A DNA stretch of 63,981 bases, filler included, from Octopus bimaculoides (lineage: Eukaryota), in the NCBI RefSeq assembly GCF_001194135.2. It is 5 parts of 5 records of this genome, joined end to end, with 100 filler letters (N's around TTAATTAATTAA, not from the genome) between each part and the next. Parts side by side here need not be neighbours in the genome. Positions count along the whole stretch, not along the records: positions 25,400 to 57,020 come from NC_068984.1; 4 more parts are not named here. One strand, 5' to 3'. Position 1 is the first letter of the stretch, and each line of letters starts with the position of its first letter. Position numbers and translations under genes: made by a program. Below the pieces are notes generated by a model. That model was not told the origin of the DNA. It did not search any database and saw only the letters and a program-made list of their open reading frames with translations. Shown piece by piece: positions 1-63,981 of the stretch.

Positions 1-149
1 TATACATATCTATACACGCACATACATACAGATAAGCACTTGGCCTGGAATGAAACCCCTCAGTCTTCATCTGACACAGGAGTTCAATACTCTTTATCCA
101 TGAAAGTTGTTTTAAAACCATTTTATCAATAATAGAAAGTGTGTCTCGT

Positions 150-361
150 AACAGCACTGTGCTACATAAAAAGCATTGGTGTGGGTGTCGGTGCCACGTA
201 AAAAAACACCCAGTACACTCTGTGGAGTGGTTGGTATTAAGAAGGGCACCCAGCTGTAGAAACCAAGCCAAAACAGACTATGGAACCCAGAGTGGCTCCT
301 GGTCATGCCAGTTCCTGTCAAGCTGTCCAACCCATGCCAGTATGGAAAACAGACGTCAAAA

Positions 362-395
<34 letters not shown>
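150..395 (+). mobile_element. Family D repeat (RTE 3'-UTR-derived, ends in (GAT)n). Other copies, approx.: 4160-4505(+), 12480-12720(-), 17790-17930(-), 23620-23790(-), 29820-30000(-), 35250-35390(-), 55170-55370(+)
   Basis: Shared GGCACGTAAAAAGCACCC...GTGGTTGGCATTAGGAAGGGCATCCAGC...CAACCCATGCCAGCATGGAAA and (GAT)n tail. Confidence 0.8.
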
Positions 396-414
396 ATCTC
401 CGTGATTGTCTTAC

Positions 415-24917
<24,503 letters not shown>

Positions 24918-25125
24918 CTGAAATGCAAAAAGCAGAATTGAGTGTCGTTGTTTATACAATTTATACAAAATACATACAGACTTAACTCAAAGTGACTTCT
25001 GTCACTTGTACGGTGGTGATGCCATTCTACAATAATCACATAAATATATGTTAAAATGAAATGCCAGTGTTATTTTCATTTTTGCAAAATTTAGACGACA
25101 ATTTATTCACTGCAACCTGTATGTG

Positions 25126-25161
<36 letters not shown>

Positions 25162-25299
25162 TATATTATATGATAGAAATAAGATAATATTTTTTCAAAT
25201 GCAGAGTTGCTGTTCGAACAGCAGAAATGCTGTGTAAATTACCTTCACAAAGCAGAAAAATTTGTCAACAAACAGCTTTGCAAGAATAATTTATCTAAT

Positions 25300-25399
25300 N
25301 NNNNNNNNNNNNNNNNNNNNNNNNNNNNNNNNNNNNNNNNNNNTTAATTAATTAANNNNNNNNNNNNNNNNNNNNNNNNNNNNNNNNNNNNNNNNNNNN
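25300..25399. other. Unsized scaffold gap: 44 N + TTAATTAATTAA + 44 N (also 57021-57120, 59952-60051, 61999-62098)
   Basis: The same 100-base pattern occurs four times; the 12-mer is palindromic with stops in all six frames, so it is an assembly spacer. Confidence 0.92.
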
Positions 25400-25844
25400 G
25401 TGGACAGGATGTTGTTCCTCGCCAGGAAAGTTGACTCCGAGGTAACGAGGCGGAGCGTGCAGAGAGTGGTTAGCAGCTGTGACAGGTGCCAGTCTATTGA
25501 CCCTGCTCCGGGCGTACATGAGGCGGGAAGTATTCCAATGGCCCACAACTGGAAACGACTGGCAGTGAACGTACCTCTCAATGGTTGACTGCAGACCGGG
25601 GCGGATGGCCATATGGAGGGAGATGAAGACGGGGACTGCAGAGGAAATCACAGGAGTGTTAAATGGGATATTCCTGGAACGAGGCCCCGTGGATGAGCTG
25701 CTGCTGGATAATGGCACTGCATTTCGCTCGGAGGCGCTGAAAGAAATGCTTGACAGGTGGCAGGTCAGCCACTTCTTCAGGGCGGCATACCGGCCAAGTG
25801 GAAATGGAGTGGTGGAAAGGCATCATCGTACCATCAAGACCATG
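25400..25844 (+). mobile_element. Gypsy/Ty3 LTR retrotransposon integrase fragment
   Basis: CDRC zinc-knuckle half followed by integrase core motifs ELLLDNGTAF and YRPSGNGVVERHHRTIK; frame break near 25575. Confidence 0.9.
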
Positions 25845-26511
25845 NNNNNNNNNNNNNNNNNNNNNNNNNNNNNNNNNNNNNNNNNNNNNNNNNNNNNNNN
25901 NNNNNNNNNNNNNNNNNNNNNNNNNNNNNNNNNNNNNNNNNNNNNNNNNNNNNNNNNNNNNNNNNNNNNNNNNNNNNNNNNNNNNNNNNNNNNNNNNNNN
26001 NNNNNNNNNNNNNNNNNNNNNNNNNNNNNNNNNNNNNNNNNNNNNNNNNNNNNNNNNNNNNNNNNNNNNNNNNNNNNNNNNNNNNNNNNNNNNNNNNNNN
26101 NNNNNNNNNNNNNNNNNNNNNNNNNNNNNNNNNNNNNNNNNNNNNNNNNNNNNNNNNNNNNNNNNNNNNNNNNNNNNNNNNNNNNNNNNNNNNNNNNNNN
26201 NNNNNNNNNNNNNNNNNNNNNNNNNNNNNNNNNNNNNNNNNNNNNNNNNNNNNNNNNNNNNNNNNNNNNNNNNNNNNNNNNNNNNNNNNNNNNNNNNNNN
26301 NNNNNNNNNNNNNNNNNNNNNNNNNNNNNNNNNNNNNNNNNNNNNNNNNNNNNNNNNNNNNNNNNNNNNNNNNNNNNNNNNNNNNNNNNNNNNNNNNNNN
26401 NNNNNNNNNNNNNNNNNNNNNNNNNNNNNNNNNNNNNNNNNNNNNNNNNNNNNNNNNNNNNNNNNNNNNNNNNNNNNNNNNNNNNNNNNNNNNNNGAATG
26501 ATCTATAGATC

Positions 26512-26775
26512 AGGGGGGGGGGCGTGTGGTGTTATGGGCTGTGACGAGCTATGTGTTGAGGTGGAGAGGGGTGAGGCAAACAGAGGTGAAGCCAGACCGG
26601 AAGGGCCAGATCGGAAGTCGGCGACATGCGGTCGAAGGCTAGCACGTGGGTCCAGTGAGAAAACAGCGACATTACGAGAAAGACATGTTCTGATTAGGAG
26701 CGATCGTGTACCCCGCTGCGGTCGGCAAGGTAAGGTCCAATGCTTCTTGTTGTCTTCTTCCTCCATCGCACCACA
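26512..26775 (+). mobile_element. Polypurine tract and 251-bp 3' LTR of the Gypsy element
   Basis: A(G)10 tract at 26512-26522, then LTR TGTGGTG (26525) ... CACCACA (26775) with 7-bp terminal inverted repeats, downstream of the integrase. Confidence 0.8.
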
Positions 26776-28970
26776 TAAACTAAATAATGAACTTCCTCGT
26801 CATTTATTTTATTGTTGTTATTTCTTTAATTTTGAATTAAGACCGCTTTCATTTTAGCAAATTTTATAATACAGCCTATATCTAGCCGAAAGTATAGTTA
26901 TAATCTTGTGCATAACTCAAAATCCTGACGTGCTAGAACAATTTTGAGTGCAAATTCAGAATTAGCATCCCTTGTTGTCCAGTGCTGTTCAATACCCCTC
27001 AACTACCTTCCTTATCACTTTACCTCTCTTCTCCATGACAAGAAGTGTTTTTGTATCTGATACACTCTACCAACACACTTTTTGTGCTACCAGCCTGCAT
27101 TTCCTCTTTTCCAAGACACTCATTACAGACATCCATCACTGAATCTCTATCTTACCAGCACACATACAGTTACTATCATCGTCTCACTTCCATTACTCTC
27201 TACTTTCAAACCCTCTTAACTTGATCGCAGTTTCTCTCATCATGCTCTTGCTTCCTTCACCCAATCATCCCAGTTTTGTGATCAGACTTTTTCCAATTTA
27301 CCTTAATGATAAGATTGTCTTGAACGAATACAGACACTATAAAGTAATGAGGACTCTTTAGTCTTGTAGGGTACAAGACAATACACTATTGTTGGCACCA
27401 TGATAAAATGTACTCAGTACACTCTGCAAAGTGGGTAGTGAATGAGTAATAGCAAAGTAAGGTCAAGTTGACTCTTTAGTTTGTCTGAGGTGGTGACAAC
27501 CTCTCTAATGTTACTGTCACAGAATGCACCCAGCATACTCTATAAAGTGGTTGGCATTAGGAAAGGCATCTAGCCATACAAAACATGCCAAAAATGGTAT
27601 GTAAATGTGACATGTGGTCTTCTGATCATTTAGAAGGGTATAAGAGTTACTGTCCTCCTAATGGATCATGATAACTCAGTCGACTCATGTCAAATATAAA
27701 ATGATATACAGTATGCACTATCTAGAGTGAATATGTATATATAAAATATTTCATGAATGTACACATACACTGTGTATCATACTCAATGTAGATACATTGC
27801 CAGAAGCAAATTTGCTGGGTATCCATCCAAAATATCTCTTATGGATGTGCTGTGTTTAAAAACACTATGTACCAGGGGCAAATGAAAATCATGACTGGTG
27901 AGAATGCTAGATGTATTTCTGCCTATTTGCATATTGTCAGTAGCATATACTCATGGCCAACCTCATGCAATGATAAAATCTTATCATTGATGTACAGTGA
28001 ATGAACAATCACTGATGTTGCAAACAGTCACCCACCCGAATAAAAATCCATTACAAGCAACAAGTAGTATGAGATTAAAATAGCCACTTATGTTTCCTAC
28101 TTAATGCAAATACATCACAAAAAGCAAATTTACAACAATACCGGTTTAAAAACACAATATATATATATCTACCAGAGGTAGGCAAAAATCATCCTAGCAG
28201 TGGCTGGTGAGAATACTCAATGCATTTCAGCCTATATAAGCATTGGCTGTGCATATACACGCAGTGATTTTCATGACGTATTTATACTACGTATGCTACA
28301 CAGATGGCTATTTTGATCTAATATTGCTTCTGCACACACACATTGGATGGTTTTACTGCCTTTTTTGTATGGTAAATGTTTAAATGTTGGAAGCTAAGAT
28401 TCCATGTGACTCAAACACTTCCAGCCAAACATGCCAACTATAAATGCAACATCCATTTTTCAATTGTTCACTAATTAAAAAATACCCAATCCTGGATGAA
28501 ACTCAGTTACAATTAGGTAATGAACCTTCCTAGTTCTTACCATAAATCTTGATAAAAATGAGTTCTCTCTTAGCGCACTCTTTACTCTTCTTCTTCTCTC
28601 TCTCTCTCATATATATGAGGGAGAGAGAGAGATACAGGTAAAAAACAGAAAACTTGTAGCATCTGGAATTAGATCTTGATAGTTTTGTTTAGTAAAAGAA
28701 ATTTAAGGTAATTAGTAAAAGAATAAAAAAGATAAAAAATCACTAACTTCTTATTTCATGAAATGAGAGTACTTTACTAAGAACTTGTTTTAATCCATAC
28801 ATTATTGGCTGCAATGGTAGTAGTTGCAGTAGTAGTTCAATGAAAGTAACAATTTTTTTGGTTAGAGAATATGGTGGTGATAGTAGAGGTGTAAATGGCA
28901 ACAGTGGTGTGATAACTTTTTAAAACAAATAACAATAAAATATCATCCCCATCTCCCATAAAAACAAGTA

Positions 28971-29007
<37 letters not shown>

Positions 29008-29027
29008 AAAGCAAATTTGACCGGTAT

Positions 29028-29207
29028 GACATTACTGAAATAATTTGGTATAGATCATCCTCCACACATATACACGCACACACACACATATACACACACA
29101 CACATACACGACATTACTTGAATAATTTGGTATAGATCATCCTTCATATAAATATATATATATTTATACAGGACATTACTGGAATACTTTGGTATAGATC
29201 ATCATCC
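29028..29207. repeat. Three ~36-bp units separated by microsatellite spacers
   Basis: GACATTACT(G/T)(A/G)AATA(A/C)TTTGGTATAGATCATC starting at 29028, 29110 and 29172. Confidence 0.85.
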
Positions 29208-29474
29208 ATATATACATATATATATATATATATATATGCAGGACAGACTTAAGGAATAGTTATTTAAAAACAACTGCTGTAACCCTGAGAATTTATGTGG
29301 GTAGCATTTCAGTTGAGAATGGAGTAGAAGAAAGCAAGAAAAGAATGATCCAAAAATTTGTGTTCTTTGAATTTTTAAGCAAATAATCTCATTGGTTCAG
29401 TGTTTTTTCTTTTTGTTCATTGGTTGTTAGCATTTTCAGTACTGGCTGATATTTTGTTTCTTCTTTTCTTCTCG

Positions 29475-29576
29475 TTATACAACAACCTCATCCATTATGA
29501 CTTTAGAGGCAAATGCTACAGAAAAGGCAAGAAGGATTCCCACAATGGCATTATATGTCAAGGCAAAGTTAAAAAC
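29475..29576 (-). CDS. 7TM gene exon 9 (VFNFALTYNAIVGILLAFSVAFASKVIMDEVVV*)
   Basis: ttgcag acceptor, phase 0, TAA stop. Confidence 0.88.
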   Translation of the reverse strand, partial: VFNFALTYNAIVGILLAFSVAFASKVIMDEVVV

Positions 29577-31902
29577 CTGCAATGAGAAGAAAAAATAGCA
29601 AATATATAAATGAGTGACATTAGGACATACAAATGTGTCACACATTTTTATGCATATGCTAGATAAAGAGATAATCAAATGCATGATAAAATATACAAAT
29701 GACAAGCATCAAGCAAATGAACATCTACTTGTATGCCAGTGACCAGCTAACAACAAGTTAGTGAACAACTACCAGCATGCGAGCGATTAGATATCATGAT
29801 GCTTATGAACAGGTAACAACATCATCAATTAACATCTTTTTTCCATGCTGGCATGAACGACAGTTTGACAGGAGATAGTCAAGTCAGAGAACTGCACCAA
29901 GTTCCATTGTCTGCTTCAGTATGGTTTCTACAGCTGGATGTCCTTCCTAACACCAGTCACTTTACAGAGTGTACAGGGTGCTTTTTATGTGACACAGTCA
30001 TCAGCAGGGTCACCAAGTAGCTTGTGGGATGAAGACCTCTCAGCTGGGAGAGGGACTGGAACTAAGGGATGTAGCTTTGATCCAGTTGAGAGGTTAAAGT
30101 ATAATAGAGGGACAGAAATAGGTATCTTACTATAGAGGAGATACTTTGCTATCCCTGTAGGGAGAGAAAGGAGAGATAGAGTTAAACAAAAATAGATGGT
30201 GGAACAGTGAGTGTGTGTGTGTGTGTGTTTGTGTGAGGGGAGTATGGAACTTCTACCTACACTTCTTCTATATATTAAGCAGGGTCATCTCCCTGAAAGG
30301 ATTGATGCTTTGTCTGCTTTCCTACTTACTAGGATTTTGGTCTTTGCTAAATTAACTCTATGGTCTTTTAATTCCAAACCATCCTGTCCTTGTTTTCTCC
30401 AGAGATATTAAGAACTACATTATCCAATGTATAATGTATCATTCATTTCTTAAAACAGAAATGGGAGTACAGTTTGAAGGATATTTTGTCTGTTGGTTTT
30501 AGCAAGTGATTACATGAAGGCTCTTGCTGGCTTGTAAGGTATCTGCTGGAGGTTGATCTGTCAAGGCACCGTCAATCAATATACTCATTAAATCAACCAC
30601 TCAGATTGACAAAAATACATATATTTGAAAGATGTTGAAAAATGGTGTGTGTTTGTGTGTGTGTGTGAATGAGTTTGATTATAATCTCCAAAGGATCTGT
30701 CCCCATCTATCAGTGGTATAATACAGATTGAAAGAGTAATCCAAGCAAGAAAACAATGGGTTAATGTCTAATAATACACACCGTCATCTGTAGAGGTTGC
30801 TGGTTGAGAAACAAGAGGAGAAAGAGGCGATCTTCAGTTGGACACATACACTGAAACAGATAGTTGCGTATATAGTTAGGTATTAGGTAGTTGTTGGTTA
30901 AGGTGAGTCATATAGCAGCATTTCAAATTAAAGATATCTATCTATCTGACAGAATTTAAACATAGGGGAGATAAAATGAAATACAGTAAAGTAAACTAGC
31001 TTGATACTCTATTTATTTCAGTTATTTTATGACTAATGATAAAATTAAAGGTGAGAGGAGTCAATGGGAGAAAACTTAAGCAGAAGATATTTTTGTTTTT
31101 CTAAAACTATTTTTGAAAGACTTTCTCTAAAAGGCACAGAAACATTCTTGGAGAAATGTTGAATTTCTTCCACTAACTTTTCCCTTCAAATGAAAATCTT
31201 AAGTTTTATCTATTTTTGTTGATTTATTCTTATGTTAGTTTTTTTTTTCATTTAATTGGTAAAGGCAAGTTACTTTCCCTAGCTTCTATGTGATCACTCA
31301 AACTGCTGGAAATCACGCCCAAATATTTCTCAATCACATGCTACCATCTTTATAAAAGAGGCAGATTTGATAATGTTTTCCTAGGTACATTGCATCTGAG
31401 TAAAAGATGGAAAGGGAACCAATAAAATGCTTTTGATTTAAGATCTGTTCAATCAGAGCTGAACTTAGGATAAACAAAATCAAATTGAAAGAGTCGGTGA
31501 TGAACCCTCTTATGATCGAGTGACTTGCTAGAAATAGCAGTCTAATAGCAAATTAAACCCTTTCATTAGGAAAAAAAAATATAAGGAAGGGTACATTAAC
31601 AATAATGAATCAATTGAAACACAGCTCAACAAATAAATGAAACTAAATTTGACACTTACTCTGATCATACGCTGGCCTTCAGCATTTGCTTCAGCAAATG
31701 CAGAAGATATGAGTAACAGAAGCAAAAGTGGCAAGATGAATTCTACAATACCCAGAAGAGTGGCTTTATGAGACATCCAAAATATAATATAATTAGCACA
31801 CCATAGTACAATCAGGACAATCCAGCTGGCCAGCCAGCGTTGCAGATAGGCTGATGTTGTACGCATACGGAACTGTAACGCAAAGAAAGATATATTGAGA
31901 CA

Positions 31903-31947
<45 letters not shown>

Positions 31948-33235
31948 TAAATAATATGTAAATATATGCATATATCCATACATATATGTACATGCCTACA
32001 TATATATGTATATATATATATATGTAGGTATGGGTACAGGACATAAAAAAATGCATATATGGGTACAGGACATCAAAAAAACGTTAAACACAATGAGAAA
32101 TGAAAACAGAAAATGAGCTTTTTTTGAACAACGAAAAAAAACAAACAGAGAAACAAGACATGCAACCTAAAGAGTATACCCCTTCGTCAGTTGTCCCTGT
32201 TTCATCTACTCTGTGTAATGTGTTGTGAATTTATGGAAAGAAATCCCATAAAATTCAACAATTTAGTTAAAAATGGAGAAGAGAGGTTAAAATATATAAG
32301 AAAATTTTAATTCATGTAGACGATCGTTGCGTACAGAGATATAAAAATCATGCAAATTCATGGTTAAATTGAATTGAATTAAATTAATTATAAGAAACAG
32401 AAATAAATTTATTTCTCAAACACGTGATAATGCTATAAATAGCATGATCAGGATAAATTATCCATACAATGCAGAAAAATACGTTACTGGCCAATCCTGA
32501 TCACGCTATTTATAGCATTATCACACGTTTGAGAAATAAATTTATGTCTGTTTCTTACAATACATCTCAATGCTTCTAAAAACAAACTTTGTTTGTTTAC
32601 TTTCATCGTAAAGTTGAATTTAAATTAATTATATATCAATGTACTCTTCAATGCAAGAAGTATAAACAAAATTTTTACAAAGAACTTGAGAAAGAATAGA
32701 ATCTAGGAGATTCATATTTATCCTTATGAGAAAAAGAGATGTGAGTCTAGTTAGGTATTAACTACAACTAAGGCTATAGTGGTTATTTGAAAATATAAGA
32801 GGTTTCAGAGATGTTCCCTCTAGAAATGAGTAAGCAGATTAGAAATTTTAACTCCAAATAAGTCACGTAGGGCAAAAATTGTATAGAAACGTTCAATGGA
32901 AAGACATGGCTACATTTGAATTAAAATATGACCTGACAGTTAAAAACAATACTTAGTGTGGTGTATATTTTTAAAAAAATTAATACATGAGAATGAAGTT
33001 AATCTAGAGGAGATAGTGTATAAAGAGCTACTTAACGTAAACAAGTGTTAGAGAGGTAAAAAGGGTTAAAGAGAGAATAAGATGCATAAGATGGACTTAT
33101 GTTTGCATAAGAACTAATATTCGTTAGTATGTATTAAATATAAGGTAGGAAAAAAAAAAAGAAAAATGTTTCTCTCAGCAATTTGCTAAGTGCATTGCTA
33201 CTGATTAACGACTCATCATCATCGTTGTGTATATT

Positions 33236-33266
<31 letters not shown>

Positions 33267-36200
33267 AATACAATGAGAACTTGTGTATATATGAATGAGG
33301 TACAATGGGAATCTGGATATCTGTATGCAAGGTATGTTGTGTCTGATGAGATGCAGTAAGATAGTAAGGGTGTTTATAAAGGAGGGGCACTGAAACATTT
33401 AGAATACATTATGAAAGAGAGAACAGAAGGGGCAGAAAGAAGTTGAAAAATAGAGAAAGAACTAATTACAAACAATGCAAACCGTACTCACAGATATTTT
33501 CCAGTAGGACATCAATATATCATCATTTGTCATCATTTCTGATGCCATGTTATGTGGTTGAGTATTTTCAGGTGGCTGAAGAAATAAAAATGATAATTAA
33601 CTCTAACAATAACAGTAACAATAATGACTTAATCAAATTGGAACAAGGCCACAGATTCAAAGAGGAAATGTATAGTTAACTGGATTGATGCCAGAATATG
33701 TCTGGTATTATTAGTGTGATGAAAGGTAAGTTCATATAATAGATGTCTTTCATCAGACTTCTTGTTTTTCATCCTTGTTTCTAGCTTCCCTCCTAATATA
33801 AGAAGAGCAATGCCAGCCAACAAGTAAAGGTTATTAATGTTAGAGGGTATGATATGTATTGTTTAGTACTTTGTCCCTGTGATATGTGGCAAGAGGAGCT
33901 GATCACAAAACTTATAAAACAGTCTACTTCAAGACTGTGTAGTAACTCCATTATTGCTTGATGTCCACACAAAGGATGAATCAAAAGATAACAATACCAA
34001 ATGTTTTGTCTCTGATTGTTACTTTAAAAGCAATCTAAGGTCTTACTATAAAGAAAATAATACAATTGCTAATCTTGTGAAAACACAAGTTTCTGCACTT
34101 CATCATAGATTGAAACCCCCCCCCCCAAAAAAAAAATAATGGTATAGAACAAAGGTGAAGCACTGCTAGAATTCCAGATATCTTGGGATGTCTGAGATTC
34201 TGCCAGTGTTCAACCTTAATATTAAATGATGAGGTGGGAGACGATAGGCAGTGAGATGGAGGATGATGTGCAGTAATGCTAATTATGATGATGATAGAAA
34301 AAATTTTAGGAAACCAACTGCTTCCATTTGTACAGCTTGATCGGATATTGCTTCAGGCAAACAACCTTCATTCTTGTTGTCATCATCGTGATTTGAAGGG
34401 GTGACAATTTGGGAAGGGCTCTCTTCAGTTGGTAGTGTTGGTCTTGAAACTGGCCTGGGCATTTGGCTATTGTTGTCACAATTATGTCCATTCCTGTTAC
34501 AGTCATCATTCCATACACATTCATCACAGAAATCTAGAACAGGGAAGAGTGAAAGGCAAAAATAAAATCACAATCTTAGATTATTGTAGTCACTAGAGAG
34601 ATGAAATGGCTGATGGGATGAAACATTGAAACAGAAATCTCTTTGTGTCACTGAGCAGGACATTCTTCAGTTAACCTAGCTACCAAGAGAAAAGGATATA
34701 ACATATATTAGGAATATCAACTGAGGAAGTAGGGGATATGTTATCTATTTAAGCACAATAGAAACGAGAATTAATGAGCCACTGTGTTTTGAAAATATTA
34801 ATTAATACATCACAATAATTAACAAATTCTTGTATTGGCACAAAGTTACAAATTTCTATAGTGGCTGAGTAGTAAATTGAATTTATGTCAGTACATTACT
34901 ACTACTTATTTCAGAAACTCTTGCAAAGGGTTTTTGAAATGGAAAAAATTAAACTTCATGAAGTATTTTGTCTATTTCAACCATTCCATTGTCTTTATAA
35001 GTAACTTGTGGTAAAGGTACAAGGCCATAAATTTTACAGGTGGTTGTAGTTGAATATATACCACTGTATTCAACCACAATAATTGACTGGTACTTATTAC
35101 CAAAACAATGAATAGCAAAGTCAACCTTAGAGACAAAATGGAGTTTGAAATCAGAAGGGAAAGCAATGCATCTAAAGCCTGCAAAGGATGTTGCCTGATG
35201 ACCTATTGATTCTGCTATCTGTTACCCTCTTAATATAATTATTTATTTATCATCATCACCATTTAACATCCATTGTCCATGCTGGTATGACCAGGATTGA
35301 CCAGGATTGGTAAGCTGAGGGGTTGCAGCAGACTCCAGTTTGATTTGGCATGGTTTCTATGGTTGGATGCCCTTCCTAACACCAATATATATATTATTTA
35401 CATTATTTACATTGGACAGAGTATATGGAGTGGCAAATCAATGGCAGGATTTGAACTCAGACCACAAAAGTACGAGCTAAATATTGCAAGGCATTTTGTC
35501 AGGCATTCTTATAATTTTGCTATCCATTACCATTCATTCAAAGTGGTAAGAATAAAAGTTTATAATTTGAAAGCTAGATTTTTGTGTGAAAGGTAAATTC
35601 AAGAAACTAAAGATATAACTGAAGCAGTAGCAGTGTTTACTCTGAGAAAGTTTTGAGTGAGATTATTATAACAAATAGTCTCACAAATCTATACTTGCAA
35701 GCTAGCTTATCCCCAGTCCTAATTCATAACTAAATTATAGTATACTTTTGATGGGGTTGGCCAAGCAAATTAGCAATAGAATGAACATGCAGAGAAACAA
35801 CACCTGTGACAATGGTCATGACAGTAGCAACAACAGAAGAGAGGAGCTTCTGTGTTTGTAACCCTTGCAATAAATATATACAACCAAATATATCTTGATT
35901 CACAGCCTACCATCATAAAAAGGAAGAACATAGTATTGTAGTTGAAAGATAACACTAAAAAGGTAAGATAGTCATGATTATAATGCTCTTGGTCAGAAGT
36001 CCATAAGTTGACCTAAGGCTAAACAACAGCTATATATACCACATGTCTTTTGTAGCTGAAGTGTGGTTTAACAAAAGCAACGACAACATCAACAATAGCA
36101 AATGAAGCACTAACCTGCTCCTAAACCTGAAGAGAGACTATCGATGTCAACATGGCGAACTCCAGTTCGAGAGTTCTGATATTTCCAGTAAGCATCATAA

Positions 36201-39200
36201 CTTTGACCATCAACTTCTAACTCTCGAATAAACCGACGGATTCCTGAAAGAGGAAGGAAAAAACAAACTGAACAAGCAAAAGAAAGTGTCTATCTAGGAT
36301 CTACATCCAGAACACATAAAAACACACATCTCTCAAATAAAAAGGGAATGATTGTAAATTACGAAACAGAAATTACTAGAAATTTAGGTAATTATCTGGA
36401 ATTACCAATCTGTGAACTTAATACCAATATTGCATCATCAGTGCTTTCAAATACCTGTGAACCACAATCTACCCCTATTTGAGAAACAGTATTATTACAT
36501 TCCACTTGAAAACTTTAACTGCCTCCAAGTCATCTTCTAGATACATTTGATTGAAATCCAGTTGATTGAATTTACATTATGTCTTCTAAAATTTGCCATA
36601 CCTTATTATTTGCGGTGAGTTTCCCACCACCACAAAAAAACAAGAAAAACTCTCAAATATCTGCGACCAGACATTGTTAGCAGCATAATTCTGCACTATC
36701 TTTATTCTGATTGACTGATCTGTTGTTAGATTGACTGGATTTTAACATGGAGTTTGAAAATTCCTACTATTATCGGAAATTTGGTTCAGCATATGTGAAA
36801 TTCATAATAAACTGAGAATATGTCCCAAGTGGGTTGATATTCATACTTCCTAGTATATTTTGTATGTACTCTTACATTACATTATTTCTATATCAGGTTA
36901 TTGAGAACTCTGTGACTAATAAAACTATATCAAAAGAGGTTTTGAAAAATATTTACCCATCTATCTATCTGTCTATATAATAAAGTAAAACTGAATAAGA
37001 TAATGGATGTATGTTTTAATGGCTGCATTGACTGCCATTATGTAACTATTAAATACATTTTGTGGAAAATTTCAAAGAAATATTTTAAGGAATGCATATA
37101 TGCAATACTTACCAATAGTGTGGGTTCTGCAAACAGAGAGAAGGATGAAGCCCACCATGCAATTCCAGATCAATGCAAAGACACCAAAACTGACTTTACA
37201 GGAGAATGCAATCAGGCACAGTGCATTCGTAACCCCAATTTGCTGACAAGATTCAGCTTGGAAATTGATCCAAGAATGGTAAGAGTTCACACACATCAAC
37301 ACCAGACTTATCAAAAACAGCAAACCAGTGGAACTGATCTTAAAGACTGTCCTAGAATGCATGCGAACGCTATCAGCAAAATTTTTATTGCTGATCAGTC
37401 GCCCAGCAAGATCATTAGCATAAATTCCTTTGAAATAGAAATAAAATAAAACAGTTATATAAAAATATGGTAATTTGATTGAAATATTCTTAGACAAGTC
37501 TAAAAAAAGATTTATTACAAATGGCAGAGAAACGTCTTTTATTCTTTATATCATCATAGCCTGCACACAGTTTAGCATTATTTCTAAAATAAATTAGAAT
37601 TAATTTGATAGTAATGACTATTTGCAAACATAGGTGAAGGTATTGTCATGTGGTTAAGAAGTTTACAATCTGTGGTTCTGTGTTTGATATGATTGTGCAG
37701 CCTTTTTGTCTAAAATAACCTTGGGTCAAGCCAACTGTGCGAGTAAAATTCAGTAAACAAAGTCTATGTAGAAGCCTGTCAAATGGATTGTATCAGTCCT
37801 AGGTTAATAGGATACCTTTAGCAGAATACACTCTATAGCACTCATTAAAACCAGGATGTTTGTCTGGAGATAACTCCTCTCCACATTGTTTTCGACCAGT
37901 CTCAGAGACCCTGTAAAAAGTCACAGGCACTATTCTTCTTCCTCTAAGAGAACAAGAATTAAAGGCTAGTATAGAAATAAAAAATGTAAAGAATTTAGTG
38001 TAATAAAAAGTATCAAAATTTAAGGAAAATTAAAAACGAAGTAGTAAAAGTAAAATAGTAAAGAAAGTCAAAACATACCAATGGCGACCCAAGAAAAACC
38101 AATCAGTATAGAAACAGAACCTATAAGCACAGTAGTACGTGTGTAATTGCTGAGGACATCCAACACGATGTACCAGGCTGATGCTACACTGAATGAAAAG
38201 GCAAATGTTAAGGTAAGCATATGCAATATAGTTCCAACCAGAGGTGTATCATTTGGATGAATTTTCACACCAAGAGAGCGTGAAAACAATTTCCACAACC
38301 ACTGAGGCCACTTCCTTGACAGATGTACATGCTTCTGACTTCGTGTTAGCGATTCACCAGTGAATTCTTGTGGAGTTCTGTTCTCTGTGAGATTCCGACC
38401 GACAGAAGTATAATACAAGATGGAAGCATTTCGTTTCTTTCTGGAAGAAATGGAAAATTATAAATAAAGTAACAAACTGAAAACAAAATTACAAATAAAA
38501 TAACACAAAATATCAAAAACTAAAAGATAATGAAAGGTAATGAGACACAGCAAATATTGTAATGTAAATCAATTTTGTTTATTTCAGTTTTATTTGTTGT
38601 TTTGATATTTAAAATTTTAATGAAACAAATAGTTTCAGAAAGTGAAATCTTTGAGAAAAAATATAAATAAAAAGTGAAATTGGAGTTTAAAGTTGAATAA
38701 AAGTGTTATCTTAAGGAAATTCAAATCAATAAAAGCTATCATTGCATGTATATTTATATCAGCTTATATGTTTGTGTGTGTTTACACACACACACATCTA
38801 ATTTTTAAGGCAGTTGGTATATCAAGAAAGCTGATTTGAATAATATAATTTCATCTTCATCATTTTACTTTTACCTTTCCATTCTGACATGGGTTAGATA
38901 GGTTTTCTGAGTCACTGTTTCACATTTGGATATTCTCTCTGTCACTGCTCACAACACATACAGACACAGTGTACTATTCTAAAACTAGGCTACAGATGGG
39001 TAACAATATAAATATTTTGTATTAAAATAAAGACAACATTTAAGGTGACAATCTAATCAGCAACTAAAATGGTCAAAGGTTTATTAAATAGAAAACTATC
39101 AGAAGTCATAATCTAAATATATTTTAATAGGTGTTGCAAATTCATATCAAATTTCTAATATATATTATTAGTAGCAGCCAATATAGATAACATACATTGA

Positions 39201-42200
39201 CATTATGTCATAAATACATACAGGAAGTGGAGAATAATTAAACCAGTATCAGTATATAATTAGTAGTTATTCTATTAAACCTTGAGAAAATGACGGAGTC
39301 TCTACATGGTCAATCAATTTGTGAGGAATAGTGCAAAAATCTTCCTCAAATTACACACTGTTATCTTGAAAAAGAAAGGACATATTAGACAATACAGTGT
39401 AGGATACACAACACCTGAAAAGAAGATGATATGGGCATAAATGGAAGGGTTGCTTCAGCAGTGCTGACTTGGAACAAAATAATGATTTCAAATGAATGAA
39501 AGATAAAATCAACTCCAGTAAGATTAGAATGAAACTGAAAGGTATTTAGTCAGCACTGTTCTGTTTCTTCCATGATATTATTTTGGCTACCTCAAACATA
39601 ATCATTAGGTCTCAGTAAGCTGATTTAATGTAAGATACCAGTCAATTACCTGAGTGAATGATGGTTTCTGTAGCATCACTGTTGTCTCAATGGCTCAGTC
39701 CATTTAGTTGTAGATATGAACATTCCCAAGTCTCAATCAACTTGGTCTTTGTACAGAGAAGTAAACCTTTTATCTGTATCCTTGATATATTGTAATGATA
39801 ACATTTTCAGACTGTCATATTTTTCAGGTATTTGTCTCTTACATTTATATTTAGATCTCCAGTTATCTTCCCTATATTTGCTCATCCCAACAACACTTGG
39901 CAGGAGTAACTTGGACTCTCTCTAGGCACATTGAGTAGTAAGTAAACTTGGAAGCAAGCAATTAACAGCAACATTGTTCAGAGGGAGCAAAGAGGTGGCT
40001 GTGGCTGTGGTGGTAGCCGGCGGTGGTTGACGGCTAATAAGGTTGTTGTCGTTGGTATCGAGCACGAGTGTGTGTGCCGGTCGGCGCATGAATGCGATGT
40101 GATCTCTGCCCAGTGCTCTGAAGTGAAGACATGCTGGACAAAGTGTGGGCAAACAGTGGGAGTAACTCGGACTCTCTCAGGTGCACTGAGTAGTAAGTAA
40201 ACTTGGAAGCAAGCGAGCATAGGTCACAGGTTAAGATATAAAGAGTGTTATAGCTATGCGAGTTCAAACCCAACCAACAAATATATAAATAAATGTAAAC
40301 TGAAAATGATTGGAGTTCAAACTGATGGAAATGTAGTGTAGCAGAAAAATAGATAAATGATGAGATTGTGATAAGATTTGGAAAATTTTTAGATGAAGTA
40401 ATTCTTAAAATATCTTCCTTACCTCCCTTCGAAACAACTATTGTGCTTTTATTACTAGCTTCAATTCCATCAGAAAATAAATAAGAGATGGTACAATTAG
40501 CTGCTGTCAGTATCAGAAGACACTGTCACTAATAGAGGACATAGGGTAAGAGTAAGACCCTCTTTGGTCAATAATGACCATGGGATTACACCTAGAAAGT
40601 TCCCCTCCAAGGCAAAAGTCTGGGCAAGGTTGTTTATGGAAGACCAGCAGTCGTCCATACATACCAGCCTTCTTTCTCCATGCTACTGATGTTATCCAAG
40701 GGAAAGGCCGATACAGCTTGACACCAGTGACATTGCAACTCATTTCTATAGTGAATTGGAGCAACATGAAATAAAGTATCTTGCTCAAGAACACAACACA
40801 CAGCCTGGTCTGCAAATCAAACTCATTACCTCATGATTGTGAGCCCAATGCTCTAACCACTGAGCTATGATATATCTACCATCTACCACTAACAGATAGA
40901 CCTACTAACACTGTTAGATATATCCAACAACTGAATGACACTTTCTTCATGTATCCTATGTACATAGGTAGAAGGAAGGAAAGACGAAAAGATATCACTT
41001 GTGCTTCTCTGAAGCATTGCTGGGTTACAAATGGAGACATTATTGTCATTTCTCTTGTCAACAAAAATGGTATACAAGCTAAGTTCCTTTGAAGATGAGT
41101 GGAATAAGAGACCTTAACTAGAACAAAAAAAAAACACACATGGAAGAGTTAGCAACAGGACATACATGGAAGATCAACACAAAAGACACCAAAGATCCAG
41201 TGATGAGAACCAAATTTCAAGAATATGTTGAAGAACAGCTCCAAAACTTAGATAGCTCATCCCCTGATGACATGTGGAACAACATGAAATCAACAATATA
41301 TGATTCTGCATCGAGGGCCTTTGGAACAGATCGACTTTCCAAGGATGACTGGATTGAAGCCAATGCCATTACTTGAGAAAAAGTGCAAGATCTTCATAAA
41401 GCACAATAGAAAGTACAAAACAACAGCTATGTGCTGCAAAATCCCACCTTCAAAAAGAAACTAGAAAATGTGCCAACCAATACTGGGATAAATTATGCTT
41501 AGAAATTCAACAGGCGAGTAACATGGGTAACATCAGGAAAATGTATGAGAAGATTAGAGTTGCTATCGGACCAACAGTGAGTAAAGTGGCACCCCTCATG
41601 TCTGCAACAGGTGACCAGTTGACGGACAAGAAGAAGCAAACGGAAAGATGGGTGGAACATTACTCTAAATTGTACACAAAGGAGTGAGATATAAGAGATT
41701 AGACATCAAGACAAAGATCAGGATTTATGAAGCATGTGTTCTCAGAACATTCCTCTATGGATCTGAAACATGGACCTTGTACAGCAGACAGGAAAGGTGC
41801 CTTAGTATTTTCCATCTCAGATGCCTCCGCAAGATCTTAGGCCTAACATGGCACGACAAGGTCACCAATGTTGAAGTTCTGACCCAGGCGAATCTTCAAA
41901 GCATGACTGATATCTTCTATATGAGAAGACTGAGGTGGCTGGGGCATGTCAAGAGAATGGATGACCGTCGAATCCCGAAGCAAATGCTCTATGGAGAACT
42001 GGCCCAGGGCAAGAGATCAAGAGGAAGACCAAAACTGAACTATAAGGACACTTGCAAAACTAGTTTGTCCAAGTGTGAGGTGGATGTCAGCACCTGGGAA
42101 GAGAGGGCTGAGGACAGAACAATATGGAGGACTGTGGTGAAGGAAAGGAACTGCTTCGCTCGAGAGCAGCTACAGAAACAAACAAATTCAGAAACGTCAG

Positions 42201-42518
42201 TGGCGAAAGGAAAACAACAGAAATGCAGAGCACCGAGCTATCCTCTTGGAATGCAAATACTGTGACAGAAGCTGCGCTTCAATCATAGGAAGAATCAGCC
42301 ATGAAGTAAGCTGCAAGAAAAGGAGCCCCTGATATGTTTGATTAAGTGACCTCTAAGCTAAATTGACCATCTGCATAAACGAAAAGTAAATATAAGAAAA
42401 TAGAGAAAAAATATAGTGGATACTTATTTAATTTTATTTGTATCACGATGAAAACATATCTAACAGTGTAATACAAATAAAATTTAAAGTAGCAGAATCA
42501 ACATCCTCATTTTTAACA

Positions 42519-42582
<64 letters not shown>

Positions 42583-43814
42583 ATTACGATTAGTATTTGT
42601 CTCTTCAACTAAGAAGACTATGAATTTCTAAGGAGGTCTAATAAGATCGAAATATATCAGTTACTTTCACTGGTTGGCTTTCAAAAATCGAATTTTCAAT
42701 TCACTCTATGACCTATGTGAGACTCGATCGGCTTTGTAAGAGTTATCTCCCCTACCTATAAACGAACCTTCACGCTTTAAAATTTAATCTTTACATTAAA
42801 AGACATGTCAATTTTGATGGTAGAAACGGATCAAAGGGTTCCAGCAGTAATCATGCCGACCTTTTTTTTTTTTAATTCAGTCATAGTATACTTTAAACTG
42901 CATGTTTTGAGAGAGATTCATCTATTGATTTGCTAACTTAGTTAGCTGGCATGCAACCCTTCAATTTGTGCAAAACGATGTTCACGTAAACGGAATGCCG
43001 AGAAACTATTACATGAAGCTGACATCAGATAATGGATAATGACTTTAAAAACTTTGTTACTACTATAACTGGAAGATCAAAATGATAAAAGAAGCAAAAG
43101 ATATATATGATAATAATGATGAAGTATATAGAAAATTGTGGTAAAAAGTTTCTTCCATTTTCATTGGCCTGCAATTGTTACTTTTACTCCTGTAATATAA
43201 TTGAACGATTGAAGATGAATATAATGAAAAAGAGAGGACATTGTTTTGTTTTGTTTTTGTCACCGAGCTATAGGAAGAGTGGCAGCACTTTTGATCTTCA
43301 AGGATTTTGAGACTGTTAGGAAGACGTAAACAGCACTGATTACATCGCATTCAACAAATTCATTTATACCAGTTTATCAACGAATGGAAAAATGTTTCAA
43401 TTCTTAGAGCATCAGCTAAGGTTAAAGATTAGGGTCAACAAAATAAAGTGGAATAAATGACTACGAAACAGCACTGAAAGGTTTTTGTTCAACCCCAGTT
43501 AGGACACCAAAGTACAAAAAGAAAAGAAGCTCATTCTAGAATAGTAATCAAAATTTTATCAAAAGTGTAAAGACAAGTAAGGAACAAATATCTTTAATGC
43601 ATACTCAAAGGTACCTAAATTGGTTAAAATAAGAATCCAGTTTTTAAAACTTTGATTGCTATAGTTCCGAGAAATGTAGATATATTTCTAATAATCCGAC
43701 ATATATACATTTCGATTCACTAGTTTGGTTTGAATTCAGAAAGACTAATGAATAGGACAATACTTACCGCATCAGATTATCAAATTCATGTGACGGAGAA
43801 TGTATCCACGACAT
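29475..43814 (-). CDS. Uncharacterised 9-exon, 511-aa predicted 7-TM membrane protein; candidate gustatory-receptor-like / DUF3537-like 7TM ion channel
   Basis: Nine GT-AG exons (47+362+315+129+215+84+213+69+102 = 1536 nt) splice into one open frame from ATG 43814 to TAA 29475. Seven hydrophobic segments by eye. The family call is inference. Confidence 0.85.
30782..30850 (-). CDS. 7TM gene exon 8 (CMCPTEDRLFLLLFLNQQPLQMT)
   Basis: tttcag / gtgtgt, phase 0-0; not in the ORF track. Confidence 0.85.
31660..31872 (-). CDS. 7TM gene exon 7 (TM5, TM6; ends FAEANAEGQRMIR)
   Basis: ttacag / gtaagt, phase 0-0; ORF 31528..31983. Confidence 0.9.
32020..32215. mobile_element. Penelope-like repeat fragment
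   Basis: Internal duplication ATATGGGTACAGGACAT; minus strand carries CAA-CTGACGA-hairpin...GCATGTC-TTG. Confidence 0.4.
32389..32559. mobile_element. MITE-like foldback with ~64-bp inverted arms
   Basis: 32391-32454 is the reverse complement of 32494-32557 with 4 mismatches. Confidence 0.75.
33492..33575 (-). CDS. 7TM gene exon 6 (PPENTQPHNMASEMMTNDDILMSYWKIS)
   Basis: strong polypyrimidine acceptor tttttatttcttcag / gtgagt, phase 0-0. Confidence 0.85.
34319..34533 (-). CDS. 7TM gene exon 5 (Cys/acidic loop: DFCDECVWNDDCNRNGHNC...)
   Basis: ttctag acceptor, phase 1; donor GCA|gttggt inferred from the phase 0 required by exon 6. Confidence 0.7.
36115..36243 (-). CDS. 7TM gene exon 4 (IRRFIRELEVDGQSYDAYWKYQ...)
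   Basis: tttcag / gttagt, phase 1-1, open frame. Confidence 0.85.
37113..37427 (-). CDS. 7TM gene exon 3 (TM3, TM4; ends LSVCRTHTIG)
   Basis: tcaaag / gtaagt, phase 1-1; ORF 37072..37497. Confidence 0.88.
38079..38440 (-). CDS. 7TM gene exon 2 (N-terminus, TM1, TM2)
   Basis: ttccag / gtatgt, phase 2-1; ORF 38068..38418. Confidence 0.88.
39903..40214. repeat. ~57-bp direct repeats flanking a 199-bp GC/CpG-rich core
   Basis: 39903-39959 and 40159-40214 share GGAGTAACT.GGACTCTCTC...TGAGTAGTAAGTAAACTTGGAAGCAAGC. Confidence 0.85.
40555..40868 (-). mobile_element. tRNA-headed SINE family C. Other copies, approx.: 910-1040(+), 54210-54520(-), 57850-58030(-)
   Basis: tRNA-like head followed by GTGTTGTGTTCTTGAGCAAG(A/G)(T/C)ACTT block. 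Confidence 0.7.
41135..42325 (+). mobile_element. RTE-clade LINE, 5'-truncated and internally deleted, in intron 1 of the 7TM gene
   Basis: KTKIRIYEACVLRTFLYGSETW, RRLRWLGHVKRM and RSRGRPKL motifs; C-terminal C-x2-R-x-C-S-x-IG-x-x-SH; RT core missing. Confidence 0.9.
43768..43814 (-). CDS. 7TM gene exon 1 (MSWIHSPSHEFDNLMR)
   Basis: ATG plus consensus donor CG|gtaagt; phase 2 matches the exon 2 acceptor. Start codon is tentative because the frame stays open upstream. Confidence 0.65.
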
Positions 43815-44624
43815 TAAAGTAATGACCTAAAGTTTCTTTCACCGACAATTGTTAAATAATATGCAAATACAGAGTGTAATGCACTGTAGTGTTGTATGAA
43901 GAATGGTTTAGTGTAATGTAACAACATACGATACAGAGTTGGTTGTGTTTACTGAAGAGAACACAAATGAGCACTCAGTGTTACTGGTCATGGATTGTTT
44001 CACGGAGTTCAATAGATGAGAAAACTGATGTCTTCACAAATGACAACAGTGATTGGATAGTGTGTTTAGTTCAGAGTAAATGTAATGTGTTTTGTTGTAG
44101 ATGTGTAGTAATATTGCTTGTTGTTTAGTGTATACAGGTTATTCAGGGTTTGGAAAGTACTGTATTATGCAGAATAATTAAGTGTGTGTGTGTGTGTGTA
44201 ACCCTTCCTAAAACTGTTAACTAGAAAGCATAGCATGCCAAGTGGGTAGAACACAATTTTTCAGTCAACTGAAAACTTATAAAAAAAACACATTAATTTA
44301 AATACGGGGAGAGGTAATGGAAGTGAGTGATTGCTATGTATGTGTGTCACCATGAAGAAAGTTGAGATAGTCACCAGATACGAATGAATGAGAGAGAGAG
44401 AGAGAATGCTCAGAGATAGTGTTTATCAAGATTAGGACAACTTTGTCCAACGTACAAACACAACAGTACAATTCTAATTTTAGTATAGTATTTTTTGTTC
44501 TATACTGTTATGTGTGATACAAAGGCATATTGTATATAATCCATAAAATGCAACCACTTTTGTGATCCTTCATTTACTTCATATACATAGATTATCAGAG
44601 AGTAACTACTGGAATATCATGAAA

Positions 44625-47600
44625 AGGAGAGGCTTTTATTTTGTTTTTGTCACCGAGCTAGAGAAAGAGGAGCAACATCTTTGATTTTTAAGGGCTTAAA
44701 GACTACTGGGAAGAAGTTATTCTTAAATGAAAGGCCAGTCTTAAAAAGCTTGCAAGAGAACAGACTCCGCCAAGGGAAAACAAGGGCCAAGTAATGGGGT
44801 TGTGGATAGAGTCTATCACCTAGAGGAAAGTTTTATTGGGAAGGAACGAGGGCTTGTGAAATCAACAATGTGGATGGAGTGGGTGTTCAATGGCTGCAGG
44901 AATTGTCTGAGCTAAAGAGCAGGGTATTGAGATGGGAAGCAGAATAATCTATGAAAAAGGGAACAGGATAATTTGTATTTAAGACAGTGGCAAATGGAAC
45001 AGTTAGAGAAATAGAATAGAATCAGTATGGGGTGGGGTATGAGAAGATTTGGAGGTGGTGATGAGAATTAGTATTAAAATTAAGTCTGGGAAAAAAGAAG
45101 CTGGCAGATATGTTAGACTTAAATACAGAGAGATAGTTAAATTATTTTGATTAATTATGAGATAAGAAGGAATATTGACTGAAGTTACCAGAACATACTG
45201 TAGCACTAAACGTTTAATCACAACAACAAGTTACAACTCAGGACATATTTCGGATTTGTTTGACGAATTCACAGGGTTTACTGGAGAAGCGATGCTGTCA
45301 TGCTGTGGAGTTTGAATGAGACATTGGACTATGGGATGTCTTTTTCCTTCATATATTTTAACTTCAGCTAAACTCTTTCTTCATTTTAGAGGTGTATAAT
45401 CTTTCAATATTTGGCCATAGCAATGGGATCAAGCGATGAAACAAAGCTGATACCCAAAATTATCTAAATCAGTGGTTCTCAAACTTTAATAGCCCAGAGT
45501 CCCAAGAAGTGGAGTTTTACTTGTGTTTTGCAGAAAAATACTAAAAGAGAAAAACCCTCTCCACCCAAGAATCAGACATATTTTGTTATATCATTCCATC
45601 CAAATGTGCTTCTTTTTAGATATTTGCATCTCCTATGTTGAATTGTTATGGAAATTATGAAAAGAAGACGAGTACTTATATAATGAAAATATATGGAACT
45701 TTGGTACATCATCTAGTTATGTTTTCTGGTCCCTGATAACAATGCCCAATTCATATTGTAATCCCAACAAAGCTGTTTTTTTAAAAATGTGTTTAAAATA
45801 TAAGTACTGCACCTGGTTTAAATATTTTCTTACTAAGAAAAATTATGACCCCTCTAAAGACCCAGTATTCTCTTGGCATTTTTCTCTCTCTGTGAGTTCA
45901 AAGCATCAACAAGGGTGCTACTGTCCCAATCAAGGACCATTGGTTTAAATAAAATTAACAAACCCCAGAGTTAAACGTCCAGAGAATCCAAAGTATATAT
46001 GAGATTGACGAGTGAAGATGGGGTAATTTGCTGAGTTTAATACAGTTAATATTCAGTAAAATTGTGAGGGGTTAGTACCAAGGGTGCAATAGATGAGACA
46101 GTAGTTTCTTCAATTGGTTTTGGTTTGGAGAAAGGATCTTCATAACATCCCAACAACAAAAAGTGAGATGTTGCAGATAATATTCCTCTTGAACAGTTGC
46201 ATTTAAAATAAAAGCAAGAGGGGAATTCCACAGGATTGACATTCTGAGGAAGGACTGACTGTGGTGGGATGATGGATACAATATAGGTTATGAGAGAGAC
46301 GAGTGAGTTGAAAGTGTTTGTGTAGAAGCAAGACAAGACCAGCCAGTTCTGAGAAGCAGCAAAAAAGTGGTGGTTGAAAAGACAGAATAAAGAGACGGTA
46401 GGAAGCTAAAGCGTATTGACTTCATCCAATCTATTATGTCTGTATATGTCTTATGGTGCCAGTCTATTATGTCTATATGTGGGGGTTGCATAAAGGGTTT
46501 GTAGTTGCTAGGGGTCTAAATATTTTCTGGTTCTGAACAGGAAAGCCAGTCTTTGATGAAGCTTTGCTATTTGAGGCTGTAAGATTGCCAAAAGATATCC
46601 TCAGAGATAGTAAGGCCCAGCATTTGTATCAGCCTCAAGGGTTCAGTGATAATGGTTTCTTGATACATGTGCTGCTGAAGGAAATAAAAGTGCTCTTTTA
46701 GCATGTGATCTACAAGGGCAATTACTTTAGGTTGCTTTATAGTTTACTTTTCAATTTCTAAAAACACATAAGATGTTGGCTAATTTTTTTTAGAAGAAAC
46801 CAGAAGGCAGCTGCATTTTTACAAGAAACCAGCACTAAATTCAGATCATTTCTTAAGAAAAGAAATGTGTCACTTTGCCGTGTAAATCTACAGTTTAAAG
46901 GGAAATTACTTTAGATTACTTTGTGTTAGTGCTACTTTCATGCGTGATCTACATGAGCAAATTTACTTTCGTGGGTGATCTACGCGCTTATTTTAATTAT
47001 TATATAGTTTTCTTATTAGTAAAACAGCAAGAATTTTGAAAAAATACAATTACAATGCTAAGTATGCACGAAATAATTAAAAAAAAAACCTAAAGTAATC
47101 TCCCTTGTAGACCACATGTCAAAGGAGCACCAAAATAAATTCGACACGATCTTATTGGCAGCAATTTTTGCAATTTCTGTTCATAGAAGACTAGGCATGA
47201 ATGAATGAAAGGCAGCATTATCTATATAGGAATAGACACTGTTGAAGGTGATGATAGTAAGTAGGTAATTGAGATATACAAGGAAAAGTATGTGGGGAAA
47301 CCTGGGCGTAAACCAAAGTTGAGAGAGAGAATGTGTGTCATTAGCACATTGCAATGGAGACAGAAAGCCATCAATCTAAAAGACAACAGCAGATAAATGG
47401 GGACCATTGACAGGTAAATTCGCATGTCAGACACAGTCAAATGCTTTTCTGCTGGTAAGTGTGACAACACGATATTTTAAATCAAATTTCTCAACGGCGA
47501 GGCCCTACGTTGCGTTACACAGGAGAGGTGTCCAGTTATCTCTGAGAATTTGGAAATGAAAGTAATATGTTCATAGTTGGCTGGGCCAGAAGGGTTGACA

Positions 47601-47880
47601 ACATTATGATATACTGTAGCGTTTTTCCAAAACACGGGATAAATCTCTGAAGAGGTAAAGAGAGAAACACTGAAAAAGTTGGAGGTGACAGGGACTAGCT
47701 TGAAGGACGCGTTGTTGGAGAGTAATGGAAGGGACAATGCCAAGGATGGTGGCCTCATTACATTAAAGAGGTCGGAGGTTCTTTTACACTTGAGGTGAAT
47801 GTCTACATGGTGGTGAGCTTAGTAGAAGAGAGAGATAGTTTTGGAGATTTACTGGTATATGCAAGGTGTAATTGGATGCA
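44625..47880 (-). mobile_element. Old fragmented non-LTR retrotransposon (CR1/L2/Jockey-like RT relic)
   Basis: PVFWKNATVY...GPANYEHITFISKFSE resembles RT P..WK.A.V...P.NYRPISL.S.FSK; further C-terminal-like fragments near 46050-46500 and 44625-45350; its 3' end recurs at 43230-43330; many stops. Confidence 0.6.
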
Positions 47881-48820
47881 AAACGTACAGCTAATGCGGA
47901 GGTTTTCACTGCGAGAGTACCACTTATGGAAACATTACGTTTTACTTAATGGCACCTGAAAATTACAAGGGAAACATCACCGTTATATTTGATACAAGAC
48001 GCAACTGGAAAACGTCAGAAATGATCTTTTTCTATCGTTGCAGAGTTTTAGAGACAAAATAAAACACTGTAAGACCTTGAAGGTTTGCAGCTACAGTCAA
48101 AGCAAACTATATTTAAACACAATAACATCAAAAAATGTAAATAACTGAGTTTTAACGAAACATTCGATAGTAAGGAACAAGCGATGGTTTGTGTCGACTT
48201 AGTAAATTACGTAGAGTTATCTCCCTTGGATTAAAAACAAAACAAAACAAAACAAAAACCCACTAACGTGAGAAATGTTTTCACGAAGTCGTTAATCGGA
48301 TATTTCTCGGCAGAGGATTAGTTCAAAACAGATCTCATTTCTTACCAATTTACAATATTTGAAACGATGTAAAAAAAAAAGAAAGAAAAACACTTGTAAA
48401 AAATATGAATGCTCAATATGAGTTAACTTCGTTTAGCATACTGAGGTGTGTGTGTCTGTAAAGCATGCTGATAACACACTCTTACACCACTACTTAAGAA
48501 CTTTCGCACTATATACGAAAATTGTTCACTATCATTTAAACATGGCATTTGTTCTATGAAGTAATATTCCTATTTACCTCAGCATAATGCTAATTTCGAG
48601 CGCAAAAATCCTACACAAGGAAATGGGTATTTAATGAATAAACAACTGGCACATGCACTTCCATGGCATGATAAGCAAGAGGAAATTTTTCACACTTGCA
48701 CTTAGTGGGTAACTTTCCTCTTGGCCCATCTCTCTAACTATGCCTCTGCTGGAGGGATGCATAGTAAAGTCAATCTTAGAGATATCTGAACAAAGAAGTT
48801 AGCGTAAGTGTACAGACTGT

Positions 48821-48873
<53 letters not shown>

Positions 48874-50776
48874 AAGAGAGAGAGAGAAAAAGAGAGAGAG
48901 AGAAAAAGAGAGAGAGAGAAAAAGAGAGAGAGAGAGGGTGTTTAGAAGAATAATAGGAAAGTCTTTATCGTTGATAAACAAATAAAGTTTTATGCTAATA
49001 AAGAAGTAACTAGGTCACAACAGGTCCCAGAAAAATATTCATAAAAAAAAACAAAAAAAAACAAAACAAAACAGTGAAGTGGCGTGGTACATGGCAGAAG
49101 AATACATTTGAAAAATGTCCATTTCCAAATGCAATTAATTACATGTAGGCTGTATGTTAGCTGAGAGTCTATAAAATAGGAGAAAGATTAAAAGCTGGAA
49201 GTTGCCATGCCATGCCTTTGACTGTCATAGAGCAGTAACTCTGAGGCAAGATTTCAAAAAGGATTGTTCTATTATGTAAAATCACTTCTTAAAGGCTTCT
49301 AAAACGTACTGAACGCAAAAAAAAAACAAACAAACAACAAAACAATGTGACTTACTAACATAGTCAACTGCTATGTTAGCATAAAGAGATCATGTGACTA
49401 GGAAAACTCATTTTACTATTGAGCCAAATATCAAGTATATAATCATATGCTATGATGCATGATAGTGAGAAAGGCAATTAATATTTATATCTGTGTAATC
49501 AAACAGACAACATTCACCACAAAGTGATATCAAATACAAGGCACACTGTTGATTCTACCACTTATACATTTTATATTAGCATAAAGTTGAAAATAGTATC
49601 ATTCAACATCCATGATGTACTATTAGCTGGTAGACTTAATCTGCCACCCCAGCCCTTCAGATCTGTTAGTAGAGTCCACTCTGTTGCCAACATCCAAGCT
49701 AGTTCTCTTGTCTGAAGACTACCAATTTTGGAAATACTGCAGAAGGACATGGGTACTTTTCTTCTTTTTCTGACAAAAGCTATTACAAAAATTTTATATG
49801 CAATACAAGACATAATTTGGTGAGTATTTTTCATGCTCAAAAGCTGTGAGTTCAGTTTTTAGGCATTTGTTATTGCTTATCCCAATTTGACAAAACCTAT
49901 CAGGATCAAGCAAAACCTATGATAAAAATGATTCAGTTATCATTAGGTTGTTTTGCATACCAAGACATTGTCAAAGGTGTCCTACCTCTACCAAGACAGT
50001 AGGGTATAAGATTTGGCTACTATTTCTAGAAGGTCATCCATTCATTTATACATCAATATAGCAAGTCTCAGAAATACATTGGAACCAAACAAATTGAAAC
50101 TATTCAACTTCTGCAAGAAAAAAAAAAATTGATCTTTTATACAATACAAGCATGTGTAAGTTTTGTTGTGAAGCTCCTATTGTTTAATGTCAAACACTGA
50201 TCTTTTAAGCAAGTTTTCAACTGAACAGAGTGAAAAGACTTTGACAAACAACAATGTGTAGTATGCCTCCAAAGATGTTATTGTGTCCATTGTGAACACA
50301 CTTAAGTTTCAAATGGATAAATCCACTTAACACACATTTATATGTACATAGATATACACATACACTCATGCGCACACAAACATACACATGCTTGTTAACC
50401 ACATTATATATATTCACACACACATTTACAAACAAACACATGCATACATACATCAAAACACATGGCTTCTGCACTGAGTTCAATCCCACTAAGAACAATT
50501 TTGCCTTTCATCTTTTTGAGATTGATAAATAAAGTACTAGTTCTATATTTGGGTTAATTCTTCTCTTTCTTTCACCTTTTCCTTATGTTTGTGTATCTCC
50601 CTTTCTGGAAGAAATCAGCTATGATCAGACCTGAGAGAGATAGAGTCAAGACACACCATATGTGACAATAGCCTCCCTACAACTTCATAAAAAAGTTGGG
50701 GATCCAAGGCAAAGCATATACATATATATGCACACACATATACATACATATATATATATACACACACACACAAATA

Positions 50777-51984
50777 CAAGATGCAAGAGGTATTTGAGGA
50801 TGTAATTAGTACTTTAAAATTTGTGTACATGTTCTCAATAAGCTTTCTTAGAAGAATTTTCTATGAAACCACCTTCAGCTTCAATGATTATTTCAATGCG
50901 GGACAGGAATCATTGACATGCCTGTATGAAATATTCCTTATTCATTTTGAATACCAGCTGAACAATAGCAGCCTTCCACGAAGCTATGGGATTGTCAGGA
51001 TGTTCATTAGTCTTCTTTGCAACAACACTTCAAACATCCATGTAATTTAAATCTAGCAAGTTTGATGTTACATGATCATAAAAACTTTCAGACATCCATT
51101 CTTTGGTTATGTGGGCTTGTGAAAAAAGTGCTAAGTTTTGTTGAAATATGCATGGCCTTCTTCTGTGTCCTTCATCCATTCAGCATTCAACAGCTGTCTC
51201 CAGTGCCTCAACATATCCAGGAGCATTAATTCCAAGAACTTGTGGAAAAATGTGAGGTGGCATGACATGGCCTTCATTACTCACCACTTCTAACACTATC
51301 ACAGTTGCTGGAAACTTAGTGTGCAAATTCTTCTGATGAGGGCATTAGAAGAATCTGCACATAACCATCTGTCAGTTCTCTTGTTAGACTTTGGCCTTGG
51401 TCAAAATATTTCTCATCAGAAAAAAACCAAAGCATGTCTTGTTCTTGAGGGTTTTTAATCATGTTAAGTAACTGCTTGGCACAGACCAGTTTTCCTATTT
51501 TTGCAGACATGAATTGGCTTCTCTCCTTAATATCTACAAGTTGTATCAAATGTCCTCACCCACTGCAGTTCTGACAGTCCATTCCAATGCCTGAAGTTCT
51601 TTTGTGATGGACCTCATTGATTTTCCAGGATCATCATTGATAATGTTTTGAATCTGCTGGATGAAACTGATGTCCTCATAGTGTCCAAATATTTAGAATT
51701 TAAAAAAAAAATTTTGTCTCCTTGCTACAGTTTAAACATTCCTGTTAGAGGATTCCAATTCTACCTGAATTTTGTGTACAAAAGATCTTGCAACATTTAG
51801 AAAACTGACAATTTCAAAATTGCTGTGTTCTGCACATAAGGCAACAATGACTGCATGTCTTTTCATTTCTTCAGGGAACAGTTTATCTGCTATAGGGGAT
51901 CTGAAAATAAACAAAATCTTTTTGATTGGTTTGAAGGGAGTAACATACTGATAATTAAGAGTCCTCAAATACTCTGTCACCTTG
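50777..51984 (-). mobile_element. Tc1/mariner DNA transposon relic
   Basis: TA flanks at 50775-76 and 51985-86; degenerate TIRs CAAG(A/G)TG...GAG(G)TATTTGAGGA; transposase fragments MKRHAVIVAL...FLNVARSFVHK and WFFSDEKYFDQ. Confidence 0.85.
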
Positions 51985-54900
51985 TAGACACACAAATATA
52001 TATATATATAAATACATACACATAGGCAGGCATGACTGTATGGTTATGGATTTCACTTTATTATCCTGTGGTTTTAAGTTTTTTTCTCAGTGCATGGCAT
52101 CTTAGGCAAATTTCTTCTGTAGCCTTGGGTTAACTATTTCCTTGAAATCAGTGTAGGGAAACTGTATAAAAGCCCGTCATACAATCATATATACATGTGT
52201 ATGTATGTAGATATATGTATGCAACAAAACCTCCATAAATTAGAAACCCATACTAGAATAAGAATCCCAGTAAAGGACAATTATACAATATCAGTGTATG
52301 TTATAATACAATACTAATGTATGTTATATGCAACAAAATCACCGTAAACCAAGAACTCCTAAACAAGTTCAACCACACAAGAATTACAATTTTAATGAAA
52401 GGTAACTTGAAACAATGTGAGCACAAGATACAGAAAAAGCACATCACATGCATATTCCCATCTTCAGCTACCTAATGGACATCATTATGGTTTTGATACT
52501 ACATGTATATGTGCATTACTTTCTTAGACAACCCTAGAAATTATCAGCATAAGATGACAGTGGCTTGGTCTAAGCTAAGCCAGATATCATTTTCCTGAGA
52601 TAAAATGCAAATAGTTTGTCCCAAATGACACTGTAAACAAAATATTAATAGCTATCAGCTGTATTAGTGTAATGAGTGCTTATTTTGCTAAACCTATCAA
52701 CAAATGATCAGTACACAACATACATACATGTTTGTGAGTGTACATGCACATGTATCTGTTTATATGCTAATGTTCTGTGTACTTGCATAAAAAATATTGA
52801 GGAAAAGAAGAAGATGATGTTTATTGACATTCCTTGCTCATAAATCATCTCAGCTCTGTTTTTGAAAACAAATGGAATAAAAATTCTACTACTTAAAAAA
52901 CAGTTCAGGATCAGTAACAAGAAGGGCACCTAGCTGTAAAACTATGTCTCAATATACATTTGTCCAACCTGTGCTAGTATGGGAAAATGGACATAAAATG
53001 AATGAACATCAATTTATATGTGTCTCTCTATCTATCTATCTATATACACATAAACATATATGCAAACACACACACATATATACACATTCCCATATGCACA
53101 CACACACACATTAAATTAGTGGTGTAGTAATAGTATTTTTTTTATTGCTATGCTGTACAACAGAATACATCTACAGAAGGTTTTTTTTAGCCCATACTCT
53201 ATATTACAATAGATAGTGAACAGTCATATATGCCATGCTTGAATCAGATTTCATCAGCATCTATGCCCCCTCTCTAACTATTCTTGAACACACTGCTTAT
53301 AAACCCAGTTATTAAAGGATTAGGTAAAATGGACAGATCAACATGCATACATAACACTTTCTCGGCAGCTAATTTGAATATCAAATAAGTGGTGTGTTAA
53401 CAGAGCTGTAAGCTATACTTATGGGTTTACTTCTTTAAGAAAACACTGTTAATGTCACATTGAAAGTAGATACTTTGGTTAATTTACATATTTTTTTCTG
53501 TGACCAGAAAAAATACTGCATATATTTTTTCTTCATTTCTTAATAAGCAGAGCCTACAATGCACATTGTGACCAACTTATTAGCACTTCTAATTTCATAA
53601 GATCTTAGTCCATTCCAGCTCTTTTCGTTCCAAGCTTAAATTCTGCCAAGGCTAATTTTGCCTTTCACCTTTTCGAAGCCTATTAGATAAGTACTAGTCA
53701 AGAACTAGGTTGATATAATCAACTGAATCCCTCCTCTTAAAATTACTGACTTTGTGCCAAAATTTGGAACCATTCTTATCATTGCTATTATCATTATTAG
53801 TTGTATTATCAAGGCAGTGAGCTTAAGAATTGTTACAGTGCTGGGCAAAATGCTAAGTGGCATTTCATCCATCTTTATGTTCTGAGTTCAAATTCTGCCA
53901 AGGCCAACTTTGCCTTTCATCCTTTCAGGGTTGATAAATTAAATACCAGTGAAACACTGGGGTCAATGTAATCAACTAGTCCCCTTCCCACAAATTTCAG
54001 GCTTTATGCCTTTAGTAGAAAGGATTATTAGTTGTATTGTCACATCATTAATGACTGTGTCTTTGGAGTTACATCTACCGCATTCCTGACAGCTTATTCA
54101 GCCTCATTTTGACTGTAGTTTGATTTTAAAATATAAAAAAATGAATTTCATTCTTATGAGACAAAGTCAGTAAAGGTCAGAGTTTACAGGGACTACCAGA
54201 TTCATAGTGAATAAGTAGTGGCACTCCATTGGATACAACAATGAGTGTTCCAGTTGATCTGATCAATGGAACAGCTGACTTGTGAAATTAACATGCAAAT
54301 AGCTGAGTACTCCACAGATATGTGTATCCTTAATGTAGTTCTCAGGGTGATTCAGCATGACACAGAATGTGACAAGGCAGGCTCTTTGAATTATAGATAC
54401 AACTCATTTTTGCCAGCAATGTGAAATAAAGTGTATTGCTCAAGCACAAGGCACATTACCAAGAGTGAAACTCATGACCTCATCATTGTGAGTCAAATAC
54501 CTCAATCACTGAGTCACATGTCGTCACTATTCATAATGACAAAGCACGATATCTTATAGGTGCAGGCATGGCTGTGTGGTAAGAGGTCTCTTTCCCAACC
54601 ATATATGGTTCTGGGCCCAGTGCCATTGCATGGCTTTTGAGTGGGTGTTATCTACTGTGACCCTGAGCTGATCAAAGCCTTGTGAGTGGATTTGATAGAT
54701 GAAAGCTGAAAAAATGCCCATTGTATATTATGTGTGTGTGTATGTGTGTATGCATATATATATATATATATATAAATTGAAGAGTACAGTATTATATATC
54801 CATTACGGCCGATCTTACCTATCAGTTTCACACCAGGGATTCAACAGAATGTTAGGTAACAATTCAATTATGTAACCCTGCACTCTTCAGAGCTGGCAGT

Positions 54901-57120
54901 AATAGAATGAAATATGGTGACAGCAGTCAACATATTTCATTCCATCTTGAGTGCAAGGCTACATAATTGGACTGTTATCTAACACTCCATTGAACCCCAA
55001 GAGCGAAACTGATTGGTAAGATTGGCTGTAATGGATATATAATATTGTACACTTTAATTAATATACCCAATCTACTGACAAATATATGAGACCATTTTTT
55101 CTGACATGGACTCTTAGATGGTTGTGTGTGTGTGTGTGTGTGTGTGCATGCGCGTGCATGCATGTTTGCTTCTCCTTGTCTTGACATCAAGTGATAGCTG
55201 TAAATAAGTGTCACAGTCATGCAAATGGTGTCCTTCATTTTCAATATTCTGAAAACATCTAGTCATGGGTAAATATTACCTTACTTGGAAACAGGTGAGG
55301 GCTGGTGATAGGAAAGGCATCCAGCCATAGAAAATCCATCTCAACAAATTCCGTCCAAACGATACGAGCATTACATATGAGAGCTGGTTCAACAAATACA
55401 ATCAGTCAATTAATTATATATTTGACTGTGTATATATTTCAATTTTGAGACTATACATCTCAAAGAAGATCTATTTATATAAAAAGTTTTTTCATTCTAC
55501 ATTTTGTTTAGGATTAATGTGTTTATAATGAATGTCAAAATCCAACAAAGATTTTTTTGTTACAAAAAACATATTCAGTTTAAACAGAAGAATAGTCTTT
55601 GTCCATTAAGCAGGAAGTTATTTTGTAGCAGATTGTCTATTCAATTCAAATCCAACATTCTTTTGTATGTCTCTCTATGTGCTTAGTAGTTTGTGTTGGT
55701 TAGGCTTATAAACCATCAATCTTCTAATTATTATGATCCCTTCTACATAGCTCAGTCTTTTCAACCAATCTGCAATTCTCAGCTAAAAAACAATTATAAC
55801 ACTTAACAAATTTGTGTGCCATTTTGAGAAGGCACCATGCTAATTAACTCTGTATCACTTCAATTTTGTTAAAACTAATACAAAAAATACTTTCTAAGAT
55901 AGGGATTGAATTACAACAAGCCAATCTGTCATAGTTCTGTGAAATCTTTCCAGTGAGGTTTAATATGTTCAGGCAAAAACTGAGAATATGAGAAAAATAT
56001 CATGGATTTGTGATATTGAGTGTCAGTTAAAATTGGTTGGTGTATAGAGTGGAAAAAGCTGACATCAAGGTAATGTCCATGACACTGTACAGGGCCTCCC
56101 AGATTGGCAGGAGAGAGGGAGGAAGTTATCCTCAAATCAGATATCTAGCTTGAGTAAATGCAAGAGAGTAGACCCTGCTGAAGTACCCAAGGACCAACTA
56201 GTCATATTAAGACATGCAATGGATTAACTCTATCACCCAGGTAAGTCACAGCAGGGTTTGAACTCAGAACCCAAAGAATCAAAACAAATATGGAACACCA
56301 CTTTAGATCAATAATTTATCAACTCCAAGATGAAGAAAGGTAGAGTTAACCTTGATAGGATTTGAACACAAAATGCAAGAAGTTGAAATAAATACTTCAT
56401 GGTATTTCATCTACAGCTCAAATAACTGCCAATTTGCCAGTTACTGACAGAGTAACTTAAACACAACACATCATCTAAAGGTTAAAGCCAGAAATACAAG
56501 CATTTTTCAGTCTTCATGCAACTAAACCTGTTGACAATAATCAAACTCTCCTAATTTTACAATCAATATTTTCATATGTGTTCTCACTGCTATCTTTACT
56601 ACAAGCTGCTTCAACTAGAGTCAGTTCTGACCTCATTGACACTTTTGGTAGTGTTTCTAGCTACATGACATAAAATATATGTAGGCAGGAGAGCTCACAG
56701 ACATGCATGTGTGTATTAAAAAATGCTTATGTGTGCATGAATATGTAGAAATGAGTAAATGTATAGATATATTTCTTTATTGTCCACAGGGGGCTAAACA
56801 TAGAGGGGAAAACAAGGACAGACAAAAGGATTAAGTCAATTACATCGACGCCAGTGCATAACTAGTACCTATTTAATTGACTCCAAAAGGATGAAAGGCG
56901 AAGTTGACCTCGGCAGAATTTGAACTCAGAACGTAATGGCAGACAAAATGCCGCTAAGCATTTCACCTGGCGTGCAAATGATTCTGCCAGCTTGCCACCC
57001 TAAATATATATATATATATANNNNNNNNNNNNNNNNNNNNNNNNNNNNNNNNNNNNNNNNNNNNTTAATTAATTAANNNNNNNNNNNNNNNNNNNNNNNN
57101 NNNNNNNNNNNNNNNNNNNN

Positions 57121-57163
<43 letters not shown>

Positions 57164-58384
57164 ATTAATTCCCTTTAATATTGTACTATAAAGTATTTCC
57201 TTAGGATCCGGTGTCGTTAGTCATTTAACTGCACTTGGAACATCGAATACAGGGTTCCAACAAATCACAGTTGTAAAACCTACATTGAAACAAATGATAT
57301 ATTTTTGCGTTTATAGAAATTTCTCAATTTGCCCTGTATATTATAACTAGTAATACTACAAAGTATTATGGTTGCTTTAAATATATATATATATATATAC
57401 ATATATATGTTATTTTTGTGCTCTAGGTGAGGGGTCCAGTCGATTAGATCGACCCCAGTATGCAACTGGTACTTAATACATCGATCCCAAAAGGATGAAA
57501 GGCAAAGTCAACCTCGGCAGTATTTGAACTCAGAACGTAAAGACAGACGAAATACCGCTAAGCATTTCACCCAGAAGCTCGCCGCCTTCCTAACCATGAA
57601 ATATTGAAATAACAGATAATCGTACTAACCATCGACTTGTATTTTTGATTGTTAACTTGCATTGCTTTGGACCTCAGGAAATATTTAAGACAGACACAGA
57701 CATACATCCACAGATAGATATGTAACGGACTCTCCGTCGTTAGACGACGTATAACAGCTCGGCAATTTCTTACCAAACAACCACACAGATGAGTTGTTTA
57801 TAGTGTTTATAGGGTTTGTGCACACATAAGTTCACTCCCTCCATCAAATCAACATTACCTGTACAGGTGCACCGTTTGCCATGTGCCAGATGACGAAATG
57901 ATTGTAGAGCGATGTGAAATTAAGTGCTTTGCTCAAGAAAATTATGCAGCTCTCGGTCTGGGAATCGAAGCCATGTTCTCGCAGTCGTGAGTGCAGTACC
58001 CTAACCATTAAGCCATGCGCCTTCACATATATGTATGCATGTATGTATGTATATGCATATATATATATATATATACTTTACTGTACTTATCTACTGCTTC
58101 TATCTCTGAATTTGTAATTCTTTATGGCCATTGCTAGCTTCAAGCAAATTCTAAATGGCAACATGCTGAGTGCATCAAATGCCAGTGGTCGCATATATAA
58201 GGGCAGCTTCCAGTTTGCGTTAGAGTTGATGTTTTCGACTACCATGAATCATTCGGAGGATTATTCTTTCAGTTTCCTTCTCAGCACTCTTGGTTGCGTA
58301 GGTGAACACACACTCACACACATGCGCACGCGCACTCACAAGCACACACGCACACATGCACACACATACATACATAAATGTAAA

Positions 58385-58420
<36 letters not shown>

Positions 58421-58521
58421 ATTGAATGGTTATTTTTCTATCTTTATATAATAAGTATTTCTTATTAATTCATTTGGTACTTATTGTTGGTTGAGATATA
58501 TATCTAATTATTGTTTTACTT

Positions 58522-58639
58522 ACGATCTGACGAGTAGCTATATTTTTGAATAGAATTTATTTTCGATAATTTCAATTGATTTTAATCGATTTAAATTTCT
58601 TTTCTATTGGAAAATTGGTTATGAAACACGTGTAATCTT
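58522..58639 (+). ncRNA. Type I hammerhead-ribozyme-like motif with a very long stem II
   Basis: GAU CUGACGA GUAGCUA ...75 nt... UGGUUAU GAAA CACGUG UA AUC: core boxes, palindromic stem III, GUA triplet, 3-bp stem I; stem II continues as an imperfect hairpin. Confidence 0.6.
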
Positions 58640-58966
58640 TTTATTATATTTATCTTATGATATTTACTTTACTTTATATTATACTCATTTATTGTGCTTT
58701 NNNNNNNNNNNNNNNNNNNNNNNNNNNNNNNNNNNNNNNNNNNNNNNNNNNNNNNNNNNNNNNNNNNNNNNNNNNNNNNNNNNNNNNNNNNNNNNNNNNN
58801 NNNNNNNNNNNNNNNNNNNNNNNNNNNNNNNNNNNNNNNNNNNNNNNNNNNNNNNNNNNNNNNNNNNNNNNNNNNNNNNNNNNNNNNNNNNNNNNNNNNN
58901 NNNNNNNNNNNNNNNNNNNNNNNNNNNNNNNNNNNNNNNNNNNGTTACTGTTGCTTTTAGCCCCAG

Positions 58967-59143
58967 GAGGACATCTCCTCCAGCTGGCTTATCGACACAC
59001 GACTGTGTCCTGTTTGCCAAGGGAAGTTATCCCTCTCACCATGATCTGTAGCACGAACGGATCCGGATTTCAGGGTTATTTCCCTTCGTCGGCGTTCGAC
59101 GACACAGTCGTGTGTCGATAAGCCAGCTGGAGGAGATGTCCTC
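58967..59143. mobile_element. MITE-like foldback with perfect 43-bp inverted arms
   Basis: 58967-59009 is the exact reverse complement of 59101-59143. Confidence 0.75.
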
Positions 59144-61312
59144 TATATTCATATCTGTATTCATATATATATATATATATATATGAATAAAGATAGATTC
59201 TTTTTTACCTTTTATCTTTTACTTCTTTCAGTCATTTGACTGCGACCATGATGGGGCACCGCCTTGATGGGTTTTAGTCGAACAAATCGAGCTCAGGACT
59301 TGTTATCTGTTTGAAGCCTATTATTTATTCTATCGGCCACTTTTGCCGAACCCCGCTATGTTACGGGGACATAAACACACCAATACGAGTTGTCAGGTGG
59401 TGTGTGTGTGGGGGGGGGGAGGCAAACACAGACACACACACATACACATACACATACACACACACACGCATCCACACACTCATATATATATAACCTACGG
59501 GCCTGTTACAATTTCCGTTTAGGAAATCCACCAACAAGGAATTGATCAGTCTGTGGGTATAACAGGCGTCTCATGCCCAAAGTGCCATGCAGTGGGAAAG
59601 AACCCAGAACCATGTGGGTGAGAAATATGTGTGTGTGTGTGCGCGTGTATGTATGTATGTATATATATATATCTATATATATAAAAATGAGAATGTGTGT
59701 GTGTGTGTGTGTCTGTCTGTCTGTCTGTCTGTCTGAATCCCTAAAACTCGAGAACTACGCAACCAATTTCATTCAAATTTTACACATGCCTTACTTAGGG
59801 TTCCAGTTGTGTTTTAGTCAAAAAAAATTATTAACTTCTTGCAGAGTTCGAGCACACGGCAACATAATATCTCCTCCACTATTTAAGTATTACGTGTCAA
59901 AAGTGAAACAAAAACACTCATGTCAAATACTTTCACTTTAAAAATGAAACTNNNNNNNNNNNNNNNNNNNNNNNNNNNNNNNNNNNNNNNNNNNNTTAAT
60001 TAATTAANNNNNNNNNNNNNNNNNNNNNNNNNNNNNNNNNNNNNNNNNNNNTGTGAACATATGTGCATATGCATGCATGTGCACACACACACACACACAC
60101 AAACATATATACATCATCATCATCATCATCATCATTGATATTATTTAACGTCTGTTTTCCATGCTGGCATGGGTTGGATGGCTTGATAGGAACTTGTAAG
60201 ACAATGGACAGTACCAGCTTCCATATATTGTCTGCCAAGCTGCATGACGGCCTTTGCTGGTTTGTTCGCATCCCTGTAACTTAGCAGTTTGGTGAGAGAC
60301 ACTGATTGAATAAAACAGAAGGCTTGGGAAAAGCGCTATGCTGGGCCCAGGCTCGGAGGTGGGGTGGGGGACAAATTGTCCAACTGAGATCCTTCAGGGC
60401 GGTGCCCCAGCATGGCCACTGTCCAATGATTGAAACAAGGAAAAGATAGAAAAAAAACAGAAATTTTTAAAAATCAGAAAAATAAAAGAAAACAAATAAA
60501 AAAACAAATAAATGCATTTTTAATTATTTTTTTAATTTTATTCTTTTATATTTTTATATATATATATATATGTATGTATGTATATATATGTATATATGTC
60601 TGTATATACATATATACATATATATATATATTATTTTGTTTAAAAGAGTTCCAACACTGTCTGTTTTTTATGTTTTATTTATATTCCTGCAAAACCAATG
60701 TGNNNNNNNNNNNNNNNNNNNNNNNNNNNNNNNNNNNNNNNNNNNNNNNNNNNNNNNNNNNNNNNNNNNNNNNNNNNNNNNNNNNNNNNNNNNNNNNNNN
60801 NNNNNNNNNNNNNNNNNNNNNNNNNNNNNNNNNNNNNNNNNNNNNNNNNNNNNNNNNNNNNNNNNNNNNNNNNNNNNNNNNNNNNNNNNNNNNNNNNNNN
60901 NNNNNNNNNNNNNNNNNNNNNNNNNNNNNNNNNNNNNNNNNNNNNNNNNNNNNNNNNNNNNNNNNNNNNNNNNNNNNNNNNNNNNNNNNNNNNNNNNNNN
61001 NNNNNNNNNNNNNNNNNNNNNNNNNNNNNNNNNNNNNNNNNNNNNNNNNNNNNNNNNNNNNNNNNNNNNNNNNNNNNNNNNNNNNNNNNNNNNNNNNNNN
61101 NNNNNNNNNNNNNNNNNNNNNNNNNNNNNNNNNNNNNNNNNNNNNNNNNNNNNNNNNNNNNNNNNNNNNNNNNNNNNNNNNNNNNNNNNNNNNNNNNNNN
61201 NNNNNNNNNNNNNNNNNNNNNNNNNNNNNNNNNNNNNNNNNNNNNNNNNNNNNNNNNNNNNNNNNNNNNNNNNNNNNNNNNNNNNNNNNNNNNNNNNATG
61301 TATGTATATATG

Positions 61313-61321
<9 letters not shown>

Positions 61322-61344
<23 letters not shown>

Positions 61345-61603
61345 ATATATGTATATATGTCTGTATATACATATATACATATATATATATATTATTTTGT
61401 TTAAAAGAGTTCCAACACTGTCTGTTTTTTATGTTTTATTTATATTCCTGCAAAACCAATGTGTATATTCCATATTCTATATCCCACATTGGTTTTGCAG
61501 GAATATAAATAAAACATAAAAAACAGACAGTGTTGGAACTCTTTTAAACAAAATAATATATATATATATGTATATATGTATATACAGACATATATACATA
61601 TAT

Positions 61604-61625
<22 letters not shown>
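61322..61625. repeat. ~140-bp near-perfect palindrome, with a direct copy of one arm at about 60560-60702
   Basis: ...GTTCCAACACTGTCTG...AACCAATGTG (to 61463), 21-nt loop, CACATTGGTT...CAGACAGTGTTGGAAC (from 61485). Confidence 0.8.
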
Positions 61626-61635
<10 letters not shown>

Positions 61636-62168
61636 CATATATACATACATCCATGTATACACAAGTACACACATACACATATATATGTATGTATATCTAT
61701 ATATATATGTGTATCTATCTATCTACATACATATATATATATATATATATATGTATATGTAAATAAATATATATTTATACATATATATGTATATATACAT
61801 ATATATGCATGTATATATGTATATATACACTCACATATATATATGTATATATATGTATATATGTATATATATGTATATATGTGTATATATATATATAAGT
61901 ATATATCCATGTGTGTGTATATATAGATACATACATATATATATATTCATATATATATATATATATATACACGTATGTGTGTGTGTGTGTGTGTGTGTNN
62001 NNNNNNNNNNNNNNNNNNNNNNNNNNNNNNNNNNNNNNNNNNTTAATTAATTAANNNNNNNNNNNNNNNNNNNNNNNNNNNNNNNNNNNNNNNNNNNNGT
62101 GTCCTTTATAACCTTCGAACAGGGGAGGTCAGCAGCTTCCCCTTGCTAATAATAATAATAATAATAAT

Positions 62169-63981
62169 CTTTTATTAGCCACGAGGGCTTACATAAAATA
62201 GCATTAAATGACATGACACAGCATTAAAGACAACACAAAACGAGACAAAGGGTTTTCAGTGAGTAAACAATAAAAAGCAATAAAATTTAAACAACGTAAA
62301 CTCCCAAAAGAGAGCGGGTGCATTATAGGTCCTCGTGGAAAAACCCACAAAAGCCCTTCTCCTTTAAATTTTCACAGATGTACGCTCAGAATGGGTCCTT
62401 TCACAATGGCCATTCTTCCAACATTCACCCACCTTTCATCAAACTTGCTACAAGGCAACACTTCCTTCTCCACCCTCAACTTCCTTTTCAAGTGAAACTT
62501 GATAAACTTGATGAGGGCTTGGCCAAAGAGAAAAGTGCCTGACTTCAGCACTTTTAAAAGTATCCACCATACTACGTCTTTCACTACAGTCACATGACAA
62601 ATAAAAGTTGCCTGCCCCTCCCGGCCAAAGGAGGACGGCGGGGCAATCTTCACTGTGGATTCAGCAGATAACCGGATCCACCCTACACGCAACAGCAGGT
62701 ATTCGACATAAACCCACTGGTCAGCAATACTCGGGCATTAGACTAGGGCGTGCAGAACGGTTTCATCGCTCTGCTCACAGCTTGGGCAGGCCCGGCTGAC
62801 GGCAATTCCGTGCCTGTAGAGTTTATCCCGAACAGGCAGTGGCCCTCGGTAGCACTGCTAGGCAAAGGATTTCTGGAAGTTATCCGTAGGCCCAGGCACG
62901 AATGTTCTCCGAAACAGGCTGGTTAGTTGATCCTCATCGGTGCCCAGAGTTTCACCGAGGACGTTGTCGCACTTTCCCTCCAATAGCCCTCTATAGATCG
63001 CTAGATTGGAACTATCACCGACCGCATTGCCCGCCTGGAGGAAAGCTGTGAGCGCTTGGCGGCACTCGAATTTCAAACATCCCTCCTCGGTCTACGCCTA
63101 ATCCAGAAGTGAAAGAGACGAAAAATGAGTCTGACAAACGGCGACGACACCTGCTCACCGTCAAGGAAACGCTGAAGATGTCGTAACCTGAATGCATGTC
63201 TGCGCATCAGCAACCACGGTATGTCCAGCTCTTCATTCAGCGGCTGTTGACAGCAGATGGAGCGCCTGACCAGTGGAAAGCGACACTTCCACAGAAAGCG
63301 AAAGAGTAAGCGCACCAGCTTGGTCAACCAGCAAACGTAGCAAGGGACGACGGTCAAGCTGTAATAGATGATGGATGCGATGTACGTATTCACCACCTCG
63401 GCTCGACCTTTTAGGGACAGCTTCCTCTCGGCCGATTTCTGGATGAGATTGGCTACCCTGCTCGTCCCAATTTTTCGCCAAACCAGACTCCGAGCAATTT
63501 AACCGGACCGTCTATCCAGCGCCCCACGGCATGGACTTGCTTTCCAGGTACCTAGCTGCAAGGCCACTAACTTTTCCGCGTTAATTTTTACTCCTGCCAC
63601 CATTCTCGTAGTGTGTCGTTAATCAGGTCATATGCCTTTGACTCAACACTATGACGGTGATATTGTCAGCATAAGCAGAAACACTTCTCCCTCATCCTAG
63701 ATCCCGCGGAACACCCCTCAAAGCCCCCAGCTTCCGCAGTAATGGCTCGAGTGTCAGTACATACAGAAAAGAGGAGTGAGGGCCCCTTTGACGGACCGGA
63801 CGCAAATTGCTGAATGGTTCCGACAGGTGACCATTCACCCAAACAGCCGAACAGATGCCGCTGGACAAAGCAGCGATCCAACCGCGGAAAACTGAACTGA
63901 AACCGGTTGCCTTGTGGACAGCTGCCAGGTATTGATGGTCGACCCTCTCAAAGGCCTTAGACTGATCTAAACTGATCAGAT
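62169..63981 (-). mobile_element. Tx1/L1-clade non-LTR retrotransposon, ORF2 3' half (degenerate), continues past window end
   Basis: LDQSKAFERVDH, VSAYADN (YADD), LSLKGRAEVVN, LLFRFLWK and CPSCEQSDETVLH (zf-RVT-type) motifs; AATAAA then (ATT)n tail at 62147-62168. Confidence 0.9.

Follow-up and report, generated by a model that had tools for sequence, protein, structure and literature searches.

The 7TMIC superfamily was long regarded as an invertebrate chemoreceptor family, and its deep history is still being pieced together from a few divergent lineages, namely Gr/Or/GRL, GrlHz, DUF3537, PHTF and prokaryotic forms. GrlHz, the Drosophila CG3831 family, has the 7TMIC fold, is low-copy and widespread in animals including amphioxus, and is presumed to be non-chemosensory (Benton and Himmel 2023). 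PHTF-type proteins are defined by a long TM2-TM3 loop, and in Gr genes the exon for TM7b is immediately preceded by a phase-0 intron (PMC9998090). Animals were not formally screened by Himmel, Moi and Benton (2023), and their preliminary Foldseek screens returned no obvious new animal-specific 7TMICs. Here, we describe an octopus gene, LOC106876890: its exon structure, its protein family and the taxa in which that family occurs, and its predicted fold and architecture.

The gene lies in a window of 63,981 nucleotides of Octopus bimaculoides DNA. A constrained search gave exactly one solution, a 511-aa ORF from nine minus-strand exons (43814..29475) with GT-AG at every intron; nine exons and 511 aa are also what a sequence-only reading of the window had proposed. 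The intron phases of this X3 model are, in order, 2,1,1,1,0,0,0,0, and the last four are all phase 0, as that reading also had it. See Table 1 for the exons. The spliced product is identical to the RefSeq protein XP_014781121.1, named “uncharacterized protein LOC106876890 isoform X3.” Therefore, the gene is not hidden, as first claimed, but already annotated, with five isoforms and without an assigned function. The longest isoform has a 104-aa first exon outside this piece, and isoform X1 (599 aa) matches the window at 100% identity across exons 2-9 by tblastn. RNA support for the octopus junctions is indirect: a 58%-identical orthologue (P0003) has uninterrupted coding on 2.2-2.9 kb contigs from seven sequencing runs and aligns to the octopus protein colinearly and gap-free at 7 of the 8 exon junctions, while the E4/E5 junction falls in a poorly aligned variable loop.

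Table 1. Exons and other features of LOC106876890, in positions of the window
Feature	Position	Strand	Content
Exon 1 (isoform X3)	43768..43814	-	ATG 43814-43812; MSWIHSPSHEFDNLM plus 2 bases of R16
Exon 1 donor		-	GCG/gtaagt, phase 2
Candidate alternative first coding exon, isoform X5	38875..38882	-	ATGGAAAG/gt, giving M-E-R...
Exon 2, aa 16-136	38079..38440	-	Disordered N-terminus, TM0, TM1, outer loop 1, most of TM2
TM0, conserved N-terminal helix in exon 2		-	LSRKWPQWLWKLFSRSLGVK
Exon 3, aa 137-241	37113..37427	-	TM2 end, inner loop 1, TM3, putative outer loop 2 with conserved Cys197/Cys207 pair, TM4 up to invariant SVCRTHTIG
Exon 4, aa 242-284	36115..36243	-	TM4 cytoplasmic extension (IRRFIRELEVDGQSYDAYW...), start of long inner loop 2
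Exon 5, aa 285-356	34319..34533	-	Part of inner loop 2: disordered, acidic, poorly conserved
Alternative GT donor 15 nt inside exon 5	exon end 34334	-	Isoform X2, without VQMEA
Exon 6, aa 357-384	33492..33575	-	End of inner loop 2, start of TM5 cytoplasmic extension (MTNDDILMSYWKIS)
Exon 7, aa 385-455	31660..31872	-	TM5, 4-residue outer loop 3, TM6 and its cytoplasmic extension (SAFAEANAEGQRMIR)
Exon 8, aa 456-478	30782..30850	-	CMCPTEDRLFLLLFLNQQPLQMT; cytoplasmic half-helix TM7a (model helix 464-472); phase-0 introns on both sides
Exon 9, aa 479-511 and stop	29475..29576	-	VFNFALTYNAIVGILLAFSVAFASKVIMDEVVV; membrane half-helix TM7b (helix 486-510); intron immediately before it phase 0

Hydropathy analysis shows four hydrophobic segments (about residues 83-236), a polar stretch (about 237-394) and then three more segments, which agrees with the four plus three helices around a ~150-aa polar loop described initially. 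The helix count, on which the sequence-only reading depended, is seven by hydropathy and in both AF2 models (octopus and starfish). The outer loops span 7, 12 and 4 aa, and the inner loops 14, about 160 and about 30 aa. With 13 K+R residues on the cytoplasmic flanks versus 2 on the outer loops, the positive-inside rule favours an N-in/C-out orientation. Conserved cytoplasmic Cys/His residues are C236, H239, C456 and C458. Conservation is highest (0.55-0.60) in TM0, the TM4 and TM5 extensions, TM6, TM7a and TM7b and falls to 0.19 for loop 2 and the N-terminus, the same pattern as published for 7TMICs.

A motif search of the octopus protein found no DRY-type or NPxxY motif, consistent with the earlier remark that GPCR motifs are absent. 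The C-terminal peptides had been quoted with the exact letters, but the protein ends in ...KVIMDEVVV, not ...KVI. A regular-expression search for the GR TM7 motif, (T/S)Yhhhhh(Q/K/E)(F/L/M), had no match in the octopus protein, so the canonical TYhhhhhQF is absent as read. Nonetheless, T485-Y486-NAIVG-I-L carries three of the motif’s four letters, and T485-Y486 is conserved. This dipeptide lies where TM7b begins on the cytoplasmic side, and 25 residues follow Y486, whereas the motif is expected in the C-terminal half of TM7.

For the octopus protein, AF2 gave a model with a pLDDT of 74.5, near 90 in the TM regions, and a pTM of 0.71. A Foldseek search against the PDB shows that the best 19 matches are all insect OR/GR chains, drawn from MhOR5, Gr64a, Gr43a, BmGr9, AgOR28, AaOR10 and ApOR5-Orco. 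These OR/GR/Orco matches have a Foldseek probability of 0.95-1.0 and a TM-score of 0.47-0.64; the next-ranked PDB folds have a probability of at most 0.1. A model of the starfish orthologue (pLDDT 79.1, pTM 0.72), built from a largely non-overlapping alignment, served as a replicate, and its top 22 PDB matches are again all OR/GR/Orco, 6C70 included, at probabilities and TM-scores within the ranges just given. We applied the 7TMIC criteria of Himmel, Moi and Benton (2023) and found seven helices, outer loops shorter than the inner ones, long cytoplasmic TM4-TM6 and a split TM7. The modeled helices are TM4 204-267, TM5 373-418, TM6 423-455 and TM7 split 464-472/486-510 in octopus, and 162-223, 339-384, 389-422 (long TM4-TM6) and TM7 split 430-438/452-477 in starfish. 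An N-terminal re-entrant-type helix is reproduced in both models. GPCR structures appear in the Foldseek lists only at E > 3, probability <= 0.06 and TM-score <= 0.21, and with neither DRY nor NPxxY present, a GPCR is not supported. The two models support a 7TMIC (insect OR/GR-type ion channel) fold for the octopus protein, which was the core idea of the sequence-only reading; the AlphaFold and Foldseek comparison it had called for returned credible PDB matches to OR/GR/Orco only and to no unrelated family.

Sequence-level searches linked the protein to none of the known 7TMIC subfamilies. Pfam had no match for any of 37 family members, octopus included, even at E <= 10; the 7tm_7, 7tm_6, Trehalose_recp, PF12056 and PHTF models were all among those without a match. 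A profile search of PDB sequences found nothing. Using hhalign, we obtained P = 0.0085-0.035 against DUF3537, for a C-terminal match of 35-38 columns only, and P = 0.07 against GrlHz; reversed sequences, used as the null, gave P = 0.03-0.2 across the comparisons and P = 0.03-0.06 for the DUF3537 match, and these values lie within or near the null range and not clearly above it. The C-terminal register with DUF3537 that the sequence-only reading had pointed out was recovered as the same alignment, at this same score not clearly above the null. Membership in the GR/GRL or DUF3537 families, as originally suggested, was therefore rejected, the former for want of a 7tm_7 or 7tm_6 match and of the TM7 motif, the latter for want of a Pfam match and of a clear hhalign score. 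The family was also not found in the searchable published 7TMIC lists.

It could be argued that the predicted fold is a resemblance without homology, produced by AlphaFold2 bias or convergence, and that the protein is truly a transporter, GPCR-like or novel. Orco was probably part of the AlphaFold training data. Furthermore, the profile-profile and HMM signals never rose above the null, and the Foldseek E-values of the OR/GR matches are modest (4e-3 to 0.8), with an rmsd of 7-10 Å. However, two models from different queries and largely different alignments yield the same exclusive matches, with a steep drop to any other fold, ABC transporters as well as GPCRs, and both reproduce the split TM7, the long TM4-TM6 and the N-terminal helix. 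The accepted 7TMIC pair GrlHz/DUF3537 is equally undetectable in the same hhalign test (score 24.6, also not above the null), and our best local hhalign matches fall in the positionally equivalent TM6-TM7 region. We consider this explanation very improbable.

The only credible PDB matches are the insect OR/GR structures (Orco 6C70, MhOR5 7LIC, BmGr9 8UVT/8VC2, DmGr43a 8X82 and DmGr64a 8ZE0), with which the octopus protein is predicted to share seven helices, long cytoplasmic TM4-TM6, a split TM7a/7b and a short N-terminal helix. Like Orco, it also has a long TM4-TM5 loop. However, sequence identity to insect OR/GR is just 7-12%, and TYhhhhhQF is missing from the outer half of TM7b. Insect ORs and GRs are large, fast-evolving families, whereas this one is single-copy and slow and extends to echinoderms and amphioxus. 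Its members occur in molluscs, annelids, brachiopods, nemerteans, crustaceans, chelicerates, some insects, echinoderms and amphioxus; none was seen in flies, nor here in nematodes or vertebrates. One gene was seen in Octopus and about 1-2 per genome elsewhere. Identity between phyla is 35-45%, and O. bimaculoides and O. sinensis share 94%, with changes confined to disordered parts.

These data bear on the proposal that the gene encodes a cephalopod chemosensory receptor, a divergent gustatory-receptor-like channel gated by external chemicals in the suckers or olfactory organ. The predicted fold is that of insect ORs and GRs, a TY dipeptide lies within TM7, and a phase-0 intron adjoins the TM7b exon as in Gr genes, although positional homology of that intron is beyond reach at this sequence divergence. 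However, low copy number and slow divergence are the opposite of what rapidly diversifying receptor families show, and a chemoreceptor role is therefore not supported. No lineage shows a visible expansion of its own, the membrane core hardly differs between Octopus species, and the putative ligand-binding N-terminal half is conserved as much as the remainder. The canonical octopus GRL is a separate gene, LOC106874590; with this GRL, a GrlHz (LOC106874396) and a PHTF already published, LOC106876890 would also not be “the” cephalopod 7TMIC. A chemosensory role thus appears improbable, and the family pattern suggests a conserved channel-like protein, probably a tetramer, rather than a diversifying chemoreceptor. 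Near single-copy status, together with conservation that reaches from molluscs to sea stars and amphioxus, makes it look like a branch of the channel superfamily that has been overlooked, not like a taste receptor.

In evolutionary behaviour, the closest analogue is GrlHz. The two are not the same, as they occupy separate loci in the same genomes (GrlHz and the present family, respectively): LOC106874396 and LOC106876890 in Octopus, LOC111612574 and LOC111619963 in Centruroides, LOC106174731 and LOC106152049 in Lingula, and LOC117117656 plus LOC117101541 and LOC117101789 in Anneissia. None of our family’s accessions occurs in the complete GrlHz FASTA files published by Benton and Himmel (2023). 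GrlHz lacks a comparable long TM4-TM5 loop, and some of its members are fused to WD40/Nol10. DUF3537 (PF12056) likewise has the 7TMIC fold and gave the sole local profile match, C-terminal TEDRLFLLLFLNQQPLQMTVFNFALTY... versus FQKRQALVTYFENNRAGITVFGFTLDR...; however, its long loop is TM6-TM7 rather than TM4-TM5, and it is found in plants rather than bilaterians. PHTF proteins (Class-B 7TMICs) share the superfamily fold and are conserved, low-copy and without an assigned function. We rejected this class as well, since the octopus TM2-TM3 loop is just 14 aa and the Pfam PHTF model did not match; the octopus PHTF gene is separate.

On balance, LOC106876890 probably belongs to an unnamed, Pfam-orphan family present at ~1-2 copies per genome across Bilateria and having the 7TMIC fold of insect OR/GR. 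By analogy with Orco, ORs and GRs, the protein would assemble into a tetramer, and given the single gene this is probably a homotetramer. An “anchor” domain would comprise TM7a (CPTEERxxLL) and the cytoplasmic extensions, all strongly conserved, of TM4 (SVCRTHTIGIRRFxxELE), TM5 (ILxxYWKIxxRLRxTSxxLQRW) and TM6 (SAYAEVNxEGxR), with TM7b lining a central cation pore. A regulatory or trafficking role may fall to the ~100 aa of the TM4-TM5 loop that are variable, acidic and disordered. A single-copy family under strong purifying selection is more likely to be gated by an endogenous or physical cue that is itself conserved than by tastants from the environment, and its lifestyle would be closer to that of GrlHz or PHTF than to that of a chemoreceptor repertoire.

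Alternatively, the fold and ancestry may be shared but the protein not be a channel, serving instead as an intracellular-membrane scaffold, lipid-handling protein or regulator. Benton and Himmel leave a completely different activity possible for PHTF and GrlHz. In this family, conservation does not extend to the pore-gate residues (Q/F) of the GR motif, and the conserved cytoplasmic cysteines and histidine could serve another function. However, conservation is greatest in the anchor-domain helices and in TM7b, as expected where assembly and pore matter. To our knowledge, moreover, all 7TMICs of known mechanism are tetrameric cation channels (structures such as 6C70, 7LIC and 8UVT). We regard a non-channel role as unlikely.

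Returning to the channel-like reading, we tentatively raise the possibility of a previously unrecognised 7TMIC lineage that descends from the bilaterian ancestor: a channel-like, nearly single-copy protein whose conserved role is not chemosensory, and the third such lineage after PHTF and GrlHz to reach chordates. It would have been retained by lophotrochozoans, many arthropods, priapulids, echinoderms and cephalochordates; its apparent loss from the standard model organisms would account for its escaping structure screens of their proteomes. If true, a slowly evolving, low-copy lineage, alignable from octopus to starfish and amphioxus, would give the superfamily tree a new anchor point and add another 7TMIC retained on the chordate stem. 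The gene would also be a tractable, non-redundant one for studying 7TMIC roles outside chemosensation, with sea urchins, amphioxus, Platynereis, Parhyale and cephalopods as candidate systems. For the sensory biology of octopus, these results call for caution: LOC106876890 is probably not a missing taste receptor.

Lastly, the pattern required for the first coding exon of isoform X5 has a sole match in the window (Table 1), against a chance expectation of 0.14 matches, which is only suggestive of its identity.

The peptides quoted in the sequence-only reading are already present in open segments between stop codons on the minus strand. A query with the five obvious exons recovered the Octopus bimaculoides "uncharacterized protein LOC106876890" together with its relatives. 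Five RefSeq isoforms fall into its 90% cluster, one of which, XP_014781121.1 (isoform X3), is exactly 511 aa long with the N-terminus MSWIHSPSHEFDNLMR. A constrained search gave a single gene model that reproduces this protein with GT-AG at all introns (see the table), and exons 2–9 are 100% identical to isoform X1 by tblastn. The intron phases are 2,1,1,1,0,0,0,0. The nine-exon, 511-aa protein with four plus three helices and the four terminal phase-0 introns were therefore read correctly from the sequence. The gene was also thought to be hidden, which it is not, as it is already annotated publicly as an unnamed RefSeq model without function.

Exons of LOC106876890 (positions in the window; minus-strand exons run from high to low) and predicted helices of its 511-aa product (residues)
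Feature	Position	Strand	Source
E1	43814..43768	minus	GT-AG gene model
E2	38440..38079	minus	GT-AG gene model
E3	37427..37113	minus	GT-AG gene model
E4	36243..36115	minus	GT-AG gene model
E5	34533..34319	minus	GT-AG gene model
E6	33575..33492	minus	GT-AG gene model
E7	31872..31660	minus	GT-AG gene model
E8	30850..30782	minus	GT-AG gene model
E9	29576..29475, stop included	minus	GT-AG gene model
Conserved N-terminal helix, like re-entrant "TM0"	62-72		octopus AlphaFold2 model
First three membrane helices	83-112, 120-149, 164-191		octopus AlphaFold2 model
TM4	204-267		octopus AlphaFold2 model
TM5	373-418		octopus AlphaFold2 model
TM6	423-455		octopus AlphaFold2 model
Split TM7	464-472 and 486-510		octopus AlphaFold2 model

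Isoform X2 lacks VQMEA, in the disordered loop, through an internal GT donor (GCT/GTACAA, 34334, minus strand) in exon 5, 15 nt before its end. Isoform X5 begins with a mini first exon (MER...), and the pattern this requires has its sole match in the window in the candidate ATGGAAAG/GT at 38875-38882 on the minus strand. In the NC_068984.1 piece, no first exon was found for isoforms X1/X2 (104 aa in X1, by tblastn) or for isoform X4. An orthologue mRNA exists: a 58%-identical protein, P0003, is encoded uninterrupted in seven sequencing runs, on contigs of 2.2-2.9 kb. Of the eight exon junctions in octopus, seven fall where its alignment is gapless, and the remaining one (E4/E5) lies in a poorly aligned variable loop. 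Logan contigs for P0063 were considered as octopus RNA evidence and rejected, as they are genomic DNA from a related species. The Logan contigs L001-L003 (SRR11869385, SRR11869390, and SRR11869391) are 90.8% identical to exon 2 plus flanking intron and are genomic, not RNA, from a related octopus species.

An exhaustive profile search at E <= 1e-3 gave 421 clusters (50% identity), many of them exon-sized fragments, and all named members are "uncharacterized" or "hypothetical" without a Pfam domain. Members occur in molluscs (cephalopods, gastropods, and bivalves), annelids (Owenia and Paralvinella), the brachiopod Lingula, nemerteans (Tubulanus and Lineus), Seison, Priapulus, one scorpion, crustaceans (decapods, one stomatopod, krill, and one copepod), and two hemimetabolous insects (Anabrus and Blattella). 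Among deuterostomes, they were found in every echinoderm class sampled and in amphioxus. No fly, nematode, vertebrate, or cnidarian members were seen among the matches listed. Each named genome has one locus, occasionally two (Patiria, Sinanodonta, and Branchiostoma). Argonauta proteins are 79-86% identical to the octopus one, another cephalopod's about 58%, those of gastropods and bivalves 40-46%, and those of the scorpion, priapulid, and echinoderms 32-36%. The O. bimaculoides and O. sinensis proteins are 94% identical, and nearly all of their differences lie in the N-terminus or the long loop. A metagenomic protein (P0144/L011, ENA metagenome ERZ4231652) is the most divergent full-length relative, at 19% identity; its C-terminus seems to be truncated by an unrecognised intron, and it could widen the family's taxonomic range. 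Another homologue (P0084, Elysia marginata, 697 aa) carries the UniRef name [quoted passage not shown] No 7tm_1 domain was found in it by Pfam, so the name was probably assigned automatically and in error.

Sequence comparison did not place the family in any known subfamily of the seven-transmembrane ion-channel (7TMIC) superfamily. There were no relevant Pfam matches from single exons, six full-length homologues, or 37 alignment members, and none of these 37 matched 7tm_6, 7tm_7, DUF3537, or PHTF even at E <= 10; the GR/GRL or DUF3537 membership first proposed is not supported. The family profile gave spurious matches only (E > 0.1) against PDB sequences. We then used hhalign with DUF3537 and GrlHz alignments made from eLife 2023 source data. 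The best local match paired TM6-TM7a-TM7b with the DUF3537 C-terminus "YFENNRAGITVFGFTLD", and the TM6-TM7 region was also the best match against GrlHz. The suggested DUF3537 C-terminal register therefore recurs at the expected place, but its score is not clearly above reversed controls: the matches scored 24-29 (P = 0.0085-0.07) versus 17-25 for reversed sequences. When compared with each other, GrlHz and DUF3537, both accepted 7TMIC families, reach only 24.6. As profile similarity neither rises clearly above its control nor links accepted families, we dropped it as a basis for classification. The GR TM7 motif does not occur in the octopus protein; the conserved T485-Y486 was considered for it and rejected, being placed at TM7b's inner end and not in the outer half. 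DRY and NPxxY are absent as well, as had been noted. The sequence evidence is uninformative both ways, and the classification therefore rests on predicted structure.

Hydropathy shows four plus three hydrophobic segments, separated by a polar region about 150 aa long. An AlphaFold2 model of the octopus protein, built on a 27-sequence alignment, has a pLDDT of 74.5 (near 90 in the membrane helices) and a pTM of 0.71, with disorder limited to residues 1-51 and 276-366. TM4, TM5, and TM6 are long and reach into the cytoplasm, and TM7 is split. In a Foldseek search of the PDB, the best 19 matches were without exception insect OR/GR chains (MhOR5, Gr64a, Gr43a, BmGr9, AgOR28, AaOR10, and ApOR5-Orco), with probability 0.95-1.0 and target-normalised TM-scores of 0.47-0.64 across about 490-515 columns. 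The next entries were BAR domains, ABC transporters, and GPCRs, at probability <=0.1 and a TM-score of about 0.1. As a replicate, we modeled the starfish orthologue from an alignment sharing almost no sequences with the octopus one (pLDDT 79.1, pTM 0.72); its top 22 matches were all OR/GR/Orco, including Orco 6C70. All five of the architectural features by which Himmel et al. accept a eukaryotic 7TMIC are predicted, the topology tentatively, from the positive-inside rule and a conserved pair of cysteines in a putative outer loop. TM0, TM6, TM7a, TM7b, and the parts of TM4 and TM5 that extend into the cytoplasm are the most conserved, the same regions as reported for the superfamily. The superfamily-level reading is supported by predicted structures that match OR/GR/Orco only, and the LOC106876890 family is best described, on these models, as a new, conserved lineage of the known 7TMIC superfamily.

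The arrangement of loops is Orco-like, with a short TM2-TM3 and a long TM4-TM5 loop. In contrast, the long loop of PHTF is TM2-TM3, and that of DUF3537 is TM6-TM7. Gr genes carry an intron of phase 0 just ahead of the TM7b exon (PMC9998090), as does LOC106876890, although the two are too divergent to equate positions. Published data sets hold separate octopus 7TMIC genes, namely a canonical GRL (LOC106874590), GrlHz (LOC106874396), and one PHTF. The GrlHz loci of the scorpion, Lingula, and a crinoid are distinct from the family members there, and SpurGRL1 is a distinct protein. No family accessions were found in the eLife 2023/2020 supplements or the full-text literature searched. The 7TMIC-fold assignment and the pan-bilaterian family were not found in that literature either, and an earlier listing may exist. 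The latest survey (Himmel et al.) did not formally screen animals, and nothing obviously new among animal 7TMICs emerged from its preliminary screens. The model proteomes that were screened by structure lack the family, which would explain an oversight.

By analogy with 7TMICs of known mechanism, four subunits would join through a cytoplasmic anchor domain made of the near-invariant segments SVCRTHTIGIRRF, YWKIxxRLRxTSxxLQRW, AEVNxEG, and CPTEER, and TM7b would line a putative central cation pore. With a single gene, the tetramer is probably homomeric. The TM4-TM5 loop contains a variable, acidic, disordered insert of 100 aa, alternatively spliced in isoform X2, that looks regulatory. A cephalopod chemoreceptor had been proposed; the family's depth of conservation and few copies speak against an environmental one. 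They favor a conserved cellular or physiological role, as Benton and Himmel proposed for GrlHz and PHTF.

Several minor features were also observed. C236 and H239 (end of TM4) and C456 and C458 (TM6-TM7a loop) are conserved, cytoplasmic, and near the membrane, and may serve as a metal site or for lipidation. The conserved pair C197 and C207 in outer loop 2 may be linked by a disulfide. In intron 1, a 193-aa ORF antisense to the gene (41684-42265, plus strand) looks like the C-terminal portion of ORF2 from a non-LTR retrotransposon; Pfam returned nothing for it, leaving the LINE guess unconfirmed. Short ORFs nearby (41140-41687) could be part of that element. Two minus-strand ORFs upstream of the gene (51316-51995), one with the motif FFSDEKYF, resemble a decayed mariner/Tc1-type transposase, a guess likewise unconfirmed, with no Pfam match. 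A long (TA)-rich repeat lies in intron 1 (42513-42608), and the exon 7 acceptor has an (ATT)n/(TA)n microsatellite (about 31900-31990, minus strand) only some 30 nt upstream of it. Lastly, an ORF fragment 3' of the gene (25581-25844, plus strand) has a Pfam hit to the integrase core domain (rve, E = 1.3e-6) and is a retrotransposon remnant cut by an assembly gap (N run 25845-26495).
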